The notes under the pieces were generated by a model. The model made no database searches. It was not told the origin of the DNA and worked only from the letters and a program-made list of their open reading frames with translations. A stretch of DNA of 64,000 nucleotides from Escherichia coli (lineage in GTDB: Bacteria > Pseudomonadota > Gammaproteobacteria > Enterobacterales > Enterobacteriaceae): NCBI RefSeq assembly GCF_030013595.1, contig NZ_CP122768.1; one strand, 5' to 3'. The translations under genes were made by a program, and so were the position numbers. Within the stretch, counting starts at the first letter, position 1. Each line of letters opens with the position of its first letter. Positions 1 through 64,000 of the stretch are shown piece after piece.

Positions 1-125
1 AGCGTATCGTGGATAACCATAACGGGATGCTGGAGCTTGGCACCAGCGAGCGGGGCGGGCTTTCCATTCGCGCCTGGCTGCCAGTGCCGGTAACGCGGGC
101 GCAGGGTGCGACAAAAGAAGGGTAA
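1..125 (+). CDS. envZ: sensor histidine kinase EnvZ, C-terminal fragment (gene starts upstream of window)
   Basis: Frame-3 translation ends ...GTSERGGLSIRAWLPVPVTRAQGATKEG*, recognised as the EnvZ C-terminus; convergent with pckA as expected for E. coli. Confidence 0.85.
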   Translation, partial: RIVDNHNGMLELGTSERGGLSIRAWLPVPVTRAQGATKEG

Positions 126-134
126 AATAAATAT

Positions 135-158
135 CCTCCGGCATAGCCGGAGGTTTTT
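135..158 (+). terminator. Rho-independent terminator-like hairpin just after the envZ stop (may be host or IS200 right-end hairpin)
   Basis: 8-bp stem cctccggc/gccggagg with 3-nt loop followed by TTTTT. Confidence 0.6.
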
Positions 159-234
159 CAAATGCGCCTGTAAGGCTCTGTTACCAGCCGCGCCCTAACA
201 GGCGCATACGATCTGACATTTGCATTCAACTTCG

Positions 235-693
235 TTACTTACGGCCCGTAAACGGGCTGCCCGGATATGGAATCGATAACTGCTCCCCCATTTTATCCTC
301 TTCAAGCTGGTGCTTTATGTAGTCCTGTATCTTCGCCGTGTTCTTACCCACCGTATCGACATAGTACCCTCGGCACCAGAACTCCCTGTTTCTGTATTTG
401 AATTTCAAATCCCCAAACTGCTCGTAAAGCATCAGACTGCTTTTCCCTTTCAGATATCCCATAAAGCCGGATACGCTCATTTTGGGTGGGATTTCCACAA
501 GCATATGGATATGATCTGCGCAGCACTCTGCTTCCAGAATCCGTACGCTTTTCCACTCACACAGCTTTCTCAAAATACTGCCTATCGCCCTACGCTTCTC
601 TCCGTAAAACGCCAGTCTTCGGTATTTCGGCGCAAAAACTATGTGATATTTACAGTTCCAGCGGGTGTGCGCTAAGCTCTTTTCGTCCCCCAT
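235..693 (-). CDS. tnpA: IS200 transposase TnpA (Y1/HUH transposase), 152 aa
   Basis: Translation MGDEKSLAHTRWNCKYHIVFAPKYRR... with HUH motif (HIH in ADHIHMLVEIPP) and C-terminal tyrosines (RGYYVDTVG); ORF track extends 17 codons upstream but the ATG at 691..693 gives the canonical 152-aa protein. Confidence 0.92.
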   Translation of the reverse strand: MGDEKSLAHTRWNCKYHIVFAPKYRRLAFYGEKRRAIGSILRKLCEWKSVRILEAECCADHIHMLVEIPPKMSVSGFMGYLKGKSSLMLYEQFGDLKFKYRNREFWCRGYYVDTVGKNTAKIQDYIKHQLEEDKMGEQLSIPYPGSPFTGRK

Positions 694-839
694 TGGGACC
701 CCCTTTTGATTTCTTGTTTGACACTTGCAGTTGCCAGACCGCAAGGTGTTTTAACAAATCAAAAGGGGTTTTAATAACTGGCTCAAAGCTGAAAGCTTTC
801 CGGAACCCCCAGCCTAGCTGGGGGTTTTCTGTGCACAAT

Positions 840-869
840 AAAACGGGAGGCGAAGGTGCCTCCCGTTTT
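840..869 (-). terminator. pckA Rho-independent terminator
   Basis: 8-bp GC stem cgggaggc/gcctcccg flanked by AAAA and TTTT, about 45 bp downstream of the pckA stop on the minus strand. Confidence 0.75.
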
Positions 870-913
870 GCTTTCTATAAGATACTGGATAGATATTCTC
901 CAGCTTCAAATCA

Positions 914-2536
914 TTACAGCTTCGGACCTGCTTCTACCAGCGCGGCACCCGCTGGGGTGTCGGTGTATTTATCGAAGTTGTCGATAAACAGTTTTGCCAG
1001 CGTTTCAGCTTTTTCCTGCCACTGTTCCGGAGAAGCGTAGGTGTTACGCGGATCGAGAATCTTCGTGTCTACGCCCGGCAGTTCGGTTGGGATCGCCAGG
1101 TTAAACATCGGCAGAGTGAAGGTTTCTGCGTTATCCAGCGAACCGTTGAGGATGGCGTCGATAATGGCGCGGGTATCTTTAATGGAGATACGTTTGCCAG
1201 TGCCGTTCCAGCCGGTGTTAACCAGATACGCCTGCGCGCCCGCCGCCTGCATACGTTTCACCAGCACTTCTGCGTATTGGGTCGGGTGCAGCGACAGGAA
1301 TGCCGCGCCGAAGCAGGCGGAGAAGGTTGGCGTCGGTTCGGTGATGCCGCGCTCTGTACCAGCCAGTTTGGCGGTGAAGCCAGAGAGGAAGTGGTACTGT
1401 GTTTGATCGGCAGTCAGACGAGAAACCGGCGGCAATACGCCGAAAGCATCTGCGGTCAGGAAGATAACTTTAGTTGCGTGGCCCGCTTTGGACACCGGCT
1501 TAACGATGTTTTCGATGTGATAGATCGGATAAGAAACGCGGGTGTTCTCGGTTTTTGAACCATCATCAAAGTCGATAGTGCCATCTTCACGCACGGTGAC
1601 GTTTTCCAGCAGCGCATCACGACGGATAGCGTTGTAGATTTCAGGTTCCGCTTCTTTCGACAGCTTGATAGTTTTTGCGTAGCAGCCGCCTTCAAAGTTA
1701 AACACACCGTCATCGTCCCAGCCGTGTTCGTCATCGCCAATCAGGCGACGTTTCGGGTCGGTGGAAAGGGTGGTTTTACCGGTGCCGGAAAGGCCGAAGA
1801 ACACCGCAACATCGCCTTTCTCGCCAACGTTGGCGGAGCAGTGCATAGAAGCGATACCTTTCAGCGGCAGCAGGTAGTTCATCATTGAGAACATCCCTTT
1901 CTTCATTTCGCCGCCGTACCAGGTGCCGCCAATCAGCTGCATGCGCTCGGTCAGGTTAAACGCCACGAAGTTTTCGGAGTTCAGACCCTGTTCTTTCCAC
2001 TGCGGGTTAGTGCACTTCGCGCCGTTCATAACGATAAAGTCTGGTTTGAAACCTGCCAGCTCTTCATCGCTCGGGCGAATAAACATGTTTTTGACAAAAT
2101 GCGCCTGCCAGGCCACTTCGGTGATGAAACGGACGGAAAGACGAGTATCCGGGTTCGCACCACAGAAAGCGTCGACAACGAACAGACGTTTGCCGGAAAG
2201 CTGTTTGGTCACCAGGCCTTTCAGATGCTGCCAGGTTTCCGGAGAGAGAGGTTTGTTGTCGTTCTTACCTTTGCCTTTGTCTGCCCACCAGAAAGTATCG
2301 CGAGTGGTATCGTCACGGACGATATACTTATCTTTTGGTGAACGACCGGTGAAGATCCCGGTATCGACGGCAACGGCACCCAGATTAGTTAACACCCCGC
2401 GCTCATAACCTGTCAGGCTCGGATCGAGCTCTTCCTGATACAGCAGGTCGTAGCTTGGGTTGTAAACGATATCATGTACGTCACTGATACCATAAGCCTC
2501 GAGTTCTTGCGGGGTCAAACCATTGTTAACGCGCAT
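914..2536 (-). CDS. pckA: phosphoenolpyruvate carboxykinase (ATP), 540 aa
   Basis: Translation [36 protein letters not shown]... with P-loop GLSGTGKTT; ORF track starts 23 codons upstream, but the ATG at 2534..2536 has a GGAG Shine-Dalgarno and gives the 540-aa protein. Confidence 0.95.
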
Positions 2537-2914
2537 TTCACTGCTCCTTAGCCAATATGTATTGCCTGAATAGTAAAGTCTTTTTGGGGGTGTTAACCGC
2601 GACAAGGCTCATAGATTTACGTATCTGGAGAAATTCATATTTGACAAAAAACTCCGTGATTCCTGTCACGAAACGGTTGCTATTATCGCAGAAATAGCAT
2701 TTTAGGTGTGGAAAATGTTCTTAAAAGGTTAAATCTTGGTTTATATGGCGGGAATATTGTGAGTGGAATCGCATTCCTGAATGAAATTGATGCAAATTCA
2801 ATCGGTAAAGTATCGATTCACCACGCTAACTTTTTTTGATTATTTTCTGAAAAAAGCAAAATACTACGGCCCGGATGCGATAATTAACCCACTTTTTGAT
2901 TCTGGATAACTAAC

Positions 2915-4639
2915 GTGGATAACGTTGAACTTTCACCCGCAACACGCTGGGGGATGATTGCTACCGGATTACTTCAGGGTCTGGTTTGCTACCTGCTGAT
3001 CGCCTGGCTTGCCGGAAAAAATCTCAGTTGGATTGTTTATGGCGTGCCTGCGACCGTCGCGTTTTCATCCGTTTTACTCTTCTCCGTGATCTCCTTTAAA
3101 CAGAAGCGCCTTTGGGGATGGCTGGCGCTGGTGTTTATTGCCACGCTGGGAATGAGCGGCTGGCTGAAGTGGCAAACTGATGGCATGAACCCCTGGAGAG
3201 CTGAAAAGGCGCTTTGGGATTTTGGTTGCTATCTGCTGCTGATGGCAATGTTGTTGCTACCGTGGATACAACAAAGCCTTCGCATCCGCAATGACAGTAA
3301 CCGCTATCGCTATTTTTACCAGTCAGTATGGCATAACGTACTTATATTACTGGTGATTTTTCTCGCCAATGGCCTGACGTGGCTGGTGCTTTTACTGTGG
3401 GGCGAGTTGTTTAAACTTGTTGGCATCACGTTTTTCAAAACGCTCTTTTTTGCAACTGACTGGTTTATTTATCTCACGTTAGGTCTGGTTACCGCGCTGG
3501 CGGTGATCCTCGCGCGAACACAGTCACGTTTAATCGACTCTATTCAAAAGTTGTTAACGTTAATCGCTACGGGGTTGCTGCCGTTAGTATCATTGCTAAC
3601 CCTGATGTTTATCATCACCCTGCCGTTTACGGGCCTGAGCGCGATTTCTCGCCACATCTCCGCCGCTGGGTTGCTGTTAACGCTGGCCTTTTTGCAATTG
3701 ATCTTAATGGCTATTGTCCGCGATCCGCAAAAATCGTCACTTCCCTGGACGGGGCCGTTGCGTTGCCTGATTAAAACCGCTCTGCTGGCTGCTCCGCTGT
3801 ATGTGTTCGTCGCCGCCTGGGCGTTATGGCTGCGGGTCGCTCAGTACGGCTGGACTGTCGACCGCTTGCAGGGCGCGCTGGCGGTGCTGGTGTTACTGGT
3901 ATGGTCGCTGGGGTATTTTGTCAGTATCGTCTGGCGTAAAGGGCAAAACCCCCTTGTTCTTCAGGGCAAAGTGAACCTTGCGGTTTCGTTATTGGTGTTG
4001 GTAATACTGGTGCTTCTTAATTCTCCGGTGCTGGACAGTATGCGCATTAGCGTGAACAGTCATATGGCGCGTTATCAGAGCGGCAAAAACACGCCAGACC
4101 AGGTAAGTCTCTATATGCTCGAACAGAGCGGTCGCTATGGACGTGCGGCGCTTGAGTCGCTGAAAAGCGATGCCGGGTTTATGAAAGACCCGAAACGCGC
4201 GCGGGATCTGTTGATGGCGTTAGATGGAGAGCAACATCTTCAGCAACAGATATCGGAAAAAGTATTAGCCGAAAATGTGTTAATTGCCCCTGGTTCTGGT
4301 AAACCGGATGCGACATTCTGGTCGGCCTTAATCCAGGATCGCTATAACGTGATGACCTGTATTGAAAAAGACGCCTGCGTCCTGGTCGAGCAAGATCTGA
4401 ATAGTGATGGCAGGGCAGAGCGGATCCTCTTTGCCTTTGATGATGAAAGATACATTGTCTATGGCTTTGATCCTGACAAGAAAGAATGGCAAGAGCTTAC
4501 GATGAGTTTACTTCCGCGTGATATAACGAAAGAAAAATTACTCACAGCTGCGAAGGATGGAAAACTGGGAACGAAGCCTAAAGCGTGGCGCGATCTTGTA
4601 GTGGATGGTGAAAGGCTGGATGTGAATCTGAATGAGTGA
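2915..4639 (+). CDS. yhgE: inner-membrane protein YhgE, 574 aa, GTG start
   Basis: Multi-pass hydrophobic N-terminal two-thirds; position divergent from pckA as in E. coli; GTG at 2915. Confidence 0.85.
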
Positions 4640-4670
4640 CAAAGCGCATCAGGTGTATTAGTCGTAAAAT

Positions 4671-4692
4671 CCGGCAGAGCCCTCTCTGCCGG
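4671..4692. terminator. bidirectional hairpin between convergent yhgE and hslO
   Basis: 9-bp stem ccggcagag/ctctgccgg with 4-nt loop. Confidence 0.5.
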
Positions 4693-4701
4693 ACATACTC
4701 A

Positions 4702-5586
4702 TTAATGAACTTGCGGATCTGCCGGAGACGCGTTGTTGCGGATTTCAGCAATATCCATCGCATTGAACAGATAGTGGTTACCGCAGTAATCGCAATGCAT
4801 GTCAATTTCGCCATCTTCCGCCAGGATGCTATCGACTTCTTCATCCGGCAGCGTTTTTAGCGCGTCGGCGCAACGTTCACGCGAGCAGGTGCATTTGAAC
4901 TCCACATCCTGCGGATCGTAAACCGTCACCTCTTCTTCGTGATACAAACGCCACAACACTTCGTTTGCCGGTAAGGTCAACAGTTCTTCGGTTTTGATGG
5001 TTTCGGTTAGCGTCGCCAGGTGGTCAAAGTCGTCCTGCTGGGCATTTTGCGCAGGCATTACCTGCAACAACATACCGCCTGCAGCCGGTTTGCCGTCTAC
5101 GTCGCCGGTGCGAATAAAAAGGCGCGTCGGCAGCTGTTCAGAACGCATAAAGTAATCTTCCAGGCAGGCCGCCAGAGTATCACCTTCCAGACCCACCACG
5201 CCCTGATAGCGTTCACCTTCGCTCGGGGTGATGGTGATCACCACGTAACCATTGCCGACCAGCGTTTTCAGGTCGGCATTTTCTGGAATTTCTCCCTGCA
5301 CGCGCGCTACACCGCGCATCTGCTGGTTGTTGTTACCGTTAATAACCGCCAGATTCATCGGACCGTCGCCTTGCAGCTGTACGGTGATATCACCATCAAA
5401 CTTCAGCGTAGCGGTTAACAGGCTGGTCGCAACCAGCAGTTCTGCCAGCACGTTTTTAACGGGCTGCGGATAATCGTGATTCTCAAGGATCTGTTGCAGG
5501 GTTTCCGAAACGGTTACCAGTTCGCCGCGCACGGCAAAGTTTTCAAACAGATAGCGATGTAATTGGTCATGTTGCGGCATAATCAT
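4702..5586 (-). CDS. hslO: redox-regulated chaperone Hsp33
   Basis: Translation [24 protein letters not shown]... with C-terminal zinc-binding cysteines CTCSRERC...CDYC; the start could instead be the third codon (5580). Confidence 0.93.
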
Positions 5587-5604
5587 CTCTCTTGCAGGTG
5601 ACAG

Positions 5605-6006
5605 TTATTCACTGTCGCCGTGTTTAAATCGTAACAGGTCGCGGCGCTCTTTTTTGTCCGGGCGTCGGTCCGGGTGCGGCATGGTTAAGGCATTAAGTTT
5701 ACGTGCCAGCGCCATTTTTTCGCGTTTCTCTACACTTTCCGCAGTCTCTTCATACAGCAAGGCTGCCTCGCTGGCGGGGCGACGCTGTTCAGTAATCGCC
5801 TTTACAATCACCGTGCGTTCGTCATTTCCCTGGCGCAGAGTGAGCGTGGCATTCAGCTCGACGATTTTGCTCGGCTTGCTGCGCTGCCCGTTGTAATGCA
5901 CCTTACCGCCTTCAATCATTTCACGGGCCAGCGCGCGGGTTTTATAAAAACGGGCAGCCCATAGCCATTTATCCAGTCGAACCTCAACAGCAGGTTTTTC
6001 TTTCAT
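5605..6006 (-). CDS. hslR: ribosome-associated heat-shock protein Hsp15
   Basis: 133-aa basic protein MKEKPAVEVRLDKWLWAARFYKTRALA... (S4-like RNA-binding domain), immediately upstream of hslO. Confidence 0.92.
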   Translation of the reverse strand: MKEKPAVEVRLDKWLWAARFYKTRALAREMIEGGKVHYNGQRSKPSKIVELNATLTLRQGNDERTVIVKAITEQRRPASEAALLYEETAESVEKREKMALARKLNALTMPHPDRRPDKKERRDLLRFKHGDSE

Positions 6007-6016
6007 GGCGTCTCCT

Positions 6017-6685
6017 TCACATTAGCGAGGGGATCAGGCGGCGGTAGTCATTCAGTGACGGATGGCGTTGATACTGTTTCTCGGCAATCCCGGAGTCAGG
6101 ATTAGTCACGCCGAGGCAGTAACGAATACCAAATTGCGCGGCAGCATCGAGAATCGCTTCGCTGTCATCAATAAACAGCGTTCTTTCAGCTTTCAGACCC
6201 GTAGCTTCGGCCACCGCATGCCATAACCGCTGATCCTCTTTCGGATAACCAAATGTGTGGGTGGAAAGTAATAAATCAAGGTGTGCGTCCAGACCGGTAT
6301 GCTCAAGTTTTACCGCCAGGTTGTGCGGATGCGCATTGGTGAGCAAAATTCGCTGCTTACCGCTGGCTTTCAGTGCCTCAAGAAACGGAATGGTATCTTC
6401 ACGCAGTACGGCACGCGGTCCCATCTCGGTGGTCATCGCACAGATATCCAGACCCAGTTGCTCACTCCAGTAATCAAGACAGTACCAGTTTAGCGTATGC
6501 TGTACGTCGTGATATTGCTGGCGCATATATTCCATCGCTTCCTGTGGCGTAACCCCGTTTTTCGCGCCCCATGTTTCAGGCACCAGCTTTTGCCAGAAAT
6601 AATTATCGAAGGCGAGGTCGAGCAACGTGCCGTCCATATCCAGCAGAACGGTATCTACGTCCTGCCAGGCAATGTTGATATGCAT
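6017..6685 (-). CDS. yrfG: HAD-superfamily nucleotidase YrfG, 222 aa
   Basis: HAD motif I DMDGTLLD near the N-terminus; ATG at 6683..6685 is preceded by a GGAG Shine-Dalgarno; ORF track extends 15 codons further upstream. Confidence 0.85.
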   Translation of the reverse strand: MHINIAWQDVDTVLLDMDGTLLDLAFDNYFWQKLVPETWGAKNGVTPQEAMEYMRQQYHDVQHTLNWYCLDYWSEQLGLDICAMTTEMGPRAVLREDTIPFLEALKASGKQRILLTNAHPHNLAVKLEHTGLDAHLDLLLSTHTFGYPKEDQRLWHAVAEATGLKAERTLFIDDSEAILDAAAQFGIRYCLGVTNPDSGIAEKQYQRHPSLNDYRRLIPSLM

Positions 6686-6749
6686 GAGGGAAATCTCCAG
6701 AGTGAAGCAATTTGCGCGACAGGGTAGCATAACCTGCCGCGCAAACGTG

Positions 6750-8885
6750 TTATTCGATAAGGCTTTCTGAAGGGGTGATCAGTTGTGGGTTCAGGCAGCT
6801 TTCATAATAGGCCTGAATCTTCATCATGCGAGTACGATGACGCTGGTAACGACGCCAGGCCTGTACGCCATTATAAATGGCGCTACCCAGCATCGTCAGT
6901 AGGAGCAGAGTGGTGCTGAGATAGCGCCACAGGCCGGAACGATCCGGGATCGGATGAAGGCCAATATGCTGCGTACCATTGGCGTCAGTGAAGATTTTTG
7001 TGACGATACCTTCGGCGTTAAACGGCGTATGCATCAGCATTTGTGCCAGTTTCTGGAAAGCGTTCCACTGTTCTTGCGGCGGATAGTCGTAAAGTGATGC
7101 CGAAGGCCAGGGCTGATCAACAAAATCGCTGCCTTCGTCGCTGACAATCAGGAACCCGCCGGGGGCCGGACTGTTTAGTGATTGTGCCGCTCGCGCCGTT
7201 TCATGCGTGATAAACGGCGCGGTAGAGGTGGCCACCAGGTTATCCAGCGATTCCGCACTCACCGGGCGTAATAACACATTCACGCCATCGAGTTTCCCGG
7301 CGTTGGCGCGTTTTACCAGCGCGTCCCAGTCTTTACTGTTACCGAGATTGACCAGCGCATTTTTCAGTCGCACACAGTCATCTTTGGCAGAACACAGATC
7401 CGCTGTCTTCAGTACTATGTCGCCAAAATCATCAAGCAATACCATGCCGGATTTTTGAATTGCTGAACGTAATGAGGCGCTGACGCGAGATTCATCTTCC
7501 GGTTTAGGGTGCAGCTGGCGATTAACTGCTTCGGTCAATGCCGTCGCTTTGTTGACCAATTCAGATTCTGGTAATGGCAATGAGCGGGCGTCATTCCAGA
7601 TGATCTGCGAGCAGTCAAACGGTAAAAAAGGTGAGTTGGTTTTCGCGCTCCAGGTACCGGAAGTGCGAATATTACACATTCCCGTACCGCTAATACGCAA
7701 TGTATCGCCAACCCGCACGCCAGCGTCAGCCAGTTGTTTCACGCTGGTGGCTTCAATGGTCTGCGCGCCTTTCATCCACGAGAGGGTGAATTTCAGCGGC
7801 ATATCCAGCGGGATCCAGAATAACAGCATAAACAGCACCAGCAGCGAACCCGCAGCGATAATCGTACTGCGCAGCCAGTGCTGTAACGGAAAGTTTTTTA
7901 CTTCATCATGGAGCGAAAGATATCGCCCCTGACGCACTACGTGGCGGTCGAGATAGATATCGATATCGGTTTGTTGACCAAGATCCTGAGCAATGTATGG
8001 CTGCCAGTGTGCGGGATAGACCAGGTCGATAATACCGAGTGAAATATTGTTGATCTGTTCCTGATCGTTTTCGCCAAACAATCCCCAACGACGGGGTGTA
8101 CCGCGCAGACAATGAATTTCCCGCAGGGAGGATTTTGCCGGGGGCGCGAATAGCCCCCACAGACCTGCGCCCAGCAGCAGTAACGCGCCGCCTGCCAGCC
8201 ACGGAACAAATACATCCGGGGTAATCAGGCAGAAAAAGAACATCAGGAAAGAGGCGACGATCAGCAACGCTTCACGCAGCCCGCGCGGACGACTCAGCGC
8301 ATATTCTTCGTGCGTTTCTTTGCGAATATTGAGTAGCTCGATTTGCTCACTCTCTTCCCCGCGAATCGACGCCTGTGTTGACGGAACAGGTTGCAAGGCA
8401 TAGCCGCGCGTTTCCTGCATGTACTCCTGCAGCGTATGACCGTTGAGTGAAATAACCAGCGGCAGCGAATTGGTATGAATCAGTTCAACGGTATTCTCAT
8501 CGTTGATGTACTGCTCCCAGAAAGGGGGCAGGTGGACTTCTACCGAATCGAGGTAGTAACGCCATTTATTCGGATCGTCGGTAGAGATGCCGTAACGCGT
8601 GATAGCGTGTGTCAGCATCATGACGTTGTTGCTTTCGGCATTCAGCGCCAGAGAGATCGGTGCCGCGCTGGCTCCCGTTGGGCCAGGCACCTGTAATACC
8701 TGCGTCAGGCTCTCAAGATAATTTTCAACGGCGCTATGTTCTTCAGGTGTGAGTTTACGCGTTTGCGCATCCGCGAAGGCGTTGGTCCAGGGCAGCTGAC
8801 GCCGTCTGGATCGCACTTTTATCAGCCATCCCGCAAGTAGTGAGCAGGCCAGCAAAGCAGCTAAAAAAATCACAATGGTGCTCAT
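6750..8885 (-). CDS. igaA: Rcs-phosphorelay negative regulator IgaA (YrfF), 711 aa
   Basis: 711-aa inner-membrane protein with several hydrophobic segments, in the expected position between yrfG and nudE. Confidence 0.9.
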   Translation of the reverse strand: MSTIVIFLAALLACSLLAGWLIKVRSRRRQLPWTNAFADAQTRKLTPEEHSAVENYLESLTQVLQVPGPTGASAAPISLALNAESNNVMMLTHAITRYGISTDDPNKWRYYLDSVEVHLPPFWEQYINDENTVELIHTNSLPLVISLNGHTLQEYMQETRGYALQPVPSTQASIRGEESEQIELLNIRKETHEEYALSRPRGLREALLIVASFLMFFFCLITPDVFVPWLAGGALLLLGAGLWGLFAPPAKSSLREIHCLRGTPRRWGLFGENDQEQINNISLGIIDLVYPAHWQPYIAQDLGQQTDIDIYLDRHVVRQGRYLSLHDEVKNFPLQHWLRSTIIAAGSLLVLFMLLFWIPLDMPLKFTLSWMKGAQTIEATSVKQLADAGVRVGDTLRISGTGMCNIRTSGTWSAKTNSPFLPFDCSQIIWNDARSLPLPESELVNKATALTEAVNRQLHPKPEDESRVSASLRSAIQKSGMVLLDDFGDIVLKTADLCSAKDDCVRLKNALVNLGNSKDWDALVKRANAGKLDGVNVLLRPVSAESLDNLVATSTAPFITHETARAAQSLNSPAPGGFLIVSDEGSDFVDQPWPSASLYDYPPQEQWNAFQKLAQMLMHTPFNAEGIVTKIFTDANGTQHIGLHPIPDRSGLWRYLSTTLLLLTMLGSAIYNGVQAWRRYQRHRTRMMKIQAYYESCLNPQLITPSESLIE

Positions 8886-9204
8886 GCTTTCCCCATCTTA
8901 CTTAGTCTGTCAGGCGTGGTCAGTCGCACCGGACACAATACATGATTCTGCGGTTGGCTATCGGCAAGCGTGGAGTTTAACTTGAGCATCATTAAGCACA
9001 TCACAGTAACCGCTGATCATAGCAAACCCTCTGAAGGCGGAATATCAGCAAATTCCTGGAGTTATTTCAACCTATTGACTTTTAATTTGATTTGAGGACG
9101 ATTATTTATTAAGTTACATAAATGTAAATAACATGCAATTCACATTGCCGAAAGCGTGTCCGATATCGCACAATAACCGCTGATTTCACAGCATAGATCC
9201 CACG

Positions 9205-9765
9205 ATGAGCAAATCATTACAAAAACCCACCATTCTGAATGTTGAAACTGTAGCCCGTTCCCGACTGTTTACCGTCGAAAGCGTGGATCTGGAGTTCAGC
9301 AATGGCGTGCGGCGTGTTTATGAACGAATGCGTCCAACCAACCGGGAAGCAGTGATGATTGTGCCGATTGTGGACGATCACCTGATCCTGATCCGCGAAT
9401 ACGCAGTGGGAACTGAATCCTACGAATTAGGTTTTTCGAAAGGATTAATTGATCCGGGTGAAAGCGTCTTCGAAGCCGCGAACCGCGAGCTAAAAGAAGA
9501 GGTGGGATTTGGTGCGAACGATCTGACTTTTTTGAAGAAGCTCAGCATGGCACCGTCTTACTTTTCCAGCAAAATGAATATCGTGGTAGCGCAAGATCTC
9601 TACCCGGAATCGCTGGAAGGCGATGAGCCAGAGCCGCTACCACAGGTGCGCTGGCCGCTGGCGCATATGATGGATTTGCTGGAAGACCCTGACTTCAACG
9701 AAGCGCGTAATGTCAGCGCGCTGTTCCTCGTGCGCGAATGGTTGAAAGGGCAGGGGCGAGTGTAA
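9205..9765 (+). CDS. nudE: ADP-compounds hydrolase NudE (Nudix)
   Basis: 186 aa with Nudix box GLIDPGESVFEAANRELKEEVG. Confidence 0.92.
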   Translation: MSKSLQKPTILNVETVARSRLFTVESVDLEFSNGVRRVYERMRPTNREAVMIVPIVDDHLILIREYAVGTESYELGFSKGLIDPGESVFEAANRELKEEVGFGANDLTFLKKLSMAPSYFSSKMNIVVAQDLYPESLEGDEPEPLPQVRWPLAHMMDLLEDPDFNEARNVSALFLVREWLKGQGRV

Positions 9766-9786
9766 ATGCGTGAAGTTTGCCTGATG

Positions 9787-9814
9787 CATAATGCTTATCA
9801 GGCCTGTGTGGCTC
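9787..9814. repeat. REP-like palindromic remnant
   Basis: gcctgatgcataatgcttatcaggcctg resembles the E. coli REP core GCCTGATGCG...CTTATCAGGCC. Confidence 0.45.
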
Positions 9815-9905
9815 CTGCAATATATTGATTTTTCAAGATGTTGCTAGACGGGTAAAATGTTCACGCCGTATCCGGTATAAACAAAGTGCACTTTGTCAGC
9901 AAACT

Positions 9906-9931
9906 TAAAAAGGCGCTGAAGCGCCTTTTTA
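9906..9931 (-). terminator. mrcA Rho-independent terminator
   Basis: Hairpin aggcgc-tgaa-gcgcct flanked by A and T runs, immediately 3' of the mrcA stop. Confidence 0.75.
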
Positions 9932-9932
9932 A

Positions 9933-12485
9933 TCAGAACAATTCCTGTGCCTCGCCATTATCGATAATGGTCGTTCCCACCTCGTGCACCGCCTGTTGTG
10001 TCGGCTGCGTACCTTCGATGAAATACTCTTCGCGGCTGTTGCCACCATTAGCTAACTGCCCGGTGCTGCGATCGATATTCACCGTCACAATACCCGGCGG
10101 CGGCGTCAGCGGCTGCTCCGGCACACCTTCAAGAACGGCTTTCATATAAGCGTCCCATGCAGGCTGGGCACTCTTGGCACCGCCTTCGTAACCTGAGATC
10201 TGATCTTTAATCGCTCCGGAAGCCGTTGTATGACCGAGATTACGACGGTGATCATCAAAGCCAATCCAGACCGAGGTCACAACGCCCGGACCGTAACCCG
10301 AAAACCACGCATCTTTCGAACTGTTAGTGGTACCGGTTTTCCCGCCGATATCGCGACGCTGCAAATCACGACCTGCACGCCAGCCGGTACCCTGCCAGCC
10401 TGGCTCACCAAAGATATTGGTGTTCAAAGCACTCTTAATCAGGAATGCCAGCGGAGTGTTGATGACGTGCGGTGCGTACTCCTGCGCGCCAGTCTTCGCC
10501 ACTAACGCCTGATTTGCCTGCTCCAGCTGCGGCATTGGCACAGAAACATTCTGCTGCTCGCGGGAGATAGCGACATCTTCAACATCGTTATTTTCCAGCA
10601 CGTTCGATTTCTGCGTATCACCGTAAATTACCGGAATATCGCATTCCGGGCAGGCTACTTTCGGTTTCGCTTCGAAAATCACGCCGCCCTGATCGTTTTC
10701 AATTTTGCTGATAAACCACGGGTCCACCAGGAAGCCGCCGTTCGCCATGACCGCGTAGCCGCGCGCCACCTGCATTGGGGTGAATGACGCTGAACCCAGC
10801 GCCAGCGATTCGGTGTGGACAATGTTTTGCGCCGGGAAGCCGAAGCGTTGCAGATATTCTGCAGCGTAGTCGACGCCCATCGCCCGCATTGCGCGTACCA
10901 TCACCACGTTTTTCGACTGGCCCAGTCCCTGACGTAAGCGAATTGGACCAGCATATTGTGGCGGCGAGTTTTTCGGCTGCCAGTCAGAACCGGCACCTGC
11001 GTCCCAGCGAGAAATTGGCACATCGTTCAACATACTTGCCAGCGTCAGACCTTTATCCATCGCCGCGGTGTAGAGGAACGGTTTGATGTTGGAACCCACC
11101 TGACGCAGTGCCTGGGTGGCGCGGTTAAACTTGCTCTGATTGAAATCAAAGCCACCGACCAGCGCCATAACGGCACCGTTTTGCGGATTGATCGACACCA
11201 GCGCCGAGTTCACTTCCGGCACTTGTGCCAGCCACCATGCATCGCCAACCTGACGAACCCAGATTTGCTGACCCGTTTGCAGAACATCGGTCACTTTACG
11301 CGGCGTCGGTCCCTGCTGAGTATCCGAACGGTAAGGACGCGCCCAGCGAACGCCTTCCATACTCAATGCGACGGTCGACCCGTCCGCCAGCATCGCCGTC
11401 GCTTCCTGAGGATTGGCGCTGGTGACTGCGGCAGGCAGCAGCGGACCATAGGTCGGCAGCGCCTTCAGCGTATCGGTAATCTTGTTGTTATCCCACGCCG
11501 ATTCGCCCACTTTCCACAGCACATTTGCCGGGCCGCGATAGCCGTGGCGCATGTCGTAGTCCAGCACGTTATTACGTACCGCCTGCTGTGCGGCCTGCTG
11601 CACTTTGCGGGTGATGGTGGTGTAAATGCGATAACCGTCTTCATAGGCACTTTCGCCATAACGGTTATACATCTCCTGGCGCACCATTTCGCTCAGGTAC
11701 GGCGCAGAGAAAGCAATCTCCGGCGCGTGATAGTTAGCGTTAATCGCCTCAGTGCGTGTCTGATCGAACTGTTGTTGGGTGATATACCCTTCATCCAGCA
11801 TCCGCGACAGTACGACGTTACGCCGCGCGACGGCACGATCCATTGAGTAGAGCGGATTAAAGGTGGAAGGCGCTTTCGGCAGCCCGGCTATCACCGCCAT
11901 TTCGTTCAGCGTCAGTTGGTCGACCGTTTTTCCGAAATAGACTTGTGCCGCAGCACCGACACCATAGGCGCGGTAGCCGAGGTAAATCTTGTTCAGATAA
12001 AGCTCGAGGATCTCGTCTTTCGTCAGCAACTGTTCAATGCGAATCGCGAGGAAGACTTCCTTAATCTTACGCATCAGCGTGCGTTCTGGACTGAGGAAGA
12101 AGTTTCTCGCCAGCTGCTGGGTAATGGTACTCGCCCCTTGTGACGCGTGGCCGGAGAACAGCGCCACACTTGCCGCACGGAAGATCCCCACCGGGTCAAC
12201 GCCGTGATGCTCGTAGAAGCGGCTGTCTTCCGTCGCGATAAAGGCTTTCACCATCTCCGGCGGGATTTGATCCAACGTAACCGGAATACGACGTTTCTCA
12301 CCGTATTGAGCAATCAGCTCGCCATCGGCGCTGTAAATCTGCATCGGAATTTGCAGGCGAACATCTTTTAATGTCGCCACATCCGGCAGTTGTGGCTCGA
12401 TGTAGCGGTATAGGCCATAAATCGAGCCTGCTCCCAGCAGAATGCAACAGACTGCAAGGATCAAAAAATACTTTACGAACTTCAC
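9933..12485 (-). CDS. mrcA: penicillin-binding protein 1A (bifunctional transglycosylase/transpeptidase), 850 aa from GTG
   Basis: Translation ...KFVKYFLILAVCCILLGAGSIYGLYRYIEPQLPD... with transpeptidase SxxK-type region; an alternative in-frame ATG lies at 12509. Confidence 0.93.
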   Translation of the reverse strand: MKFVKYFLILAVCCILLGAGSIYGLYRYIEPQLPDVATLKDVRLQIPMQIYSADGELIAQYGEKRRIPVTLDQIPPEMVKAFIATEDSRFYEHHGVDPVGIFRAASVALFSGHASQGASTITQQLARNFFLSPERTLMRKIKEVFLAIRIEQLLTKDEILELYLNKIYLGYRAYGVGAAAQVYFGKTVDQLTLNEMAVIAGLPKAPSTFNPLYSMDRAVARRNVVLSRMLDEGYITQQQFDQTRTEAINANYHAPEIAFSAPYLSEMVRQEMYNRYGESAYEDGYRIYTTITRKVQQAAQQAVRNNVLDYDMRHGYRGPANVLWKVGESAWDNNKITDTLKALPTYGPLLPAAVTSANPQEATAMLADGSTVALSMEGVRWARPYRSDTQQGPTPRKVTDVLQTGQQIWVRQVGDAWWLAQVPEVNSALVSINPQNGAVMALVGGFDFNQSKFNRATQALRQVGSNIKPFLYTAAMDKGLTLASMLNDVPISRWDAGAGSDWQPKNSPPQYAGPIRLRQGLGQSKNVVMVRAMRAMGVDYAAEYLQRFGFPAQNIVHTESLALGSASFTPMQVARGYAVMANGGFLVDPWFISKIENDQGGVIFEAKPKVACPECDIPVIYGDTQKSNVLENNDVEDVAISREQQNVSVPMPQLEQANQALVAKTGAQEYAPHVINTPLAFLIKSALNTNIFGEPGWQGTGWRAGRDLQRRDIGGKTGTTNSSKDAWFSGYGPGVVTSVWIGFDDHRRNLGHTTASGAIKDQISGYEGGAKSAQPAWDAYMKAVLEGVPEQPLTPPPGIVTVNIDRSTGQLANGGNSREEYFIEGTQPTQQAVHEVGTTIIDNGEAQELF

Positions 12486-12604
12486 TGGAAATTTCCCATT
12501 TAGTTTCATTTGGGCAGTTTATAAACAAACGCGCGGTAGTATAAAGGCAAGCCAGACGCATTGATATACCCGTCAGAGTGACGGGTGATAAGGAGATCAT
12601 CACA

Positions 12605-13294
12605 ATGGCATTTAAGATCTGGCAAATTGGTTTGCATTTACAACAGCAAGAAGCGGTAGCGGTTGCTATCGTGCGGGGCGCAAAAGAATGCTTTTTGCAA
12701 CGCTGGTGGCGGTTGCCGCTGGCGCACGACATTATCAAAGATGGGCGGATTGTTGATGCGCAGCGGCTGGCTAAAACGTTGTTACCGTGGAGTCGCGAAC
12801 TGCCGCAGCGTCATCACATTATGTTGGCGTTTCCCGCCAGTCGCACATTACAGCGGTCATTTCCACGCCCGTCGATGTCCCTTGGTGAGCGGGAGCAAAC
12901 GGCCTGGCTGTCCGGGACGATGGCCCGCGAGCTGGATATGGATCCGGACTCCCTGCGCTTCGATTACAGCGAAGACTCACTCAGTCCCGCCTATAACGTG
13001 ACTGCCGCGCAAAGCAAAGAGTTGGCAACGCTGCTTACTCTGGCAGAAAGGTTGCGTGTTCATGTTAGCGCGATCACCCCGGATGCCAGTGCATTACAGC
13101 GATTCCTGCCTTTTTTACCTTCTCATCAGCAATGTCTGGCCTGGCGTGATAACGAACAGTGGCTGTGGGCGACGCGCTATAGCTGGGGGCGCAAACTGGC
13201 GGTGGGGATAACTAGCGCGAAGGAGCTGGCGGCAGCGTTATCCGTTGATCCCGAAAGCGTCGCGATATGTGGCGAAGGCGGATTTGACCCCTAG
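12605..13294 (+). CDS. hofM: HofM (YrfD, PilM-like), truncated allele of 229 aa ending at an in-frame TAG; the same frame stays open for 29 more codons to 13384
   Basis: ATG at 12605 preceded by AAGGAG; translation MAFKIWQIGLHLQQQEAVAVAIVRG...; TAG at 13292..13294 followed by an open frame ending in a TGATG overlap with hofN. Confidence 0.8.
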   Translation: MAFKIWQIGLHLQQQEAVAVAIVRGAKECFLQRWWRLPLAHDIIKDGRIVDAQRLAKTLLPWSRELPQRHHIMLAFPASRTLQRSFPRPSMSLGEREQTAWLSGTMARELDMDPDSLRFDYSEDSLSPAYNVTAAQSKELATLLTLAERLRVHVSAITPDASALQRFLPFLPSHQQCLAWRDNEQWLWATRYSWGRKLAVGITSAKELAAALSVDPESVAICGEGGFDP

Positions 13295-13383
13295 GAGGCG
13301 GTTTCTGTTCGTCAGCCGCCGCTACCGCCGCCAGGTGGAGACTTTGCCATCGCGCTGGGGCTGGCGCTTGGGAAGGTGTACTG

Positions 13384-13923
13384 ATGAACCCGCCAATTAA
13401 TTTTTTGCCCTGGCGACAGCAACGCCGGACCGCTTTTCTTCGTTTCTGGTTGCTGATGTTCGTTGCGCCTCTGCTGCTGGCTGTCGGGATAACGCTAATA
13501 CTGCGTCTGACAAGCAACGCCGAAGCACGCGTAGACACCGTTTTGCTTCAGGCGGAACAACAACTCGCCCGCAGCTTACAGATAACGAAACCACGTTTGC
13601 TGGAACGCCAGCAGTTACGCGAACAGCGTTTGCAAAGGCAGCGCCAGCGACAATTTACCCGTGACTGGCAATCTGCGCTGGAAGCACTGGCGGCGCTTTT
13701 ACCGGAACATGCCTGGCTGACAACGATAAGCTGGCAGCAGGGAACGCTGGAGATCAAGGGGCTGACAACAAGCATTACCGCGTTAAACGCACTAGAAACG
13801 TCACTCCGCCAGGATGCTTCTTTTCATCTCAATCAGCGGGGGGCCACGCAGCAGGATGCGCAGGGACGCTGGCAATTTGAGTATCAGTTAACAAGGAAGG
13901 TTAGCGATGGACATGCTCTTTGA
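13384..13923 (+). CDS. hofN: HofN (PilN-like), 179 aa
   Basis: Single N-terminal transmembrane segment plus coiled region; operon position. Confidence 0.85.
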   Translation: MNPPINFLPWRQQRRTAFLRFWLLMFVAPLLLAVGITLILRLTSNAEARVDTVLLQAEQQLARSLQITKPRLLERQQLREQRLQRQRQRQFTRDWQSALEALAALLPEHAWLTTISWQQGTLEIKGLTTSITALNALETSLRQDASFHLNQRGATQQDAQGRWQFEYQLTRKVSDGHAL

Positions 13924-14347
13924 CTGGTGGTTCGTCGCATCACCCCGCCTCCGCCAGCTTTGCTGGGCAGTCTGGTTGCTGGTGTTAGTTACGCTCATTT
14001 TTCTGTCATCGACACACCAGGAAGAGAGCGACGCATTAATTCGACTACGGGCGAGTCATCACCAGCAGTGGGCCGCACTGTATCGCCTGGTAGACACCAC
14101 TCCCTTCAGCGAGGAAAAAACGCTGCCCTTTTCGCCACTGGATTTTCAGTTATCCGGCACGCAACTGGTTTACTGGCATCCATCCGCGCAGGGAGGTGAG
14201 TTGGCGTTGAAAACGCTGTGGGAAGCAGTGCCATCGGCATTTACACGGCTGGCAGAGCGCAACGTCAGCGTGAGCCGTTTTTCGTTAAGCGTGGAAGGTG
14301 ATGACCTTTTGTTCACGCTACAACTGGAGACGCCGCATGAGGGTTAA
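13907..14347 (+). CDS. hofO: HofO (PilO-like), 146 aa
   Basis: Overlaps hofN by 17 nt; N-terminal transmembrane segment. Confidence 0.85.
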   Translation: MDMLFDWWFVASPRLRQLCWAVWLLVLVTLIFLSSTHQEESDALIRLRASHHQQWAALYRLVDTTPFSEEKTLPFSPLDFQLSGTQLVYWHPSAQGGELALKTLWEAVPSAFTRLAERNVSVSRFSLSVEGDDLLFTLQLETPHEG

Positions 14348-14741
14348 ACGCTGGTTGTTGGCAGGTATTGCATTGTGCCTTTTAACCGGTATGCGTGACC
14401 CTTTTAAACCGCCGGAAGATCTATGCCGGATTAGCGAACTTAGCCAGTGGCGCTATCAGGGGATAGTAGGGCGAGGCGAGCGCATCATCGGTGTAATAAA
14501 AGACGGGCAAAAGAAATGGCGACGGGTGCAGCAAAACGATGTGCTGGAAAACGGTTGGACAATTTTACAGCTGACGCCAGACGCACTAACGCTGGGAACC
14601 GGGACAAACTGCGAACCGCCACACTGGTTGTGGCAACGGCAAGGAGATACAAATGAAGCAATGGATAGCCGCACTACTGTTGATGCTTATACCCGGCGTA
14701 CAGGCGGCAAAGCCGCAAAAAGTGACGCTGATGGTGGATGA
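14337..14741 (+). CDS. hofP: HofP (PilP-like lipoprotein), 134 aa
   Basis: Start MRVKRWLLAGIALCLLTG (signal/lipobox-like); ORF track starts 13 codons earlier. Confidence 0.8.
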   Translation: MRVKRWLLAGIALCLLTGMRDPFKPPEDLCRISELSQWRYQGIVGRGERIIGVIKDGQKKWRRVQQNDVLENGWTILQLTPDALTLGTGTNCEPPHWLWQRQGDTNEAMDSRTTVDAYTRRTGGKAAKSDADGG

Positions 14742-15891
14742 CGTTCCGGTAGCTCAGGTGTTGCAGGCGCTGGCTGAACAGGAGAAGTTGAACCTGGTCG
14801 TGTCGCCAGACGTCAGCGGTACGGTGTCGTTACATCTAACAGATGTTCCCTGGAAGCAGGCACTACAAACTGTAGTAAAAAGCGCCGGACTGATAACGCG
14901 GCAGGAAGGCAACATTCTCTCGGTGCATTCCGTTGCCTGGCAGAATGACAATATCGCCCGTCAGGAGGCGGAGCAGGCGCGGGCGCAGGCAAATCTGCCG
15001 CTGGAAAATCGCAATATTACTCTGCAATACGCCGACGCCGGAGAGCTGGCGAAAGCGGGGGAGAAGCTACTGAGTGCCAAAGGGAGTATGACCGTCGATA
15101 AACGCACCAATCGCCTTTTGCTGCGAGATAACAAAACGGCGTTAAGCGCGCTTGAACAGTGGGTAGCGCAAATGGATCTGCCGGTCGGGCAGGTTGAGCT
15201 GTCGGCGCATATTGTCACCATTAATGAAAAAAGTTTGCGTGAGTTAGGCGTGAAATGGACGTTGGCTGATGCGCAACAAGCTGGTGGCGTTGGGCAAGTC
15301 ACCACGCTTGGCAGCGACCTCTCCGTAGCGACGGCGACAACGCATGTCGGTTTTAACATTGGACGCATCAACGGACGTTTACTGGATCTTGAGCTTTCCG
15401 CGCTCGAACAAAAACAGCAGCTGGATATTATCGCCAGTCCGCGTCTGCTGGCCTCACATCTACAGCCTGCCAGCATTAAACAGGGGAGCGAAATTCCATA
15501 TCAGGTTTCCAGCGGGGAAAGTGGCGCGACGTCGGTGGAATTTAAAGAGGCCGTCCTGGGGATGGAGGTCACGCCCACGGTGTTACAAAAAGGTCGCATC
15601 CGGCTGAAATTACACATCAGCCAGAACGTTCCGGGGCAGGTGCTACAGCAGGCCGATGGCGAAGTGCTGGCGATTGATAAGCAGGAGATCGAAACGCAGG
15701 TCGAGGTCAAAAGCGGAGAAACGTTGGCGCTGGGTGGCATTTTTACCCGTAAAAATAAATCGGGGCAGGATAGCGTACCGTTGCTTGGCGACATTCCCTG
15801 GTTCGGGCAATTATTTCGTCATGACGGAAAAGAAGATGAACGACGCGAGTTAGTGGTGTTTATCACGCCACGACTGGTTTCCAGTGAGTAA
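14653..15891 (+). CDS. hofQ: HofQ secretin (PilQ/ComE-like outer-membrane channel), 412 aa
   Basis: Signal peptide MKQWIAALLLMLIPGVQA and secretin C-terminal domain (...LGGIFTRKNKSGQDSVPLLGDIPWFGQLFR...). Confidence 0.9.
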   Translation: MKQWIAALLLMLIPGVQAAKPQKVTLMVDDVPVAQVLQALAEQEKLNLVVSPDVSGTVSLHLTDVPWKQALQTVVKSAGLITRQEGNILSVHSVAWQNDNIARQEAEQARAQANLPLENRNITLQYADAGELAKAGEKLLSAKGSMTVDKRTNRLLLRDNKTALSALEQWVAQMDLPVGQVELSAHIVTINEKSLRELGVKWTLADAQQAGGVGQVTTLGSDLSVATATTHVGFNIGRINGRLLDLELSALEQKQQLDIIASPRLLASHLQPASIKQGSEIPYQVSSGESGATSVEFKEAVLGMEVTPTVLQKGRIRLKLHISQNVPGQVLQQADGEVLAIDKQEIETQVEVKSGETLALGGIFTRKNKSGQDSVPLLGDIPWFGQLFRHDGKEDERRELVVFITPRLVSSE

Positions 15892-16291
15892 ACAGCCGTA
15901 AAAGCGGTAATGTTTTTACGCTGAACGTGTTTCATCTATTTGACGCGCGCAGGTATTTAGCATACAAGGAGTACCGATTTGAGAGTTGGTGCTCTTCGCT
16001 GCCTGCGTTCCATGATGATGATTTATCATTCAGGCGGCATTTTGCTGTCTTTTTTACGCTAATCTTACCCGGTGATTTATCGCCAGAGCGGTGGTAGCAA
16101 GGCAGCGCGCTTGCAGCGACCAGATATGCAGAGGGATGGGTGATTTATTCAGTTGCCAAACCCGCTGGAGTATTGAGATAATTTTCAGTCTGACTCTCGC
16201 AATATCTTATGAGGTTTCAGTTCATGTCCTGCGGCGCTCTCTGAGCGAAGCGGGTTTATCATTAACGAATAGTCTTAGTAGTACCGAAAAA

Positions 16292-16813
16292 ATGGCAGAG
16301 AAACGCAATATCTTTCTGGTTGGGCCTATGGGTGCCGGAAAAAGCACTATTGGGCGCCAGTTAGCTCAACAACTCAATATGGAATTTTACGATTCCGATC
16401 AAGAGATTGAGAAACGAACCGGAGCTGATGTGGGCTGGGTTTTCGATTTAGAAGGCGAAGAAGGCTTCCGCGATCGCGAAGAAAAGGTCATCAATGAGTT
16501 GACCGAGAAACAGGGTATTGTGCTGGCTACTGGCGGCGGCTCTGTGAAATCCCGCGAAACGCGTAACCGTCTTTCCGCACGTGGCGTTGTCGTTTATCTT
16601 GAAACGACCATCGAAAAGCAACTTGCACGCACGCAGCGTGATAAAAAACGCCCGTTGCTGCACGTTGAAACACCGCCGCGTGAAGTTCTGGAAGCGTTGG
16701 CCAATGAACGCAATCCGCTGTATGAAGAGATTGCCGACGTGACCATTCGTACTGATGATCAAAGCGCTAAAGTGGTCGCAAACCAGATTATTCACATGCT
16801 GGAAAGCAACTAA
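16292..16813 (+). CDS. aroK: shikimate kinase I, 173 aa
   Basis: Translation [28 protein letters not shown]... (Walker A); ORF track starts upstream but the ATG at 16292 gives the 173-aa protein. Confidence 0.95.
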
Positions 16814-16869
16814 TTCTGGCTTTATATACACTCGTCTGCGGGTACAGTAATTAAGGTGGATGTCGCGTT

Positions 16870-17958
16870 ATGGAGAGGATTGTCGTTACTCTCGGGGAAC
16901 GTAGTTACCCAATTACCATCGCATCTGGTTTGTTTAATGAACCAGCTTCATTCTTACCGCTGAAATCGGGCGAGCAGGTCATGTTGGTTACCAACGAAAC
17001 CCTGGCTCCTCTGTATCTCGATAAGGTCCGCGGCGTACTTGAACAGGCGGGTGTTAACGTCGATAGCGTTATCCTCCCTGACGGCGAGCAGTATAAAAGC
17101 CTGGCTGTACTCGATACCGTCTTTACGGCGTTGTTACAAAAGCCGCATGGTCGCGATACTACGCTGGTGGCGCTTGGCGGCGGCGTAGTGGGCGATCTGA
17201 CCGGCTTTGCGGCGGCGAGTTATCAGCGCGGTGTACGTTTCATTCAAGTCCCGACGACGTTGCTGTCGCAGGTCGATTCCTCCGTTGGCGGCAAAACTGC
17301 GGTCAACCATCCCCTCGGTAAAAACATGATTGGCGCGTTCTACCAGCCTGCTTCAGTGGTGGTGGATCTCGACTGTCTGAAAACGCTTCCCCCGCGTGAG
17401 TTAGCGTCGGGGCTGGCAGAAGTCATCAAATACGGCATTATTCTTGACGGTGCGTTTTTTAACTGGCTGGAAGAAAATCTGGATGCGTTGTTGCGTCTGG
17501 ACGGTCCGGCAATGGCGTACTGTATTCGCCGTTGTTGTGAACTGAAGGCAGAAGTTGTCGCCGCCGACGAGCGCGAAACCGGGTTACGTGCTTTACTGAA
17601 TCTGGGACACACCTTTGGTCATGCCATTGAAGCTGAAATGGGGTATGGCAATTGGTTACACGGTGAAGCGGTTGCTGCGGGTATGGTGATGGCGGCGCGG
17701 ACGTCGGAACGTCTCGGGCAGTTTAGTTCTGCCGAAACGCAGCGTATTATAACCCTGCTCACGCGGGCTGGGTTACCGGTCAATGGGCCGCGCGAAATGT
17801 CTGCGCAGGCGTATTTACCGCATATGCTGCGTGACAAGAAAGTCCTTGCGGGAGAGATGCGCTTAATTCTTCCGTTGGCAATTGGTAAGAGTGAAGTTCG
17901 CAGCGGCGTTTCGCACGAGCTAGTTCTTAACGCCATTGCCGATTGTCAATCAGCGTAA
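16870..17958 (+). CDS. aroB: 3-dehydroquinate synthase
   Basis: 362 aa, [25 protein letters not shown]..., glycine-rich NAD-binding region. Confidence 0.95.
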
Positions 17959-18049
17959 CAACAAGAAAGGTCAGGCCGCTTATCAAGCGGTCTATTAGCT
18001 TCAGGTTAATTGCAACGTGGTAAGCATTAACCTTTTAGTGGGGTGTTAA

Positions 18050-19336
18050 ATGGATGAATTCAAACCAGAAGACGAGCTGAAACCCGATCCCAGCGATCGT
18101 CGTACTGGTCGTTCTCGTCAATCTTCTGAACGTTCTGAGCGTACTGAACGTGGCGAACCGCAGATCAATTTTGATGATATTGAACTTGATGACACTGACG
18201 ATCGCCGTCCGACTCGTGCGCAAAAAGAGCGCAATGAGGAACCGGAACTCGAAGAAGAAATTGACGAATCCGAAGATGAAACCGTGGATGAAGAGCGCGT
18301 AGAGCGTCGTCCGCGTAAGCGCAAAAAAGTAGCCAGTAAACCCGCTTCTCGTCAGTATATGATGATGGGCGTCGGCATTCTGGTTCTCCTGCTGTTGATC
18401 ATCGGTATCGGTTCTGCGCTAAAAGCCCCCTCGACCTCTTCCAGCGATCAAACCGCGTCTGGCGAGAAGAGTATTGATCTTGCTGGCAATGCGACCGATC
18501 AGGCGAATGGCGTGCAGCCAGCGCCGGGAACCACGTCTGCGGAAAATACTCAGCAGGATGTTTCTCTGCCGCCGATCTCTTCTACGCCGACTCAAGGGCA
18601 AACCCCGGCGGCAACGGATGGTCAACAACGTGTTGAAGTGCAGGGTGACCTGAACAATGCGCTGACCCAGCCACAAAATCAGCAACAGTTGAACAATGTG
18701 GCGGTCAATTCCACGTTGCCGACTGAACCCGCGACTGTCGCGCCTGTTCGCAATGGCAATGCATCGCGTGACACGGCGAAAACGCAAACCACTGAACGTC
18801 CGGCCACCACGCGTCCAGCTCGTCAGCAGGCGGTGATTGAACCGAAAAAACCGCAAGCAACCGTAAAAACGGAGCCGAAGCCGGTAGCACAGACGCCGAA
18901 GCGTACTGAACCAGCTGCTCCTGTGGCAAGCACGAAGGCACCGGCTGCGACCTCTACGCCAGCACCAAAAGAGACCGCAACTACGGCTCCAGTACAGACG
19001 GCATCCCCGGCGCAAACCACGGCAACACCAGCCGCTGGAGGGAAGACCGCAGGTAATGTTGGTTCGTTGAAATCGGCACCGTCCAGCCATTACACTCTGC
19101 AGCTGAGCAGTTCCTCTAACTACGACAACCTGAACGGTTGGGCGAAGAAAGAGAATCTGAAAAACTACGTTGTCTATGAAACGACGCGTAATGGTCAGCC
19201 GTGGTATGTCCTGGTTTCTGGCGTGTACGCTTCGAAAGAAGAGGCGAAAAAAGCGGTATCTACATTGCCAGCAGATGTCCAGGCCAAAAACCCGTGGGCG
19301 AAACCGCTGCGTCAGGTACAGGCCGATCTGAAGTAA
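18050..19336 (+). CDS. damX: cell-division protein DamX (SPOR domain)
   Basis: 428 aa: acidic N-terminus, one transmembrane segment, long Q/P/T/A-rich linker, C-terminal SPOR-like domain; precedes dam. Confidence 0.93.
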
Positions 19337-19442
19337 TCAAGGTTATCTCCCGCAATGGTTTATCATCGCGGGAGTTGCCTGAAGCGCTGGATGCTGTCGG
19401 AGCTTTCTCCACAGCCGGAGAAGGTGTAATTAGTTAGTCAGC

Positions 19443-20279
19443 ATGAAGAAAAATCGCGCTTTTTTGAAGTGGGCAGGGGGCAAGTATCCCCTGCTTGATG
19501 ATATTAAACGGCATTTGCCCAAGGGCGAATGTCTGGTTGAGCCTTTTGTAGGTGCCGGGTCGGTGTTTCTCAACACCGACTTTTCTCGTTATATCCTTGC
19601 CGATATCAATAGCGACCTGATCAGTCTCTATAACATTGTGAAAATGCGTACTGATGAGTACGTACAGGCCGCACGCGAGCTGTTTGTTCCCGAAACAAAT
19701 TGCGCCGAGGTTTACTATCAGTTCCGCGAAGAGTTCAACAAAAGCCAGGATCCGTTCCGTCGGGCGGTACTGTTTTTATATTTGAACCGCTACGGTTACA
19801 ACGGCCTGTGTCGTTACAATCTGCGCGGTGAGTTTAACGTGCCGTTTGGCCGCTACAAAAAACCCTATTTCCCGGAAGCAGAGTTGTATCACTTCGCTGA
19901 AAAAGCGCAGAATGCCTTTTTCTACTGTGAGTCTTACGCCGATAGCATGGCGCGCGCAGATGATGCATCCGTCGTCTATTGCGATCCGCCTTATGCGCCG
20001 CTGTCTGCGACCGCCAACTTTACGGCGTATCACACAAACAGTTTTACGCTTGAACAACAAGCGCATCTGGCGGAGATCGCCGAAGGTCTGGTTGATCGCC
20101 ATATTCCAGTGCTGATCTCCAATCACGATACGATGTTAACGCGTGAGTGGTATCAGCGCGCAAAATTGCATGTCGTCAAAGTTCGACGCAGTATAAGCAG
20201 CAACGGCGGCACACGTAAAAAGGTGGACGAACTGCTGGCTTTGTACAAACCAGGAGTCGTTTCACCCGCGAAAAAATAA
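19443..20279 (+). CDS. dam: DNA adenine methyltransferase (GATC)
   Basis: 278 aa with the DPPY catalytic motif ([11 protein letters not shown]) and N-terminal AdoMet-binding region. Confidence 0.96.
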
Positions 20280-20296
20280 TTCTCAAGGAGAAGCGG

Positions 20297-20974
20297 ATGA
20301 AACAGTATTTGATTGCCCCCTCAATTCTGTCGGCTGATTTTGCCCGCCTGGGTGAAGATACCGCAAAAGCCCTGGCAGCTGGCGCTGATGTCGTGCATTT
20401 TGACGTCATGGATAACCACTATGTTCCCAATCTGACGATTGGGCCAATGGTGCTGAAATCCTTGCGTAACTACGGCATTACCGCCCCTATCGACGTACAC
20501 CTGATGGTGAAACCCGTCGATCGCATTGTGCCTGATTTCGCTGCCGCTGGTGCCAGCATCATTACCTTTCATCCAGAAGCCTCCGAGCATGTTGACCGCA
20601 CGCTGCAACTGATTAAAGAAAATGGCTGTAAAGCGGGTCTGGTATTTAATCCGGCGACACCGCTGAGCTATCTGGATTACGTGATGGATAAGTTGGATGT
20701 GATCCTGCTGATGTCCGTCAACCCAGGTTTCGGCGGTCAGTCTTTCATTCCGCAAACACTGGATAAACTGCGCGAAGTACGTCGTCGTATCGACGAGTCT
20801 GGCTTTGACATTCGACTGGAAGTGGACGGTGGCGTGAAGGTGAACAACATTGGCGAAATCGCTGCGGCGGGCGCGGATATGTTCGTCGCCGGTTCGGCAA
20901 TCTTCGACCAGCCAGACTACAAAAAAGTCATTGATGAAATGCGCAGTGAACTGGCAAAGGTAAGTCATGAATAA
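20297..20974 (+). CDS. rpe: ribulose-phosphate 3-epimerase
   Basis: 225 aa, [21 protein letters not shown]... Confidence 0.95.
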
Positions 20975-21725
20975 GTTTGAAGATATTCGCGGCGTCGCTT
21001 TTGATCTCGATGGTACGCTGGTGGACAGTGCTCCTGGCTTGGCTACCGCAGTAGATATGGCGCTGTATGCGCTGGAGTTGCCCGTCGCAGGTGAAGAACG
21101 CGTTATAACCTGGATTGGTAACGGCGCAGATGTTCTGATGGAGCGCGCATTGACCTGGGCGCGTCAGGAACGTGCGACTCTGCGTAAAACAATGGGTAAA
21201 CCGCCCGTTGATGACGACATTCCGGCAGAAGAACAGGTACGTATTCTGCGTAAATTGTTCGATCGCTACTATGGCGAGGTTGCCGAAGAGGGGACGTTTT
21301 TGTTCCCGCACGTTGCCGATACGCTGGGCGCATTGCAGGCTAAAGGCCTGCCGTTGGGCCTGGTCACCAACAAACCGACGCCGTTCGTCGCGCCGCTGCT
21401 CGAAGCCTTAGATATCGCCAAATACTTCAGCGTGGTGATTGGTGGTGATGATGTGCAAAACAAAAAACCGCATCCGGACCCGCTGTTACTGGTGGCTGAG
21501 CGGATGGGAATTGCTCCACAACAGATGCTGTTTGTTGGCGACTCACGCAATGATATTCAGGCAGCAAAAGCGGCAGGTTGCCCATCAGTTGGCTTAACCT
21601 ACGGATATAACTACGGCGAGGCTATCGATCTCAGCCAGCCTGATGTAATTTATCAGTCTATAAATGACCTTCTGCCCGCATTAGGGCTTCCGCATAGCGA
21701 AAATCAGGAATCGAAAAATGACTAA
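20967..21725 (+). CDS. gph: phosphoglycolate phosphatase (HAD)
   Basis: 252 aa with HAD motif [12 protein letters not shown]; overlaps rpe by 8 nt. Confidence 0.94.
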
Positions 21726-22722
21726 GCCCATCGTTTTTAGTGGCGCACAGCCCTCAGGTGAATTGACCATTGGTAACTACATGGGTGCGCTGCGTCAGTG
21801 GGTAAACATGCAGGATGACTACCATTGCATTTACTGTATCGTTGACCAACACGCGATCACCGTGCGCCAGGATGCACAGAAGCTGCGTAAAGCGACGCTG
21901 GATACGCTGGCCTTGTATCTGGCTTGTGGTATCGATCCTGAGAAAAGCACCATTTTTGTTCAGTCCCACGTGCCGGAACATGCACAGTTAGGCTGGGCAC
22001 TGAACTGCTATACCTACTTCGGCGAACTGAGCCGCATGACGCAGTTTAAAGATAAATCTGCGCGTTATGCCGAGAACATCAACGCTGGTCTGTTTGACTA
22101 TCCGGTGCTGATGGCTGCGGACATCCTGCTGTATCAAACTAATCTGGTGCCGGTGGGTGAAGACCAGAAACAGCACCTGGAACTGAGCCGCGATATCGCC
22201 CAGCGTTTCAACGCGCTGTATGGCGATATCTTTAAGGTGCCAGAGCCGTTTATTCCGAAATCTGGCGCGCGCGTAATGTCGCTGCTGGAGCCGACCAAGA
22301 AGATGTCCAAGTCTGACGATAATCGCAATAACGTTATCGGCCTGCTGGAAGATCCGAAATCGGTAGTGAAGAAAATCAAACGCGCGGTCACTGACTCCGA
22401 CGAGCCGCCGGTAGTTCGCTACGATGTGCAGAATAAAGCGGGCGTTTCCAACCTGCTGGATATCCTTTCTGCGGTAACGGGCCAGAGCATCCCGGAACTG
22501 GAAAAACAGTTCGAAGGCAAGATGTATGGTCATCTGAAAGGCGAAGTGGCTGATGCCGTTTCCGGTATGCTGACTGAATTGCAGGAACGCTATCACCGTT
22601 TCCGCAATGACGAAGCCTTCCTGCAACAGGTGATGAAAGATGGCGCTGAAAAAGCCAGCGCACACGCTTCCCGTACGCTAAAAGCGGTGTACGAAGCGAT
22701 TGGTTTTGTGGCGAAGCCGTAA
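21718..22722 (+). CDS. trpS: tryptophanyl-tRNA synthetase
   Basis: 334 aa with HIGH-type (TIGNYMG) and KMSKS motifs; overlaps gph by 8 nt. Confidence 0.96.
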
Positions 22723-22738
22723 TTTAACATTAATGCCA

Positions 22739-22763
22739 AAAACCGGGGAAACCCGGTTTTTTT
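22739..22763 (+). terminator. trpS Rho-independent terminator
   Basis: Hairpin aaccgggg-aaa-cccggtt followed by a T run. Confidence 0.8.
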
Positions 22764-22832
22764 ATCCTCATTTGCAATAATCCGAAAAAATGTGAAGCGT
22801 CTCGCCGTTTCCACATCTCGCAGTTGCCACTT

Positions 22833-22852
22833 ATCTTCATTTTTATGAAGAT
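22833..22852. promoter_or_regulatory. perfect inverted repeat ATCTTCAT-N4-ATGAAGAT about 30 bp upstream of yhfZ (candidate operator)
   Basis: 8-bp perfect arms read directly from the sequence; followed by TAAATATTCA (22855..22864). Confidence 0.35.
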
Positions 22853-22881
22853 ATAAATATTCACTTTATTGAAAATTTACT

Positions 22882-23787
22882 ATGCGTCGAACGTTTATCA
22901 AAAAAGAAGGCGTCGTCATCACGACACTGGCCCGTTATTTGTTGGGTGAAAAGTGCGGTAATCGACTGAAAACCATAGATGAACTGGCAACTGAATGCCG
23001 TTCATCCGTTGGCCTGACGCAGGCCGCGTTGAAAACGCTGGAATCAAGCGGAGCGATACGGATAGAACGCCGTGGGCGTAATGGCAGTTATCTGGTGGAA
23101 ATGGATAACAAAGCATTGCTGAGTCATGTGGATATCAACAATGTGGTGTGCGCGATGCCCTTGCCCTATACCCGTTTGTACGAAGGCCTGGCGAGCGGAT
23201 TGAAAGCCCAATTTGATGGCATTCCTTTTTACTATGCGCACATGCGCGGCGCGGATATTCGCGTGGAGTGTCTGCTTAATGGCGTGTATGACATGGCGGT
23301 GGTTTCCCGACTGGCGGCGGAAAGTTATCTCACGCAAAAAGGGTTATGCCTCGCGCTGGAGCTGGGGCCGCACACCTACGTTGGCGAGCACCAGTTGATT
23401 TGCCGTAAAGGCGAGTCCGCAAACGTGAAGCGCGTGGGGCTGGATAACCGTTCGGCGGATCAGAAAATCATGACCGATGTCTTTTTTGGCGATAGTGATG
23501 TGGAACGTGTCGATCTCTCTTATCACGAGAGTTTACAACGCATTGTTAAAGGCGATGTCGATGCGGTTATCTGGAACGTGGTGGCGGAAAACGAACTGAC
23601 CATGCTGGGATTAGAAGCGACGCCGCTCACAGACGATCCGCGATTTTTACAGGCCACCGAAGCCGTGGTTTTGACGCGAGTCGATGATTACCCGATGCAA
23701 CAATTGCTGCGTGCAGTTGTTGATAAACAGGCCCTGCTTGCCCATCAACAACGAGTGGTCTGTGGGGAACAGGAACCCAGTTATTAA
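22882..23787 (+). CDS. yhfZ: putative transcriptional regulator YhfZ (N-terminal winged-helix-like region)
   Basis: 301 aa; first gene of the yhf cluster as in E. coli. Confidence 0.85.
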   Translation: MRRTFIKKEGVVITTLARYLLGEKCGNRLKTIDELATECRSSVGLTQAALKTLESSGAIRIERRGRNGSYLVEMDNKALLSHVDINNVVCAMPLPYTRLYEGLASGLKAQFDGIPFYYAHMRGADIRVECLLNGVYDMAVVSRLAAESYLTQKGLCLALELGPHTYVGEHQLICRKGESANVKRVGLDNRSADQKIMTDVFFGDSDVERVDLSYHESLQRIVKGDVDAVIWNVVAENELTMLGLEATPLTDDPRFLQATEAVVLTRVDDYPMQQLLRAVVDKQALLAHQQRVVCGEQEPSY

Positions 23788-23803
23788 ACCAAAGGCATCT
23801 GAA

Positions 23804-24166
23804 ATGGAAACCAGACTCAACCTGCTTTGCGATGCAGGCGTTATTGATAAGGACATCTGCAAAGGCATGATGCAGGTCGTCAACGTACTGGAAACAGAGT
23901 GTCATCTACCGGTGCGCAGCGAGCAAGGAATGATGGCGATGACACATATGGCGAGCGCACTGATGCGCAGTCGCCGTGGTGAAGAAATAGAGCCGCTGGA
24001 CGCCGAATTGCTGGCAGAACTGGCGCAATCCAGCCACTGGCAAGCCGTTGTGCAATTGCATCAGGTGTTGTTGAAGGAATTTACACTGGAAGTTAACCCG
24101 TGTGAAGAAGGCTATTTGCTGGCCAACCTTTATGGATTATGGATGGCTGCTAACGAAGAGGTTTGA
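23804..24166 (+). CDS. yhfY: YhfY, small PRD-like protein, 120 aa
   Basis: ATG at 23804 (METRLNLLCDAGVIDKD...); ORF track extends upstream into yhfZ. Confidence 0.8.
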   Translation: METRLNLLCDAGVIDKDICKGMMQVVNVLETECHLPVRSEQGMMAMTHMASALMRSRRGEEIEPLDAELLAELAQSSHWQAVVQLHQVLLKEFTLEVNPCEEGYLLANLYGLWMAANEEV

Positions 24167-24196
24167 AGCTCCCGACAAATCCACGTCGCACAACCT

Positions 24197-24220
24197 AAAT
24201 ATTCAAAAAAATGAATATTT
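24197..24220. promoter_or_regulatory. perfect inverted repeat AAATATTCA-N6-TGAATATTT 30 bp upstream of yhfX (candidate operator)
   Basis: 9-bp perfect arms; a third ATTCA half-site follows at 24222..24226. Confidence 0.4.
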
Positions 24221-24249
24221 AATTCAAGGAACAGAAACGAGGCAACAAG

Positions 24250-25413
24250 ATGTTTGTAGAAGCATTGAAACGCCAGAACCCGGCGCTAATTTCCGCCGCA
24301 CTAAGCTTGTGGCAAAAGGGCAAGATCGCCCCGGACAGCTGGGTGATCGACGTGGATCAGATACTGGAAAACGGTAAGCGGCTGATTGAGACGGCGCGGC
24401 TTTACGGCATTGAACTGTATCTGATGACCAAGCAGTTTGGTCGTAATCCGTGGCTGGCGGAAAAACTGCTGCCATTAGGCTACAGCGGCATTGTGGCGGT
24501 GGATTACAAAGAGGCGCGAGTCATGCGCCGCGCCGGTTTGCCGGTGGCGCATCAGGGGCATCTGGTACAAATCCCTTGTCATCAGGTTGCTGACGCCGTT
24601 GCACAGGGCACCGACGTCATCACCGTGTTTACTCTCGACAAAGCGCGGGAAGTTTCTGCGGCAGCGGTGAAGGCCGGACGTGTCCAGTCTGTGCTGCTAA
24701 AAGTTTATAGCGACGCTGATTTTCTTTATCCGGGGCAGGAGAGCGGTTTTGCCCTCCAGGTGTTGCCGGATATTGTCGCCGAAATCCAGAATCTGCCGGG
24801 GCTACATTTGGCGGGACTTACCCATTTCCCTTGCCTGCTTTGGGATGAGGCTGCCAGGAAAGTTTTGCCGACACCGAATCTTCACACGCTGGTACAAGCA
24901 CGGGATCAACTGGCGAAATCTGGTATTGCGATTGAGCAACTGAATGCGCCTTCAGCGACCAGTTGCACTTCGCTGCCGATGCTGGCGCAATACGGTGTGA
25001 CTCATGCCGAACCCGGTCATGCGCTGACGGGCACTATTCCGGCAAACCAGCAGGGCGATCAGCCTGAACGTATCGCGATGCTTTGGTTAAGTGAAATTTC
25101 CCACCATTTCCGTGGCGACAGCTACTGCTACGGCGGCGGTTACTACCGTCGTGGTCACGCGCAACATGCGCTGGTGTTTACGCCAGAAAATCAAAAGATT
25201 ACTGAAACCAATCTCAAAACTGTGGATGACAGCAGTATCGACTACACCCTGCCGCTGGCAGGCGAGTTTCCGGTAAGCAGTGCAGTAGTGCTCTGTTTTC
25301 GCACGCAGATTTTTGTCACCCGTAGCGATGTGGTGCTGGTGTCTGGTATTCATCGTGGCGAACCGGAAATCGTCGGTCGTTATGACAGCCTCGGCAACCC
25401 TCTGGAGGCGTAA
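24250..25413 (+). CDS. yhfX: YhfX, alanine-racemase-fold (fold-type III) PLP enzyme, substrate unknown
   Basis: 387 aa; N-terminal TIM-barrel-like region with candidate PLP lysine (LYLMTKQFG). Confidence 0.85.
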   Translation: MFVEALKRQNPALISAALSLWQKGKIAPDSWVIDVDQILENGKRLIETARLYGIELYLMTKQFGRNPWLAEKLLPLGYSGIVAVDYKEARVMRRAGLPVAHQGHLVQIPCHQVADAVAQGTDVITVFTLDKAREVSAAAVKAGRVQSVLLKVYSDADFLYPGQESGFALQVLPDIVAEIQNLPGLHLAGLTHFPCLLWDEAARKVLPTPNLHTLVQARDQLAKSGIAIEQLNAPSATSCTSLPMLAQYGVTHAEPGHALTGTIPANQQGDQPERIAMLWLSEISHHFRGDSYCYGGGYYRRGHAQHALVFTPENQKITETNLKTVDDSSIDYTLPLAGEFPVSSAVVLCFRTQIFVTRSDVVLVSGIHRGEPEIVGRYDSLGNPLEA

Positions 25414-26640
25414 ATGGCGCGATTTGTGGTGTTAGTGATTGATAGCTTTGGCGTAGGGGCAATGAAAGATGTCACGTTGGTGCGTCCGCAGGATGCCGGG
25501 GCGAATACCTGTGGTCACATCCTGAGCCAGTTGCCGCATTTGCAGCTATCAGCGCTGGAGAAGCTGGGGCTAATCAACGCATTGGGTTATGCACCAGGTG
25601 ATATGCAACCGTCAGATTCCGCAACCTGGGGGGTGGCAGAACTGCAACATGAAGGTGGCGATACCTTTATGGGGCATCAGGAAATTTTAGGCACGCGTCC
25701 GTTACCACCGCTGCGGATGCCTTTTCGCGATGTGATTGACCGTGTTGAGCAGGCATTAGTTTCCGCTGGCTGGCAGGTTGCGCGCCGTGGCGAAGAGTTA
25801 CAGTTTCTGTGGGTCAATCAGGCGGTTGCGATTGGCGATAATCTCGAGGCGGATTTAGGCCAGGTCTATAACATCACCGCCAATCTCTCTGTGATCTCCT
25901 TTGACGACGCAATCAAAATTGGTCGTATCGTGCGTGAGCAGGTACAGGTCGGTCGGGTCATTACATTTGGTGGCCTGTTAGCGGACAGCCAGCGCATTCT
26001 CGATGCCGCAGAAAGTAAAGAAGGGCGATTTATTGGTATCAACGCGCCGCGTTCTGGCGCTTATGACAACGGCTTCCAGGTCGTGCATATGGGCTACGGC
26101 GTCGATGAGAAAGTACAAGTGCCGCAAAAACTGTATGAAGCGGGCGTGCCAACCGTGCTGGTGGGTAAGGTGGCGGATATCGTCAGCAATCCTTATGGCG
26201 TGAGCTGGCAAAACCTGGTGGATAGCCAGCGGATTATGGATATCACCCTCGACGAATTTAACACGCATCCGACGGCGTTTATTTGCACCAATATCCAGGA
26301 AACCGACCTCGCTGGTCACGCGGAAGACGTCGCACGTTATGCCGAACGTTTGCAGGTCGTTGACCGTAACCTTGCCCGGCTTATTGAGGCGATGCAGCCA
26401 GATGATTGCCTGGTCGTGATGGCGGATCACGGTAACGATCCGACCATTGGTCACAGCCACCATACCCGCGAAGTGGTGCCAGTGCTGGTTTATCAGCAAG
26501 GGATGGTCGCTACGCAGCTCGGTGTGCGCACCACGCTTTCTGATGTGGGGGCTACCGTATGTGAAGTTTTCCGCGCGCCACCGCCACAAAATGGTCGCTC
26601 TTTTCTTTCCTCCCTCCGGTTTGCAGGAGACACCCTATGA
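25414..26640 (+). CDS. yhfW: YhfW, phosphopentomutase-like metalloenzyme
   Basis: 408 aa; start abuts the yhfX stop. Confidence 0.85.
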
Positions 26641-27515
26641 GTTTTGATCCGACGGGTTACACCCTCGCCCATGAGCATCTGCATATTGATCTCTCCGGCT
26701 TTAAAAACAACGTGGACTGCCGCCTTGATCAGTATGCGTTCATTTGCCAGGAGATGAACGACCTGATGGCCCGGGGCGTGCGTAATGTGATTGAGATGAC
26801 CAACCGTTACATGGGGCGCAATGCGCAATTTATGCTCGATGTAATGCACGCGACGGGGATCAACGTGGTGGCCTGCACCGGTTATTACCAGGACGCGTTT
26901 TTCCCGGAACATGTGGCGACCCGCAGCGTGCAGGAACTGGCGCAGGAGATGATCGATGAAATTGAACAGGGTATCGATGGCACGGAACTGAAAGCCGGGA
27001 TCATCGCGGAGATCGGCTCCAGCGAAGGGAAGATTACGCCGCTGGAAGAGAAGGTATTTATTGCCGCCGCGCTGGCACATAACCAGACCGGACGCCCGAT
27101 CTCCACGCATACGTCGTTCAGCACGATGGGGCTGGAGCAACTGGCTCTGTTGCAAGCCCACGGGGTTGATCTTTCGCGCGTCACCGTTGGTCACTGCGAT
27201 CTGAAAGACAACCTCGACAACATTTTGAAGATGATCGATCTCGGCGCGTATGTGCAGTTCGACACCATCGGCAAGAACAGTTACTACCCGGACGAAAAGC
27301 GCATTGCGATGCTCCACGCGCTACGTGACCGTGGTTTGCTGAACCGCGTCATGCTGTCGATGGATATTACGCGCCGCTCCCATTTAAAAGCCAACGGTGG
27401 TTATGGCTATGACTATTTATTGACCACCTTTATTCCGCAATTGCGCCAGTCAGGATTCAGTCAGGCCGATGTGGATGTGATGTTACGTGAAACTCCCTCT
27501 CAATTTTTCCAATAA
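26637..27515 (+). CDS. php: phosphotriesterase-homology protein (amidohydrolase superfamily, binuclear metal centre)
   Basis: 292 aa; N-terminal HxH metal motif ([12 protein letters not shown]); ATGA overlap with yhfW. Confidence 0.9.
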
Positions 27516-27525
27516 GGACAGACTC

Positions 27526-27879
27526 ATGAAAAAGATTGGTGTTGCAGGCTTACAGCGTGAGCAGATTAAAAAAACCATTGAAGCGACGGCTCCTGGCTGT
27601 TTTGAAGTTTTCATTCACAACGACATGGAAGCGGCAATGAAAGTGAAATCCGGGCAACTGGATTACTACATCGGCGCGTGTAATACCGGTGCGGGCGCGG
27701 CATTGTCGATTGCCATCGCGGTGATTGGCTATAATAAAAGTTGCACCATTGCCAAGCCGGGCATTAAAGCGAAAGACGAACATATCGCCAAAATGATCGC
27801 CGAAGGGAAAGTGGCGTTTGGGCTTTCCGTTGAGCACGTCGAACATGCGATTCCGATGCTGATTAACCATCTGAAATAA
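27526..27879 (+). CDS. yhfU: YhfU, small protein of unknown function, 117 aa
   Basis: ATG at 27526 with AAGGA Shine-Dalgarno; ORF track extends upstream into php. Confidence 0.8.
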   Translation: MKKIGVAGLQREQIKKTIEATAPGCFEVFIHNDMEAAMKVKSGQLDYYIGACNTGAGAALSIAIAVIGYNKSCTIAKPGIKAKDEHIAKMIAEGKVAFGLSVEHVEHAIPMLINHLK

Positions 27880-27890
27880 AAGGCACGACT

Positions 27891-29195
27891 ATGGATCTGT
27901 ATATTCAGATTATCGTGGTGGCGTGCCTGACGGGTATGACATCGCTTCTGGCGCATCGCTCGGCGGCCGTTTTTCATGACGGTATCCGCCCGATCCTGCC
28001 GCAACTGATTGAAGGCTATATGAACCGTCGCGAGGCGGGGAGTATCGCTTTTGGTCTGAGCATTGGTTTTGTGGCCTCGGTGGGGATCTCGTTTACCCTG
28101 AAAACCGGGCTGCTCAACGCATGGTTACTCTTTCTTCCTACCGATATCCTCGGCGTACTGGCGATAAACAGCCTGATGGCGTTTGGTCTTGGCGCTATCT
28201 GGGGCGTGTTGATCCTTACTTGCCTGTTGCCGGTAAACCAGCTGCTGACCGCGCTACCGGTGGATGTATTAGGTAGCCTGGGGGAATTAAGCTCACCGGT
28301 GGTTTCAGCTTTTGCACTGTTCCCGCTGGTGGCGATTTTCTACCAGTTTGGCTGGAAGCAAAGTCTGATCGCCGCCGTGGTGGTACTGATGACCCGTGTG
28401 GTGGTAGTGCGCTATTTCCCGCATCTCAATCCGGAATCCATCGAAATCTTTATTGGCATGGTGATGCTGCTGGGGATCGCGATAACTCACGACCTGCGTC
28501 ATCGTGATGAAAATGATATTGATGCCAGCGGGCTTTCGGTGTTTGAAGAACGCACGTCGCGGATTATCAAAAACTTACCGTATATCGCCATCGTGGGAGC
28601 GCTGATTGCCGCCGTTGCCAGCATGAAGATTTTTGCTGGCAGTGAAGTGTCGATCTTCACACTGGAGAAAGCATATTCCGCAGGCGTAACGCCGGAACAA
28701 TCACAAACGCTGATTAACCAGGCAGCTCTGGCGGAATTTATGCGCGGGCTGGGTTTTGTACCGTTGATTGCCACCACCGCGTTAGCCACTGGTGTGTATG
28801 CAGTTGCGGGCTTTACCTTTGTTTATGCGGTGGGCTATCTCTCGCCGAATCCGATGGTTGCAGCGGTATTAGGCGCAGTGGTTATTTCGGCGGAAGTCTT
28901 GCTGCTTCGTTCGATCGGCAAATGGCTGGGACGCTACCCGTCGGTACGTAATGCGTCGGATAACATCCGTAACGCCATGAATATGCTGATGGAAGTGGCG
29001 CTGCTGGTCGGTTCGATTTTCGCAGCAATTAAGATGGCGGGTTATACCGGATTCTCTATCGCAGTTGCCATTTACTTCCTCAACGAATCCCTGGGCCGTC
29101 CGGTACAGAAAATGGCGGCACCAGTCGTAGCCGTAATGATCACCGGTATTCTGCTGAATGTTCTTTACTGGTTTGGCTTGTTCGTTCCGGCTTAA
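27891..29195 (+). CDS. yhfT: YhfT, polytopic inner-membrane protein (putative transporter)
   Basis: 434 aa, hydrophobic throughout with about 11-12 predicted helices. Confidence 0.85.
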   Translation: MDLYIQIIVVACLTGMTSLLAHRSAAVFHDGIRPILPQLIEGYMNRREAGSIAFGLSIGFVASVGISFTLKTGLLNAWLLFLPTDILGVLAINSLMAFGLGAIWGVLILTCLLPVNQLLTALPVDVLGSLGELSSPVVSAFALFPLVAIFYQFGWKQSLIAAVVVLMTRVVVVRYFPHLNPESIEIFIGMVMLLGIAITHDLRHRDENDIDASGLSVFEERTSRIIKNLPYIAIVGALIAAVASMKIFAGSEVSIFTLEKAYSAGVTPEQSQTLINQAALAEFMRGLGFVPLIATTALATGVYAVAGFTFVYAVGYLSPNPMVAAVLGAVVISAEVLLLRSIGKWLGRYPSVRNASDNIRNAMNMLMEVALLVGSIFAAIKMAGYTGFSIAVAIYFLNESLGRPVQKMAAPVVAVMITGILLNVLYWFGLFVPA

Positions 29196-29206
29196 GGAAG
29201 GCACCT

Positions 29207-30292
29207 ATGAAGACGTTTCCTCTGCAAAGCCTGACGCTTATTGAGGCGCAGCAAAAGCAGTTTGCGCTGGTGGACAGCATTTGTCGTCATTTTCCCGGGA
29301 GCGAGTTTCTTGCTGGCGGTGATTTAGGCTTAACGCCGGGGCTAAACCAGCCGCGCATTACCCAGCGTGTGGAACAGGTGCTGGCTGATGCATTTCACGC
29401 ACAGGCCGCGGCGCTGGTGCAGGGCGCGGGTACTGGCGCGATTCGTGCGGCGTTGGCGGCTTTGCTCAAACCGGGGCAGCGTCTTCTGGTGCATGACGCG
29501 CCTGTTTACCCGACGACTCAGGTCATTATTGAGCAGATGGGGCTGACGCTTATCACTGCTGATTTCAATGACCTGTTGGCACTGAAGCAGGTTGTCGACG
29601 AGCAACAACCAGATGCCGCGCTGGTGCAGCATACGCGCCAGCAGCCGCAGGACGGGTACATTCTGGCAGATGTGCTGGCAACGTTGCGCTCGGCTGGCGT
29701 TCCTGCATTAACCGATGACAACTATGCGGTGATGAAAGTGGCGCGAATTGGCTGCGAATGCGGGGCAAATGTCTCGACTTTTTCCTGCTTCAAGCTGTTT
29801 GGGCCGGAGGGTGTTGGCGCGGTGGTAGGTGATGCCGATGTTATTAGTCGGATTCGCGCCACGCTCTATTCCGGCGGCAGCCAGATTCAGGGCGCTCAGG
29901 CGCTGGAAGTCTTGCGTGGGCTGGTGTTTGCGCCAGTGATGCACGCGGTGCAGGCGGGGGTATCTGAACGGTTGCTGGCTTTGCTTAACGGCGGCGCGGT
30001 GGCGGAAGTGAAAAGCGCCGTCATTGCCAATGCACAGTCGAAGGTATTGATTGTGGAGTTTCATCAGCCGATTGCCGTCAGAGTGCTGGAAGAGGCGCAG
30101 AAACTCGGTGCCTTGCCTTACCCGGTTGGTGCAGAGTCGAAATATGAAATCCCGCCGCTCTTTTATCGACTTTCCGGAACGTTTCGCCAGGCGAATCCGC
30201 AGTTAGAACATTGCGCGATTCGCATTAACCCAAATCGCAGCGGTGAAGAGACGGTGCTGCGGATTTTGCGTGAGAGTATTGCCAGTATTTAA
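29207..30292 (+). CDS. yhfS: YhfS, putative fold-type I PLP-dependent enzyme
   Basis: 361 aa; candidate PLP-lysine region STFSCFKLFG. Confidence 0.85.
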   Translation: MKTFPLQSLTLIEAQQKQFALVDSICRHFPGSEFLAGGDLGLTPGLNQPRITQRVEQVLADAFHAQAAALVQGAGTGAIRAALAALLKPGQRLLVHDAPVYPTTQVIIEQMGLTLITADFNDLLALKQVVDEQQPDAALVQHTRQQPQDGYILADVLATLRSAGVPALTDDNYAVMKVARIGCECGANVSTFSCFKLFGPEGVGAVVGDADVISRIRATLYSGGSQIQGAQALEVLRGLVFAPVMHAVQAGVSERLLALLNGGAVAEVKSAVIANAQSKVLIVEFHQPIAVRVLEEAQKLGALPYPVGAESKYEIPPLFYRLSGTFRQANPQLEHCAIRINPNRSGEETVLRILRESIASI

Positions 30293-30333
30293 TCTTGTGC
30301 ATGATGTTTTCGAAAAGAATGCAGAAATAAATA

Positions 30334-30357
30334 CGCCCTCGGGTAACCCCGAGGGCG
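30334..30357. terminator. hairpin between yhfS and yhfL (likely yhfL terminator, bidirectional)
   Basis: 10-bp perfect stem cgccctcggg/cccgagggcg with 4-nt loop; T-rich on the minus-strand downstream side. Confidence 0.65.
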
Positions 30358-30398
30358 TCAGGCAATTAAACCGGTGTTAGCCGATTTCTGTCAGAGAC

Positions 30399-30566
30399 TT
30401 ACTGTGCAGTAGGACCGCAACCGCCAATGATTTTAGAAATAGAAATTGCCGGGTGCAGCAGGTAGTCGTAAGAGCAGTTCTTATCACGGTTTTCAATATG
30501 ACCAGTACATGCAGTTAACGTAGCCAGTACTGCGCCTACCAGTGCAACTTTAATAAATTTGTTCAT
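30399..30566 (-). CDS. yhfL: small lipoprotein YhfL, 55 aa (below ORF-track threshold)
   Basis: Hand translation MNKFIKVALVGAVLATLTACTGHIENRDKNCSYDYLLHPAISISKIIGGCGPTAQ*; lipobox LTAC. Confidence 0.85.
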   Translation of the reverse strand: MNKFIKVALVGAVLATLTACTGHIENRDKNCSYDYLLHPAISISKIIGGCGPTAQ

Positions 30567-30812
30567 TTACATTCCCTATGTATTATATATTAATTAATAT
30601 TCATTGATTATATGAATATAAGCAGACTGCTCATTAAGAACGATACAGGAATATTTAATTAGCGTCAGTGAGTGAATGGCTTAATTTTGTAAGTCGCTGT
30701 AACGGTGAATATAACCCATTAGCAGATAATATTTATTAAGGGGTTATGTTTTATTTGCTGAATATATAAAAAGAGTCATTAAGAAGGCCAGAATTCTCTG
30801 GCCCGGGTTACA

Positions 30813-32186
30813 TTAATGGTTGGAGAACCAGTTCAGTTTATCGCGCAGGCCAACAACACGACCAATAATAATTAGCGATGGACTGTTCATTTGCTGCGCC
30901 AGTTCGCCCAGCTGTGTGAGCGTACCGTCAATCACGCGCTGCGTGACTGCTGTTCCGTTTTCGACAATTGCCACCGGCATTTCGCCAGGCATACCGTGTT
31001 CAATCAGCTTTTGCTGAATAGTCGCAGCCTGATTCAGCCCCATATAGAACACCAGCGTTTGTTTTTCTGCCGCCAGGTTTTCCCAGTCCAGCTCGCCACC
31101 AGTTTTTAAGTGTCCGGTAATTAAGCGCACGCTCTGGGCATAATCGCGATGCGTGAGCGGAATACCCGAATAGGCAGAGCAACCAGAAGCTGCGGTAATA
31201 CCCGGAACCACCGAGAACGGAATACCCGCGTTGCACAGTGTTTCCAGCTCTTCTCCGCCACGCCCGAAAATAAACGGATCGCCGCCTTTCAGACGCACCA
31301 CGCGTTTACCTTTTTGCGCTTCCCGCAGCAAGATCTGGTTAATCTCTTCCTGCGGTACGCAGTGGTATCCCGCGCGTTTGCCGACGAAAACGCGATCAGC
31401 ATCGCGGCGTACCAGATTCATAATATCGTCAGAAACCAGACGGTCGTAGACCACCACATCAGCCTGCTGAATTTGTTGCAGACCTTTCAGTGTCAGCAGT
31501 CCGGCATCGCCCGGACCTGCACCAACCAGCACCACTTCACCGCGATGGTCGAGCGGTTCGTTGATTAACTGTTCGGTGGTTTCAGTAATGGCTTTCTGAT
31601 CGTTGTTGGCCAGCGACTGCGCCAGGCGGTCGTTAACGAACAATTTCTCCCAGAAACGGCGACGCTCACCCATCGTGGCGAACTGTTGTTTCACTCGCCC
31701 GCGTAATTGCCCGGCGTATTTCGCTACCTGGCCCAGATGTAACGGCAGCTGTGATTCGAGTTTTTCGCGCAACAGGCGCGCCAGAACCGGAGAGGTGCCG
31801 CCAGAGGATACCGCGACCATGAGCGGTGAGCGGTCAATAATCGACGGCATAATAAAGCTGGCGGCTTTCGGCGCATCGACCACGTTACAGAAGATGCGAC
31901 GAGCTTCAGCGGCTTCACTGACGCGCTGGTTAAGCGCGTCATCATCCGTCGCAGCAATTGCCAGCCAGCAGGTGTCGAGAAGGCTTTCATCAAATGGCCC
32001 TTCGACGAGGGTTAACATGCCTGCATCTGCCCATGCGGTGAACTGTGGAATAAACGCTAATGCATTCACCGTTAAGCGAGCGCCTGCGTCTAACAGCAAC
32101 CTTGCTTTGCGTTCCGCGACATCACCACCGCCGACAATCAGACAGTCGCGATCGCGTAATTGACAAAATATAGGCAAATGATCCAC
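30813..32186 (-). CDS. cysG: siroheme synthase (multifunctional)
   Basis: 457 aa; N-terminal NAD-binding GGGDVA region and C-terminal methyltransferase domain. Confidence 0.95.
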
Positions 32187-32204
32187 GTAAAAACCCCTTA
32201 GTAA

Positions 32205-33011
32205 TTAACCGGCAGCTGTTTCAGTTTGATTAAATTTGTCCGCAACCGGACGATTCGCTTTCGGCGTAGCATACCAATAACCCAATCCCATGAATACGGC
32301 ACCTGATAAAGTATTACCCAGCGTCACCCACAGCAGGTTATGACCAATACCCGCCAGCGTGTAGGCTTCGCTGTGGTTGCCGAACCAGGAGAGGGCGAAC
32401 AGCGTCATGTTAGCGATGGAGTGCTCGTAGCCGGACGCGATAAATGCCAGCAGACACCACCAGATAGCGATAAATTTCGCCGCCCCTTCAGTGCGCAGCG
32501 CCATCCAGATAGCCAGGCAAACCAGCCAGTTACACAATGCACCTTTGAAGAACAGTACCATTGCCGGTGCAGTGGTTTTAGCCAGCGCGACGGAGTGAAC
32601 GATGCTGGTATCTACCGGCAGCAGGCTACCGCCGCCCCAGCTATAGAGCATGGCAACAAAGACGGAACCAACCACGTTACCCAGCCAGGTTTGCGGCAGG
32701 ATTGCCCACATTTGCCCGTGGCTGATAGTGCCCGCTTTCACTCCAAAGGTGAGGAACATGGTGTGTCCGGTGAACAGTTCAGAACCAGCAATAATGACCA
32801 GCGTTAAGGCGATACCAAAGGTCGCGCCCATTACCAGAGGACGTACGGACGGGTCGAGCAAATTACCGAGCGTGAAAATCAGGATGATCCCAAGACCCAC
32901 ATACGCCCCCGCCATTGCGGAGCTGACCCAGAAGCCGAGCGGGTTATTTGCCGACAGGCGTGCAATGCGCGCAGCGTTAGCCGCACACTTATTAATAGTG
33001 TCTGTAAACAT
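32205..33011 (-). CDS. nirC: nitrite transporter NirC (FNT family)
   Basis: 268 aa polytopic membrane protein, between nirD and cysG. Confidence 0.93.
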   Translation of the reverse strand: MFTDTINKCAANAARIARLSANNPLGFWVSSAMAGAYVGLGIILIFTLGNLLDPSVRPLVMGATFGIALTLVIIAGSELFTGHTMFLTFGVKAGTISHGQMWAILPQTWLGNVVGSVFVAMLYSWGGGSLLPVDTSIVHSVALAKTTAPAMVLFFKGALCNWLVCLAIWMALRTEGAAKFIAIWWCLLAFIASGYEHSIANMTLFALSWFGNHSEAYTLAGIGHNLLWVTLGNTLSGAVFMGLGYWYATPKANRPVADKFNQTETAAG

Positions 33012-33136
33012 TTGATTATCCTTTAAAAAATAAAAACAAAAAATAAAACAAAAAGTTTAAAAAATGTCCTGCAATATACCGAAGGTTATTACAGGACCAT
33101 GCAAAAAGGGGAGGCATTGCGCCTCCCGTTAAAACA

Positions 33137-33463
33137 TTAACCGCGCAGCTGTACCACGCCGTCTTTCACTCGCGCTTCGTAATGCTTGACGGAAAACTGT
33201 TCGTCTTCCATGCACAAGCCGTCGCTTAAGCGAAAACGCTGTTTTTTCAGCGGGCTGGCGACCCACAGCTCGCCCTGGTGTTCCGCAATCAGCCCGCGTG
33301 ACAGCACGCTGGACTCGAAGAACGGGTCGATGTTGCTGATCGCAAACACCTGGTCGCTGTGATACGGGCGGAAAATTGCTACCTGCTCGTCACCTAACAG
33401 CGCGCAGACGCCGGTTTCAGGCAGGATGTCATCGATTTTGCAGATGTCTTTCCACTGGCTCAT
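33137..33463 (-). CDS. nirD: nitrite reductase small subunit
   Basis: 108 aa Rieske-like small subunit; overlaps the nirB stop by 4 nt. Confidence 0.93.
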   Translation of the reverse strand: MSQWKDICKIDDILPETGVCALLGDEQVAIFRPYHSDQVFAISNIDPFFESSVLSRGLIAEHQGELWVASPLKKQRFRLSDGLCMEDEQFSVKHYEARVKDGVVQLRG

Positions 33464-36003
33464 GCGTTGTCCTCCACCAGAGTTACCGGGATACGTTCAT
33501 ACGGCGTTGCCGGACGGTGCTGTTCGCGCTCTGGCACCATCTGCACGTTCGGGTCACGCTTGTCGCTGTTGATGAAGTGTTTGAAGCGAGTCTGCGCGGA
33601 TGGTGTATTGACCGTCTCAGTCCACTCACATACTACCGCTTCACGCAGGCGCGCCATCTCTTCTTCCAGATGTGCGTTAAGCCCCAGTTTGTCGTCAATG
33701 ATCACCGCTTTCAGGTAATCGATGCCGCCTTCAAGGTTTTCTAACCACGGCGCGGTACGCGTCAGTTTGTCGGCGGTACGGATGTAGAACATCATGAAGC
33801 GGTCGAGATATTTGATCAGCGTTTCGCGATCGATATCCGCTGCCAGCAGATCCGCATGACGCGGTTTCATGCCGCCGTTACCGCAAACATACAGGTTCCA
33901 GCCTTTTTCAGTGGCGATAATACCCACGTCTTTACCCTGAGCTTCTGAACATTCACGGGTACAGCCGGAGACACCGAACTTCATTTTGTGCGGAGTCCGG
34001 ATGCCTTTGTAGCGGTTTTCCAGTTCCACGCCGAGGCCGACGCTGTCGCCCACGCCGTAGCGGCACCAGGTGCTACCCACGCAGGTTTTCGCCATACGCA
34101 GTGCTTTCGCATAGGCATGACCGGTTTCGAAGCCGGCTTCAATCAGCTGACGCCAGATCTCCGGCAGATCGTCTTTCTGTGCGCCAAACATCGCCAGGCG
34201 CTGGGAGCCGGTGATTTTGGTGTAGAGATTAAATTCACGCGCGATACGACCTACTGCCATCAGCCCTTCCGGGGTGATTTCACCGCCCGGAGAACGCGGG
34301 ATCACCGAGTAGGTGCCGTCTTTCTGGATGTTAGCGAGGAAGTTGTCGTTTGAATCCTGCAGCGGAGTATGTTCCGGCTTCAGAATGTATTCGTTCCAGC
34401 AGGAGGCCAGCAGCGAACCGACGGTCGGTTTACAAACTTCACAACCGTAGCCTTTGCCGTGTTTCGCCAGCAGTTCTTCGAAGGTTTTAATGCCTTCAAC
34501 GCGGATTAAATGGAACAGTTCCTGACGCGAATAAGCAAAGTGTTCGCACAGGTTGTTGTTAACTTCGATGCCCTGTTTCGCCAGTTCCGCGTTCAGTACC
34601 TGAGTGACCAGCGGGATACAGCCACCGCAGCCAGTACCCGCTTTGGTTTCAGCTTTCAGCGCCGCAACGGTGTGGCAGCCTTTGTTGATAGCAGCAATCA
34701 GGTCGCCTTTGGTGACGTCGAAGCAGGAGCAGATTTGCGCGCTGTCCGGCAGTTTATCAACACCGATAGACGGCTTACCGCTACCCGAGTGCGCCGGCAG
34801 AATCAGAGAATCCGGGTTTTCCGGCAGCTCGATAGCGTTCAGCACCAGTTGCAGTAGGTTGCCGTAGTCGCTGGTATCGCCCACCAGTACCGCACCGAGC
34901 AGGGTTTTGTTGTCTTCGCTGACAATCAGGCGTTTGTAGATCTCTTTGCTTTCGTCGAGGTAAACGTAGCTACGTGCGCCAGGCGTGCGACCGTGAGCAT
35001 CACCAATACCGCCTACGTCTACGCCCAGCAGTTTCAGCTTGGCGCTAAGGTCAGCACCTTCAAAGGCGTTTTCGCTGCCAAGAATATGGTCAACGGCGAC
35101 CTGCGCCATTTTGTAGCCTGGTGCTACCAGACCAAATACACGGTTGTTCCAGCTTGCGCATTCACCGATGGCGTAGATATCCGGATCGGAAGTCTGGCAG
35201 GAATCATTTATGACGATACCCCCACGCGGAGCAACGTCCAGACCACACTGGGTTGCCAGCTTATCGCGCGGACGGATACCAGTAGAGAAGACGATAAAGT
35301 CGACTTCCAGTTCGCTGCCGTCGGCAAAACGCATGGTTTTACGCGCTTCGACACCTTCCTGCACAATCTCAAGGGTGTTTTTGCTGGTGTGAACGCGCAC
35401 GCCCATACTTTCGATTTTGCGACGCAGCTGCTCGCCACCCATCTGATCAAGCTGTTCCGCCATCAGCATAGGGGCAAATTCGATAACGTGGGTTTCAATA
35501 CCTAAGTTTTTCAGCGCGCCAGCGGCTTCCAGACCTAACAGGCCGCCACCAACAACGGCACCGCGTTTGCTGCGACGGGCACAGGATTCAATGGCGTTGA
35601 GGTCTTCAATGGTGCGATAGACAAAGCAGTCCTGAGTATCAGAACCTTTGATTGGTGGGATCCACGGGTAGGAACCGGTCGCCATGATCAGCTTGTCATA
35701 AAAAACGGTGCGCCCGGCGCTGGAGTGAATCACCTTCTCCTGACGGTTGATGGTGATAGCGCGTTCGCCGACCAGAACTTTGATGCCGTGTTTCTCGTAG
35801 AAGCCTTCGCGCACCAGCGACAGCTCTTCGGCGGTGTGGTGAGAGAAGTAAGACGAGAGGTGTACGCGGTCATAAGCGATGCGCGGTTCTTCACAGAAAA
35901 CGGTAATATCAAAGTTGGCCGCATCAGATTTATCAAGAAGATCTTCGATAAAGCGATGGCCGACCATACCGTTACCGATAATTGCGAGTCTGACTTTGCT
36001 CAT
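33460..36003 (-). CDS. nirB: NADH-dependent nitrite reductase large subunit
   Basis: 847 aa, MSKVRLAIIGNGMVGHRF... with FAD/NAD-binding and siroheme/Fe-S cysteine motifs. Confidence 0.96.
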   Translation of the reverse strand: MSKVRLAIIGNGMVGHRFIEDLLDKSDAANFDITVFCEEPRIAYDRVHLSSYFSHHTAEELSLVREGFYEKHGIKVLVGERAITINRQEKVIHSSAGRTVFYDKLIMATGSYPWIPPIKGSDTQDCFVYRTIEDLNAIESCARRSKRGAVVGGGLLGLEAAGALKNLGIETHVIEFAPMLMAEQLDQMGGEQLRRKIESMGVRVHTSKNTLEIVQEGVEARKTMRFADGSELEVDFIVFSTGIRPRDKLATQCGLDVAPRGGIVINDSCQTSDPDIYAIGECASWNNRVFGLVAPGYKMAQVAVDHILGSENAFEGADLSAKLKLLGVDVGGIGDAHGRTPGARSYVYLDESKEIYKRLIVSEDNKTLLGAVLVGDTSDYGNLLQLVLNAIELPENPDSLILPAHSGSGKPSIGVDKLPDSAQICSCFDVTKGDLIAAINKGCHTVAALKAETKAGTGCGGCIPLVTQVLNAELAKQGIEVNNNLCEHFAYSRQELFHLIRVEGIKTFEELLAKHGKGYGCEVCKPTVGSLLASCWNEYILKPEHTPLQDSNDNFLANIQKDGTYSVIPRSPGGEITPEGLMAVGRIAREFNLYTKITGSQRLAMFGAQKDDLPEIWRQLIEAGFETGHAYAKALRMAKTCVGSTWCRYGVGDSVGLGVELENRYKGIRTPHKMKFGVSGCTRECSEAQGKDVGIIATEKGWNLYVCGNGGMKPRHADLLAADIDRETLIKYLDRFMMFYIRTADKLTRTAPWLENLEGGIDYLKAVIIDDKLGLNAHLEEEMARLREAVVCEWTETVNTPSAQTRFKHFINSDKRDPNVQMVPEREQHRPATPYERIPVTLVEDNA

Positions 36004-36061
36004 TTTTGCCTCGATTTCTTTTCTATTACCGCCTACCTTAACGATTCAGCAACCCCGCTTA

Positions 36062-36075
36062 TTGATGTAAATCAA
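36062..36075 (-). promoter_or_regulatory. FNR box of the nirB promoter
   Basis: TTGATgtaaATCAA matches the FNR consensus TTGAT-N4-ATCAA exactly, about 65 bp upstream of the nirB ATG. Confidence 0.8.
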
Positions 36076-36085
36076 ATTCACCTTT

Positions 36086-36106
36086 ATATACTCCTTAAGG
36101 GGTGTA
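36086..36106 (-). promoter_or_regulatory. putative NarL/NarP 7-2-7 site of the nirB promoter
   Basis: Imperfect inverted heptamers (TACACCC CT TAAGGAG on the minus strand) centred 28 bp upstream of the FNR box centre, i.e. near -69.5. Confidence 0.45.
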
Positions 36107-36264
36107 TTGCTGATTTGTATAAATTTTCTTAAGTCACGGAATTGTCTGACATTTCATGTTTGTGCAAAAAACAGACAAATTGAACGGGTTTATAGAAATA
36201 GATGCACGTAGCAGGGTAAGAGAGGAAAAGGCCGGACGACGATAGCGCCGCCCGGCATGAGCAA

Positions 36265-37446
36265 TTAATGAGAGGTCAGGGTGTTATGCTGACGGTGACG
36301 GCTGACGAAACCTAACAGGAAGCACATCACAAAGACGACAGCGTACAGACCGTTTGCTGTAAGCAGTGCCGCCTGCGGACCGCTATGTTCAACAATCGGG
36401 CCGGTAACCACAAAGGTCAACATAGTTCCGATGGTCCCGCAGGTCAGGACAAAGTTAACCAGTTTTGGTGACGGTACTTTGGTCTGCTGTGAACCCAGGG
36501 TGATGATGGTGGTATAGATCGCGCTGGAGAAGAAGCCCAGGGCGAGAATTGACCACGCCATATGTGCCGGTGTTCCGGTGTTAAAGACGTACATCAGAAT
36601 CGCAGCCAGACCAGCCAGTACGGTCAGAATGCGCTGCAAATCAAAGAAGCGAAGAATAAAGCTGAACGCCCACATGCCGACCATGTATGACATCCAGAAG
36701 TTACTCACCAGCGTACCAGCATCATTCAGGCTCATGCCCAGGCCTTTGGCATACTCCGGCACCCAGGAGATAAAACCTAACTGACCGAGGATGTAGCACA
36801 GTGCCGCAATGGAGAGAAACAGCACGCCGATCCCCCACTTTTCTTTCTCTACCGGAGCATCCGTTTTTGGTGCATGTTTGCCCAGTGCCGGGAACTCACA
36901 GCCGAAGGTCAGAATAAAAATAGCGACATACACCAGCCCGATGCAGGCATAAACCCAGTACCACTCAATGCTGCGCGCCAGTAGAAACGCGGCGATCATT
37001 GGGAAAATCATCCCAGCCATACTGAAGAAGGAGTCGGTAAATAACAGGCGGGAACCGCGCTGACGCCCTTCATACATTTGTGTTACCAGGAATGTACCAA
37101 TCGACATGGTGATGCCGCTGACCACCCCGAGAATGAACATCGCCGCCGAGAACAGCGCCAGGCTGTGGCTGAACATCAAACCGGCAACCGCCAGCACCAT
37201 CAGGAGAAAGCCAAAACGTAACTGCGTTTTCAACGGGACGATTTCCATCAGCCAGGCGTTGAGGAAGATAGAGATTAAAATGCCGGCGTTGAGGAAGGTG
37301 AAGGTATTACTCATACTGGAAACAGGCAGATTGAAATAATCGGCGATATTTCCCATCACCATCCCGGTTACAATAACCAACGCACCGGTCAGTGCGTAGG
37401 AGAGAAAGCTAATCCATGTGAGCTTGATGCGATTGCTGTTAGTCAT
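36265..37446 (-). CDS. tsgA: MFS transporter TsgA
   Basis: 393 aa, 12-helix-like hydrophobic profile. Confidence 0.9.
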
Positions 37447-37568
37447 GATTGGCCTGCGTTCAAAAATAAAATGGCATAGCGGGTTATGCCGAGAGCGGGC
37501 GATTTTAGGCGATTTTGTGATCTGATTAAATGTTTTATTGCAATCGGTTGCTAAATTGCATTTTAAGA

Positions 37569-37584
37569 GGTGATTTTGATCACA
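37569..37584. promoter_or_regulatory. putative CRP site in the tsgA-ppiA divergent region
   Basis: GGTGAttttgaTCACA, a 15/16 match to the TGTGA-N6-TCACA core. Confidence 0.45.
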
Positions 37585-37707
37585 GAATAAAAAGTGATCG
37601 TCAGGTTACATATATTTCAGATACGTAAAATTAGGTAAAGGGATGGCCTTGTTCTTGAAGGCTATTTAGAATCTCTTCACTTGCTTTTTTTCTGCTCTGT
37701 TTGTTAA

Positions 37708-38289
<582 letters not shown>

Positions 38290-38299
38290 TGATTTCTCG

Positions 38300-38321
38300 C
38301 GCGGGCAATCTTGCCCGCGCT
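38300..38321 (+). terminator. hairpin downstream of ppiA
   Basis: 10-bp stem gcgcgggcaa/ttgcccgcgc with 2-nt loop; weak T tract. Confidence 0.45.
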
Positions 38322-38393
38322 TCTGCTCTCCCGGCGTAACCCGGATTTGCCGCTTATACTTGTGGCAAATGGACACGTTCAGGGAGGCATCAA

Positions 38394-38561
38394 GTGAAGA
38401 AACTCACCGATAAGCAAAAGTCCCGTCTCTGGGAGCTTCAGCGTAATCGTAATTTCCAGGCCAGTCGCCGTCTTGAAGGCGTCGAGATGCCTTTAGTCAC
38501 TCTTACTGCCGCAGAGGCTTTAGCGCGCCTTGAAGAGCTGAGGAGGCACTATGAGCGATAA
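38394..38561 (+). CDS. yhfG: YhfG, small Fic-partner (antitoxin-like) protein, 55 aa, GTG start
   Basis: Hand translation [55 protein letters not shown]; overlaps the fic start by 11 nt. Confidence 0.8.
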
Positions 38562-39153
38562 ATTCGGCGAAGGGCGCGATCCGTATCTTTATCCTGGCCT
38601 TGATATCATGCGTAACCGGCTGAACATCCGCCAGCAACAGCGGCTGGAACAGGCCGCTTACGAAATGACGGCGCTACGTGCTGCGACCATTGAGCTTGGT
38701 CCGCTGGTGCGCGGTTTACCGCATTTGCGCACTATCCATCGCCAGCTGTATCAGGATATTTTCGACTGGGCGGGGCAACTGCGTGAAGTTGATATTTATC
38801 AGGGTGATACGCCGTTCTGCCACTTTGCTTATATCGAAAAAGAGGGCAATGCCCTGATGCAGGATCTGGAGGAAGAAGGTTATCTGGTTGGCCTGGATAA
38901 AGCGAAGTTCGTCGAGCGGCTGGCGCATTACTATTGTGAAATCAACGTGCTGCATCCCTTCCGTGTGGGAAGCGGACTGGCACAGCGGATCTTCTTCGAG
39001 CAGCTGGCGATTCATGCGGGCTACCAACTGAGCTGGCAGGGTATCGAAAAAGAGGCCTGGAATCAGGCAAATCAGAGTGGGGCAATGGGGGATCTCACCG
39101 CGCTGCAGATGATATTTAGCAAAGTGGTAAGCGAAGCCGGGGAATCTGAGTAA
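38551..39153 (+). CDS. fic: Fic-domain protein with degenerate active-site motif
   Basis: 200 aa; Fic motif region [12 protein letters not shown] at residues 135-146. Confidence 0.92.
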
Positions 39154-39184
39154 AATAGCGCGGTTCTTTCGTACCGGAGCCGCC

Positions 39185-39748
39185 ATGATCCTGCTTATAG
39201 ATAACTACGATTCTTTTACCTGGAACCTCTACCAGTACTTTTGTGAACTGGGGGCGGATGTGCTGGTTAAGCGCAACGATGCGTTGACGCTGGCGGATAT
39301 CGACGCCCTTAAACCACAAAAAATTGTCATCTCACCCGGACCCTGTACGCCAGATGAAGCCGGGATCTCCCTTGACGTTATTCGCCACTATGCCGGGTGC
39401 TTGCCGATTCTTGGCGTTTGCCTCGGTCATCAGGCAATGGCGCAGGCATTTGGCGGTAAAGTTGTGCGCGCCGCAAAGGTCATGCACGGCAAAACCTCGC
39501 CGATTACACATAACGGTGAGGGCGTATTTCGGGGGCTGGCAAATCCACTTACCGTGACACGCTACCATTCGCTGGTGGTGGAACCTGACTCATTACCAGC
39601 GTGCTTTGAAGTGACGGCCTGGAGCGAAACCCGCGAGATTATGGGGATTCGCCATCGCCAGTGGGATCTGGAAGGTGTGCAGTTCCACCCGGAAAGTATT
39701 CTCAGCGAACAAGGACATCAACTGCTGGCTAATTTCCTGCATCGCTGA
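39185..39748 (+). CDS. pabA: aminodeoxychorismate synthase glutamine-amidotransferase subunit
   Basis: 187 aa; catalytic Cys in GVCLGHQ; class-I GATase. Confidence 0.95.
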
Positions 39749-39818
39749 TTTCTGATTGCTATTAAGTGATTTTTTATGCATATTTTGTGATTATAATTTC
39801 ATATTGGTTTATGCGTAA

Positions 39819-41054
<1,236 letters not shown>

Positions 41055-41108
41055 ATAAGACGCATCAGGCAAAAGATGTCGGATGCGGCGTGAACGCTGT
41101 ATCCGATG
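41055..41108. repeat. REP/BIME-like palindromic elements between convergent argD and yhfK
   Basis: tcggatgcggcgtgaacgctgtatccga closely matches the REP core GCCGGATGCGGCGTGAACGCCTTATCCGGCC; adjacent inverted partial copy taagacgcatcaggca. Confidence 0.6.
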
Positions 41109-41120
41109 GTTTAGCCTGCA

Positions 41121-43223
41121 TTACGCCTTCGAATCCCGCAACTTGCGACTCAGCCAAATCCCGTGATGCGGTCTCTGACGCCATGCCATCGACGAAATGG
41201 TGTGCATGGTGTTCAGATGACCAATAACCCGCTGTAAATGCTGCTCCAGCGTACCTGCCGCGCCTTCGTGCGGCTGCATCTCCGGCGCATCCATGATATT
41301 GGCATCGCCGGAACTACCCGGTTCGTCATACTCCAGCCGCTGCTGACAACGCTGAATGGCGATTTCACAAGACTGCAAATATTCTTGCGCCAGTTCAGAT
41401 GGCAATGCCCGGTGTTCCCGTGCCAGCGTGGTCATGGCATTGATATGCTCAACAATAAACTGACTGTGCGTTACCCACAGTTTCATATCTGCCAGATAAT
41501 GGCTGTTGAATGCCGGTTCCTGCATCGCCTGATTCAATGAGTTATACAGAGTGTTATGCGCCTGATTCACCCGCATTCGCTGCCAGGCCAGTGGCGTTGG
41601 TTGCGGGTCCTCACTCAGAATCAAGCGAATCGCTTCCTGATAGGCTTCTAAAGCGTCATGGGCGTTCTTACGCAATAACCCGCTCTGCCACTGCGGCCAC
41701 AGCCAGACAGTACCGCCGAAAGCAATTAAACAACCAATAATGGTATCGATAAGACGTGGAAGGATGTACTGCTCACCGTTCAGCCACAACAGTTGCAGGG
41801 TATACACTGCGGTAATGGTAAAACCGACCGTCGCCCAGCCGTAGTTTTTGCGCAATATCAGGTAGCTGGCGAGGGTGGTAATCAGCATCAAGGTCAGGGT
41901 GTAACCTTCGGGAATTTTAAAGTGCAGCGCCACGCCCGCAATGATTAACCCAACCACGGTTCCCACGGAGCGATTCACAATCCTCAGACGGGTTGCGCCA
42001 TAGCCATTTTGCGTCACCAGCAATACCGTCATCAGGATCCAGTACGACTTCGGCAGATGTAGCGCGGTGCCCATCAGGCTGGCAACGCTTAACATCACAC
42101 TGAGTCGTCCGGCATTGCGTAGCGCCGGAGACTTTAGTGACAGATAACTTTTCAGCGCCGGAAGTAACGGCATTCGCCGCTGTTTATCGGCCAGTAAGTC
42201 ACGGGCATAGAGCGGTTTTTGGGTGCGCAGCACGCGGGCAATGCGGCTGAAGTGCCAATAGCAGAATTGCCCAACCGGATTATCCGGATGCTGGCGGGCG
42301 ATTTTTTCCAGTGCGCCAATTTGCTTTTCCATCGTAAAACGCGTCGGCAGGCGATGGTAAAGAATGTCATCAGCCAGCACGCGCAGGCGAGCGGCGACGG
42401 TTTGCGCATTCCAGCGGATAACTTCTTCTGCATGGCTACGCTCGACCAGCTTTTGCACCTCTTCCGGCTGATGCAAACTGACCGAAATATGTTCCTGCAA
42501 ATCCAGTGCCTCCTGGAAAATACGCAGCATCCGCTTGTAATCGGTATTATTTTGCGCGGAAAGCATATGCATTTGCTGATAGCACTGGGTAATTAAATCG
42601 ACCGCTTTTTGCTGGCGCACCAGCAGCGGCGGCAGCGCTTTTTCAGGGTCGGTGTGCTGGGTAAGCAGGCTGTATTTGGCTTCACAATAATCTGCCAGTT
42701 CACGGTACAGCAGACTTAGTGACTCGCGCAGCGGTTGTTCGCGCCAGATCCAGAACCAAAACCAGTTAAACAATCCGTACCAGAGAGTGCCCAACGCATA
42801 GATGAGCAACGGTTCCCAGACCGGCATGTATCCCGCCAGACTGAGGGTAAAAATGGCGGCGAGCAGCGATGCGGGAAGCAATTTTGCGTGCAATGGCCCC
42901 AGCTCAGCAGTGACGCCAAGTACCAGCGTTAATCCGGTCAGCAAAAAGGGCAGGGGAACATCTTTTGCCAGTAGAAGCTGTGTCAGCAAGCTACAGGTGG
43001 CAAACAGCGACGCACCAATGATTAAGCGTTTGAAAAAACGTTTATGAGGCGTATCAAGGCCCGCAATATTGCAACAGGCAGGAACGAGGGAGAAGAGCAG
43101 ACCGAATCGTAATTCGCCAAGCATTAACCCAACGGCCACGGGCAAACATAGCACCAGCGTTTGTCGAAGTGCATAATTGATATCGGGGTGATAAATCAGT
43201 CTGCGCCACATCGGGGGAAACAA
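41121..43223 (-). CDS. yhfK: inner-membrane protein YhfK (putative efflux/transport family)
   Basis: 700-aa ORF with two hydrophobic blocks separated by a soluble domain. Confidence 0.88.
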   Translation of the reverse strand: MFPPMWRRLIYHPDINYALRQTLVLCLPVAVGLMLGELRFGLLFSLVPACCNIAGLDTPHKRFFKRLIIGASLFATCSLLTQLLLAKDVPLPFLLTGLTLVLGVTAELGPLHAKLLPASLLAAIFTLSLAGYMPVWEPLLIYALGTLWYGLFNWFWFWIWREQPLRESLSLLYRELADYCEAKYSLLTQHTDPEKALPPLLVRQQKAVDLITQCYQQMHMLSAQNNTDYKRMLRIFQEALDLQEHISVSLHQPEEVQKLVERSHAEEVIRWNAQTVAARLRVLADDILYHRLPTRFTMEKQIGALEKIARQHPDNPVGQFCYWHFSRIARVLRTQKPLYARDLLADKQRRMPLLPALKSYLSLKSPALRNAGRLSVMLSVASLMGTALHLPKSYWILMTVLLVTQNGYGATRLRIVNRSVGTVVGLIIAGVALHFKIPEGYTLTLMLITTLASYLILRKNYGWATVGFTITAVYTLQLLWLNGEQYILPRLIDTIIGCLIAFGGTVWLWPQWQSGLLRKNAHDALEAYQEAIRLILSEDPQPTPLAWQRMRVNQAHNTLYNSLNQAMQEPAFNSHYLADMKLWVTHSQFIVEHINAMTTLAREHRALPSELAQEYLQSCEIAIQRCQQRLEYDEPGSSGDANIMDAPEMQPHEGAAGTLEQHLQRVIGHLNTMHTISSMAWRQRPHHGIWLSRKLRDSKA

Positions 43224-43261
43224 AATGGCGCGCTACCAGGTAACGCGCCACTCCGACGGGA

Positions 43262-43894
43262 TTAACGAGTGCCGTAAACGACGATGGTTTTACCGTGTGC
43301 GGAGATCAGGTTCTGATCTTCAAGCATCTTCAGAATGCGTCCCACGGTTTCACGAGAACAGCCGACAATCTGACCGATTTCCTGACGGGTAATTTTGATT
43401 TGCATACCGTCCGGGTGAGTCATAGCATCTGGTTGTTTTGCCAGGTTCAGCAGAGTCTGTGCAATGCGGCCCGTCACGTCGAGGAACGCCAGGTTGCCCA
43501 CTTTCTCTGAAGTGACTTGCAGACGACGCGCCATCTGTGCAGACAGACGCATCAGAATGTCCGGGTTTACCTGAATCAATTGGCGAAATTTTTTGTACGA
43601 AATTTCAGCCACTTCACAGGCGGTTTTCGCACGTACCCATGCGCTACGTTCCTGGCCCTCTTCAAACAGGCCCAGTTCGCCAATAAAATCACCCTGATTC
43701 AGATAGGAGAGGATCATTTCTTTACCCTCTTCGTCTTTGATCAGCACTGCCACAGAGCCTTTAACGATGTAGTACAGCGTTTCCGCTTTTTCACCCTGGT
43801 GAATAAGCGTGCTCTTGGATGGGTACTTATGAATGTGGCAATGAGACAAGAACCATTCGAGAGTCGGGTCTGTTTGCGGTTTGCCAAGCACCAT
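43262..43894 (-). CDS. crp: cAMP receptor protein
   Basis: 210 aa, [50 protein letters not shown]... with C-terminal [14 protein letters not shown]. Confidence 0.98.

Positions 43895-64000: not shown

Follow-up and report, generated by a model that had tools for sequence, protein, structure and literature searches.

No autonomous bacterial insertion sequence is smaller than IS200, which the literature describes as essentially immobile or dormant (PMC4513863, PMC12594629). The left-end (LE) hairpin of Salmonella IS200 is a bidirectional terminator that shields the transposase gene tnpA from incoming transcription (PMC4513863, PMC5435999), stopping about 85% of incoming transcripts, and tnpA translation is blocked by a stem-loop in the 5′ untranslated region (5′UTR) together with the antisense sRNA art200 (PMC4513863, PMC5435999, PMC2515195). 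The homologous elements IS608 of Helicobacter pylori and ISDra2 of Deinococcus radiodurans also carry tnpB and insert at fixed words, TTAC and TTGAT, with no hairpin required at the target (PMC5934647). For IS608, which moves by peel-and-paste, a tetranucleotide located 5′ of the LE hairpin selects the target by base pairing with it (PMC5027513, PMC5934647).

The window analyzed here, a 64,000-nucleotide stretch of Escherichia coli DNA, carries an element of this group between envZ and pckA (Table 1). Like IS200 of Salmonella enterica and E. coli, it has a single tnpA gene encoding 152 amino acids, a length of approximately 710 bp, an LE terminator hairpin at nucleotides 12 to 34, a 5′UTR stem-loop hiding the Shine-Dalgarno sequence, and a full-length match to STnc490, with neither inverted repeats nor target duplication. 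Its length of 712 bp compares with 707 bp quoted for Salmonella IS200 (PMC4513863), and it differs from other E. coli IS200 copies only in its location. IS1541 of Yersinia pestis and Y. pseudotuberculosis shares the organization, the 19-nt LE hairpin, and the position after a hairpin and T-run. IS1541 (IS1541A/B) is about 87% identical at the nucleotide level, has the LE terminus TGTGCCCAG where the window copy has TGTGCACAG, and reaches much higher copy numbers. With IS608 and ISDra2, the element has in common a homologous TnpA, in which the HUH motif, the tyrosine, and the glutamine align, and subterminal hairpins on one strand. At the position of the IS608 guide sequence, 5′ of the hairpin, it has an A-rich tetranucleotide, but IS200 copies, unlike IS608 and ISDra2, are found at T-runs that follow hairpins. 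The REP-associated tyrosine transposases (RAYT, or TnpA-REP, such as E. coli YafM) also have the Y1/HUH fold and act on hairpin DNA but occur as single copies bordered by REP sequences and do not move as a unit.

We conclude with high confidence that positions 126 to 837 of the window are a complete, intact IS200-group insertion sequence (the E. coli variant, IS200C-like), located on the minus strand, that landed after this lineage split from its closest sequenced relatives. The element itself is already known as IS200; the insertion site is previously unrecorded.

Table 1. Features at the envZ-pckA junction (window coordinates)
Feature	Position	Strand	Remarks
envZ 3′ end	1..125	+	Ends in TAA (123..125); matches envZ of NZ_CM149870.1 base for base through the stop
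IS200-group element, 712 bp	126..837 (or 127..838)	-	LE at high coordinate, RE at low coordinate
RE subterminal hairpin, CCTCCGGC-TAT-GCCGGAGG	135..153	- (tnpA strand)	DNA fold -10.0 kcal/mol, z -3.5
tnpA, intact, 152 aa, Y1/HUH	235..693	-	H61/H63, catalytic Y125, Q129
Antisense sRNA art200, ~90 nt, expected position	685..774	+	Coordinates placed by homology
tnpA 5′UTR stem-loop burying the Shine-Dalgarno sequence AAGGGGGU	700..768	-	RNA fold and Rfam alignment
Rfam RF01405 (STnc490) match	703..826	-	146.4 bits, E 1.3e-31, gathering score 56, model 1-124 of 124
LE subterminal hairpin, AACCCCCAGC-TAG-GCTGGGGGTT	804..826	-	DNA fold -11.7 kcal/mol, z -2.6
Native bidirectional envZ/pckA terminator, AAAACGGGAGGC-GAAG-GTGCCTCCCGTTTT	839..870	both	Unchanged in the empty site
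pckA	914..2536	-	Stop codon at 914..916; upstream of tnpA, in the same orientation

Empty site, exact ends, and age of the insertion

Aligned to the whole window over 63,165 bases, the pig isolate HCP5S3_I2 (NZ_CM149870.1) shows 15 substitutions and a single gap (99.975% identity), and positions 870 to 6000 of the window are 100% identical both to this strain and to a second pig isolate, LCP30S3_I5. In HCP5S3_I2, envZ and pckA are separated by 76 bp, versus 788 bp (positions 126 to 913) in the window. Compared base by base with the empty site, the filled site is longer by exactly 712 bases, which lie between ...GAAGGGTAA and ATAAAACGGGAGG.... There was no target duplication, and the sole repeat at the junction was a 2-nt "AA" ambiguity.

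The ends were delimited by comparing the window copy with 10 further copies of IS200, each from a different E. coli locus. Across these 11 copies, the conserved block corresponded to positions 126 to 838 of the window, and the sequences outside it were unrelated. Ends at 125 and 836 were ruled out because base 125 varies among the copies. We prefer 126 to 837 over 127 to 838 because the LE hairpin then lies at nucleotides 12 to 34, as published for IS200 (PMC4513863). The original prediction had placed IS200 at 126 to 839, which came within 1 to 2 bp of the true element but missed its exact end (837 or 838). It had also stated that the ends could not be fixed from the sequence alone; comparison with the empty site and with the other IS200 copies fixed them to ±1 bp. 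Its figure of 788 bp between the two stop codons was correct. The possibility it raised that a spacer of about 790 bp is ancestral in E. coli can be answered in the negative, given the short spacer of the sister strain and the survey of complete genomes described below.

In the window, as well as at tesB and yciN, the RE of the element begins 0 to 2 nt past the host stop codon. At the yebQ-htpX locus of E. coli GMF065, the annotated yebQ coding sequence extends a few bases into the IS200 RE, and the element appears to supply the yebQ stop codon (from ATAAAT).

Of 5,426 complete E. coli genomes, 2,641 contained IS200-like DNA, at up to 35 places in each, but a match covering the filled envZ-pckA site was found in none of the 5,426. 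Likewise, a 31-mer across the left junction was not found in the metagenome contig collection. Copies 100% identical over 710 bp occur at other sites in at least 40 E. coli genomes, confirming the expected nucleotide similarity to IS200, and NCBI labels close relatives of the element IS200C. HCP5S3_I2 itself has 13 places matching IS200. One of these, between yqjG and yhaH, is identical to the window copy over all 713 bases compared and is a possible donor; a donor was thus available within the lineage. Taken together, an identical donor and a filled site facing an empty one at a distance of 15 substitutions and one gap over 63 kb provide clean evidence for recent movement of IS200 in E. coli. 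The earlier view that the element is accessory DNA marking this strain holds, in that no other E. coli genome checked was filled, including the near-identical sister. As a strain marker, the copy could be scored by PCR across the envZ-pckA spacer (788 bp versus 76 bp).

A different history would have the insertion ancestral to the clade, making the copy old and not newly arrived, with IS200 lost from the sister strains through precise excision. Members of the IS200/IS605 family do excise precisely and reseal the donor (PMC5027513), and the empty site in NZ_CM149870.1 is seamless. Nevertheless, we regard this history as very unlikely. The site is empty in every complete genome surveyed, the two closest strains included, the window copy shows zero differences from the copy resident in the sister strain, and a single gain is simpler than repeated losses. 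Less likely again is an assembly artefact, in which the assembler placed a multicopy 712-bp repeat into the wrong gap. IS200 is indeed multicopy in related strains, as the 13 matching places in HCP5S3_I2 indicate, and many draft-assembly contigs break at IS200 copies. However, the two junctions match the empty site base for base, and the position of the element, in the correct orientation after a terminator T-run, reproduces the target at 10 of the 10 other E. coli copies compared. Such a match is not expected of a random misjoin.

Transposase and structured ends

The 152-amino-acid product of the minus-strand open reading frame scored 144.4 bits against the NCBIfam model transpos_IS200 (NF033573; cutoff, 55 bits) and matched Pfam Y1_Tnp (PF01797) with an E value of 9.1e-37 over model positions 2 to 121 of 121. 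Among proteins of solved structure, its nearest relatives are transposases of the IS200/IS605 family, including TnpA of IS608 (3e-19) and of ISDra2 (5e-16). The tnpA DNA has the same sequence as a copy annotated WP_000502112.1 at another locus in the comparison set (L010). It is the only open reading frame of the 712-bp element, and tnpB is absent.

The HUH motif, H61-I-H63, sits within ADHIHMLVEIPP. In an alignment to IS608 TnpA (2a6m), Y125 and Q129 of the window protein pair with Y127 and Q131. Y127 is the catalytic residue of IS608 TnpA (PMC3597680), and a Y125F construct of IS200 TnpA is labeled catalytically dead (PMC4513863). Y125 lies within QDYIKHQ, while the tyrosines of RGYYVDTVG pair with a noncatalytic cysteine and phenylalanine of IS608 TnpA. 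The original prediction of an IS200 Y1 transposase with an HIH motif thus agrees with the motif found and with the NCBIfam, Pfam, and Rfam scores, but the C-terminal tyrosines that it pointed to, in RGYYVDTVG, are not the catalytic ones, since the IS608 alignment and the published mutant (PMC4513863) both identify Y125 instead. That tnpA is instead a domesticated RAYT and not part of a mobile IS200 is an extremely remote prospect: although the Y1/HUH fold is common to both and NCBIfam REP_Tyr_transpos (NF047646) gave a weak match (30 bits, E 4e-07), this score is well under its cutoff of 80, the gene is bordered by IS200 ends and host terminator and not by REP arrays, and it occurs at up to 35 places per genome, at sites that vary, and is missing from this locus in the sister strain.

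On the tnpA-sense strand, the LE terminus reads TGTGCACAGAAAA. The two termini, TGTGCACAG... and ...GGATATTTAT(T), are unrelated, and terminal inverted repeats are absent. GAAAA precedes both the LE and the RE hairpin. On our reading of the sequence, the 8-bp stems of the two hairpins show two compensated base-pair differences, C·G to T·A and A·T to G·C, as expected if one protein recognizes both hairpins. Both hairpins and the 5′UTR stem-loop fold significantly better than shuffled sequence; the RNA fold of positions 680 to 798 reached -43.8 kcal/mol (z -4.7). The RF01405 match takes in the LE terminator hairpin as well as the 5′UTR stem-loop. A promoter scan of positions 1 to 1100 returned no sigma-70-like site, in agreement with the undefined, weak tnpA promoter reported for IS200 (PMC4513863).

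After the RE hairpin, a T-rich 3′ tail, ATATTTAT(T) on the tnpA strand, closes the element. This hairpin was invariant in 10 of the 10 other IS200 copies compared and was scored as terminator-like on both strands in a terminator scan. On the plus strand, just downstream of envZ, it reads CCTCCGGCATAGCCGGAGG-TTTTT and resembles an intrinsic terminator. The hairpin at 135 to 158 is nonetheless not the native envZ terminator, since it falls within the 712-bp insert and does not vary among the other copies. The native terminator folds at -14.9 and -13.8 kcal/mol on its two strands (z -6.3 and -7.0) and was found by the terminator scan. Of the two intact flanking terminators proposed earlier, then, the one at 840 to 869 is native and is the sole terminator of the ancestral spacer, while the one at 135 to 158 belongs to the insertion sequence. 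The GC hairpin noted at 806 to 824 as typical of the IS200 left end is real, with a stem slightly longer than first drawn.

Two Rfam matches call for comment. RF01405, named STnc490, matches the tnpA-sense strand, whereas the defining papers describe STnc490/art200 as antisense to tnpA (PMC2515195, PMC4513863). The Rfam model may represent the opposite strand or may in effect be the 5′ tnpA RNA. Separately, the 3′ end of the Yersinia sRNA family Ysr202 gave a partial match at positions 125 to 158 on the plus strand (28.5 bits, E 1e-05, gathering score 315). This hints that in Yersinia a transcript ends at the RE hairpin of IS1541, which would fit a terminator role for that hairpin toward incoming transcription. 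Membership in Ysr202 or BASRCI337 was rejected; both scores were far under the gathering scores, and the matches were partial, to terminator-type hairpins only.

Proposed insertion route and consequences for the neighboring genes

By analogy with IS608 and ISDra2, TnpA would excise the tnpA-sense strand as a circle and insert it into single-stranded DNA without duplicating the target. The contrast of filled and empty sites in near-identical strains lends this route indirect support. At this locus, LE would have been joined directly 3′ of the pckA-side T-run of the shared envZ/pckA terminator, and RE placed 0 to 1 nt past the envZ stop codon. The flank 5′ of LE, CCTCCCGTTTTAT/T, is the T-run of that terminator read in the pckA direction, and the tetranucleotide 5′ of the LE hairpin is A-rich (AAAA).

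With this arrangement, pckA would retain its own terminator, and envZ transcripts would run into the RE hairpin followed by TTTTT, which may take over as a replacement terminator. The tnpA gene would stand behind two terminators in series, that of pckA and its own in LE, and its ribosome-binding site would be hidden by the 5′UTR stem-loop, the known reason for the near silence of IS200. The insertion is probably near-neutral because no gene is broken, and the envZ reading frame is unaltered. Little effect on envZ or pckA and very low tnpA expression are to be expected from the layout of the sequence. The proposal of a neutral-site insertion between convergent envZ and pckA is likewise supported, no reading frame having been altered.

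The orientation of the copy relative to replication was assessed by GC skew. The plus strand of the window had a positive skew in 8 of 8 bins of 8 kb. The tnpA-sense strand here is accordingly the C-rich strand (skew, -0.045), corresponding to the leading-strand template. Among the matches listed from the hairpin scan described below (L014 to L133), the tnpA-sense strand was G-rich in 62 of 76 loci of at least 4 kb, a proportion that may be inflated by the coding-strand skew of a co-oriented upstream gene. The window copy has the minority orientation, as in 14 of these 76 loci. The majority fits the preference for the lagging-strand template described for the family, and the window copy runs against that preference. 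Judged by the gene orientations of K-12, about 7 of the 11 E. coli copies would be co-oriented and 3 head-on; this count was not relied on.

Terminator-like hairpins next to IS200-group elements

In all 11 E. coli copies, LE directly follows a hairpin and T-run, and the 5′ flank has the form TTTT-N-T (11/11). When one genome per species was scanned for the 19-nt LE hairpin, at least 124 matches in at least 120 loci were obtained (L014 to L133). These came from Yersinia pestis, Vibrio, Brenneria, Edwardsiella, Pluralibacter, Budvicia, and Dickeya, as well as from Oxalobacter, Mailhella, Desulfovibrio, several Bacillota, and a few metagenome-assembled genomes (MAGs) of other phyla.

Among the loci listed (L005 to L013 and L014 to L133), a strict terminator-like hairpin with a T tail was present at the junction of 89 of 109 nonredundant IS200-type LE flanks (82%), compared with 117 of 5,000 random positions (2.3%) and 240 of 3,000 T-rich positions (8%). 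The mean fold energy of the 45-nt flank was -19.4 kcal/mol, versus -8.1 kcal/mol at random positions. A first terminator detector had under-counted, at 71 of 109, because stems ran through A-T pairs into the T-run; the figure of 89 was obtained once trimming of the outer pairs was allowed, and most of the remaining 20 flanks are imperfect hairpins by eye. Positions -19 to -13 were T-rich across the 109 copies among the matches listed. The spacing between hairpin and junction was tight, peaking at 16 to 18 nt before the C-run of the LE hairpin (48 of the 71 first-detector sites among the matches listed).

An association of this kind is not new, as a preprint has reported statistical enrichment of terminator-like sequences upstream of IS200/IS605 elements (10.1101/2025.07.22.666184). 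A search of the openly readable literature for an explicit description of terminator targeting by IS200 or IS1541 turned up only that preprint's statistical note. The terminator adjacency was observed and is compatible both with direct targeting and with selection against other insertions. We propose only tentatively, giving the idea slightly less than an even chance, that IS200-group elements are site-specific for intrinsic terminators and do not insert nearly at random. In such targeting, the A-rich sequence 5′ of the LE hairpin might recognize the T-run by base pairing, in the way that the IS608 guide recognizes TTAC, and the terminator, a hairpin with a T-rich tail, might mimic the element's own RE.

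If terminator targeting is true, each new copy would be harmless and insulated from host transcription. This would explain how an element called immobile keeps many identical copies, and the envZ-pckA copy, whose site is empty in a strain of 99.975% identity, would be a fresh E. coli example. Across Proteobacteria, Bacillota, and Desulfovibrionaceae, terminator adjacency offers a simple explanation for copies that are tolerated and transcriptionally silent.

Several loci of Yersinia pestis NCTC5923 (L108, L109, L111, and L125) are IS1541 tandems, in which the LE of one copy is joined directly to the RE tail of another. The junctions read ...CCGGAGGATATTTAT(T)T/GTGCCCAG, with a difference of one T between cases. 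These tandems suggest that the RE hairpin and its T-rich tail themselves resemble, or serve as, a target, and they fit the idea that a terminator mimics RE.

The hairpin scan also picked up a different repeated element in Ruminococcus and Eubacteriales MAGs (L040, L043, and L096 to L106). It carries the exact 19-nt hairpin within the flanks AATAAGCAT-hairpin-TATTTCTTTAACGGG..., and the loop at this element end is TAG in some copies and CTA in others.

Two further features lie away from the insertion. Just past the point corresponding to the right end of the window, the gsp type II secretion cluster of HCP5S3_I2 is truncated, with a partial gspM, and adjoins an IS3-family transposase (L004, positions 14197 to 15001). 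Within the window, chiA, which encodes a bifunctional chitinase/lysozyme, contains two 108-bp direct repeats (60604 to 60711 and 60907 to 61014) that are 83% identical and are probably repeated domain modules.

Follow-up and report, generated by a model that had tools for sequence, protein, structure and literature searches.

The 16-nt direct repeat of the igaA-nudE intergenic spacer in Escherichia coli and the conserved elements that surround it

Two copies of a 16-nt sequence found between the divergent genes igaA and nudE of Escherichia coli are most probably a lineage-specific coincidence of two unrelated core promoter or leader segments rather than paired binding sites of a single regulator. 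The intergenic spacer is 319 nt long and is at positions 8886–9204 of the window (the whole 64,000-nucleotide stretch of DNA analyzed). The igaA (yrfF) gene is at positions 6750–8885 on the minus strand and nudE is at positions 9205–9765 on the plus strand; the K-12 NC_000913.3 coordinate is 3535354 minus the window coordinate. The spacer is an ordinary divergent promoter region with one published sigma-28 promoter and two putative sigma-70 promoters for igaA, and one putative promoter for nudE. IgaA is the essential inhibitor (brake) of the Rcs envelope-stress phosphorelay, and a regulator acting at the igaA promoter would be worth knowing. Slightly lowered igaA expression renders E. coli mucoid and phage-resistant, and the cells survive macrophages better.

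The locus is stable both within and beyond the species. Positions 8800–9300 display at least 99% identity in 5425 of 5426 complete E. coli genomes, with igaA and nudE annotated. A NudE scan with one genome per species gave a footprint sample of 80 Enterobacteriaceae loci, and all 80 have kept the igaA-nudE arrangement and a spacer of approximately 320 nt. Alignments were made with 35 named species and later with all 79 distinct spacers. Blocks were taken as conserved when they showed at least 85% conservation among 30 non-Escherichia species.

The repeat and its phylogenetic distribution

Copy 1, CACAGTAACCGCTGAT, is at positions 9002–9017 and copy 2, CACAATAACCGCTGAT, is at positions 9169–9184, both on the plus strand. 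The two are identical at 15 of 16 positions and the distance between them is 167 bp, start to start. The initial annotation had described a 16-nt core with one mismatch, and both direct reading and a repeat finder agree with it; the longer strings it quoted at 8996–9023 and 9168–9196 are also correct. No further full copy of the 16-mer is present in the 64-kb window. Matches of 13/16 are found at two places in the window, one inside yrfG and the other inside another gene. A partial third copy, TGCCATAACCGCTGAT, is within the yrfG coding sequence at positions 6219–6234 (plus strand) and has 12 nt (ATAACCGCTGAT) exactly in common with copy 2. A dispersed motif was considered and rejected, as the 11-mer triple within 3 kb is not significant; 8 of 40 windows simulated with a Markov model also contain clustered triples of an 11-mer.

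The identity of the two copies is far above that expected from a random model. When the 319-nt spacer was simulated 5000 times with a first-order Markov model, a direct pair of at least 15/16 never appeared, and windows of 64 kb simulated by the same type of model have a mean of 0.27 such pairs. The real window has three more isolated 15/16 pairs whose members are at most 320 nt apart, all of them within genes (34455/34569, 38832/39042 and 51960/52026). These served as a real-sequence background, and they indicate that real sequence is heavier-tailed than the Markov model. Among 77 other species, the spacer's best internal 16-mer pair reaches 11–13/16, at unrelated positions. The repeat pair is an upper-tail event seen only in E. 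coli and its closest relative.

Most of the strong direct repeats in the window are of another type. A 900 amino acid reading frame at positions 60160–62862 directly follows a tufA-like gene, and its tandem repeats, with units of about 303–309 nt (around 60300–61250), account for most of them. The repeats encode NAWWV...NPWR modules, which precede a chitinase-like C-terminal region, and the reading frame is probably chiA.

Similarity between the copies falls off in steps with distance from E. coli. Copy-to-copy identity is 15/16 in E. coli, 14/16 in Escherichia sp. MOD1, 12/16 in E. albertii and 10–11/16 in three other Escherichia lineages. It is 8–10/16 in Citrobacter and Salmonella, 6–8/16 in Enterobacter and 2–5/16 in Klebsiella, Raoultella, Kluyvera, Yokenella and Trabulsiella. 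Within E. coli, the sequence over 60 nt is identical in 5273 of 5426 records at copy 1 and in 5101 at copy 2, though the whole spacer is as fixed as the repeat copies. The question of conservation outside the single strain, which the initial annotation had raised, therefore has a divided answer: the pair is fixed across E. coli, but in other genera the similarity is at background. The repeat pair is thus species-wide yet species-specific, and its similarity does not appear to be maintained by selection across relatives.

The pattern of variation within each copy is of the same kind. The core that makes the copies alike, AACCGCTGAT, is variable in both of them, and the CACAAT of copy 2 is present in 79 of 79 sequences. 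Copy 1 has a mean conservation of about 0.5 per base in the 30 non-Escherichia species, and most relatives display CCCAGTGA... at its position rather than CACAGTAA. In addition, the genes are divergent and the copies are on one strand, thus the copies are opposite in orientation relative to transcription. With the similarity lost across genera, the core AACCGCTGAT variable and the copies opposite relative to the genes, the proposal that the repeats are paired binding sites for one regulator is not supported.

Published and putative promoter elements for nudE and igaA

The putative sigma-70 promoter of nudE is at positions 9145–9174 (plus strand) and was recognized by its conservation. It consists of a -35 element TTGCCG (9145–9150), a variable 18-nt spacer and a -10 element CACAAT (9169–9174). 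The TTGC at 9145–9148 is found in 79 of 79 sequences, as is CACAAT, and the invariance of the latter shows that this putative nudE -10 hexamer is under constraint. Positions 9175–9185 are variable in the 79 sequences except for G9182. The simplest reading is that the nudE -10 element forms the first six bases of copy 2, and that the remainder of the copy would be a freely drifting discriminator and the start region (about 9181–9183). A plus-strand -35 sequence TTGACT at 9075–9080 was also considered, but it has no conserved -10 element downstream.

On the minus strand, which is the igaA-sense strand, copy 1 reads ATCAGCGGTTACTGTG, and it would comprise the final 2 nt of an invariant extended -10 element, the discriminator, the predicted transcription start and the first bases of the leader. 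The putative extended -10 element of igaA, TGcTATGAT, is at positions 9016–9024 (minus strand), and both conservation and CRISPR interference (CRISPRi) data point to it. T9024, G9023, T9021, A9020 and T9016 (igaA strand) are invariant in 79 of 79 sequences and the bases between them vary freely. Sigma-70 promoters with an extended -10 element (TGn-TATAAT) likewise have TG at -15/-14, T at -12, A at -11 and T at -7 conserved and the rest free, and the pattern TGnTAnnnT at 9024..9016 has this form. The n positions are free and the pattern is present in 79 of 79 sequences, as expected of an extended -10 element and not of a contiguous operator. There is no conserved -35 element at 17 nt. Since the hexamer ends at 9016, the igaA start is predicted at about 9007–9010, within copy 1; the repeat clips only the last two bases of the hexamer. 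A GATC (Dam) site at 9015–9018, which E. coli and E. albertii have and Citrobacter lacks, overlaps both the end of copy 1 and the hexamer of the extended -10 element.

A putative distal sigma-70 promoter of igaA is at positions 9041–9070 (minus strand) and matches the consensus at 9 of 12 positions in a scan. It has a -35 element TTGAAA (9070..9065), an 18-nt spacer and a -10 element GATATT (9046..9041), and it contains the invariant block ATATCAGCAAATTC (9042–9055). TTGAAA is found in 73–79 of the 79 sequences and TGCTGATAT is nearly invariant. The -7 position (9041), however, is T in only 45 of 79, so that the promoter assignment is weaker outside of Escherichia. Copy 1 is downstream of this promoter, from which a start near 9034 (about 3526320 in NC_000913.3) is predicted.

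Two similar conserved motifs, TTTGCTGATAT (9042–9052) and TTTGCTATGAT (9016–9026), are 26 bp apart on the minus strand. The pair is the best internal repeat of the spacer in several Citrobacter species (13/16). These motifs may represent promoter elements in tandem, or else a single factor may bind at both.

The FliA (sigma-28) promoter of yrfF/igaA, CAAGTTAAACTCCACGCTTGCCGATAGC, is at positions 8957–8984 (minus strand) and has been published. Its -10 element is GCCGATAG at 8965..8958. A FliA ChIP-seq peak with the CAAGTTAAACTCCACGCTTGCCGATAGC motif was found upstream of yrfF, with a FAT score of 9 (Fitzgerald, Bonocora and Wade 2014, PMC4183435), and the same promoter is also predicted by PromoterAtlas. 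The motif at 8984..8957 is of the TAAAGTTT-N11-GCCGATAA type and, according to the published peak, FliA binds it in vivo; a start at about 8950 would be expected from it. The published RNA-seq data do not show that yrfF expression depends on FliA, as yrfF RNA is 62 in the wild type and 53 in the fliA deletion, which is not a significant difference (PMC4183435). The promoter is conserved in Escherichia, Citrobacter, Salmonella and Enterobacter. It shares the spacer with the repeat and is 18 bp downstream of copy 1 (igaA sense), and it overlaps neither of the copies nor the palindrome described below.

A second sigma-28 promoter, directed toward nudE, was rejected. The sequence TTGCCGAAAGC mirrors TTGCCGATAGC of the igaA promoter, but the TAAA-to-GCCGA distance is 22 nt and not 19. 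At the igaA-nudE locus the FliA ChIP-seq table shows no motif other than that of yrfF (PMC4183435). The mirrored sequences form an inverted repeat, GCTATCGGCAA/TTGCCGAAAGC, at positions 8957–8967 and 9145–9155, which is complementary at 10 of 11 positions. One arm is the sigma-28 -10 element of igaA and the other overlaps the putative nudE -35 element; any TAAA-type -35 sequence is 3 bp farther away than a second FliA promoter would require. A second dyad, GCAAT-N4-ATTGC at 9134–9149, also overlaps the putative nudE -35 element. In Citrobacter and Salmonella it is a perfect 7-bp dyad, CGGCAAT-TCAC-ATTGCCG, and in Enterobacter and relatives its middle is TTGACA.

Published genetic data connect this part of the spacer with igaA expression. 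CRISPRi guides across positions 8935–9077 phenocopy an igaA knock-down (Mutalik et al. 2020, S4 Table). With phage T3 the guides at 9058–9077 and 9030–9049 show log2 fold-changes of 8.4 and 10.0, and strong phenotypes are likewise seen with guides at 9015–9034, 8951–8970, 8942–8961 and 8935–8954 (Mutalik et al. 2020). The guide at 9015–9034, which is over the extended -10 element, is among the strongest igaA knock-down guides. The guides at 9058–9077 and 9030–9049, which are over the putative distal -35 and -10 elements, are igaA-sense in sequence and are thus directed at the template strand. As dCas9 on that strand interferes more effectively with initiation than with elongation, their strong phenotypes fit a block of initiation. 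They support a functional promoter over about 9030–9077 in K-12 and are compatible with tandem promoters. The initial annotation had proposed that the spacer carries the promoters of the two genes, and this is upheld by the published FliA promoter, by the CRISPRi guides across 8935–9077 and by the promoter-like invariant elements for both genes.

Insertion sequences also disturb this region. Rcs becomes activated when an insertion is present at -20, -43 or -47 of igaA (Miskinyte et al. 2013, PMC3861542; PMC11541549). They are downstream of all of the igaA promoter elements described above and likewise show that the spacer drives igaA; none has been reported within the repeats or the palindrome. 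E. coli AR_0019 (NZ_CP024889.1) has a natural IS1 at 9056/9057, with CAAATTCC duplicated. The IS1 is between the distal TTGAAA and GATATT, inside the invariant block ATATCAGCAAATTC, and it seems to be the equivalent in nature of the laboratory insertions by which igaA expression is lowered.

Alternative explanations for the repeat

Several properties of the repeat are not those expected of a coincidence. The 15/16 identity exceeds both the random models and the best pair in every other species, the spacing of 167 bp is approximately 16 helical turns, and both copies are almost invariant among the 5426 E. coli genomes. The stepwise rise in similarity toward E. coli would also be expected from directional selection. 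These properties, together with the overlap of both copies with putative core promoters, would fit a recent operator pair specific to E. coli, where one regulator acts on the -10/+1 region of both promoters and possibly loops the 167 bp between them. Such a pair is nevertheless improbable. It is not conserved in E. albertii, in other Escherichia lineages or in any other genus, the 16-mer is reported by the repeat finder to have no internal symmetry or sub-repeat and no second locus in the 64 kb carries it in full, and a regulator of the locus with such a motif was not found in the literature searched.

An explanation at the RNA level is more doubtful still. As the repeats are direct on one strand and the genes are divergent, the sense RNAs are complementary at 15 of 16 positions, and AUCAGCGGUUACUGUG of the igaA leader could pair with CACAAUAACCGCUGAU of the nudE transcript; copy 1 is within the leader that the putative distal igaA promoter would give. 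But the putative nudE -10 element opens copy 2, which would place most of that copy upstream of the nudE start. Moreover, the complementarity is not conserved, no Rfam match is found, and the igaA leader displays no covariation. The least probable explanation, to which we give almost no weight, is an old insertion between igaA and nudE, with the copies as its ends or as what is left of a target-site duplication. Insertion sequences are known to enter the spacer and the direct repeats flank a segment of 151 bp, but the alignment contradicts this explanation: the length of the spacer and its interior blocks are conserved across the family. The conserved interior implies that the segment between the copies is ancestral and that the repeat is younger than what it encloses. 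A chance likeness of a nudE -10/start region and an igaA extended -10/leader segment is thus the favored reading of the repeat.

The RNA searches gave little else. Rfam matches in the spacer are only chance-level hits, none of them near a gathering score, and the igaA leader alignment shows 0 compensatory pairs and 8 invariant pairs. In the igaA leader (8876–8935, minus strand) base pairing is possible between an invariant CCU and the GGG of the ribosome-binding site, and likewise between GGUGC and GCACC at codons 2–3. All of the pairing bases are invariant, and there is therefore no covariation for or against a structure. A 4-codon upstream reading frame, ATGGGGAAAGCATGA, which overlaps the igaA start, was rejected; its ATG and stop codon are lost in Yokenella and Trabulsiella, so that the ribosome-binding site better explains the conservation.

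The palindrome and other conserved blocks

The palindrome TTACATAAATGTAA (TTACA-TAAA-TGTAA, without strand) is at positions 9114–9127. It had been noted before, one base too far to the left (9113–9126). TTACA-N4-TGTAA is found once in the window, where 0.07 occurrences are expected. The palindrome is inside a conserved element, GTTRCA-N4-(A)TGTAAATAA, at positions 9113–9131. The right arm and its flank, AATGTAAATAA (9121–9131), reach the conservation threshold of at least 85% in the 30 non-Escherichia species. In the left arm GTT[A/G]CA is conserved, and the gap of 4 nt is constant in length and variable in sequence. Conserved half-sites at a fixed spacing, with a spacer of variable sequence, are what is expected of a dyad operator, and GTT[A/G]CA with TGTAAA shows this arrangement, although the A/G polymorphism of the left arm breaks the perfect symmetry. 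The reading of the palindrome as a binding site is thus supported in part: the half-sites are conserved across the family, the left one as GTTRCA, and make a credible candidate for protein binding. Judged by this conservation, the palindrome is most likely the binding site of a dimeric or tandem DNA-binding protein. The center of the GTTRCA-N4-ATGTAAATAA dyad would be upstream of both the predicted nudE start and the predicted distal igaA start, by about 61 and 87 bp, respectively.

It is also conceivable, though unlikely, that the palindrome is not an operator. It would then combine the -35 element of a third igaA promoter farther upstream (TTTACA on the minus strand) with A+T-rich DNA upstream of the nudE promoter. 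A consensus scan finds TTTACA-16-AATAAT at 9128..9101 with 10 of 12 matches, and the -10 sequence AATAAT is present in all Escherichia. Outside of that genus the -10 sequence does not persist: one with at least 4/6 matches, including A2 and T6, and a spacer of 15–19 is found in only 19 of 77 species. A third igaA promoter cannot then explain the invariance across the family, as AATGTAAATAA is invariant in nearly all species despite loss of the -10 sequence. The conserved left arm GTTRCA is not explained by a -35 hexamer, and the top CRISPRi hits include no guide upstream of 9077, where the library may have few guides. A protein-binding dyad is therefore the better reading of the palindrome.

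Other conserved blocks are distributed along the spacer. These are the igaA ribosome-binding and start region (8883–8903), the block ATATCAGCAAATTC already described (9042–9055), TTTCAA (9065–9070), TTGAC (9075–9079), ATTGCCGAAA (9144–9153) and TCGCACAAT (9166–9174). TTTCAA and TTGAC are within a larger block, TTTCAAcctaTTGACtttt (9064–9085), which has the TTGAAA -35 sequence when read on the minus strand and TTGAC when read on the plus strand.

Known motifs do not readily account for these blocks. The ArcA box has the consensus GTTAATTAAATGTTA. The sequence GTTACATAAATGTAA matches 12 of 15 positions of this consensus in the same 11-bp register and is a lead only; the first repeat is GTTGC in half of the species, and neither the conserved C nor the second repeat, GTAAA, agrees with the ArcA box. 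Comparison of the palindrome with consensus motifs of ArcA, OmpR/RstA, CpxR, CytR, TyrR and CRP gave none that is convincing, the ArcA box being the best match. In the same manner the fit to motifs of CRP, FNR, CytR, CpxR, OmpR/RstA, PhoP and ArcA, and to those of sigma-32, sigma-E, sigma-54, the RcsAB box and the IHF core, is too poor. The literature searched yielded no binding data and no regulator for the repeat or the palindrome at this locus.

The spacer resembles divergent promoter regions with shared operators in its back-to-back genes, its 319-bp length and its conserved short blocks, which include a dyad. It differs from them in that the 16-mer pair is not conserved and the dyad is without an assigned factor. 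The flagged repeat is probably not the regulatory handle on igaA, and the footprint map shows which blocks of the spacer are constrained. Tentatively, GTTRCA-N4-ATGTAAATAA, ATATCAGCAAATTC and TTTCAA-N4-TTGAC may be operators for at least one regulator so far not linked to this locus. If this is true, such regulators would set the level of IgaA jointly with nudE, and the 16-mer repeat of E. coli would be irrelevant to it.

Follow-up and report, generated by a model that had tools for sequence, protein, structure and literature searches.

A long same-strand overlap of hofP and hofQ, a probable dual-coding 3' extension of hofP in Enterobacteriaceae

In Escherichia coli the final 89 nt of hofP are read a second time, in another frame, as the first codons of hofQ. 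The stretch very probably does code for both proteins and came into being when hofP was extended at its 3' end, with a HofP tail selected for its composition. That the tail is made in the cell and is under such selection is supported, indirectly but strongly, by the third positions of hofQ codons, which avoid bases giving cysteine, tyrosine, tryptophan or a stop in the hofP frame and tolerate those giving serine, and do so only where the hofP frame covers them.

Layout of the junction and the hofQ start codon

The junction lies in the mrcA-hofMNOPQ-aroK-aroB region of E. coli, here within the window, the whole 64,000-nt stretch of DNA that was analysed. The features are as follows.

14337-14741, + strand: hofP coding sequence, 134 aa, ATG at 14337, TGA at 14739-14741; from the ORF and its translation, identical in RefSeq
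14424-14648, + strand: folded core of HofP, residues about 30-104, a predicted PilP/GspC-HR-like beta domain; from AlphaFold, Foldseek and alignment
14642-14646, + strand: hofQ Shine-Dalgarno sequence AGGAG, 6 nt 5' of the ATG, inside hofP codons Gln102-Gly103-Asp104
14649-14738, + strand: C-terminal tail of HofP, residues 105-134, DTNEAMDSRTTVDAYTRRTGGKAAKSDADGG; hydrophilic, predicted to be disordered, variable between species
14653-15891, + strand: hofQ coding sequence (secretin, 412 aa); from the ORF, Pfam and PilQ structures
14653-14655, + strand: hofQ start codon ATG; all 78 in-phase species have ATG or GTG at the aligned site
14653-14706, + strand: hofQ signal peptide codons, MKQWIAALLLMLIPGVQA, cleavage after VQA; read from the sequence, with homology to mature PilQ beginning at residue 22-27
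14653-14741, + strand: stretch read in two frames, 89 nt; hofQ codons 1-30 and hofP codons 106-134 plus stop
14688, + strand: sole difference from the K-12 lineage within the overlap, T for G, from a base-by-base comparison with C600
14739-14741, + strand: hofP stop TGA, spanning hofQ Asp29 (GAT, last base) and Asp30 (GAC, first two bases)

The frames are related such that hofP codon position 2 is hofQ codon position 1. The last conserved codons of the HofP core, (Q/E)-G, double as the hofQ Shine-Dalgarno sequence, and the hofP stop site falls at the start of the HofQ N0 domain (VTLMVDDVPV). HofQ begins with MKQWIAALLLMLIPGVQA followed by AKPQK, a typical signal peptide. Both frames are real protein-coding genes, as judged from Pfam, the PilP-like fold of HofP and the PilQ structures for HofQ: HofP matches PF10748 over residues 3-134 (E 5.8e-78), and HofQ matches STN, Secretin_N and Secretin. 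The lengths of both proteins are consistent with those of their orthologues, the criterion applied in PMC2478687.

The 89-nt overlap of the two frames, flagged in the first-pass annotation, was confirmed by the ORFs, by RefSeq and by a published K-12 gene-distance table (hofP-hofQ -89, hofO-hofP -11, hofN-hofO -17 and hofM-hofN -1; PMC10666635 supplement), all of which agree. The remaining junctions of the operon, described in the first-pass annotation as overlapping by 1-17 nt, were annotated with overlaps of 1 nt (hofM/N), 17 nt (hofN/O) and 11 nt (hofO/P). The overlap is already contained in the standard annotation; a search of the literature on hofP, hofQ and hofMNOPQ found no study that discusses it and none on HofP expression. 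RefSeq coordinates of both genes are identical in the nearest genome, which differs from the window by one base over positions 12000-16500 (4.5 kb), and in the K-12 derivative C600. The T at 14688 is synonymous in hofQ (Leu12, CTT versus CTG) and changes Asp118 of the HofP tail to Tyr. Since the same RefSeq annotation is found in both genomes, 5,425 of 5,426 complete E. coli genomes contain the locus (at least 97 % identity) and the phase is kept in 78 of 81 Enterobacteriaceae sequences, the overlap is not a sequencing error or a strain-specific frameshift.

Two arrangements had been proposed for the junction, one being that hofQ initiates further downstream. This was examined in hofQ loci from 80 species of about 25 Enterobacteriaceae genera (HofQ 67-98 % identical), with both genes located in each. 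All 78 in-phase species had an ATG or GTG at the equivalent of 14653 and, directly after it, a signal peptide with basic n-region, hydrophobic core and AxA-type cleavage site; every species examined had a Shine-Dalgarno-like AAGGA, AGGAG or GAGG at the same place. The comparison of start codons among hofQ orthologues suggested in the first-pass annotation therefore favours the upstream start, and a conserved downstream start giving a conventional short overlap was looked for among these 78 species and not found. The in-frame downstream candidates, TTG at +27 and ATG at +30, differ between species, and their use would cost the signal peptide, right after which the homology of HofQ to solved PilQ structures starts.

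An annotation artefact, in which the true start would be the TTG, the ATG or a later codon and the true overlap short, has precedents: such artefacts account for 409 of 715 long same-strand database overlaps (PMC2478687), annotated HofQ lengths differ within tight protein clusters, and in a related contig (L089) one gene caller chose a downstream hofQ start. However, a downstream start would leave an outer-membrane secretin with a signal peptide that lacks its basic n-region and some of its hydrophobic core, and the start called in L089 loses the signal peptide entirely, which the upstream ATG brings back. A downstream start was rejected on these grounds together with the orthologue comparison, and the artefact reading is extremely improbable. 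The orthologue evidence indicates that the hofQ start at 14653 is genuine.

Distribution and origin of the overlap

The shared hofP/hofQ phase among the 81 Enterobacteriaceae sequences gives overlaps of 38-140 nt, with a mode of 89 nt (42 sequences). Two of the three exceptions, L050 and L052, are metagenome-assembled genomes in which the spacer is one base longer and the overlap is a 4-nt ATGA; in the third, the Citrobacter koseri strain L039, hofQ is frameshifted. The ATGA form was also seen in one further protein cluster. Overlaps of 38-62 nt, which correspond to shorter tails, occur in several lineages, and none between 5 and 37 nt was found among the loci compared. The hofP stop is at the Asp-Asp site or 3 nt earlier in 68 of the 78 in-phase species, and the first Asp codon of this site is GAT in 36 of 40 representatives. 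HofP is 117-151 aa long across Enterobacteriaceae, mostly 131-137 aa, and 124-136 aa in Pantoea, Tatumella, Buttiauxella and similar genera.

More distant loci were found by HofP profile search followed by contig look-ups.

Buttiauxella (L083): same phase, overlap 62 nt
Atlantibacter (L084): same phase, overlap 74 nt
Cedecea-like (L086): same phase, overlap 62 nt
Pantoea (L085): same phase, overlap 56 nt
Tatumella (L088): same phase, overlap 50 nt
L087, L089 and L090: same phase, overlaps 59, 98 and 62 nt, respectively
Serratia fonticola: junction TGATG, -1 nt; HofP 118 aa
Yersinia enterocolitica: junction +35 nt; HofP 116 aa
Brenneria tiliae: junction +65 nt; HofP 135 aa (called length), ending 5' of hofQ
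Yersiniaceae-like contig (L091): junction +52 nt; HofP 139 aa (called length), ending 5' of hofQ

Because the junctions are ordinary in Serratia, Yersinia, Brenneria and the Yersiniaceae-like contig, the long overlap appears to be a derived 3' extension of hofP that became fixed in Enterobacteriaceae and Erwiniaceae. Shorter HofP proteins (116-118 aa) were found only in the Yersiniaceae outgroups Serratia and Yersinia. Judging from the four outgroup loci, the hofP frame may have slipped one base against that of hofQ, close to the hofQ ribosome-binding site, on the branch leading to Enterobacteriaceae and Erwiniaceae. After such a one-base shift, hofP would have missed its old stop and read on, passing the hofQ Shine-Dalgarno sequence, start and signal peptide codons to end at the TGA provided by the conserved Asp-Asp codons. 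A one-base change of frame would be the simplest origin.

In L089, the automatic gene caller had shifted the hofQ start downstream and so removed the signal peptide. The mis-called start in this contig illustrates how such overlaps come to be 'corrected' away.

The HofP tail and codon bias in hofQ

HofP comprises a conserved core and a variable tail. The core has invariant Cys30 and Cys92 and a C-terminal W-x-W-x-R-(Q/E)-G motif in the alignment, and AlphaFold gives residues 31-100 a pLDDT of about 90 or above. Searching solved structures with the HofP sequence returned no match, and the fold search alone was informative: Foldseek matched the PilP chains 3jc8, 2ivw, 2lc4 and 2y4x and the GspC-HR structure 3oss (probability 1.00). 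HofP is thus predicted to have a C-terminal beta-sandwich (HR-like) domain, as in the PilP family. Members of that family are lipoproteins of the type IV pilus alignment complex, whereas HofP belongs to a family of its own (PF10748) and has no lipobox Cys at the signal peptide cleavage site, where the region ends LLTG-MRDPF with no Cys at +1.

The tail has pLDDT values below 50 at residues 108-128 and 130-134 and differs in sequence and length between genera. Its conserved-looking residues (NEAMD, GGK and the terminal GG) fall on conserved hofQ codons, namely the start with MKxW, the AAK after the cleavage site and LxVDD, and owe their conservation to these codons. In an OLGenie-style analysis the tail had a dNN/dNS of about 1, no different from a virtual frame in control sequence, and showed no sign of residue-specific constraint. 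This indicates that no particular tail sequence is required. Within the overlap the hofQ frame is most conserved at codon position 2 and retains its signal peptide features. Selection was detected in both frames: in hofQ through position 2 and the signal peptide, and in hofP through depletion of cysteine, tyrosine, tryptophan and stops.

The variability of the tail, its dNN/dNS and the hofQ-imposed conservation of its residues would also fit neutral read-through, in which the tail, whether translated or not, is invisible to selection and the frame is open since signal peptide codons seldom make stops. A stop in the hofP frame needs a hofQ codon ending in T followed by one starting with AA, AG or GA, a combination that is rare in a signal peptide. 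When the hofQ codons of E. coli were reshuffled synonymously, the hofP frame stayed open to the Asp-Asp site in 85 % of trials, and an open frame in a single genome is unremarkable. Across species, however, the frame reaches this site in 68 of 78, versus an average of 48 expected from synonymous shuffles. It is the cross-species conservation and the codon bias that go beyond chance.

The codon bias was analysed by sorting outcomes according to the amino acid that each hofQ third base makes in the hofP frame, in 40 representative species and with bootstrap. T at hofQ third positions was at 0.31 of expectation in the overlap versus about 0.9 just downstream, and codons ending in A were enriched in the overlap. 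Counts by outcome in the hofP frame were as follows.

Cysteine: observed 2, expected 47.9, O/E 0.04 (bootstrap 95 % CI 0-0.14)
Stop: observed 7, expected 28, O/E 0.25
Tyrosine: observed 7, expected 25.5, O/E 0.27
Tryptophan: observed 1, expected 5.8, O/E 0.17
Serine: observed 80, expected 84.8, O/E 0.94

Observed counts were below expectation in 39 of the 40 species. Controls used the pooled class of cysteine, stop, tyrosine, tryptophan and phenylalanine.

Next 130 hofQ codons: O/E 0.93
Hydrophobic 5' segments of hofN, hofO and hofP, same genomes: O/E 0.93
Premature hofP stop to the Asp-Asp site, short-tail lineages: 6 observed, 6.06 expected
hofQ signal peptide codons, four non-overlapping outgroups: 29 observed, 29.6 expected; cysteine 9 observed, 7.3 expected

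The bias was replicated in seven independent distant loci (3 observed versus 15.1 expected; control 116 versus 108.9), where cysteine singly was at 0 versus 4.3 and serine at 10 versus 10.6. The ATGA-type genome L052 appeared relaxed (4 versus 2.9). Counts from related species are not independent, which was eased by the use of representatives, bootstrap and independent replication. Neutral read-through is very unlikely given the excess of open frames, the 4-25 fold depletion of cysteine, tyrosine, tryptophan and stops with serine unaffected, and the disappearance of this depletion wherever the hofP frame does not cover the codons.

A constraint on the RNA of the hofQ initiation region, such as structure, spurious starts or a nuclease site, could in principle cause a codon bias of this kind. 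Synonymous rates are generally lower at the starts of enterobacterial genes, and the enrichment of A-ending codons in the region would be compatible with such a constraint. Pairwise synonymous divergence in the overlap was about 0.4-0.5 times the downstream rate in close pairs; this halved rate was set aside as evidence, since a general 5'-end effect could explain it. The pattern of the bias is nevertheless that of the hofP frame: T is tolerated before C, where it gives serine, and avoided before G or A, where it gives cysteine, tryptophan, tyrosine or a stop. Avoidance of spurious starts in the third frame was refuted as the cause of the T deficit, because junctions of an xCT codon with a following G, which form no such start, were equally depleted (1 versus 18.1). 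A general codon bias of 5' ends or hydrophobic segments was likewise refuted by the hofN, hofO and hofP segments and by the hofQ genes of the non-overlapping outgroups, which lack the bias. This independence from start codon formation, together with the ordinary folding energy of the RNA, makes an RNA-level cause highly improbable.

We conclude from these codon counts that the tail is probably made and that selection keeps it free of cysteine, of aromatic residues and, to a lesser degree, of premature stops. The second arrangement proposed in the first-pass annotation, translation of the HofP C-terminus through the hofQ start in a different frame, is upheld by this frame-specific selection on hofQ synonymous sites. 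A stray cysteine or a sticky aromatic residue may be harmful on a periplasmic protein that already carries the Cys30/Cys92 pair, and shortening of the tail would be mildly disfavoured.

Selection on composition leaves room for a further reading in which the tail maintains the overlap through a specific function of its own, such as a contact with HofQ, peptidoglycan or another Hof component, or a minimum length. The four-fold depletion of stops and the lack of overlaps of 5-37 nt would be expected in that case. Lysine is also commoner and glutamate rarer in the tail frame, an Asp codon persists at hofQ codons 4-5 even as the HofQ residue alternates between Ile, Thr and Met, and GAT predominates at the stop site. 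However, the predicted disorder of the tail and its lack of position-specific conservation other than that imposed by hofQ speak against such a function, as do natural truncations to about 14 residues, the ATGA revertants and outgroup HofP, which lacks the tail entirely. A specific function is therefore rather unlikely, and the short tails and ATGA forms suggest that the tail is dispensable at least sometimes.

Translation across the hofQ start and comparison with known overlaps

The efficiency of termination-reinitiation is reported to fall to near zero within a stop-start distance of about 20 nt (PMC10666635). Against this limit, the hofP stop lies not a few nucleotides from the hofQ start but 89 nt downstream of it, which makes classical coupling of the two genes by termination-reinitiation doubtful. 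An RNA structure sequestering the hofQ start was ruled out: folding of the window at 14600-14760 was no better than that of shuffled sequences (z = 0.03), with the Shine-Dalgarno sequence and the ATG unpaired. Given a strong Shine-Dalgarno sequence at ideal spacing in an unstructured region, hofQ most likely initiates independently on its own ribosome-binding site. A CRP-S-like site (TGCGA-N6-TCGCA, up to 2 mismatches) was sought as well; none was present in the mrcA-hofM spacer, and the window contained fewer matches than shuffled sequences.

Any coupling or occlusion effect on hofQ translation, as raised in the first-pass annotation, is hypothetical. Ribosomes finishing hofP would pass over the hofQ start and may transiently block it or keep it unfolded. 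The depletion of premature stops, the missing range of short overlaps and the preference for GAT at the terminating Asp codon hint that terminating near the hofQ start, or losing the tail, carries some cost, although natural short tails and ATGA revertants suggest that this cost is not absolute. It is conceivable, but improbable on present evidence, that a stop-free zone is actively kept because transit of hofP ribosomes over the hofQ ribosome-binding site and signal codons sets the HofP:HofQ ratio or times hofQ initiation. If so, transit would be a mode of coupling distinct from termination-reinitiation rather than a tolerated leftover, and hofP-hofQ would be the longest functional co-directional overlap in E. 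coli.

Among known systems, the closest in kind are the real same-strand overlaps described in a survey of 338 genomes, in which no real co-directional overlap exceeded 60 bp and holD-rimI (32-56 bp) was the longest (PMC2478687). Neither hofP nor hofQ is in the supplementary lists of that survey, so the pair was not evaluated by it. As in the holD-rimI class, the hofP-hofQ overlap is on one strand, involves genuine genes, is conserved across enterobacterial genera and has a genus-dependent length. The hofP-hofQ overlap differs in being longer and beyond the 60-bp limit (89 nt in E. coli, reaching 140 nt in other genomes), and in that its downstream part is a signal peptide and its upstream part a tail, predicted to be disordered, whose constraint is on composition rather than sequence.

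Canonical pilP-pilQ and the hofP-hofQ loci of Serratia and Yersinia share with E. coli the gene pair, the order pilM/N/O/P/Q between mrcA and aroK, the PilP-like fold and the secretin. Their junctions, in contrast, range from -1 to +65 nt, and HofP of Serratia and Yersinia, at 116-118 aa, has no tail. The COG-pair table of PMC10666635 contains a PilP@HofQ row reading '13, -1, 29, 281', which, if its columns are distances, would correspond to short spacings. Coupled ATGA or TGATG overlaps resemble hofP-hofQ in joining adjacent operon genes for one complex, as do the other hof overlaps of 1, 11 and 17 nt, but in hofP-hofQ the stop is 89 nt past the next start and the downstream gene has a strong Shine-Dalgarno sequence of its own. 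The new C-terminal peptide drawn from the other frame of an existing gene is a feature shared with viral overprinting and with 3' extensions that follow a lost stop or a frameshift (class iii of PMC2478687). Unlike the class iii cases, the hofP extension is neither a strain-specific error nor an accident of recent date: it has become fixed in two or more bacterial families, and the overprinted hofP frame appears to be under purifying selection on composition.

The hofP-hofQ pair is a well-supported addition to a known, rare class rather than a novel type of system. Overlaps above 60 bp are trimmed by many gene callers and curators, following the conclusion of the 338-genome survey, and such trimming accounts for the mis-called hofQ start in L089. 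The pair is a clear counter-example to the 60-bp limit in the best-studied bacterium, and it offers a checkable signature, in which bases that would give cysteine, aromatic residues or stops in one frame are cleared from the synonymous sites of the other gene. 'Silent' changes in the first 30 codons of hofQ alter HofP, which is relevant to engineering or mutating hofQ. The junction also provides a natural system for asking how a C-terminal peptide gained by frame extension becomes harmless, how signal peptide codons tolerate a second frame, and whether ribosomes crossing a start site influence how the gene that follows is expressed.

Sequence shared by the HofP tail and the hofQ start

The HofP tail (residues 105-134) is read across the hofQ start and signal-peptide codons. 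Codons 4-5 of hofQ are TGG ATA in the window (14662-14667), and the GGAT(A) motif that they contain is conserved between genera while the HofQ residues at these positions differ (W/R/G, then I/T/M), with the rare isoleucine codon ATA the near-exclusive choice at codon 5. Read in the hofP frame, the motif encodes a conserved Asp. Its retention could reflect selection on this tail residue, a preference for A-rich codons near the hofQ start, or avoidance of the stops that arise when ATT precedes AGC or AAA. Further downstream, position 14688 is G in K-12 and T in the window; this leaves Leu12 of hofQ (CTT) unchanged and replaces Asp118 of the HofP tail with Tyr, an aromatic residue of a kind seldom seen in the tail frame.

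At the end of the HofP core, identical bases (14642-14648) encode the hofQ Shine-Dalgarno sequence and the nearly invariant C-terminal (Q/E)-G, the conservation of which may be a trace of the ribosome-binding site and not of the HofP protein. PilP has the same fold as HofP but is a lipoprotein, whereas the HofP signal peptide (14337-14393) lacks a lipobox cysteine (LLTG-MRDPF).

Start calls and short overlaps in other loci

The automatic hofQ call in another genome's locus (L089:2811-2919) begins at an internal Met, giving a protein of 379 aa and thereby avoiding the overlap. With the upstream ATG (2811) as start, HofQ regains a normal signal peptide and the overlap is 98 nt. Annotated HofQ lengths ranged from 390 to 416 aa among Buttiauxella proteins belonging to a single 90 % identity cluster.

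In two metagenome-assembled genomes (L050:1214-1217 and L052:3555-3558), the spacer between the Shine-Dalgarno sequence and the ATG is longer by one base, so that hofP stops at ATGA (4 nt overlap) and HofP is 103-105 aa. Downstream, the bias of hofQ third bases against Cys, Tyr, Trp and stop codons in the hofP frame is relaxed in L052 but not in L050, where the ATGA form may have arisen recently or come from faulty assembly.

Disrupted hof genes

Codon 34 of hofP is an in-frame stop in the Escherichia albertii type strain, NBRC 107761 (L006:3784-3786), and the gene is probably a pseudogene there; the tail frame is open despite this stop. In Citrobacter koseri NCTC10786, an apparent hofQ frameshift lies directly after the signal peptide (L039:3891-3962), and the hofP frame holds the hofQ N-terminal codons.

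In the window, hofM carries an amber codon (TAG, 13292-13294) where K-12 and the nearest RefSeq genome have TGG (Trp230), and is therefore shortened by 30 codons. This codon is the sole difference from strain HCP5S3_I2 across 4.5 kb (positions 12000-16500). With hofM cut short, the window's strain may have a defective Hof system.

Follow-up and report, generated by a model that had tools for sequence, protein, structure and literature searches.

Three copies of a TTCA-N6-TGAA box in the Escherichia coli yhf cluster as probable operators of the GntR-like regulator YhfZ

Introduction

The yhfZYXW-php-yhfUTS genes are among the larger clusters of Escherichia coli still without known function or regulation. 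A preliminary description of the window analysed here, a stretch of 64,000 nucleotides of E. coli DNA, had pointed to a perfect inverted repeat in front of yhfZ, next to what appeared to be a half-site copied from a second palindrome in front of yhfX. It raised the question addressed here: are these palindromes control elements and, if so, what reads them? The answers that we weighed include a local regulator encoded in the cluster, another DNA-binding protein, RNA hairpins and chance.

Local repressors acting on palindromic operators are a textbook mechanism. Searches of the full-text literature turned up no account of YhfZ targets, of its operator or of regulation of the cluster, and a prediction deposited only in databases may exist; the switch that we propose is of this ordinary kind and apparently undescribed so far for the yhf operon.

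Materials and methods

A YhfZ alignment was scanned against one genome per species, which yielded 80 yhfZ loci (535 kb) from at least 17 genera: Escherichia, Citrobacter, Klebsiella, Pluralibacter, Trabulsiella, Buttiauxella, Cedecea, Lelliottia, Superficieibacter, Atlantibacter, Chimaeribacter, Photorhabdus, Xenorhabdus, Serratia, Providencia, Vibrio and Photobacterium. The YhfZ family comprises 663 representative clusters at E ≤ 0.001; from it, a distant sample of 11 members with 28-39% identity was drawn.

Results

The yhf cluster and the gap in front of yhfZ

Over the stretch queried, the window is 100% identical to E. coli strain 118UI. The + strand of the window carries the gene order aroB-damX-dam-rpe-gph-trpS, then yhfZ, yhfY, yhfX, yhfW, php, yhfU, yhfT and yhfS. 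The features relevant to this work are the following:

22738-22763, + strand: intrinsic terminator of trpS, AAAAACCGGG-gaaa-CCCGGTTTTT followed by a T-run, expected to shield yhfZ from trpS read-through
22882-23787, + strand: yhfZ, 301 amino acids, HTH_41 (GntR-like winged helix) and YhfZ_C sensor domain (Pfam), proposed binder of the boxes O1 to O3 described below
23804-24166, + strand: yhfY, 120 amino acids, stand-alone PRD-like protein, possible co-regulator ('PRD domain protein' in RefSeq)
24250-30292, + strand: structural genes yhfX-yhfS, proposed regulated operon, from open reading frames, Pfam matches and kept gene order
24250-25413, + strand: yhfX
25414-26640, + strand: yhfW
26637-27515, + strand: php
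27487-27879, + strand: yhfU open reading frame, the real start probably lying further downstream
27891-29195, + strand: yhfT
29207-30292, + strand: yhfS

The trpS terminator is canonical, and yhfZ therefore needs a promoter of its own within the next 118 nt; the terminator is unchanged in 7/7 E. coli strains.

RefSeq names the yhfZ product 'GntR family transcriptional regulator YhfZ'. The sole solved part of the protein is YhfZ_C (PDB 2OZZ, residues 74-301 only), and a profile of the N-terminal domain matches winged-helix structures of the GntR/FadR type (8pqm with E = 5e-7, 1v4r, PdhR, YvoA and AraR). E. coli YhfY had no Pfam match at E ≤ 0.001, and the gene beside distant YhfZ homologues matches the PRD family (PF00874, Pfam). 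The content of YhfY is PRD-like only, without an RNA-binding (CAT) domain.

Three copies of one box

The inverted repeat first noticed, ATCTTCAT-tttt-ATGAAGAT at 22833-22852, is present, and its perfect part runs one base further on each side: TATCTTCAT-tttt-ATGAAGATA at 22832-22853, with 9-bp arms at 22832-22840 and 22845-22853. Its end lies 29-30 nt before the yhfZ ATG (22882), in agreement with the 30 bp originally given. The window as a whole contains 58 arm/loop combinations of palindromes, versus 10.5 ± 3.7 in Markov-1 random sequence; they correspond to about 28 distinct palindromes, mostly G+C-rich and terminator-like. A lone perfect palindrome with arms of 8-9 bp is unremarkable, and what is remarkable is the motif shared by three boxes:

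22830-22855: O1, cTTATCTTCA-ttttta-TGAAGATAta, core TTCA at 22836-22839 and TGAA at 22846-22849, centre 39.5 nt upstream of the yhfZ ATG
22854-22879: O2, TAAATATTCA-ctttat-TGAAAATTTA, core 22860-22873, centre 15.5 nt upstream of the yhfZ ATG
24196-24221: O3, TAAATATTCA-aaaaaa-TGAATATTTA, perfect 10-6-10 palindrome ending 28 nt before the yhfX ATG

The inverted repeat is thus contained in O1. The word TAAATATTCA does follow it directly, one base earlier (22854-22863) than the 22855-22864 first reported, and its identity with the left arm of the yhfX palindrome (24196-24205) is borne out; it recurs as both arms of O3, which makes three occurrences in the 64-kb window versus 0.06 expected. It had been taken for a half-site copy and is actually part of a complete second operator, O2, recognised by a repeat finder as a full imperfect palindrome. 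O2 agrees with the yhfX palindrome at 20/26 positions in the same direction (77%) and at 88% as reverse complement, the differences falling mainly in the 6-bp spacer. It abuts O1, the two centres being 24 bp apart, and O3 lies 1.34 kb downstream of this pair at the yhfZ promoter.

The view of two distinct palindromes sharing a half-site consequently gives way to three copies of one motif with the same geometry and the core TTCA-N6-TGAA. The repeat finder places all three in one register, with ATnTTCA-N6-TGAAnAT in common and T-W-W-A-T-n-TTCA-N6-TGAA-n-A-T-W-W-A as the extended consensus. The 64 kb contain just three perfect matches to the 12-base motif ATNTTCANNNNNNTGAANAT, all at yhfZ/yhfX and coinciding with O1, O2 and O3; the bare core TTCA-N6-TGAA has four matches in the window.

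Fixed arms and free spacers within E. coli

The trpS-yhfZ spacer is unusually polymorphic: it is just 90-95% identical to the window in 2749 of 5081 genomes. Across seven E. coli strains, the O1 arms TATCTTCA and TGAAGATA are fixed around six inner bases that read TTTTTA, AATTCC or TTTTAA, the O2 core ATTCA/TGAAAAT is fixed around a spacer that reads CTTTAT, TTTTAT or ATTTAC, and O3 is unchanged. Ten distinct Escherichia sequences vary at 6/12 spacer positions and at 3/32 positions of the 8-bp arms (Fisher p = 0.007). O1 of K-12-like strains is TATCTTCA-aattcc-TGAAGATA, an 8-6-8 arrangement, and the 8-4-8 form is particular to the window strain; because the inner bases of O1 differ between strains, the conserved unit is 8-6-8 and not 8-4-8. 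Fixed arms around a free spacer of set length are the signature of a site for a dimeric protein.

Conservation from Escherichia to Vibrio and beyond

The gene order yhfZ-yhfY-yhfX-(yhfW)-php is kept across the 80 loci, reduced to yhfZ-yhfY-php in Vibrio, and the palindromes are kept with it from Escherichia to Vibrio and beyond. The 535 kb contain 174 exact copies of TTCA-N6-TGAA, about 150 of them at three places: positions -46/-45/-44 from the yhfZ ATG, position -22 from the same ATG, and just 5' of yhfX. All 119 perfect matches to the 12-base motif (119/119) lie at most 130 nt upstream of yhfZ, yhfY or yhfX. The rest of the 535 kb, outside the yhf control regions, holds none, which disposes of the initial concern that such AT-rich words might be frequent by chance.

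O1 was found at -46/-45/-44 in 58/80 loci, O2 at -22 in 49 loci, and O3 before yhfX in almost every genus with this gene; the set comprises 120 unique sites. The left arm of O3 and its A-tract are almost invariant between genera, and the right arm drifts (TGAATAT, TGATTAT, TGATGAT, TGAAGAT). Xenorhabdus, Serratia and Providencia have O1 and O3 without O2; Photorhabdus keeps O2, has an O3 with a one-base core change (TGAA to TGAT) and a degenerate O1; Vibrio has a single box. Xenorhabdus has an extra upstream copy at 104 bp from O1, a distance of about 10 helical turns. In Pluralibacter gergoviae, yhfY comes before yhfZ and the boxes lie upstream of yhfY and yhfX, so that they track the promoters.

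The number of operators differs between genera, an observation that we count against a YhfZ-box model.

The box changes with the recognition helix of YhfZ

Most of the distant loci with enough flanking sequence contain clusters of the YhfZ-PRD-DUF2620-YhfT-PTE-YhfS type. With few exceptions, the family members examined have a PRD gene beside the regulator gene, and one homologue is followed by a PTS IIB gene. Two groups of homologues are distinguished by the residues that start the recognition helix:

Ser-Val (S42-V43 in E. coli), loci L087, L089, L091, L092 and L095: TTCA-N6-TGAA upstream of the gene, often TAAATWTTCAAAAAAATGAAAATTTA
Gly/Ala-Arg, loci L090, L093, L094 and L097: TACA-N6-TGTA in the same geometry and places

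The first pairing, to which the window and the 80 loci also belong, holds in 5/5 distant homologues (28-35% identity, low-G+C hosts, across phyla), and L089, L091 and L092 have further TTCA-N6-TGAA copies just past the yhfZ-like gene, close to where the following gene begins. The second holds in 4/4 loci, three of which (3/4) have second TACA-N6-TGTA copies before the PRD or PTS IIB gene. Both motifs are absent from L088 (67% G+C, Gly-Asn type) and from L096 (Ser-Arg type), the latter having TTGTAT-t-ATACAA instead.

In the profile of the N-terminal domain, the Arg of the Gly/Ala-Arg type aligns with the conserved Arg that starts the recognition helix of GntR/FadR proteins, and E. coli YhfZ has Val where this base-contacting Arg sits. 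In complexes of FadR with DNA, this residue makes contact with a G of the half-site. The motif thus co-varies with the DNA-reading residues, in a small sample of 5 + 4 distant loci. It accompanies the family in unrelated hosts, and one base of each half-site changes together with the residues that read it; on comparative grounds, this argues that YhfZ binds its own boxes and makes it the most likely binder of TTCA-N6-TGAA. The preliminary description had left room for one or two regulators: one is enough, since the motif travels with the YhfZ family and switches to TACA-N6-TGTA with the recognition-helix residues.

Promoter context at yhfZ and yhfX

The gap between trpS and yhfZ contains further elements that can be placed relative to O1:

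22791-22806: CRP-like site, TGTGA-agcgtc-TCGCC, 8/10 consensus positions, centre 22798.5, 83.5 nt upstream of the yhfZ ATG; presumed role in activation
22824-22829, + strand: predicted -35, TTGCCA, our own reading, its TTG lying at a conserved distance from the O1 core
22847-22852, + strand: predicted weak -10, GAAGAT, inside the right arm of O1, suggested by the 17-bp spacing to TTGCCA and by the distance to the CRP-like site, and matching 3/6 positions

A match of at least 8/10 to the CRP consensus was found in 68/81 of the sequences scanned (the window and the 80 loci), the great majority at the same position; in 56 loci it is centred exactly 44 bp before the middle of O1, and the site forms a conserved block in the profile. 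An 8/10 match arises by chance in about 8% of 200-nt stretches and the right half-site TCGCC is poor, so that it is positional conservation that argues for a functional site. The TTG of the predicted -35 is likewise held 12 nt upstream of the O1 core in 56/58 loci.

A consensus promoter scan called no + strand promoter in the trpS-yhfZ gap, and the yhfZ promoter would therefore be a weak one. With the elements listed, transcription would start near 22859-22860, which places the CRP-like site at -61.5 (the class I position), O1 at -28 to -7 and O2 at -6 to +20; O1 and O2 thus overlap the -10 and the start site of a promoter that is itself predicted. If TATCTT in the left O1 arm were the -10 instead, CRP would sit near -45, a non-canonical position, and we judged this alternative less likely. 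A sigma-54 promoter candidate has been listed for yhfZ (PMC2831329); the quoted sequence, ccgtTGGCCTGACGCAGGCCGCgttg, lies inside the yhfZ reading frame at about 23003-23028 and is irrelevant to the intergenic sites. Matches of a riboswitch survey near the yhf operon have other coordinates.

Nine distant loci with a recognisable box give a clearer picture: a near-consensus promoter, for example TTGACA-16-TAAACT, precedes the box, with 5-17 nt between its -10 and the start of the box. Boxes over the start site in these loci occupy the position of a repressor, and O2 bears the same relation to the predicted E. coli -10. No convincing promoter is visible at O3, nor is a -35-like element conserved upstream of it, and some distant loci have their second box in a gap of only about 50 nt, adjoining the ribosome-binding site. 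O3 may accordingly serve an internal promoter, obstruct transcription as a roadblock or take part in a loop.

Discussion

A model of autorepression and operon repression

The proposal of autoregulation plus operon control by a local regulator emerges as the best reading of these data, with the palindromes as predicted protein-binding control elements. We consider it probable that the palindrome in front of yhfZ is O1 of three YhfZ boxes and that YhfZ is both an autorepressor and the repressor of the operon. A YhfZ dimer would bind each box, with one GntR-like winged helix on each TTCA/TGAA half-site, and one helical turn (10 bp) separates the centres of the two half-sites. O1 would lie behind the predicted -35 and over the weak -10, and O2 over the predicted start and the short leader, so that their occupancy would block RNA polymerase and lead to autorepression. 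With their centres 24 bp apart, dimers on O1 and O2 would sit on different sides of the helix, and simple cooperative binding is therefore not favoured. Through O3, YhfZ would hold down yhfX-yhfS by acting at an internal promoter, posing a roadblock or forming a loop with O1/O2. The repressor would come off when YhfZ_C senses its ligand, perhaps with a contribution from the PRD protein YhfY, and the CRP-like site at about -61.5 would supply catabolite-dependent activation of yhfZ-yhfY. We infer the binding of YhfZ itself, the sign of regulation, the positions of promoter and start, and what CRP, YhfY and the ligand do.

Several parts of this model are amenable to experiment, namely the YhfZ box, the three-operator layout, the likely dependence on CRP and the proposed code in which Ser42-Val43 reads TTCA and Gly/Ala-Arg reads TACA. 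A defined box makes a genome-wide scan for the regulon possible, with about 0.3-1 perfect matches per genome to be expected by chance, and de-repression through deletion of yhfZ or mutation of the operators would open the search for the substrate of the operon. The natural switch of operator specificity by one base could also serve the design of orthogonal repressor/operator pairs.

Alternative readings of the boxes

YhfZ could bind the same boxes as an activator or dual regulator, for instance activating yhfX-yhfS from O3 when ligand-bound. The weak promoter elements of yhfZ, the lack of a conserved -35-like element upstream of O3, and the conservation of the O3 left arm and A-tract beyond what a simple operator would be expected to show all point in this direction. 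We nevertheless find it unlikely: in the nine distant loci the box lies directly past a near-consensus promoter, over the start site, the predicted -10 and start of E. coli yhfZ fall within O1 and O2, and a box centred about 20 nt upstream of the putative start would be in an unusual position for an activator.

A more elaborate reading, which we regard as quite unlikely, makes YhfZ and YhfY the two halves of a split, PTS-linked switch: the stand-alone PRD protein, with a PTS-like transporter pair (YhfU/YhfT or a neighbouring EIIB) as the source of its phosphorylation, would control YhfZ in trans, and the complex would clamp the cluster through a loop between O1/O2 and O3. To our knowledge, PRD proteins are otherwise found fused to RNA- or DNA-binding domains and a split architecture is undescribed; if this reading were true, the arrangement would be new for PRD proteins.

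The only observations that touch on such a split switch are the constant pairing of the YhfZ and PRD genes and the multi-operator layout.

That the palindromes serve a different protein, a global factor (FNR, CRP or ArgR, for example) or one yet to be named, is very unlikely. AT-rich palindromes are commonly targeted by nucleoid proteins, and the FNR consensus is TTGAT-N4-ATCAA, which O1 of the window, TTCAT-N4-ATGAA, matches at 4/5 positions in each half. O1 has C in place of the G required by FNR and CRP (CRP consensus TGTGA-N6-TCACA), however, which sets it outside both classes of site, and its inner bases vary within E. coli: K-12-like strains read TTCAA-attc-CTGAA, and we rejected the FNR-like reading on this ground. 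Perfect matches to the motif are lacking elsewhere in the 535 kb. In distant low-G+C organisms the motif stays beside the YhfZ homologues, and it gives way to TACA/TGTA when their recognition helix changes, which an enterobacterial global factor would not account for.

The inverted repeats could instead act in RNA, as hairpins of the yhfZ leader and of the yhfY-yhfX spacer that control translation or stability, or as RAT-like antiterminator targets linked to YhfY. The RNA folds reach -9.0 kcal/mol for O1 (z -5.4) and -6.4 kcal/mol for O3 (z -7.1), O2 and O3 are close to start codons, and a PRD protein is encoded in the cluster. Yet O2 folds at only -2.0 kcal/mol, the predicted start site lies downstream of O1, none of O1-O3 is followed by a U-run or terminator, YhfY is devoid of a CAT domain, and searches against Rfam families gave no match. 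The pattern of substitution is also at odds with stems. Compensatory changes are absent, the TTCA/TGAA cores never vary, the core-adjacent position pairs in just 27% of sites, and the drift of the O3 right arm against a fixed left arm breaks the stem. Taken together, these observations render a role in RNA highly improbable.

Perfect 8-bp palindromes are not rare in 64 kb, and a survey has grouped an element upstream of yhfZ with BIMEs and reported a BIME/attenuator cluster for yhfZ (PMC2965389), but functionless chance palindromes or REP/BIME remnants are refuted for practical purposes by conservation of position and core over 80 loci and beyond, by a motif count far above shuffles, and by the AT-rich boxes being confined to yhf control regions. 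The G+C-rich, REP/BIME-like inserts of some strains sit directly after the trpS stop, upstream of the terminator; they are absent from the window and bear no relation to the boxes.

Comparison with known regulatory systems

Like the yhf cluster with YhfY, the systems controlled by PRD regulators (antiterminators of the BglG/LicT type and activators of the MtlR/LevR type) involve a PRD. YhfY differs in being a separate protein of 120 amino acids, not fused to a DNA- or RNA-binding domain, and yhf has no RAT/terminator pair.

In the manner of class I CRP promoters of the lac type (-61.5), yhf has TGTGA-N6-TC.C. at a fixed distance upstream of the weak promoter of a putative catabolic cluster; at yhfZ, with its poor right half-site, the fit to -61.5 holds if the start is near 22860.

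The layout of the YhfZ boxes recalls lac O1/O2/O3, gal OE/OI and deo, with two promoter-proximal operators and a third copy, which at yhf lies more than 1 kb away in the cluster. Unlike in those systems, looping at yhf is pure conjecture, and O3 is situated before the next transcription unit and not inside a gene.

The closest parallels are the local regulators of the GntR superfamily, such as FadR, PdhR and NagR/YvoA (FadR and HutC subfamilies), which are dimeric winged-helix proteins on palindromic operators of two short half-sites, as proposed here for YhfZ. Their operators overlap two promoters, that of the regulator's own gene and that of the catabolic operon next to it, and their C-terminal domain senses the effector; the same is proposed for the YhfZ boxes and for YhfZ_C. 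YhfZ departs from them in its DNA-binding domain, a separate Pfam family (HTH_41, not PF00392), in its effector domain (YhfZ_C rather than FCD or UTRA) and in its constant partnership with a stand-alone PRD protein. The operators differ as well. The usual GntR pattern is GT-N-AC, whereas the YhfZ box is TTCA-N6-TGAA and the TACA-N6-TGTA of its Arg-type relatives amounts to AC...GT with a long spacer. Several general features of GntR-like operators are nevertheless found at yhf: a free spacer of fixed length between conserved half-sites, the location, the specificity and the co-variation with the regulator.

Putative control sites and translation start of yhfZ

Upstream of the putative YhfZ operators, the trpS-yhfZ gap contains a CRP-like site whose position relative to the operators is conserved:

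22791-22806, CRP-like site TGTGAagcgtcTCGCC, centred 44 bp upstream of the centre of O1 (the first of the two TTCA-N6-TGAA palindromes before yhfZ) and 83.5 nt upstream of the yhfZ ATG

In the loci comparison, its spacing to O1 and to the ATG is kept from Escherichia through Xenorhabdus and Providencia, and Vibrio has a TCACA half where the site would be. Such a constant distance across genera hints that the yhf cluster is under catabolite control.

Additional operator-like sequences are found in Xenorhabdus spp. (L057-L081), where ATCTTCAaaatatTGATAAT, with one mismatch, lies 152 nt upstream of yhfZ and 104 bp upstream of the O1 centre, i.e. about 10 helical turns, and is kept in about 21 species. 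A second conserved near-match, ATATTCTGCAAAATGAAGAT, is located 1.6-2.9 kb upstream in four Xenorhabdus species.

Nearly all of the 28 nt preceding the yhfZ ATG (22854-22881, ttgaaaatttactATG) is made up of O2, the second palindrome, and no recognisable Shine-Dalgarno sequence is present in this interval. Judging from the YhfZ N-terminus, which is conserved across all orthologues, this start codon is correct; translation may rely on the AU-rich, unstructured leader.

Recognition-helix types in the YhfZ family

The two residues that open the recognition helix divide the family, with Gly/Ala-Arg loci (L090, L093, L094 and L097; TACA-N6-TGTA sites) on one side and Ser-Val loci (L087, L089, L091, L092 and L095; TTCA-N6-TGAA sites) on the other. 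Among full-length family representatives with a readable helix start, Gly-Arg (25), Ala-Arg (16), Ser-Arg (14), Ser-Val (13) and Gly-Asn (5) were counted, along with others. The Arg/TACA type is the commoner one, and the Ser-Val/TTCA type found in E. coli represents a minority.

Variation among E. coli strains

Three E. coli strains, RM10466, CREC-532 and WCHEC035148, carry REP/BIME-like G+C-rich insertions of ~110-130 bp directly 3' of the trpS stop codon, between it and the trpS terminator, which accounts for the published BIME upstream of yhfZ (PMC2965389); the window has no such insertion after the trpS stop. The annotation of the K-12-like laboratory strain KMS2001 lists yhfZ as a pseudogene with a frameshift. 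The match of the O157:H7 genome TR01 to the query is limited to the trpS end, which suggests that this genome lacks the region upstream of yhfZ.

A further perfect palindrome was found at the other end of the cluster:

30597-30619, ATATTCAT-tgattat-ATGAATAT, 29 nt upstream of yhfL
30568-30401, minus strand, small gene yhfL

Its 7-bp arms are identical to those of O3, the palindrome before yhfX, but the gap is 9 bp (TTCA-N9-TGAA), and the site may be unrelated. It is identical in one O157:H7 strain and in ATCC BAA-196; the yhfL region occurs in 5412 of 5426 genomes and the yhfZ upstream region in 5081.

In the strain of the window, yhfL and then cysG-nirCDB come directly after yhfS, and the interval 30293-30812 has none of the fructoselysine genes frlABCDR. 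In an O157:H7 strain, frl genes lie beyond yhfL, with frlA-C inside the stretch compared.

Follow-up and report, generated by a model that had tools for sequence, protein, structure and literature searches.

What compound is handled by the eight clustered yhf genes of Escherichia coli, and how is their expression controlled? Substrate assignment was found neither in the K-12 RefSeq annotation, nor in the source names of the exact proteins, nor in the literature up to 2026, as a sequence-only reading of this DNA had stated, and papers of 2025-2026 still label yhfZ and yhfW putative. The cluster was analysed here within a 64-kb stretch of E. coli DNA (the window), and its features are listed in Table 1.

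Table 1. Genes and predicted signals of the yhf region (positions in the window)
Feature	Position	Strand	Description
trpS intrinsic terminator	22740..22763	+	AAACCGGG-GAAA-CCCGGTTT then T run, read directly
CRP-like site	22791..22806	+	TGTGA-N6-TCGCC; predicted, upstream of yhfZ
O1, operator-like palindrome	22833..22852	+	ATCTTCA-N6-TGAAGAT; upstream of yhfZ
O2, operator-like palindrome	22857..22876	+	ATATTCA-N6-TGAAAAT; ends 5 bp ahead of yhfZ start codon
yhfZ	22882..23787	+	Transcription factor: winged-helix N-domain, YhfZ_C ligand-binding-type domain
yhfY	23804..24166	+	120 aa; free-standing single PRD domain, invariant His48
O3, operator-like perfect palindrome	24199..24218	+	ATATTCA-AAAAAA-TGAATAT; yhfY-yhfX spacer
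yhfX	24250..25413	+	Fold-type-III (alanine-racemase-fold) PLP enzyme; Lys61 in invariant M-x-K-Q-x-G-R-x-P
yhfW	25414..26640	+	Phosphopentomutase-like metalloenzyme, alkaline-phosphatase superfamily
php	26637..27515	+	Binuclear-metal hydrolase, phosphotriesterase (PTE) family; Glu-bridged metal site
yhfU	27526..27879	+	DUF2620; truncated RpiB/LacAB-fold protein, invariant loop C52-x-T54-G55-x-G57
yhfT	27891..29195	+	Polytopic inner-membrane protein; Pfam PF10797, rare family
yhfS	29207..30292	+	Fold-type-I PLP enzyme, family-specific C-domain; Lys196 in S-x-x-K
GC-rich hairpin, 11 bp	30333..30358	.	Between convergent yhfS and yhfL; T run on - strand only

Organization and integrity of the cluster

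Both the ORF list and the RefSeq annotation of an E. coli chromosome with 100% identity place yhfZ, yhfY, yhfX, yhfW, php, yhfU, yhfT and yhfS, in this order, on the + strand of the window (22882-30292), exactly where the sequence-only reading had put its eight co-directional genes. The gaps are 16 bp (yhfZ-yhfY), 83 bp (yhfY-yhfX), 0 bp (yhfX-yhfW), -4 bp (an ATGA overlap of yhfW and php), 10 bp (php-yhfU), 11 bp (yhfU-yhfT) and 11 bp (yhfT-yhfS), in agreement with the earlier description of yhfX-yhfS as separated by 0-11 bp or ATGA overlaps. A 160-aa ORF at 23684-24166 was rejected as a separate gene, since it only prolongs yhfY upstream into an overlap with yhfZ. Within yhfX-yhfS no convincing candidate for an internal terminator was detected, nor any Rfam element in the cluster; together with the tight packing, this fits a single transcription unit for these six genes. 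On the upstream side, the predicted trpS terminator, which is kept in Escherichia and Citrobacter loci, separates the cluster from trpS transcription. The downstream hairpin is a predicted terminator for yhfL, and likely marks the end of the yhf transcript as well.

All eight genes are intact and under purifying selection. Their lengths equal those in K-12, internal stops are absent, and dN/dS against K-12 is 0-0.18; YhfU is 100% and YhfT 99.5% identical to the K-12 proteins, although dS amounts to 0.1-0.19. Query coverage by the yhf stretch reached 80% or more in 5059 of the 5426 E. coli genomes available as complete sequences, and the arrangement as a whole goes far beyond chance.

Putative operators and regulated units

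YhfZ scored 372 bits against NF041241, the NCBIfam GntR-family YhfZ model (cutoff, 260), and carries the Pfam domains HTH_41 and YhfZ_C. Its gene adjoins the cluster in distant phyla too. When the window was searched for ATATTCA-N6-TGAATAT with up to three mismatches, 10 matches were observed versus 1.95 expected, and the three best were all inside the two yhf regulatory spacers: O3 is the sole match with zero mismatches, O2 has one mismatch, and O1 completes the three. O1 and O2 are conserved across Enterobacterales genera, and O3 is retained in genera ranging from Escherichia to Photorhabdus, Xenorhabdus and Providencia, within a spacer that is otherwise not conserved. YhfZ is presumed to be the repressor acting at O1-O3. 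As conserved operator-like sequences are located both upstream of yhfZ (two) and in the yhfY-yhfX spacer (one), the cluster probably consists of two regulated units. At the position of the CRP-like site, 18 of 19 loci of different genera carry a TGTGA or CGTGA half-site and, 6 nt further on, TCNC(C/T), with diverged flanks. Near yhfZ and yhfX, the + strand showed no consensus sigma-70 promoter.

Conserved core and properties of the proteins

The yhf gene set is conserved in Enterobacterales, Vibrionaceae, Clostridia/Oscillospiraceae and Fusobacteriota. Genome-context comparison, which had been proposed as a check, showed that it recurs as a unit in other phyla, with YhfT homologues at 27-51% identity flanked by the same core genes. 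Among 80 genome loci, 31 carry the full set of eight; yhfW is the only gene absent from 27, and yhfS the only one absent from 16. No Photorhabdus or Xenorhabdus cluster contains YhfW, and no Vibrionaceae cluster contains YhfS, indicating that neither is essential to the core chemistry. The invariant core is YhfZ, YhfY, YhfX, Php, YhfU and YhfT, and Php and YhfX are the only enzymes never missing. The cluster contains no kinase, recognisable EIIA, aldolase or dehydrogenase, which leaves the pathway without an entry point and without an exit point.

Profile and structure matches upheld every gene identity and fold call of the sequence-only reading. Crystal structures of four proteins have been deposited in PDB as uncharacterised: those of YhfX (4KBX) and YhfS (4J8L) as 'uncharacterized', that of the YhfZ C-domain (2OZZ) as 'hypothetical protein', and those of Php as 1BF6 and 4LEF. 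YhfX matches Pfam Ala_racemase_N (E = 2.7e-22) and YhfX-like_C, its family profile being about equidistant from alanine racemase, PLP-binding protein and D-threonine aldolase. YhfS matches YhfS-like_C together with Aminotran_1_2, Aminotran_5 and Cys_Met_Meta_PP, and its nearest characterised relatives, weakly so, are methionine gamma-lyase-type enzymes. YhfW (NCBIfam PRK12383, 731 bits) aligns full length with Bacillus cereus phosphopentomutase and retains D10, T84 (GGDTFMGH), D338/H339 and HTRE, the nucleophile and metal ligands being present; identification as DeoB was rejected because the DeoB models score under their cutoffs, and YhfW is a paralogue. The YhfW protein has been recovered from E. 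coli by DNA-affinity proteomics (PMC7730263). Php scored 650 bits against PRK09875 (cutoff, 486), and the HxH metal motif noticed earlier is indeed present as H12-x-H14, with E125, H158, H186 and D243. It matches phospho-furanose lactonase at 1e-27, and is equally close to lactonases or organophosphate hydrolases and to any amidase. Its H12, H14 and E125 compare with the metal-interacting residues H26, H28 and E169 of mammalian PTER, a PTE-family N-acetyltaurine amidohydrolase (PMC11374699). Degradation of N-acetyl-glucosaminic acid is known to employ an amidohydrolase together with a fold-type-III PLP deaminase (PMC9537276); this route and PTER are precedents for the amino-sugar reading given below.

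YhfU had been regarded as a small unknown protein. It is a small DUF2620 protein but not a featureless one, having the fold of ribose-5-phosphate isomerase B (RpiB/LacAB) with the Cys-x-Thr catalytic loop retained. It differs from true RpiB in lacking the residues that serve phosphate binding and ring opening there. YhfT is confidently modelled as a membrane protein and presumed to be a permease; a search for solved structural relatives found none. The two genes are nearly always adjacent, yhfU lying immediately 5' of yhfT with a median gap of 10 bp in 78 loci, and the pair occurs apart from other yhf genes in loci L008/L009. YhfU and YhfT swap jointly between two deep subtypes while the rest of the backbone is orthologous. 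Simple linkage could produce such co-replacement. The pairing itself is observed, with YhfU as the partner of YhfT.

The E. coli YhfY protein matches TIGR03582 (E = 3e-6) and, weakly, Pfam PRD (E = 0.009); matches to PF00874 were not marked as weak for its homologues in distant clusters. The motif T-H-x-A-x-A-x-x-R is invariant, and in E. coli YhfY, Asn occupies the position of the second PRD histidine. Almost every yhf cluster carries a PRD protein with an invariant His. An HPr gene is located inside the distant cluster L010, L099 carries a fused HPr-Enzyme I gene, an Enzyme I gene adjoins L098, and L004 carries a PTS cellobiose-type EIIC gene. The HPr and Enzyme I genes near the three distant clusters L010, L098 and L099 might be there only for control by the PRD protein.

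Substrate of the predicted pathway

In distant clusters, CUT1 sugar ABC systems (L010, L088 and L096, the last with an NgcE-like binding protein), Cof-type sugar-phosphatase and GH1 genes (L011) and a SIS enzyme best matching NagB-II/GlmS (L099, 2.5e-46) suggest a link to carbohydrates and amino sugars. Phosphate handling is suggested by the retained nucleophile and metal ligands of YhfW and by the RpiB fold and Cys-x-Thr loop of YhfU, and a PTS link by the PRD protein with its invariant His together with the HPr, Enzyme I and EIIC genes. Amidase-signature genes inserted in clostridial and fusobacterial clusters, and a gene for a PBP4B-like lipoprotein (class C beta-lactamase fold) embedded in Oscillospiraceae clusters, point to a substrate with an amide or ester bond. 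We infer, the earlier labels 'catabolic' and 'N-containing substrate' being inferences as well, that the cluster is inducible by its substrate, is under repressor and PTS control, and takes up and degrades a compound that derives from carbohydrate, contains nitrogen and is handled in the form of a phosphate ester. Our confidence in this reading is about even. The substrate is most likely an N-acylated or lactonised amino sugar or amino-sugar acid. Between the amino-acid and amino-sugar origins offered previously, the evidence favours the latter; the phospho-sugar/PTS side, to which the PRD protein, the distant HPr and Enzyme I genes and the catalytically intact phosphomutase point, had been missed.

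In the proposed pathway, YhfZ would bind the three palindromes and repress yhfZY and yhfXW-php-yhfUTS until its C-domain takes up the inducer, and the CRP-like site and YhfY, via His48, would couple expression to carbon status through HPr/Enzyme I. YhfT would import the compound together with the cytoplasmic Cys-loop protein YhfU, which may be an EIIB-like phosphocarrier or a permease-coupled isomerase. Php could then open a lactone or remove an N-acyl group to yield the amine or carboxylate required by the PLP enzymes, and YhfW could move the phosphate between hydroxyls. Finally, YhfX, with YhfS where present, may perform racemisation, elimination or transamination at the amino carbon, leading to a keto-acid phosphate that would enter central metabolism.

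A non-sugar amino-acid derivative, such as a lactone or lactam, an N-acyl-D-amino acid or an aminosulfonate, appears rather unlikely as substrate. Php would open the ring or deacylate, YhfX would be a racemase, YhfS an aminotransferase or lyase, and YhfT/YhfU an ordinary secondary transporter. Such a scheme draws on the lactonases found in the PTE family by PDB matches and on PTER, a hydrolase of N-acetyltaurine and N-acetyl-beta-alanine; on the racemases and Cys/Met gamma-lyases as nearest characterised kin of YhfX and YhfS; on the amidase-signature insertions; and on the constant presence of Php and YhfX as the sole such enzymes. It leaves unexplained, however, the intact phosphomutase, the RpiB-fold protein, the PRD protein and the HPr/Enzyme I genes, as well as the repeated linkage with sugar ABC systems, sugar phosphatase and a GlmS/NagB-II-like enzyme.

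If YhfW worked as a genuine pentose-phosphate mutase, and YhfU as an isomerase of the RpiB type that supplies the pentose-phosphate pathway, the cluster could salvage a pentose- or nucleoside-derived compound with an amino-acid moiety. The full-length phosphopentomutase alignment with all catalytic residues, the YhfU fold and loop, and the phospho-furanose lactonase match of Php agree with this, but YhfW is missing from 27 of the 80 loci and YhfU lacks the RpiB phosphate-binding residues. An MTA/SAH nucleosidase gene adjoins the most distant YhfT homologue, yet this is a single relative of 26% identity with no further yhf genes nearby, and no true yhf-type cluster includes a nucleoside phosphorylase or hydrolase. 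We regard such salvage as quite improbable.

Very improbable is recycling of a cell-wall fragment, a peptidoglycan or teichoic-acid piece whose phospho-sugar or phospho-polyol bears D-amino acids, in which YhfX, by its alanine-racemase fold, would handle the D-amino acid. The PBP4B-like lipoprotein and amidase-signature genes agree with it, as does E. coli pbp4B (yfeW), which adjoins the MurNAc PTS operon murQP; these accessory genes, however, occur in just a handful of loci, an exported hydrolase is absent from Enterobacterales clusters, and no recycling enzyme of the known MurQ, AmpD, NagZ or LdcA types is linked. That the cluster represents a remnant in decay, without function and literally cryptic, as decades of K-12 work yielding neither phenotype nor substrate and the missing consensus promoter might suggest, is close to refuted by its eight intact ORFs and low dN/dS, its presence in most E. 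coli genomes, its conservation across phyla with conserved operators, and the recovery of YhfW protein.

The yhf genes are already catalogued in E. coli K-12, and a known problem is sharpened here rather than newly discovered. What is added is the cross-phylum conservation of the cluster, the fold of YhfU, the YhfT-YhfU pairing, the PRD/PTS context and the shared palindromes.

Structure and conservation of the yhf cluster

The eight genes of the yhf cluster are bordered upstream by the trpS terminator and downstream by a strong hairpin. Successive gaps from yhfZ to yhfS measured 16, 83, 0, −4 (an ATGA overlap), 10, 11 and 11 bp, the last five of which bear out the tight packing from yhfX to yhfS that had been claimed in the sequence-only reading. 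An ORF of 160 aa at 23684-24166 was considered as yhfY and rejected, as it overlaps yhfZ while the annotated 120-aa form fits the homologues.

Features of the yhf region. The eight yhf genes follow the ORF list, with which RefSeq annotation of the identical record agrees; palindromes are labelled O1 to O3.
Feature	Position	Strand	Remark
trpS-yhfZ spacer	22723-22881		159 bp
trpS terminator	22740-22763		upstream border
Palindrome O1	22833-22852		upstream of yhfZ; near-copy
Palindrome O2	22857-22876		upstream of yhfZ; near-copy
yhfZ	22882-23787	+	
yhfY	23804-24166	+	
Palindrome O3	24199-24218		yhfY-yhfX spacer; perfect
yhfX	24250-25413	+	
yhfW	25414-26640	+	
php	26637-27515	+	
yhfU	27526-27879	+	
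yhfT	27891-29195	+	
yhfS	29207-30292	+	
yhfS-yhfL-cysG junction	30293-30812		
frl breakpoint	near 30323		
Strong hairpin	30333-30358		downstream border; common to yhf cluster and convergent yhfL
yhfL	30399-30566	-	small lipoprotein gene
Spacer between yhfL and cysG end	30567-30812		246 bp, very AT-rich

All eight genes keep their K-12 lengths, contain no internal stops and show dN/dS values against K-12 of 0-0.18 at dS of 0.10-0.29, and by these measures they are working genes, not remnants. Protein identity to K-12 is 100% for YhfU and 99.5% for YhfT. The highest dS in the cluster, 0.29, belongs to yhfS (0.10-0.19 for the other seven genes), and this value, together with the adjoining insertion/deletion breakpoint of the frl genes, suggests recombination at the yhfS edge. 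In K-12, frlABCDR stands between yhfL and yhfS; the window strain is without frl, and of the 5426 complete E. coli genomes, 2107 (about 39%) have the contiguous frl-less junction, so that frl is a common presence/absence polymorphism. A functional tie between yhf and frl was rejected on the same grounds. Over 9 kb, identity was 100% to two pig isolates and 95-99% to nearly all other complete E. coli genomes. For window positions 22000-31000, only 2 of the 5427 matching E. coli records, both UK pig isolates, reached at least 99% identity and 5381 fell at 95-99%; with so few close matches, the window represents an uncommon E. coli lineage.

We found a substrate for the cluster assigned neither in the K-12 RefSeq annotation nor in source protein names, structures or full-text literature, and the earlier statement that none had been assigned holds as far as annotation, protein names, structure titles and literature go. 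In K-12 RefSeq all eight products are 'putative' or 'uncharacterized', and the names attached to the exact proteins in NCBI, UniRef, JGI and ENA are family names only, such as 'Uncharacterized protein YhfU', 'YhfT family protein' and 'YhfX family PLP-dependent enzyme'. Structures of the YhfZ C-domain (2OZZ), YhfX (4KBX), Php (1BF6 and 4LEF) and YhfS (4J8L) were deposited as hypothetical or uncharacterised proteins. Full-text searches on yhf turned up only gene lists, screens and unrelated genes of the same names in B. subtilis or S. aureus; YhfZ is a 'putative transcription factor' in a 2025 paper, and yhfW is among the uncharacterised genes of a January 2026 paper.

Most E. coli genomes carry the eight genes, and related clusters were found in insect pathogens, marine vibrios and gut anaerobes. 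When a collection covering 100,044 species by one genome each was scanned with a YhfX alignment, 414 places encoding a YhfX relative came up, and the gene contents given here refer to the best 80 of these 414 loci, with the most divergent contexts lying outside. All eight genes were present at 31 of the 80, in Escherichia, Citrobacter, Klebsiella spallanzanii, Trabulsiella, Buttiauxella, Cedecea, Serratia, Providencia, Limnobaculum, Clostridia/Oscillospiraceae, Leptotrichia and Sebaldella. Only yhfW was missing at 27 loci, all from Photorhabdus and Xenorhabdus, and only yhfS at 16 loci, from Vibrionaceae; the remaining 6 showed various patterns and were mostly cut by a contig end. Among these best 80 loci, yhfZ, yhfY, yhfX, php, yhfU and yhfT are the set never missing. 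Around metagenome homologues of YhfT with only 27-51% identity, the same core of PRD protein, DUF2620 protein (the family of YhfU), YhfT, phosphotriesterase (PTE) family protein, YhfX-like enzyme and metalloenzyme was observed.

The absence of yhfW extends to every Photorhabdus/Xenorhabdus cluster (L038-L066), a clade-wide loss, and that of yhfS to every Vibrionaceae cluster (L070-L090), where the gene order is Z-Y-php-U-T-X-W. Some 7 kb beyond the main cluster, on its downstream side, two Photobacterium loci (L070, 19201-21118; L074, 19245-21049) carry a second pair of yhfZ-like and php-like genes. A 771-aa gene is found there directly after yhfW, and visual inspection of its product showed a signal-like stretch at the N-terminus and, at the C-terminus, a motif recalling chitin-binding domains.

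Predicted regulation by YhfZ, CRP and YhfY

YhfZ scored 372 bits against the curated NF041241 model (cutoff, 260), and its Pfam domains, HTH_41 and YhfZ_C, correspond to a winged-helix N-domain and an effector domain; the homologue in the distant cluster L099 gave an additional PF00392 match. A perfect palindrome, ATATTCA-AAAAAA-TGAATAT, was detected inside the yhfY-yhfX spacer, and two near-copies of ATATTCA-N6-TGAATAT are located just upstream of yhfZ. These three sites are the top three matches within the 64-kb window, in which 10 matches were counted at up to three mismatches against 1.95 expected, a number reached by no shuffle. The palindrome positions are kept from Escherichia to Serratia, Providencia, Photorhabdus and Xenorhabdus within spacers that are otherwise divergent. 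A TGTGA-N6-TCNCC element some 44 bp upstream of O1, the first palindrome, was found to be conserved in 18 of 19 loci. We infer that the palindromes are YhfZ operators and that the TGTGA-N6-TCNCC element is a CRP site. These predicted sites would divide the cluster into two regulated units, yhfZY and yhfXW-php-yhfUTS. The six genes from yhfX to yhfS are grouped together in an older operon table, and no convincing internal terminator was found within the cluster. A consensus promoter scan gave no sigma-70 promoter on the plus strand before yhfZ or yhfX; riboswitches, attenuators and small RNAs were likewise absent, with no Rfam match at E ≤ 0.1.

For K-12, a BIME-based attenuator has been reported before yhfZ (PMC2965389). 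This element is inapplicable to the present strain, since the trpS-yhfZ spacer is 159 bp long with a plain trpS terminator, compared with 289 bp in K-12, and the BIME repeat seems to be missing upstream of yhfZ in this lineage.

YhfY is a probable free-standing PRD of 120 aa and nothing else, and its domain content includes no attached RNA- or DNA-binding output domain. The matches of E. coli YhfY are weak (Pfam PRD, E = 0.009; TIGR03582, E = 3e-6, 27.6 bits against a cutoff of 69), and its counterparts in distant clusters give clean PF00874 matches at E ≤ 1e-5. The motif T-H-x-A-x-A-x-x-R with an invariant histidine, His48, is common to all counterparts, and E. coli YhfY carries Asn in place of the second usual PRD histidine.

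Enzymes and the YhfU-YhfT pair

Php carries the complete ligand set of the PTE family and of TIM-barrel binuclear-metal enzymes, H12, H14, E125, H158, H186 and D243, with glutamate E125 at the bridging metal position. It exceeds the cutoff of PRK09875 (650 bits against 486) and matches PDB entries 1BF6 and 4LEF with E-values of 2e-193 and 4e-194. Its scores are far under the cutoffs for phospho-furanose lactonase (NF045706, 97 bits against 630; E = 1.2e-27) and for organophosphate hydrolase (NF041153, 101 bits against 500). When YhfW was aligned to B. cereus phosphopentomutase, D10, the nucleophile T84 within GGDTFMGH, D338-H339 and HTRE were all kept. Since both DeoB equivalog cutoffs were failed (TIGR01696, 142 bits against 341; PRK05362, 180 against 256), YhfW is a DeoB paralogue with a specificity of its own; only the YhfW-specific model PRK12383 was passed, at 731 bits.

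The remaining two enzymes depend on PLP. YhfX is of fold type III (Ala_racemase_N, E = 2.7e-22) with an invariant PLP lysine, K61, and falls far below the racemase equivalog Orr (25 bits against 480); its family profile is approximately equidistant from alanine racemase (E = 3.7e-5), PLP-binding protein and D-threonine aldolase (5e-3). YhfS is of fold type I (Lys196) with a family-specific C-domain, and is weakly similar to methionine gamma-lyase-type enzymes and to the MJ0158 family (E = 3e-4). Profile searches assigned neither YhfX nor YhfS to a characterised reaction class.

The small protein YhfU has an RpiB fold. Its C52-x-T54-G55-x-G57 loop aligns with the RpiB catalytic loop C-G-T-G-x-G, and among 34 sequences C52 does not vary and T54 hardly varies, with Ser in some of them. 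Five of the seven sub-threshold PDB profile matches of the YhfU family are RpiB-like proteins, and the Pfam LacAB_rpiB match stands at E = 0.16, with no significant family HMM score. In RpiB, phosphate binding and ring opening depend on an N-terminal Asp-His, a His-Asn pair and a C-terminal Arg-rich helix. In the alignment, YhfU shows no conserved His or Arg at these positions and ends before the Arg helix, being about 30 residues shorter than RpiB/LacAB isomerases; unlike these isomerases, YhfU is genetically welded to a membrane protein. At 78 loci yhfU lies immediately 5' of yhfT, the median distance between them being 10 bp, and in one lineage (L008/L009) the pair stands alone. Furthermore, the two genes swap jointly between two deep subtypes (31-34% YhfT identity) on an otherwise orthologous enzyme backbone: between Citrobacter sp. 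R56 and E. coli, the enzymes are 80-91% identical, YhfU 38% and YhfT 31%. We read YhfU and YhfT as a probable single functional unit; simple linkage may likewise account for the joint replacement.

Cassette exchange of the subtypes is seen even within single genera, Citrobacter and Buttiauxella (L022, L031, L035 and L038-L066 compared with L016-L037), and at about 50% identity the clostridial and Leptotrichia versions are nearer to subtype B of Enterobacterales than subtype A is. YhfT does not belong to a recognised PTS EIIC family, and no EIIA domain was detected in the window cluster or in the approximately 100 related loci examined. On two independent contigs, the gene for the most distant YhfT relative (L015, 10001-11978; 26% identity) is directly followed by one for an MTA/SAH nucleosidase, with no other yhf genes nearby. 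This arrangement is a hint that YhfT proteins in the wider family could transport further compounds linked to ribose. As evidence on the E. coli cluster it was set aside, being one very distant relative without yhf neighbours.

Proposed function and its relation to known pathways

Accessory genes in distant clusters bear on the substrate. PTS components are encoded with several of them: HPr in L010, a fused HPr-Enzyme I in L099, Enzyme I beside L098 and a cellobiose-type EIIC in L004. The L099 cluster also encodes a SIS enzyme with its best match to NagB-II/GlmS (2.5e-46), and no PTE gene was seen in the part of this cluster held on the contig. Elsewhere we found sugar ABC systems of the CUT1 type (the binding protein of one being NgcE-like), GH1 genes alongside a Cof-type sugar phosphatase and, in an actinobacterial variant, a shikimate-dehydrogenase-like gene. 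A divergent amidase-signature gene is inserted in clostridial and fusobacterial clusters and a PBP4B-like lipoprotein gene in those of Oscillospiraceae. Taken together, these accessory genes point to a probably carbohydrate-derived compound, handled as a phosphate ester and containing an amide or ester bond plus an amine, and to a pathway that may be tied to the PTS phosphorelay.

In the outline that we propose, YhfZ would act at the palindromes to keep both units repressed as long as no inducer is bound to its C-domain, and control by carbon status would be added by CRP and by YhfY through HPr-dependent phosphorylation of His48. YhfT, with YhfU, would import and possibly phosphorylate the compound; Php would hydrolyse a lactone or N-acyl bond; YhfW would reposition the phosphate; and YhfX, together with YhfS where present, would act at the amino carbon. 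We infer every activity in it from the gene order, folds, conserved residues, sites and linkages observed here. Against the outline stand the lack of any kinase, EIIA, aldolase or dehydrogenase gene in the cluster, the absence of a recognisable EIIC in YhfT and of the RpiB phosphate-binding residues in YhfU, and the dispensability of YhfW and YhfS in whole clades. On balance, we give about even chances to repressor- and PTS-linked import and breakdown by the predicted activities, and far lower ones to any specific substrate.

Several known pathways share parts of this outline. By the dgaABCDEF system of Salmonella, D-glucosaminate is taken up and phosphorylated by the PTS, and a PLP enzyme then converts the 6-phosphate, by deamination, into a 2-keto-3-deoxy sugar-acid phosphate; its mannose-family EIIABCD, sigma-54 activator, SelA-like PLP enzyme and aldolase are unlike the yhf parts. 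The MJ0158 family, matched by YhfS at no better than E = 3e-4, is related to that SelA-like enzyme. For ascorbate (ula) and for the COG1735 phospho-sugar lactonases (Lmo2620, Mycoplasma), PTS uptake gives a phosphorylated lactone, which is opened by a metal-dependent lactonase. Php shares the PTE family with the phospho-furanose lactonases (NF045706), whereas the UlaG fold differs from that of Php, and we know of no PLP enzymes in these lactonase pathways. By description, clusters of the EF_0829/AHA_3910 type resemble yhf in encoding a PRD protein that stands free, an amidohydrolase and a PLP enzyme of fold type I together with membrane proteins and a small Cys protein rich in glycine, but their membrane and enzyme families differ from the yhf ones. 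YhfY itself has the TIGR03582 match to this type given above and, in one source, the name 'PRD domain protein, AHA_3910 family'. The fructoselysine operon frlABCDR resembles the yhf outline as a catabolic operon with a sugar-amino-acid conjugate handled as the 6-phosphate, and a SIS-family enzyme analogous to FrlB is present in one distant yhf-type cluster; frl and yhf have no genes in common, and their adjacency in K-12 is not conserved.

Two further precedents concern the pairing of Php with a PLP enzyme. In the repressor-controlled 'ong' pathway of Pseudoalteromonas, N-acetyl-glucosaminic acid from oxidised chitin (GlcNAc1A) is degraded in a manner 'akin to D-amino-acid catabolism': the amidohydrolase-superfamily enzyme OngB frees the amine of the amino-sugar acid, which is next deaminated by OngC, a fold-type-III PLP enzyme (PMC9537276). 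The likeness of Php and YhfX to OngB and OngC is at the superfamily level. Deamination in the ong pathway acts on an unphosphorylated substrate, and the pathway has its own SSS transporter, RidA protein and KDG kinase and is without a PTE-family enzyme, mutase, PRD protein or RpiB-fold protein. PTER, a mammalian PTE-family protein, is an amidohydrolase for N-acetyltaurine and N-acetyl-beta-alanine (PMC11374699, PMC13311154) and shows the family to be able to hydrolyse N-acyl amides of small amino compounds; its metal-interacting residues H26, H28 and E169 (PMC11374699) parallel H12, H14 and E125 of Php, and the likeness lies in these metal residues. PTER differs in being a eukaryotic enzyme that stands alone and has a helical insertion which bacterial PTEs commonly lack. 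By analogy, these precedents show that the core pairing of Php with a PLP enzyme would be chemically sensible. Php could be a lactonase or an N-deacylase, and either activity could expose the group needed by YhfX and YhfS.

The main alternative keeps the enzymes and changes the substrate to a non-sugar amino-acid derivative, such as a lactam, a lactone or an N-acyl-D-amino acid. It is compatible with Php, YhfX and YhfS but accounts for neither the phosphomutase and the RpiB fold nor the PRD protein and sugar-linked neighbours, and we give it a small yet appreciable probability. We regard as rather unlikely a more specific form of PTS linkage, in which YhfY, YhfU and YhfT would constitute an unrecognised PTS branch feeding a phosphorylated amino-sugar-type compound to Php, YhfW, YhfX and YhfS. 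In such a branch, HPr would phosphorylate His48 of YhfY, which would act either as a regulator or as the missing EIIA-like carrier, with the RpiB-fold YhfU (Cys52) in the EIIB position and YhfT, with a fold not represented among solved structures, in the EIIC position. Salvage of a pentose or nucleoside derivative would suit YhfW and YhfU, but is improbable, as no nucleoside-cleaving enzyme is linked to yhf clusters. Recycling of cell-wall fragments, suggested by accessory genes in a few loci, is distinctly improbable, and decay of the cluster into a remnant, contradicted by both the constraint and the conservation data, is scarcely credible.

Detection of the cluster is not new, as it is already catalogued as a 'known unknown'; within the E. 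coli 'y-ome' its eight genes, four of them with crystal structures, belong to the better-conserved members, and their existence will be no surprise to a specialist. Within the familiar class of repressor-controlled catabolic operons, the yhf system is a variant in which three parts are unusual: a transporter family without a solved relative, an RpiB-fold partner, and a PRD separate from the DNA-binding protein. The handles now at hand are three predicted operators, a candidate repressor with a solved ligand-binding domain, residues H48 of YhfY, C52 of YhfU, K61 of YhfX and T84 of YhfW, and a short list of compound classes; through these sites, residues and compounds, a long-standing question becomes directly testable. 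If the proposed outline is true, the cluster would mark a nutrient met in hosts or on invertebrate or chitinous material, its transporter would represent an undescribed family with a repurposed sugar-phosphate-isomerase fold as partner protein, and YhfY with YhfZ would represent a new wiring of a PRD domain to a separate DNA-binding protein.

What the first reader, a model, noticed from the sequence alone, without database searches (positions are those of the whole stretch)
24197..24226. Perfect 9-bp inverted repeat 30 bp upstream of yhfX, with a third half-site
AAATATTCA-aaaaaa-TGAATATTT (24197..24220) is a perfect palindrome with 9-bp arms in the 83-bp yhfY-yhfX gap, and another ATTCA follows at 24222..24226. 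The position fits an operator overlapping the promoter of the yhfX-yhfS operon. YhfZ, encoded just upstream, is the obvious candidate binder. The ATTCA/TGAAT half-sites also resemble ARG-box halves, though the spacing is not canonical.
Basis: seen in the sequence. Interest (0 to 1): 0.4.

Follow-up and report, generated by a model that had tools for sequence, protein, structure and literature searches.

The report
Conserved operator for regulator YhfZ
The palindrome in front of yhfX is real and is one of three conserved DNA sites that most likely bind the uncharacterised E. coli regulator YhfZ, which gives a testable handle on a gene cluster of unknown function, although the mechanism itself is ordinary.

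Summary
TAAATATTCA-AAAAAA-TGAATATTTA (24196-24221) lies in the 83-bp yhfY-yhfX gap.

It is not isolated. Two more sites with the same TTCA-N6-TGAA geometry lie just upstream of yhfZ (22832-22853 and 22855-22878).

All three are phylogenetic footprints across about 39 Enterobacterales species. The yhfX block carries 1.83 bits per position against 0.38 in its flanks.

In 749 kb of related sequence the motif occurs almost only at these positions.

It also travels with the YhfZ family. Homologues only 32-48% identical carry TTCA-N6-TGAA in front of the regulator gene and of the first structural gene, whatever the gene order.

Homologues whose recognition helix starts xRG instead of SVG carry TAC(A/G)-N6-(C/T)GTA instead. 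This is protein-DNA covariation, 6/6 against 4/4.

An RNA hairpin (no compensatory changes) and ArgR (3 mismatches, wrong spacing) are rejected. The "third half-site" is not conserved.

The sites overlap or directly follow predicted core promoters, so repression is the most likely mode. No binding or TSS data exist, and no clear yhfX promoter is seen in Escherichia.

Verdict: a new member of a known kind, of moderate interest.

The parts
24196..24221 (.). Operator X: TAAATATTCA-AAAAAA-TGAATATTTA (left arm 24196-24205, A6 spacer 24206-24211, right arm 24212-24221; core TTCA 24202-24205 / TGAA 24212-24215).
   Evidence: The 26-bp block is almost invariant in 40 loci. Mean information is 1.83 bits against 0.38 in the flanks. 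It occurs once per genome in 5074 of 5426 E. coli genomes and is unannotated.
24222..24226 (.). 'Third half-site' ATTCA. It is lineage-restricted and probably not part of the core operator.
   Evidence: present in Escherichia, L021 and L024 (C. koseri), shifted by 2 bp in Trabulsiella, and absent in the other Citrobacter, Klebsiella, Buttiauxella, Cedecea and others.
22855..22878 (.). Operator Z2: AAATATTCA-CTTTAT-TGAAAATTT (core TTCA 22860-22863 / TGAA 22870-22873). Its centre is 15 bp before the yhfZ ATG.
   Evidence: 1 mismatch to the X pattern, 0 expected. (centre 15 bp before the ATG in 37 of 37 orthologues)..
22832..22853 (.). Operator Z1: TATCTTCA-TTTTTA-TGAAGATA (core TTCA 22836-22839 / TGAA 22846-22849). 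Its centre is 39 bp before the yhfZ ATG and 24 bp upstream of Z2.
   Evidence: (centre 39 bp before the ATG in 36 of 37)..
22808..22837 (+). Predicted yhfZ promoter, option (a): -35 TTTCCA (22808-22813), 18-bp spacer, -10 TATCTT (22832-22837, the left arm of Z1). The inferred start is near 22844, inside Z1.
   Evidence: at least 5 bits in 35 of 37 orthologues, mean 8.5, up to 13 bits (TTGTCA-17-TATATT). This is a prediction only; there are no TSS data.
22824..22852 (+). Predicted yhfZ promoter, option (b): -35 TTGCCA (22824-22829), 17-bp spacer, -10 GAAGAT (22847-22852, the right arm of Z1). The inferred start is near 22859-22860, at the edge of Z2.
   Evidence: at least 5 bits in 21 of 37. 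(TTGC conserved). This is a prediction only.
22791..22806 (.). CRP-like site TGTGA-AGCGTC-TCGCC. The left half is invariant. The right half keeps T, C and C at positions 1, 2 and 4.
   Evidence: TGTGA invariant in 35 orthologous regions, right half TCnCn. The centre at 22798.5 is about -60.5 relative to start (b) and about -45.5 relative to start (a). The assignment to CRP is inferred.
22882..23787 (+). yhfZ: a winged-HTH (HTH_41) plus YhfZ_C regulator, and the proposed binder. The recognition helix is residues 43-55, preceded by S42-V43-G44.
   Evidence: NF041241; conserved N-terminus fixes the ATG; model pLDDT 93.6; PDB 2OZZ covers the C-domain.
23804..24166 (+). yhfY: a 120-aa protein consisting of a PRD domain only, with no DNA-binding domain.
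   Evidence: TIGR03582, E 3e-6; PF00874, E 0.007. PRD hits in the distant loci.
24250..25413 (+). yhfX: first gene of the structural block yhfX-yhfW-php-yhfU-yhfT-yhfS (to 30292). Shine-Dalgarno GAGG at 24239-24242.
   Evidence: GAGGCA conserved before the ATG.

Best explanation
The palindrome is a double-stranded DNA operator for the cluster's own regulator YhfZ, a winged-helix protein with a periplasmic-binding-protein-like sensor domain. YhfZ is inferred to bind as a dimer, with the two recognition helices reading TTCA and TGAA one helical turn apart across an A/T-rich 6-bp spacer. The cluster has three such operators. Z1 and Z2 lie over the yhfZ core promoter and transcription start, giving autoregulation, together with a CRP-like site upstream. 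X lies in the yhfY-yhfX gap and gates the six structural genes. The most likely mode is repression. At yhfZ this would work by occluding the promoter. At X it would work by occluding a weak internal promoter whose -10 would lie in one operator arm, by blocking read-through from the yhfZ promoter, or both. An unknown ligand of the YhfZ C-domain, or a signal passed through the PRD protein YhfY, would release it. Shown: the sites, their conservation, their restriction to this cluster, and their covariation with the regulator. Inferred: binding by YhfZ, dimer geometry, repression, promoter positions and the inducer.
For: (1) Recurrence: the same 9-N6-9 pattern lies 3 nt before the yhfZ ATG (22855-22878; 0.00 expected), and a third TTCA-N6-TGAA site lies 24 bp further upstream.
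(2) Footprint: in 40 loci from about 39 species the X block is TAAATATTCAAAAAAATGA(A/T)TATTTA with sharp edges. It carries 1.83 against 0.38 bits. Block identity to E. coli is 0.88-1.00 in eight of the nine genera compared (0.69 in the rearranged L035), where the flanks are 0.12-0.72. Z1 and Z2 keep fixed distances from the ATG in 36/37 and 37/37.
(3) Specificity: a PWM scan of 749 kb gave 120 hits of at least 14 bits, only 5 of them outside the three positions. Two of those 5 are Z1/Z2 of a truncated locus. One lies upstream of the relocated yhfY in Pluralibacter gergoviae. The 40-mer occurs once per E. coli genome.
(4) The motif follows the regulator. Homologues 32-48% identical (GC 27-48%) have TTCA-N6-TGAA within 70 bp upstream of the regulator gene in 6 of 6 loci. 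In L049 and L055 it also precedes the PRD gene, which there is the first structural gene.
(5) Protein-DNA covariation: regulators with SVG at the start of the recognition helix go with TTCA-type sites. Regulators with ARG/SRG/GRG go with TAC(A/G)-N6-(C/T)GTA in 4 of 4 loci, and neither type appears in the other's regulatory zones.
(6) YhfZ is the only protein in the cluster with a DNA-binding domain, and the model places S42-V43-G44 at the cap of the recognition helix of a three-helix winged HTH.
(7) Repressor-type geometry: operators overlap the conserved predicted yhfZ promoter, and lie just downstream of near-consensus promoters in distant loci (L049 TTGACA-16-TAAACT; L055 TTGACT-16-TAATAT and L044 TTGACA-17-TATAAC).
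Against: There is no experimental binding, expression or TSS evidence. The literature held calls YhfZ only a 'putative transcription factor', and four TSS resources yielded nothing.
In Escherichia no convincing promoter surrounds X (best 3.5 bits), so 'operator over the yhfX promoter' may be wrong there. A roadblock or looping role is only inferred.
The invariance of the A6 spacer, always A on the coding strand at X, is more than a simple dimer-operator model requires and is unexplained.
One related lineage (L043) lacks a site before yhfX, and one GC-rich homologue (L048) shows no recognisable site.
The covariation rests on 10 distant loci plus one Enterobacterales lineage, and these are not fully independent.
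Confidence: 0.75

Rival explanations
1. YhfZ binds the site but activates instead of repressing. The palindrome would recruit or remodel RNA polymerase at a weak yhfX promoter, for example by binding within the spacer region in the manner of MerR.
For: No recognisable -35 lies near X in Escherichia or Citrobacter, as is usual for activator-dependent promoters. The architecture, a winged HTH plus a type-II binding-protein fold, most resembles LysR-type regulators, which are often activators.
Against: The site centre is only 40-53 bp from the yhfX ATG, and a conserved GAGG must lie on the mRNA. The centre therefore falls inside or downstream of any core promoter and not at -41.5 or -61.5. In distant loci the operator lies downstream of strong consensus promoters that need no activator. 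Z1 and Z2 cover the -10 to +25 region of the yhfZ promoter.
Confidence: 0.15
2. The inverted repeat acts as an RNA hairpin in the yhfY-yhfX intercistronic region, serving in processing, stability or translational control.
For: The 73-nt region folds at -10.5 kcal/mol, z = -3.0 against shuffles, with the 9-bp A-U stem in the MFE structure.
Against: There are no compensatory changes in 10 pairs. The substitutions (TGAAT to TGATT, TGATG and others) break pairs with no change in the partner, and pairing is no better than in shuffled partners. There is no G+C-rich stem and no U-run, so it is not a terminator. The hairpin does not cover the Shine-Dalgarno sequence. The same motif recurs at promoters and covaries with a DNA-binding helix.
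Confidence: 0.04
3. The site is bound by ArgR: ARG-box-like TGAAT/ATTCA halves link the cluster to arginine control.
For: TGAAT-ATTTA-ATTCA (24212-24226) resembles an ARG box. The pattern search finds it at 3 mismatches.
Against: Three mismatches, a 5-nt rather than 4-nt centre, and no second box 2-3 bp away. The ATTCA that completes it is not conserved outside a few lineages. The conserved dyad has the opposite polarity (ATTCA-N6-TGAAT). The real argD operator in the same window has two boxes at 2 mismatches each, 3 bp apart (39765-39803).
Confidence: 0.02
4. A different, unlinked transcription factor or nucleoid protein (A-tract-dependent Fis, IHF or H-NS) binds the AT-rich block, and YhfZ is a bystander.
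For: The block is 85% A+T with an A7 tract. No binding experiment assigns it to YhfZ.
Against: The invariant positions include the specific C and G of TTCA/TGAA, and the block edges are sharp. The motif is confined to yhf clusters in 749 kb. It appears beside YhfZ homologues in unrelated low-GC organisms and changes with the YhfZ recognition helix.
Confidence: 0.04

Closest known systems
Local autoregulated winged-HTH repressors of catabolic operons with several palindromic operators (for example GntR-family FadR, NagR/DasR and FrlR; in logic also LacI with O1/O2/O3)
   Same: A regulator encoded in the cluster. Dyad-symmetric operators at its own promoter and at the structural genes. Operators overlap or follow the core promoter. 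A CRP-like site lies upstream. NCBI names YhfZ a GntR-family regulator.
   Different: The N-terminal domain matches Pfam HTH_41, not the GntR model PF00392. The C-terminal domain is a type-II periplasmic-binding-protein fold, not a FadR, HutC, MocR or YtrA domain. The motif TTCA-N6-TGAA is not, to my knowledge, that of any characterised E. coli factor. A separate PRD protein is always co-encoded.
LysR-type transcriptional regulators (OxyR, CbnR, BenM; box T-N11-A, for example ATAC-N7-GTAT)
   Same: The overall architecture of winged HTH plus PBP-type-II effector domain. Full-length LTTRs are the best full-length fold matches after 2OZZ. The xRG-type operators ATAC(A/G)-N6-TGTAT resemble ATAC-N7-GTAT.
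   Different: No Pfam HTH_1 or LysR_substrate match. Large rmsd of 12-17 A. The model has only a short helix between the wing and the sensor domain, not the long linker helix of LysR-type regulators. The gene is co-directional with its targets, not divergent. The dyad spacing differs.
PRD-containing regulators controlled by the phosphotransferase system (LicT/BglG antiterminators; MtlR, LicR and LevR activators)
   Same: A PRD domain protein (YhfY) is encoded next to the regulator in every lineage examined, which suggests that a phosphorylation signal feeds into the switch.
   Different: Here the PRD is a separate 120-aa protein with no RNA- or DNA-binding domain. The cis element shows no RNA covariation, so it is not a RAT/terminator. 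No PTS EII domains were identified in the cluster.
ArgR operator (ARG boxes)
   Same: It shares the pentamers TGAAT and ATTCA and the AT-rich context.
   Different: Opposite dyad polarity in the conserved part, wrong spacing, no tandem boxes, and the completing half-site is not conserved.

Membership tests
Operator of the cluster-encoded regulator YhfZ (local regulator-operator pair) | The site recurs at the regulator's own promoter and at the regulated operon. | tested here: met
   X at 24196-24221; Z1 at 22832-22853; Z2 at 22855-22878. The same two-place layout is seen in L049, L055, L045 and L051.
Operator of the cluster-encoded regulator YhfZ (local regulator-operator pair) | The site is conserved as a discrete block while the flanking intergenic DNA diverges. 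| tested here: met
   1.83 against 0.38 bits; edges at -13 and +12. 40 loci.
Operator of the cluster-encoded regulator YhfZ (local regulator-operator pair) | The site sequence covaries with the regulator's DNA-reading residues. | tested here: met
   SVG goes with TTCA-N6-TGAA (6 distant loci plus Enterobacterales). xRG goes with TAC(A/G)-N6-(C/T)GTA (4 loci). There are no cross-type sites in the regulatory zones.
Operator of the cluster-encoded regulator YhfZ (local regulator-operator pair) | Direct binding of the protein to the DNA, and a regulatory effect. | not testable with these tools
   No EMSA, footprint, ChIP or reporter data in the held literature.
Operator of the cluster-encoded regulator YhfZ (local regulator-operator pair) | The operator overlaps a functional promoter (repression by occlusion). 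| tested here: inconclusive
   A conserved predicted promoter lies over Z1/Z2. At X it is weak or absent in Escherichia and better in the Buttiauxella clade (TTGTCA-18-AATATT, 8.4 bits). No TSS data.
GntR family of regulators | An N-terminal GntR-type winged HTH (Pfam PF00392). | tested here: not met
   Only PF14502 HTH_41; no PF00392 hit even at E up to 10. Weak or faint PF00392 hits exist in two distant homologues. The fold is a three-helix winged HTH. NCBIfam NF041241 nevertheless names it GntR family.
GntR family of regulators | A C-terminal effector domain of a recognised GntR subfamily (FadR, HutC, MocR, YtrA and others). | tested here: not met
   The C-domain is YhfZ_C, a type-II periplasmic-binding-protein fold.
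LysR-type regulators | HTH_1 and LysR_substrate domains, a linker helix, and a T-N11-A box. | tested here: not met
   No such Pfam hits. The fold resemblance has rmsd of 12-17 A. The dyad is TTCA-N6-TGAA.
ArgR operator (ARG box) | An 18-bp box WNTGAATWWWWATTCANW, in tandem 2-3 bp apart. | tested here: not met
   3 mismatches, a single box, a 5-nt centre. The third half-site is not conserved.
Structured RNA element / intrinsic terminator | Base pairs maintained by compensatory change; for a terminator, a G+C-rich stem and a U-run. | tested here: not met
   0 compensatory pairs, and substitutions break pairs. The terminator scan finds nothing at the site.
CRP binding site (upstream of yhfZ) | TGTGA-N6-TCACA at a class I or class II distance from the start. 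| tested here: inconclusive
   TGTGA is invariant and the right half is TCnCn. The distance depends on an unmapped start: about -60.5 or about -45.5.

The most novel reading that the evidence does not exclude
YhfZ and YhfY form a previously undescribed split regulator class. It consists of a winged-HTH/binding-protein-fold DNA binder plus a stand-alone PRD protein. Operator specificity is set by two residues at the cap of the recognition helix (S-V reads TTCA, x-R reads TACA/TACG). The invariant, strand-biased A7 tract in the main operator has a function of its own, for example a start site with reiterative transcription or a required DNA bend, beyond merely spacing the half-sites.
Probability: 0.15. 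Interest if true: 0.6.

Novelty: new member of a known kind. Interest (0 to 1): 0.42.

Why it matters
YhfZ and the eight-gene yhfZYXW-php-yhfUTS cluster belong to the part of the E. coli genome with no known function. The cluster is present in 5084 of 5426 complete E. coli genomes, and its regulator family has 663 clusters at 50% identity. A defined operator motif with three mapped sites gives several practical tools. It allows a reporter (yhfX or yhfZ promoter fusions in wild type against a yhfZ deletion) with which to screen for the unknown inducer and so the substrate of the pathway. It gives a PWM for predicting the regulon in any genome. It also gives a simple two-residue specificity hypothesis that can be tested by swapping SV and xR. 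The mechanism itself, a local regulator on palindromic operators, is textbook.

Tried and rejected
1. RNA hairpin: it folds moderately well but shows no covariation. Rejected.
2. Intrinsic terminator after yhfY: none found by the scan.
3. ArgR/ARG box: poor match and not conserved. Rejected.
4. The third half-site as part of the operator: not conserved.
5. Experimental TSS: the supplements of Cappable-seq (PMC4782308), ROSE (PMC10301672), Romero et al. (PMC4681348) and the Rend-seq annotation paper (PMC11092163) held nothing for yhfX or yhfZ or for the K-12 coordinates. Thomason et al. 2015 is not held.
6. Literature on yhfZ, yhfX, DUF2620 and HTH_41: no study of regulation. The attenuator paper mentions yhfZ only for the BIME upstream of it in K-12. 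The riboswitch-entropy paper lists windows assigned to the operon php-yhfSTUWX that lie 5.7-12.5 kb away from it and are not this site.
7. L040 (Firmicutes, truncated homologue) and L048 (GC 67%) gave no recognisable site.
8. A strong sigma-70 promoter at X in Escherichia: not found.
9. A genome-wide scan of E. coli for further sites was not possible with these tools. Only the 64-kb window, 41 orthologous loci and a BLAST of the 40-mer were covered.

Full report
**1. The observation**

The sequence is as described. AAATATTCA (24197-24205), AAAAAA (24206-24211), TGAATATTT (24212-24220) and ATTCA (24222-24226) are all in place. The complementary arms extend to 10 bp (24196-24205 / 24212-24221, I25).

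The surrounding genes are damX-dam-rpe-gph-trpS, then yhfZ (22882-23787), yhfY (23804-24166), yhfX (24250-25413), yhfW, php, yhfU, yhfT and yhfS (to 30292), all on the + strand. The yhfY-yhfX gap is 83 bp.

The window is Escherichia DNA, 95-99% identical to most E. coli genomes. The site is identical in K-12 MG1655 (3511006-3511029, minus strand).

A perfect 10-bp inverted repeat with a short spacer is rare in random sequence: 0.9 expected per window under a first-order Markov model, against about 14 places observed. Most of the observed ones are G+C-rich terminators. The palindrome alone is therefore a lead and not proof.

**2. It is one of three related sites**

Searching the window for the 9-N6-9 pattern with up to 3 mismatches gave exactly one more hit. 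It is AAATATTCA-CTTTAT-TGAAAATTT at 22855-22878, ending 3 nt before the yhfZ ATG, with 0.00 hits expected in shuffles.

Directly upstream lies TATCTTCA-TTTTTA-TGAAGATA (22832-22853), which has the same TTCA-N6-TGAA core. I call these sites Z2, Z1 and X.

The yhfZ start codon is secure, because M1, R3 and F5-G10 are invariant among orthologues.

**3. Phylogenetic footprint**

A scan of one genome per species returned 41 loci with a YhfZ relative, and 39 of them have the yhfZ-yhfY-yhfX neighbourhood. They cover Escherichia, Citrobacter, Klebsiella, Pluralibacter, Trabulsiella, Buttiauxella, Cedecea, Lelliottia, Chimaeribacter, Superficieibacter and Atlantibacter.

- Upstream of yhfX, every locus carries TAAATATTCA-AAAAAA-TGA(A/T)TATTTA, or a variant differing at one to three positions. 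YhfX identity falls to 62% and the flanking intergenic DNA is unalignable.
- Information content is 1.83 bits per position inside the 26-bp block and 0.38 outside, with sharp edges.
- The distance from the site centre to the yhfX ATG varies between 40 and 53 bp.
- Z1 and Z2 keep fixed distances from the yhfZ ATG: 39 bp in 36 of 37 loci and 15 bp in 37 of 37.
- The shared consensus is (T)AT(A/C)TTCA-N6(A/T-rich)-TGAA(G/A/T)AT.
- The "third half-site" ATTCA is kept only in Escherichia, C. koseri and one other genome, and is shifted in Trabulsiella. It is not part of the conserved unit.

**4. Restriction to the cluster**

A symmetrised PWM built from the sites was run over the window and all 41 loci (749 kb). 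It gave 120 hits of at least 14 bits, and only 5 were outside the three positions.

- Two of the five are Z1 and Z2 of a truncated locus.
- One lies just upstream of yhfY in Pluralibacter gergoviae. There yhfY has moved in front of yhfZ, so the site follows the start of the transcription unit and not a particular gene.
- The 64-kb window has no other hit.
- A 40-mer around X occurs once per genome in 5074 of 5426 complete E. coli genomes, with no annotated feature under it.

**5. DNA or RNA?**

The region would fold as RNA (-10.5 kcal/mol, z = -3). On the ten distinct X sequences, however, none of the 10 pairs shows a compensatory change. The substitutions, notably TGAAT to TGATT in the Buttiauxella/Cedecea group, break pairs without a change in the partner, and pairing is no better than with shuffled partners.

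There is no G+C-rich stem or U-run, and the stem does not cover the Shine-Dalgarno sequence. The element is read as double-stranded DNA.

**6. Who binds it?**

YhfZ is the only protein of the cluster with a DNA-binding domain: PF14502 HTH_41 plus PF14503 YhfZ_C, and NCBIfam NF041241. YhfY is a PRD domain and nothing else.

An exhaustive search found 663 YhfZ-family clusters at 50% identity. I fetched genomic context for eleven distant members at 32-48% identity. They sit in the same kind of cluster (PRD protein, DUF2620, YhfT, PTE, YhfS, YhfX), but in other gene orders.

- Six loci carry an exact TTCA-N6-TGAA within 70 bp upstream of the regulator gene: L043, L044, L047, L049/50, L054 and L055/56, with GC of 27-48%. 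Several have the same A6 spacer.
- L055 has TAAATATTCAAAAAAATGAAA, almost the E. coli X site, although its regulator is only 32% identical.
- L049 and L055 have a further copy in front of the PRD gene, which there heads the structural genes.
- Four other loci (L045/46, L051, L052, L053) have no TTCA site. At the same places they carry TACA-AAATTA-TGTA, TACA-AATAAA-TGTA, TACG-AAATTT-CGTA and TACA-GAATCC-TGTA.

This split matches the protein. The residues that cap the recognition helix (E. coli S42-V43-G44) are SVG in every TTCA-type regulator and ARG, SRG or GRG in every TAC(A/G)-type regulator. Neither type appears in the other's regulatory zones.

By my own arithmetic, a 6-against-4 perfect association has an exact probability of 1 in 210. 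The lineages are not fully independent.

The AlphaFold model (pLDDT 93.6) shows a three-helix winged HTH with recognition helix 43-55 and a beta-hairpin wing, followed by an alpha/beta domain. That domain matches PDB 2OZZ (the YhfZ C-domain) and type-II periplasmic-binding-protein folds. The nearest full-length architectures are LysR-type regulators, at large rmsd.

The half-site centres are 10 bp apart, which is one helical turn, as expected for a dimer on one face of the DNA. This last point is inference.

**7. Mode of action**

No experimental start sites could be found, so the promoters are predictions.

Upstream of yhfZ two conserved candidates exist.
- (a) TTTCCA (22808-13), 18-bp spacer, TATCTT (22832-37). 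It scores at least 5 bits in 35 of 37 orthologues, and up to 13 bits.
- (b) TTGCCA (22824-29), 17-bp spacer, GAAGAT (22847-52).

In (a) the -10 is the left arm of Z1 and the start falls inside Z1. In (b) the -10 is the right arm of Z1 and the start falls at the edge of Z2. Either way both operators cover the -10 to +25 region.

An invariant TGTGA-N6-TCnCn (22791-22806) upstream looks like a CRP site. It would be at about -60.5 for (b), close to the class I position. This assignment is inferred.

In distant loci the operator lies a few bases downstream of near-consensus promoters: TTGACA-16-TAAACT in L049, TTGACT-16-TAATAT in L055 and TTGACA-17-TATAAC in L044. This is repressor geometry.

At X the same arm positions give weak -10 candidates (AATATT at 24198-24203, or GAATAT/GATTAT at 24213-24218). 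These come with good -35 elements only in some clades, for example TTGTCA in Buttiauxella at 8.4 bits. In Escherichia the best score is 3.5 bits.

X may therefore repress a weak internal promoter, block read-through from the yhfZ promoter (no terminator follows yhfY), or both. Activation is unlikely. The site centre is 40-53 bp from the ATG and a conserved GAGG must be on the mRNA, so the site lies within or downstream of any core promoter.

**8. The ArgR idea**

The ARG-box pattern fits 24210-24227 only with 3 mismatches and a 5-nt centre. No second box follows, and the completing ATTCA is not conserved.

The same search found the real thing elsewhere in the window. Two boxes at 2 mismatches each, 3 bp apart, lie at 39765-39803, immediately upstream of argD (39834-41054).

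**9. Comparison with what is known**

In behaviour this is a local, probably autoregulated, winged-HTH repressor with several dyad operators and catabolite control, like many GntR- or LacI-type sugar regulators.

By membership it is not a classical GntR protein: there is no PF00392 match and the C-domain is foreign to that family. It is not a LysR-type protein either: it lacks the family's Pfam domains and has a different dyad. It belongs to its own family, HTH_41 plus YhfZ_C.

The full-text library holds no study of its binding site or regulon. RegulonDB and RegPrecise could not be consulted.

**10. Unexplained**

The A6 spacer of X is invariant and always A-rich on the coding strand, and it recurs in distant low-GC lineages. 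Z1 and Z2 tolerate other A/T-rich spacers. A dimer that contacts only the half-sites does not need this. Possible reasons are a required bend or narrow minor groove, or a start site within the tract. This is open.

**11. Verdict**

The finding is real. Its core interpretation (an operator, with YhfZ as binder) is well supported by comparative evidence. The secondary ideas (third half-site, ArgR) are not.

It is a new member of a known kind. Its main value is as an entry point to an uncharacterised but widespread cluster.

Noticed in passing
window 39765-39803: Two ARG-box-like 18-mers (AGTGATTTTTTATGCATA and TGTGATTATAATTTCATA, 2 mismatches each, 3 bp apart) lie about 30 bp upstream of a 406-aa ORF at 39834-41054, which I take to be argD from its size and gene order. 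This looks like the known ArgR operator of argD, and it served as a contrast to the yhfX site.
   Followed up: partly
window 30293-30812: This strain lacks frlABCDR. In K-12 the frl operon lies between yhfS and yhfL/cysG. Here yhfS (stop at 30292) is followed by a terminator-like repeat (30333-30358), a small minus-strand ORF resembling yhfL, an AT-rich stretch, and then a 457-aa ORF the size of cysG (30813-32186, minus strand).
   Followed up: partly
L042 (K-12) 9470-9634 against window 22723-22770: K-12 has about 130 bp of extra REP/BIME-like sequence between trpS and the trpS terminator/yhfZ promoter region, and the window lacks it. This is the BIME that an attenuator survey associated with yhfZ (PMC2965389). 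It lies upstream of the conserved promoter block and does not touch the operators.
   Followed up: partly
L035 (Pluralibacter gergoviae) 8500-10010: The gene order is rearranged, with yhfY upstream of yhfZ and yhfX about 100 bp after yhfZ. A TTCA-N6-TGAA site (8519) lies before yhfY. The site before yhfX has a non-A spacer (TTCA-GTAATC-TGAA). No site lies directly before yhfZ.
   Followed up: partly
L024 (Citrobacter koseri) 9001-9904: The yhfZ match is split (residues 1-254 in one frame, and the locus is 1 nt longer), which suggests a frameshifted yhfZ. Z1, Z2 and X are still intact.
   Followed up: no
window 22864-22881 and the orthologues: yhfZ has no Shine-Dalgarno sequence. The right arm of Z2 ends 3 nt before the ATG in the window (8-9 nt from the TGAA core to the ATG), and the same holds in distant homologues (L054, L055). 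Translation must start from an A/U-rich, SD-less or very short leader.
   Followed up: no
window 59967-60012: The longest AT-rich inverted repeat in the window is ATTCATATTTAA...TTAAATATGAAT, with 12-bp perfect outer arms 22 bp apart. It lies about 150 bp upstream of a 900-aa exported-protein ORF (60160-62862), which is possibly chiA judging by size and position. Its function is unknown, and it is not a match to the YhfZ motif geometry.
   Followed up: no
L045, L052, L049, L055 (distant clusters): The YhfZ, PRD, DUF2620 and YhfT genes stay together across phyla, but the enzyme genes vary (PTE, YhfS, YhfX, an amidase in L052, a beta-lactamase-fold protein in L055). This suggests a conserved uptake and regulation module with exchangeable catabolic enzymes.
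   Followed up: no

Follow-up and report, generated by a model that had tools for sequence, protein, structure and literature searches.

The yhfS–yhfL junction of a rarely sequenced Escherichia coli lineage: very probably an unoccupied ancestral site of the frlABCDR block

The yhfS–yhfL junction and its predicted terminator

The window analysed here is a stretch of 64,000 nucleotides from Escherichia coli (contig NZ_CP122768.1). In it, the convergent genes yhfS and yhfL lie side by side, a short spacer being all that separates them, which is the arrangement of an empty site at the place where K-12 carries the frl genes (Table 1). The YhfS product has YhfS-like_C and aminotransferase domains and the YhfL product has the DUF4223/YhfL domain (Pfam). 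An earlier note, made from the sequence alone, had placed the yhfS stop at 30292, the yhfL stop at 30399, and a 106-bp gap between them; ORF calls and the RefSeq annotation of an identical stretch return exactly these coordinates. The identical stretch is that of strain HCP5S3_I2 (pig faeces, UK), which matches the window at 100% across the junction and for which RefSeq gives the same gene names.

Table 1. Features at and around the yhfS–yhfL junction, with positions counted from the first letter of the window.
Feature	Position	Strand	Description	Evidence
yhfZ-yhfY-yhfX-yhfW-php-yhfU-yhfT-yhfS	22882..30292	+	Left flank of the junction, all frames intact	ORFs, RefSeq (identical strain and close relatives)
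yhfS	29207..30292	+	PLP-dependent aminotransferase-fold protein, 361 aa; stop codon 30290–30292	ORF, RefSeq, Pfam
yhfS–yhfL spacer, 106 bp	30293..30398	no strand	Very probably the unoccupied ancestral site where K-12 has frl	
Segment restricted to empty-site alleles	30293..30322	no strand	TCTTGTGCATGATGTTTTCGAAAAGAATGC; conserved in outgroup Escherichia	
T-rich tail of terminator	30323..30332	-	ATTTATTTCT	Terminator scan
Intrinsic terminator stem-loop of yhfL (predicted)	30333..30358	-	11-bp stem (9 G–C pairs), 4-nt loop	Terminator scan, RNA fold
yhfL	30399..30566	-	Small DUF4223 protein of 55 aa, 100% identity to that of K-12	ORF, RefSeq, Pfam
cysG	30813..32186	-	Start of the conserved right flank cysG-nirC-nirD-nirB-tsgA	ORFs, RefSeq

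Open reading frames of at least 20 aa in the spacer were limited to frames of 39–46 aa that extend into the neighbouring genes, in line with the earlier reading of the spacer as without coding capacity. When K-12 frl sequences were searched against the 64-kb window by tblastn and blastn, only chance matches were obtained (E > 0.04), and the absence of frl suspected at the junction thus holds for the whole window at both the protein and the DNA level.

The spacer contains a hairpin that reads CGCCCTCGGG-TAAC-CCCGAGGGCG on the plus strand at 30334..30357. It had been described as a perfect 10-bp hairpin, which it is, and it reaches 11 pairs when A30333–T30358 is included. The minus-strand sequence is ACGCCCTCGGGGTTACCCGAGGGCGT, with ATTTATTTCT directly after it; the hairpin starts 40 nt past the yhfL stop codon. 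The RNA fold is much more stable than that of shuffled sequences (z = −5.2). In an alignment of eight Escherichia sequences, a small sample, stem pairing was seen in 96.6% of cells compared with 33–67% in slid controls; two stem positions change on both sides, and one pair occurs as G–C, A–U, and U–A. By these sequence features the hairpin is the conserved predicted rho-independent terminator of yhfL. It is present in frl-occupied and empty alleles alike, which rules it out as a scar of the indel or junction. On the plus strand the sequence after the hairpin (CAGGCAATTAAACC) has no T-tract, and termination of the yhfS transcript at this position is therefore not predicted.

The terminator stem of K-12 (L001 9012–9037), like that of the divergent strain E69, has a U–C mismatch at one position; the stem is perfect in strain 114, which is frl-positive, and in all empty-site alleles. 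No Rfam family matched the spacer, the sole match being a sub-threshold hit to SgrS at 30657–30737 (E = 0.53), and a scan of 30100–30900 returned no promoter-like site.

The frl block of K-12 and the trpS–yhfL interval

The frlABCDR locus of K-12 has been described by Wiame et al (2002, J Biol Chem 277:42523, as cited in PMC3505186). Its gene order, for which the earlier note had placed frl between yhfL and yhfS, is indeed yhfS-frlR-frlD-frlC-frlB-frlA-yhfL. K-12 and the window have the same flanking genes, encode identical YhfL proteins, and share both the final 76 bp of the spacer and the terminator of yhfL, but K-12 carries ~ 5.2 kb of extra DNA and lacks window bases 30293–30322. The extra block runs from directly after the yhfS stop codon to a position matching ~ 30313–30323 of the window. 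Besides frlR-D-C-B-A it takes in the promoter region of frlA and, adjoining yhfS, a boxC-like and a REP repeat. Alignment to K-12 and other E. coli, which the earlier note had proposed for locating the edges of the indel, places them at 30292|30293 on the yhfS side and at ~ 30313–30323 on the yhfL side. With K-12, homology ends exactly at 30293 and restarts at 30323; with E69 it restarts at ~ 30314, about 9 bp farther than with K-12.

The K-12 block has its own non-coding flanks, 151 bp beside yhfS (the boxC-like and REP repeats) and ~ 215 bp upstream of frlA. Neither flank is present in the window, where a search showed no similarity to K-12 locus L001 3758–8995. Conversely, local alignment of 30293–30322 to these flanks detected no significant counterpart: 817 of 2,000 shuffled sequences scored no worse against the right flank, and 1,999 of 2,000 against the left. 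The idea that this segment survives in diverged form beside the K-12 boundary was rejected, as the alignment scores were no better than those of shuffles.

The earlier note had also suggested looking for repeats at the junction, and here the search came back empty: no terminal direct or inverted repeats and no target-site duplication pair the two ends of the K-12 frl block (L001 3758 to ~ 8960). The block contains no integrase or transposase genes, only frlR, D, C, B, and A. At 53.9%, its GC content is close to that of the flanks (52.6–53.7%), and its GC3 is similar to that of the neighbouring genes. A mobile island or transposon in K-12 was rejected on these grounds, there being no terminal repeats, no mobility genes, and no deviant composition, and a foreign origin of frl finds no support in base composition, since GC and GC3 do not differ from those of the neighbours. 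From the alignments we conclude that frl is an apparent insertion of ~ 5.2 kb that replaced ~ 20–30 bp of the old spacer. No trace of how the block arrived is visible in repeats, mobility genes, or GC and GC3.

The junction had been taken to mark the boundary of a variable locus next to the yhf cluster. It does form one edge of such a locus, and the adjoining yhf cluster varies as well: of 5,426 complete genomes, 343 were without a match to it. Judging from the gene content compared, the interval from trpS to yhfL behaves as a two-module variable region in which yhf and frl appear to vary independently. K-12 has both modules and the window has yhf only, whereas cattle strain 114 (locus L092) has frl only. 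Strain 114 has a boxC-like repeat directly after trpS, then a REP repeat and frlR. Its frl genes occupy the same chromosomal interval, with the same yhfL terminator as in the window, but the modules are reversed, frl without the yhf cluster as opposed to yhf without frl; this state was seen in one genome, and its frlD is annotated as a pseudogene with an internal stop.

Some further differences from K-12 were noted in the window. The yhf cluster (22740–30293) is 95.8% identical to K-12, compared with ~ 98.2% for the surrounding 56 kb, and the most divergent kilobase of the window lies in yhfS (93.0% at 29001–30000). The YhfS protein is still 96% identical to that of K-12, so most of the changes in yhfS are synonymous. 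In the trpS–yhfZ spacer (22723–22881), the window lacks ~ 130 bp present in K-12 just after trpS, the additional K-12 sequence being made up of two REP-like palindromic units; both the window and K-12 have retained the terminator hairpin of trpS, AAACCGGGGAAACCCGGTTTTTTT. At the left end of the window, positions 1–836 fail to align properly with K-12 on account of a real IS200-like insertion. This is a 705-bp IS200-family element at 132–836, located between the stop of envZ and the terminator of pckA, with a transposase on the minus strand at 235–693 (Pfam Y1_Tnp, E = 8e-37). The element is missing at the same site in K-12 and in the otherwise 100%-identical HCP5S3_I2, so that the window must derive from a separate isolate or a very close relative of that strain.

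Occupied and empty sites in E. coli and beyond

We estimated the frequency of the two states in 5,426 complete E. coli genomes, using the 1.2-kb junction as the query and counting frl when at least 80% of the K-12 block was covered. The junction was contiguous in 2,107 genomes and split into two places in most others. The K-12 frl block was found in 3,297. The two classes sum to 5,404 and amount to a near-clean two-state polymorphism with ~ 61% frl and 39% empty. In the frl-negative genomes that were sampled, matches to the K-12 block were confined to short dispersed repeats and the terminator of yhfL. Strains 536 and ATCC 25922 belong to the empty-site group. Both have the same convergent order of yhfS and yhfL-cysG, a spacer of ~ 106 bp, and no frl, but over the 1.2-kb junction they are only ~ 94–95% identical to the window.

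Absence of frl is a known and common accessory-operon polymorphism that has already been published. Strains of phylogroup B2 lack the frl operon and its transporter (PMC5996543), and this absence has been termed a hallmark of B2 (bioRxiv 10.1101/2025.09.14.675865).

With the two clonal pig isolates set aside, the best match to the window was 98.9% over 19.6 kb of core genes and 98.5% over the yhf cluster; on these identities the strain appears to come from a rarely sequenced lineage. Its six nearest relatives (AF40, SC418, 2012C-4221, AR_0067, AST215, and ST2747) all have an empty site. The spacer is 106 bp long in all of them except 2012C-4221, which has a 110-bp variant, and its sequence is identical to that of the window in AF40, SC418, AR_0067, and AST215.

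To look beyond E. coli, we scanned one genome per species for yhfS and fetched 80 loci, each including flanks of up to 10 kb; 52 of the loci were tabulated. Among these 52 loci, frl adjoined yhfS only in strain E69. Directly after yhfS came yhfL and/or cysG in E. whittamii, Escherichia sp. MOD1-EC7003, SCPM-O-B-8794, and E. albertii, and the same empty arrangement was seen in many Citrobacter, Enterobacter sp., Buttiauxella, Superficieibacter, and Cedecea. SCPM-O-B-8794 is 93% identical to the window and hence not E. coli proper. The spacers of these four non-coli Escherichia are 101–108 bp long and colinear with that of the window from one stop codon to the other, bases 30293–30322 included. 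In E. albertii NBRC 107761, E. whittamii Sa2BVA5, MOD1-EC7003, and SCPM-O-B-8794 the hairpin also lies in the same place, with compensatory changes in the stem. These loci are 89–93% identical to the window overall, so that the sequence differs while the architecture is alike.

'E. coli' E69 (CP089930.1, locus L006, 5133–10457) is a divergent Escherichia, ~ 92.5% identical to the window, and was counted as a separate species in the scanned collection. All other non-coli Escherichia that were sampled have an empty site. In E69, frl sits where it does in K-12, between the same boundaries, and it is ~ 93% identical to K-12 frl, a divergence similar to that of the E69 flanks. The insertion is therefore probably old and its gain not a simple event on a single branch. 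Either it had a single, old origin or it may have moved between lineages together with its flanks. E69 leaves the reading of the site in the window unchanged.

Direction of the event

We consider it very probable that the junction in the window is an unoccupied ancestral site, in a lineage that never received the frlABCDR block. The direction follows from bases 30293–30322: a deletion could not have regenerated these ancestral bases, which argues for an ancestral empty site and for frl as an insertion. The earlier note had left open whether the lineage never acquired frl or lost it cleanly. Of these, never acquired is favoured, because the outgroup sites are empty with a colinear spacer, E69 aside, and because the window keeps bases that frl carriers lack; clean loss is disfavoured. 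Vertical inheritance of the empty site would be the simplest reading for the lineage of the window. In the proposed course of events, an uninterrupted spacer between convergent yhfS and yhfL would have been passed down from the common ancestor of Escherichia; the lineage of the window would never have gained frlABCDR, while K-12-type strains would have taken up the block immediately after the yhfS stop codon. The yhfL terminator would be the sole functional element of the spacer, retained in both allele types.

Several other histories could lead to the same junction. The empty allele might have been restored without a scar after secondary loss, if homologous recombination across yhfS and yhfL-cysG had brought in the sequence of an frl-free donor. 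The yhf cluster is unusually divergent from K-12, and its alleles are rare, with only two of the 5,426 genomes matching at 99% identity or above; rare and divergent alleles imply that the region is recombinationally mosaic, and frl is old enough to be common to the divergent E69 lineage. We nevertheless regard such a replacement as improbable: the six nearest relatives, whether chosen by identity of the flanks or of the yhf cluster, are all empty, most of them with an identical spacer, no frl-positive close relative was seen, and the scenario calls for an extra event without supporting evidence. That an illegitimate or repeat-mediated deletion excised frl from a K-12-like allele is more improbable still, to the point where we give it very little weight. 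The dispersed boxC-like and REP repeats at the yhfS-side end of the K-12 allele could promote rearrangement, but no direct repeats bracket frl in K-12. Such a deletion cannot recreate the 20–30 bp (30293–30322) common to the window, E. albertii, E. whittamii, and other Escherichia, and the junction in the window, inspected for a deletion scar, retains no residual sequence of the 151-bp left or the ~ 215-bp right flank. A collapsed or mis-joined assembly, in which frl would be missing from the window as an artefact, can practically be dismissed, as the same contiguous junction is present in all 2,107 empty-site genomes, 536 and ATCC 25922 included, and in other species.

A different possibility concerns the two alleles as such. 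Occupied and empty sites might represent an old polymorphism that arose once, extends across the boundaries of Escherichia lineages, and is kept at intermediate frequency by diet- or host-dependent selection on the use of Amadori products. If so, the raised divergence of yhfS (93% against a background of 98%) would reflect long-term linkage to the indel. We think this unlikely, if less so than replacement or deletion. Across lineages, no support was found for a link between yhfS alleles and frl status: yhfS of K-12 is nearer to that of the window (93%) than to that of E69 (89%).

Fructoselysine and psicoselysine are Amadori products of heated food. Published frl-negative strains are predicted not to grow on either compound (PMC5996543; bioRxiv 10.1101/2025.09.14.675865), and the inability to use these Amadori products has been used to separate B2-type strains from other E. 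coli. By inference from gene content, the prediction for the strain from which the window derives is the same, with neither uptake nor catabolism of fructoselysine or psicoselysine. Beyond annotation the significance is slight. What the junction adds is modest: it gives the probable direction of the event, with the empty site ancestral and frl the insertion, and it maps the edges of that insertion, exactly to the base next to yhfS and with a margin of ~ 10 bp towards yhfL.

Follow-up and report, generated by a model that had tools for sequence, protein, structure and literature searches.

A conserved palindrome upstream of yhfL in Escherichia coli: a possible promoter-overlapping operator outside the set of putative yhf operators

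Introduction

Repressor operators that lie over the −10/+1 region of a promoter, such as the LexA boxes and lac O1, offer a functional parallel for a palindrome found upstream of yhfL in Escherichia coli. The yhfL site has in common with them a two-fold symmetry, conserved arms around a variable center, and −10-like hexamers near a start codon; unlike theirs, its overlap with an active −10 is presumed. By this analogy the palindrome would work like, and may be, a promoter-overlapping operator. All positions given here refer to the 64-kb window, that is, the whole stretch of E. coli DNA that was analyzed.

In sequence, the likeness is to the putative YhfZ sites of the yhf cluster: the 7-bp inverted half-sites are identical, the spacer is A+T-rich, and the chromosomal neighborhood is the same. 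The differences are those of spacing (N9 at yhfL, N6 at the yhf operators), of arrangement (single as opposed to tandem), of distribution (Escherichia only, as opposed to seven genera) and of position, the yhfL site preceding a gene that lies outside the operon.

The ARG boxes recognized by ArgR (TGAAT-N4-ATTCA, in pairs 3 bp apart) share the pentamers TGAAT and ATTCA with the yhfL site, whose arms are however inverted relative to them (ATTCA...TGAAT), with a junction of 9 bp where 7 are needed and with no second box. An ARG-like box, TTAAT-TAAT-ATTCA, is present once, at 30588-30605, and the neighboring positions do not match; an ArgR operator, which needs two 18-bp ARG boxes 3 bp apart, was therefore rejected. 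The NarL heptamer, the TorR and RcsAB boxes, ArcA, IHF, Fur and PmrA sites and the MerR-type operators with a 19-bp spacer were compared by eye, and these comparisons should be read as leads; in every case the orientation, the spacing or a key base does not agree.

The Palindrome and Its Surroundings

Open reading frames and matches to annotated genomes place dam, rpe, gph, trpS, yhfZ, yhfY, yhfX, yhfW, php, yhfU, yhfT and yhfS in this order on the plus strand of the window, followed on the minus strand by yhfL, cysG (30813-32186), nirC, nirD and nirB. As cysG ends at 30813 and yhfL occupies 30399-30566, the spacer between them is 246 bp long, and its A+T content is 69%. The elements of yhfL and of this spacer that are discussed below are as follows.

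30399-30566, minus strand: yhfL coding sequence, encoding a 55-aa DUF4223 lipoprotein
30572-30577, minus strand: Shine-Dalgarno sequence AGGGAA inside the highly conserved block TACATAGGGAATGTAAATG (sequence and alignment)
30597-30619, no strand: 23-bp palindrome ATATTCAT-tgattat-ATGAATAT, at −53 to −31 from the yhfL ATG (sequence)
30597-30603, minus strand: downstream arm, TGAATAT in the yhfL sense, Escherichia-specific
30607-30612, minus strand: TATAAT, a perfect −10 hexamer at the center of the palindrome (sequence)
30613-30619, minus strand: upstream arm, ATATTCA in the yhfL sense, which with T30620 forms a −10-like TATATT(C) box
30640-30668, minus strand: candidate distal sigma70 promoter, CTGACG (30668-30663)-17 bp-TATCGT (30645-30640) (conservation and position weight matrix)
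30786-30803, minus strand: hairpin GGCCAGA-GAAT-TCTGGCC just past the cysG stop codon (sequence; stem conserved in the alignment)

The maximal perfect inverted repeat consists of ATATTCAT (30597-30604) and ATGAATAT (30612-30619), 8 + 8 bp with a gap of 7 nt, and can equivalently be described as 7-bp arms, ATATTCA and TGAATAT, with 9 nt between them. An earlier note on this DNA had reported it on the plus strand as AATATTCA (30596-30603), ttgattata (30604-30612) and TGAATATA (30613-30620). Both the letters and the coordinates are correct, and the arms of 8 bp pair as described except at their outermost bases, A30596 and A30620, which are not complementary. The placement at 30-50 bp upstream of the yhfL start, within an AT-rich spacer of 246 bp, likewise agrees with the measured distance of 31-53 bp. 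Read in the sense of yhfL, the whole region is CTGACG-17 bp-TATCGT-19 bp-T ATATTCA TATAAT CAA TGAATAT-30 bp-ATG.

The hairpin past the cysG stop codon is likely the terminator of nirBDC-cysG, which would part the promoter region of yhfL from cysG. The cysG-proximal half of the spacer (30700-30812) exists in E. coli as two deeply diverged haplotypes with indels, the identity falling to a minimum of about 92% over 520 bp; the YhfL protein is nonetheless identical in all eight sampled E. coli. At the yhfL start, the minus strand carries a start-stop pair, ATG-TAA-ATG (30561-30572), within the conserved block TACATAGGGAATGTAAATG; sister Escherichia species have ATG-AAA-ATG instead, which would lengthen the protein by two residues were translation to begin at the first ATG.

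On the far side of the gene, yhfS and yhfL converge on a common hairpin (30333-30358) within a junction region at 30293-30398. The frlABCDR operon, which sits between yhfL and yhfS in K-12, is absent from the window. The frl-less junction is also found in E. whittamii, E. albertii, other Escherichia species and Citrobacter amalonaticus, and for this reason frl looks like an insertion carried by only some E. coli (K-12, strain E69). The mutations between yhfL and frlA described in a 2026 preprint fall on the opposite side of yhfL from the palindrome, and a text search of the literature for b3369 returned no relevant match.

Conservation within and beyond Escherichia

The palindrome is identical in K-12 (JM109 and MG1655), the comparison that the earlier note had proposed, and invariant in eight E. 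coli that span the range of identity of the spacer (down to 92%, with two diverged haplotypes). The same note had named absence from other strains as an outcome that would count against the motif; a 33-bp query centered on the palindrome matched 5,412 of the 5,426 complete E. coli genomes, and the identity was at least 99% in 5,080 of these. The inverted repeat is real, it is fixed in E. coli, and it is ordinary in kind. The E. coli variants inspected comprise a change of the central TATAAT to TACAAT in one strain and an IS1 element within the downstream arm in strain NR329. In Escherichia sp. MOD1-EC7003 all similarity is lost about 20 bp before the yhfL ATG and, taken with the IS1 of NR329, the A+T-rich yhfL promoter appears to be a target for insertions.

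Among its sister lineages, both 7-bp arms are unchanged in strain E69, E. whittamii, strain E1V33 and strain SCPM-O-B-8794, and the downstream arm of E. albertii reads TGGATAT. The center varies (CACAAT, CATAAT, CATTAT, ATAATT), and the sequence just downstream of the palindrome is heavily substituted. Counted over six Escherichia lineages, 1 of 14 columns is variable in the arms, as compared with 5 of 9 in the center and 16 of 46 in the remaining leader (one-sided Fisher p = 0.04), a contrast that appears modest given that the six lineages are related. Conserved arms around a drifting center form the pattern of half-sites that flank a free spacer.

Outside Escherichia, the orthologous regions of C. 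amalonaticus, C. sedlakii and Intestinirhabdus could be aligned, and the downstream arm is absent from all three. The upstream arm is largely retained: two loci of the C. amalonaticus group have TATATTC[AG], while Intestinirhabdus has TATATGC and strain ku-bf3 AAGATTC.

Chance Symmetry in an A+T-Rich Spacer

Perfect inverted repeats with arms of 8 bp or more and a gap of 0-12 are present in 12% of dinucleotide shuffles of the spacer, and the 64-kb window holds 33 distinct repeats of this length (gap up to 12), so that the palindrome alone is not significant. The spacer also contains four copies of the 7-mer ATATTCA and three of TGAATATA. An over-representation of ATATTCA was considered and rejected, some 7-mer reaching four copies in 14% of the shuffles; the upstream copies of ATATTCA in the spacer are not conserved in the sister species.

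It is possible, if doubtful, that nothing more than such fortuitous symmetry is at work, the downstream arm happening to mirror a −10-like box in A+T-rich promoter DNA that serves no dedicated regulator. The conservation within Escherichia would then reflect the constraints on a promoter and an initially transcribed region together with short divergence times. The frequencies of inverted repeats and of repeated 7-mers in shuffled sequence agree with this, as does the absence of the right arm outside Escherichia. In E. coli, moreover, invariance extends beyond the arms to nearly the whole stretch from −75 to −1, the 75 bp adjoining yhfL being almost invariant. Chance does less well with the arms themselves, which vary less than center and flanks among the Escherichia species. 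Both 7-bp arms equal those of the site upstream of yhfX (see below) in only 0.04% of the spacer shuffles and 0.1% of windows shuffled in 250-bp blocks, and it is unlikely that the yhfL and yhfX sites share their arms by chance. Where the earlier note had wavered between a degenerate copy and chance, the second of these may suffice for the palindrome as such, which is common (12%), but is not a full answer for arms that are fixed in E. coli and less variable within Escherichia.

Promoter Elements and a Possible Operator

The upstream arm overlaps what seems to be an old −10-like box, TATATTC. Of 77 distinct yhfL upstream regions, drawn from many genera, 41 have a box of the form T[AT]TATTC on the sense strand between −70 and −25, as opposed to a mean of 17 and a maximum of 29 in shuffles and to 14 on the antisense strand. 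These loci are related by descent and do not count as independent, but the box turns up even in yhfL upstream regions that otherwise defy alignment. On the yhfL strand of the window, two −10 hexamers with A2 and T6 can be read, TATAAT (30612-30607) and TATATT (30620-30615), and A2 and T6 of the central hexamer are kept in all Escherichia variants. The central TATAAT is without a good −35 at 16-18 bp, its best partners being ATGAGC-16 and TTAATG-19, and a consensus promoter scan of 30280-30900 found no promoter.

Shimada et al. (2014; PMC3946193) list a constitutive RpoD (sigma70) promoter, TTAACG-19-TATAAT, in the cysG-yhfL spacer, and flag it as H-NS-bound. A SELEX experiment with the RpoS holoenzyme (PMC5493296) gave a peak at K-12 v2 position 3497370, which maps to about 30666 in the window, at −100 from the yhfL ATG. 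The RpoD and RpoS holoenzyme peaks both fall in the spacer, at a resolution of about 100 bp. RNA polymerase holoenzyme binds the cysG-yhfL spacer in vitro according to the published SELEX data.

The candidate distal promoter, CTGACG-17-TATCGT, lies at −102/−79, 33 bp further upstream than the central TATAAT. Its hexamers and their exact spacing are kept in Escherichia, Citrobacter and Intestinirhabdus while the sequence between them varies, and it is the top match of a simple position weight matrix scan in 8 of 9 species. On these grounds it appears to be the best phylogenetically supported candidate for a yhfL promoter, and it is likely the ancestral one, distinct from that listed by Shimada et al. 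(2014). A comparable element, TTGACG-17-CATAAC, stands about equally far from the yhfL ATG in Franconibacter. Counted from the predicted start of the distal promoter, near 30633, the palindrome would fall at about +15 to +37. A mapped transcription start site for yhfL could not be located in the accessible supplements of Cappable-seq, Kim 2012, Conway 2014, SMRT-Cappable-seq and Mendoza-Vargas 2009; we therefore infer the position of the palindrome relative to +1 and the choice among promoters, and likewise which −10 is used and whether any protein besides RNA polymerase is bound.

We suggest, with confidence that is about evenly balanced, that the palindrome is core-promoter or early-leader DNA of yhfL and likely also an operator for a dimeric repressor. 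Most likely the segment carries −10-type promoter elements for yhfL: the upstream arm would lie over the old TATATTC box and the center would provide TATAAT, to which the Escherichia-specific downstream arm adds the two-fold symmetry. The palindrome is probably also the binding site of an Escherichia-specific dimeric repressor, since the intervening 9 bp drift between arms that stay constant. Such a putative repressor would cover the −10/start region and block initiation; alternatively, if the distal CTGACG-17-TATCGT were used, it could form a roadblock near +15 to +37. Alone, the palindrome matters little, being one more promoter-region palindrome before an uncharacterized gene for a 55-aa lipoprotein. 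If an operator role is borne out, the palindrome would be a case of an operator confined to one lineage that was added to an older −10-like box.

Global Regulators and RNA Structure

In place of a specific dimeric repressor, the palindrome could serve a global regulator that binds A+T-rich DNA, namely Nac (ATA-N9-TAT) or H-NS; we consider this unlikely. On induction of Nac, yhfL was the most repressed gene (0.008-fold; 128-fold), with a ChIP-seq peak nearby (PMC5217608), and a sequence of the form ATA-N9-TAT is found inside the palindrome (30597-30611). Such a sequence is however expected by chance in DNA this rich in A+T, and the ChIP peak (K-12 v2 position 3497156) maps about 270 bp from the palindrome, within the 3′ end of cysG. 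For H-NS, the flagging of the spacer as H-NS-bound by Shimada et al. (2014) is in agreement, but its binding needs no palindrome.

Somewhat more doubtful still is an RNA hairpin in the 5′ leader of yhfL, whose arms, transcribed from the distal promoter, would pair and affect the stability or translation of the mRNA. The distal promoter is indeed the best conserved candidate, the loop is variable, and the sole substitution in an arm (A to G in E. albertii) turns a U-A pair into a U-G wobble. Against this, no pair is changed on both sides, so that there are no compensatory changes, and an eighth pair is broken in three lineages. The stem consists of 7-8 almost purely A-U pairs and leaves the Shine-Dalgarno sequence and start codon untouched, and the minimum free energy of the leader (−9.8 kcal/mol, z = −0.27) is no better than that of shuffled sequence. 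A structured RNA leader thus fails the tests of both stability and covariation (z = −0.27; 0 pairs), and a search of the leader against Rfam at a permissive E-value returned noise only and no match.

The Putative Operators of the yhf Cluster

A search of the window that allowed up to three mismatches to ATATTCA-N6-TGAATAT gave three strong matches, all within the yhf cluster.

22833-22852, no strand: ATCTTCA-TTTTTA-TGAAGAT, distal tandem site before yhfZ (motif search)
22857-22876, no strand: ATATTCA-CTTTAT-TGAAAAT, proximal tandem site before yhfZ (motif search)
24199-24218, no strand: ATATTCA-AAAAAA-TGAATAT, operator-like N6 site upstream of yhfX (motif search)

The cluster was compared in seven genera, represented by E. 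whittamii, C. amalonaticus, Buttiauxella, Obesumbacterium, Chimaeribacter, Trabulsiella and Superficieibacter. In all seven, tandem sites are found at −49 and −25 of yhfZ, 24 bp apart and ending 6 bp ahead of the start codon of yhfZ; in C. amalonaticus the distal site has one arm mismatch (TGAGGAT) and is still N6 in the alignment. The site upstream of yhfX occurs in Escherichia, Citrobacter and Trabulsiella and is invariant between E. whittamii, C. amalonaticus and Trabulsiella. The spacer is 6 bp in each of the 17 matched yhf sites of the seven genera, and none of them departs from this length. From these comparisons, WTMTTCA-N6-TGAAKAT is a well-defined putative operator of the yhf cluster. 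The presence of tandem sites before yhfZ in seven genera, with a third site before yhfX, suggests autoregulation by YhfZ (HTH_41 + YhfZ_C). The operator, placed in tandem before yhfZ in seven genera and a third time before yhfX in three, provides a testable handle on an unstudied regulator and its pathway, and its definition is a more useful by-product of this work than the yhfL palindrome itself.

The earlier note had described the arms of the yhfL repeat as matching the half-sites of the yhfX operator but with a 9-bp spacer, and both parts of this description are borne out by the sequence, the spacer at yhfX being 6 bp. The arms ATATTCA and TGAATAT fit the half-site consensus WTMTTCA/TGAAKAT perfectly, whereas the spacing does not fit: the 9 bp depart from the exact 6 bp of the yhf operators, and the half-site centers are 16 bp apart at yhfL as compared with 13 bp at the yhf sites. 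When the window was searched with N9 spacing, the yhfL site was the only good match, and neither of its arms has an N6 partner in the sequence. The site is also not conserved wherever the yhf cluster and YhfZ occur: C. amalonaticus retains YhfZ, the yhf sites (that of yhfX unchanged) and the adjacency of yhfS and yhfL, and its yhfL right arm is absent. On account of the N9 spacing, the missing N6 partner and the loss of the right arm in C. amalonaticus, the yhfL palindrome appears not to be a member of the yhf operator set, and its resemblance to the yhfX site should not serve to assign yhfL to the yhf regulon. The further proposal of the earlier note, a degenerate copy of the yhfX operator that is served by the same regulator, is not supported by this evidence.

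Three extra base pairs shift the half-sites by about 10 Å and rotate them by about 100 degrees, which rigid dimers rarely tolerate. Least probable of all the explanations is the binding of the yhfL site in an alternative 9-bp spacing by the regulator of the cluster, presumably YhfZ (HTH_41/GntR-like): both arms are exact consensus half-sites, one of them extending to 8 of the 9 bases of the yhfX site, their co-occurrence by chance is about 0.1%, and yhfL is a neighbor of the cluster, which it adjoins in both Escherichia and C. amalonaticus and in Trabulsiella faces through the divergent yhfZ, but the invariable N6 spacing elsewhere and the situation in C. amalonaticus argue against it. If it were true, a second half-site gained in the Escherichia lineage would couple YhfL to the uncharacterized yhfZYXW-php-yhfUTS pathway, and an HTH_41/GntR-like regulator would tolerate two half-site spacings.

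The position of the cluster itself is variable. In Trabulsiella odontotermitis, yhfL is divergent from yhfZ over a common intergenic region of 330 bp, so that the cluster lies on the other side of yhfL as compared with E. coli, and in Obesumbacterium and Chimaeribacter it is found at unrelated loci. Given these placements, the yhf cluster seems to behave as a mobile island that has landed repeatedly beside yhfL.

Other Palindromes before yhfL

A different palindrome, AAATGGA-N3-7-TCCATTT, is found before yhfL in Enterobacter, the Citrobacter freundii/koseri group, Lelliottia, Superficieibacter and relatives (exact in 21 loci), at about −30 to −68 from the yhfL ATG. Like the palindrome of E. 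coli, this inverted repeat is conserved and lies about as far from the yhfL start, in the same cysG-yhfL spacer; the two are nonetheless unrelated in sequence and in the orientation of their arms, and the protein involved is thus presumably a different one. The existence of this second conserved palindrome in the Enterobacter/Citrobacter freundii group suggests that palindromic control elements before yhfL are common and turn over between lineages. The core of the AAATGGA palindrome, TGGA...TCCA, is reminiscent of IclR-type boxes.
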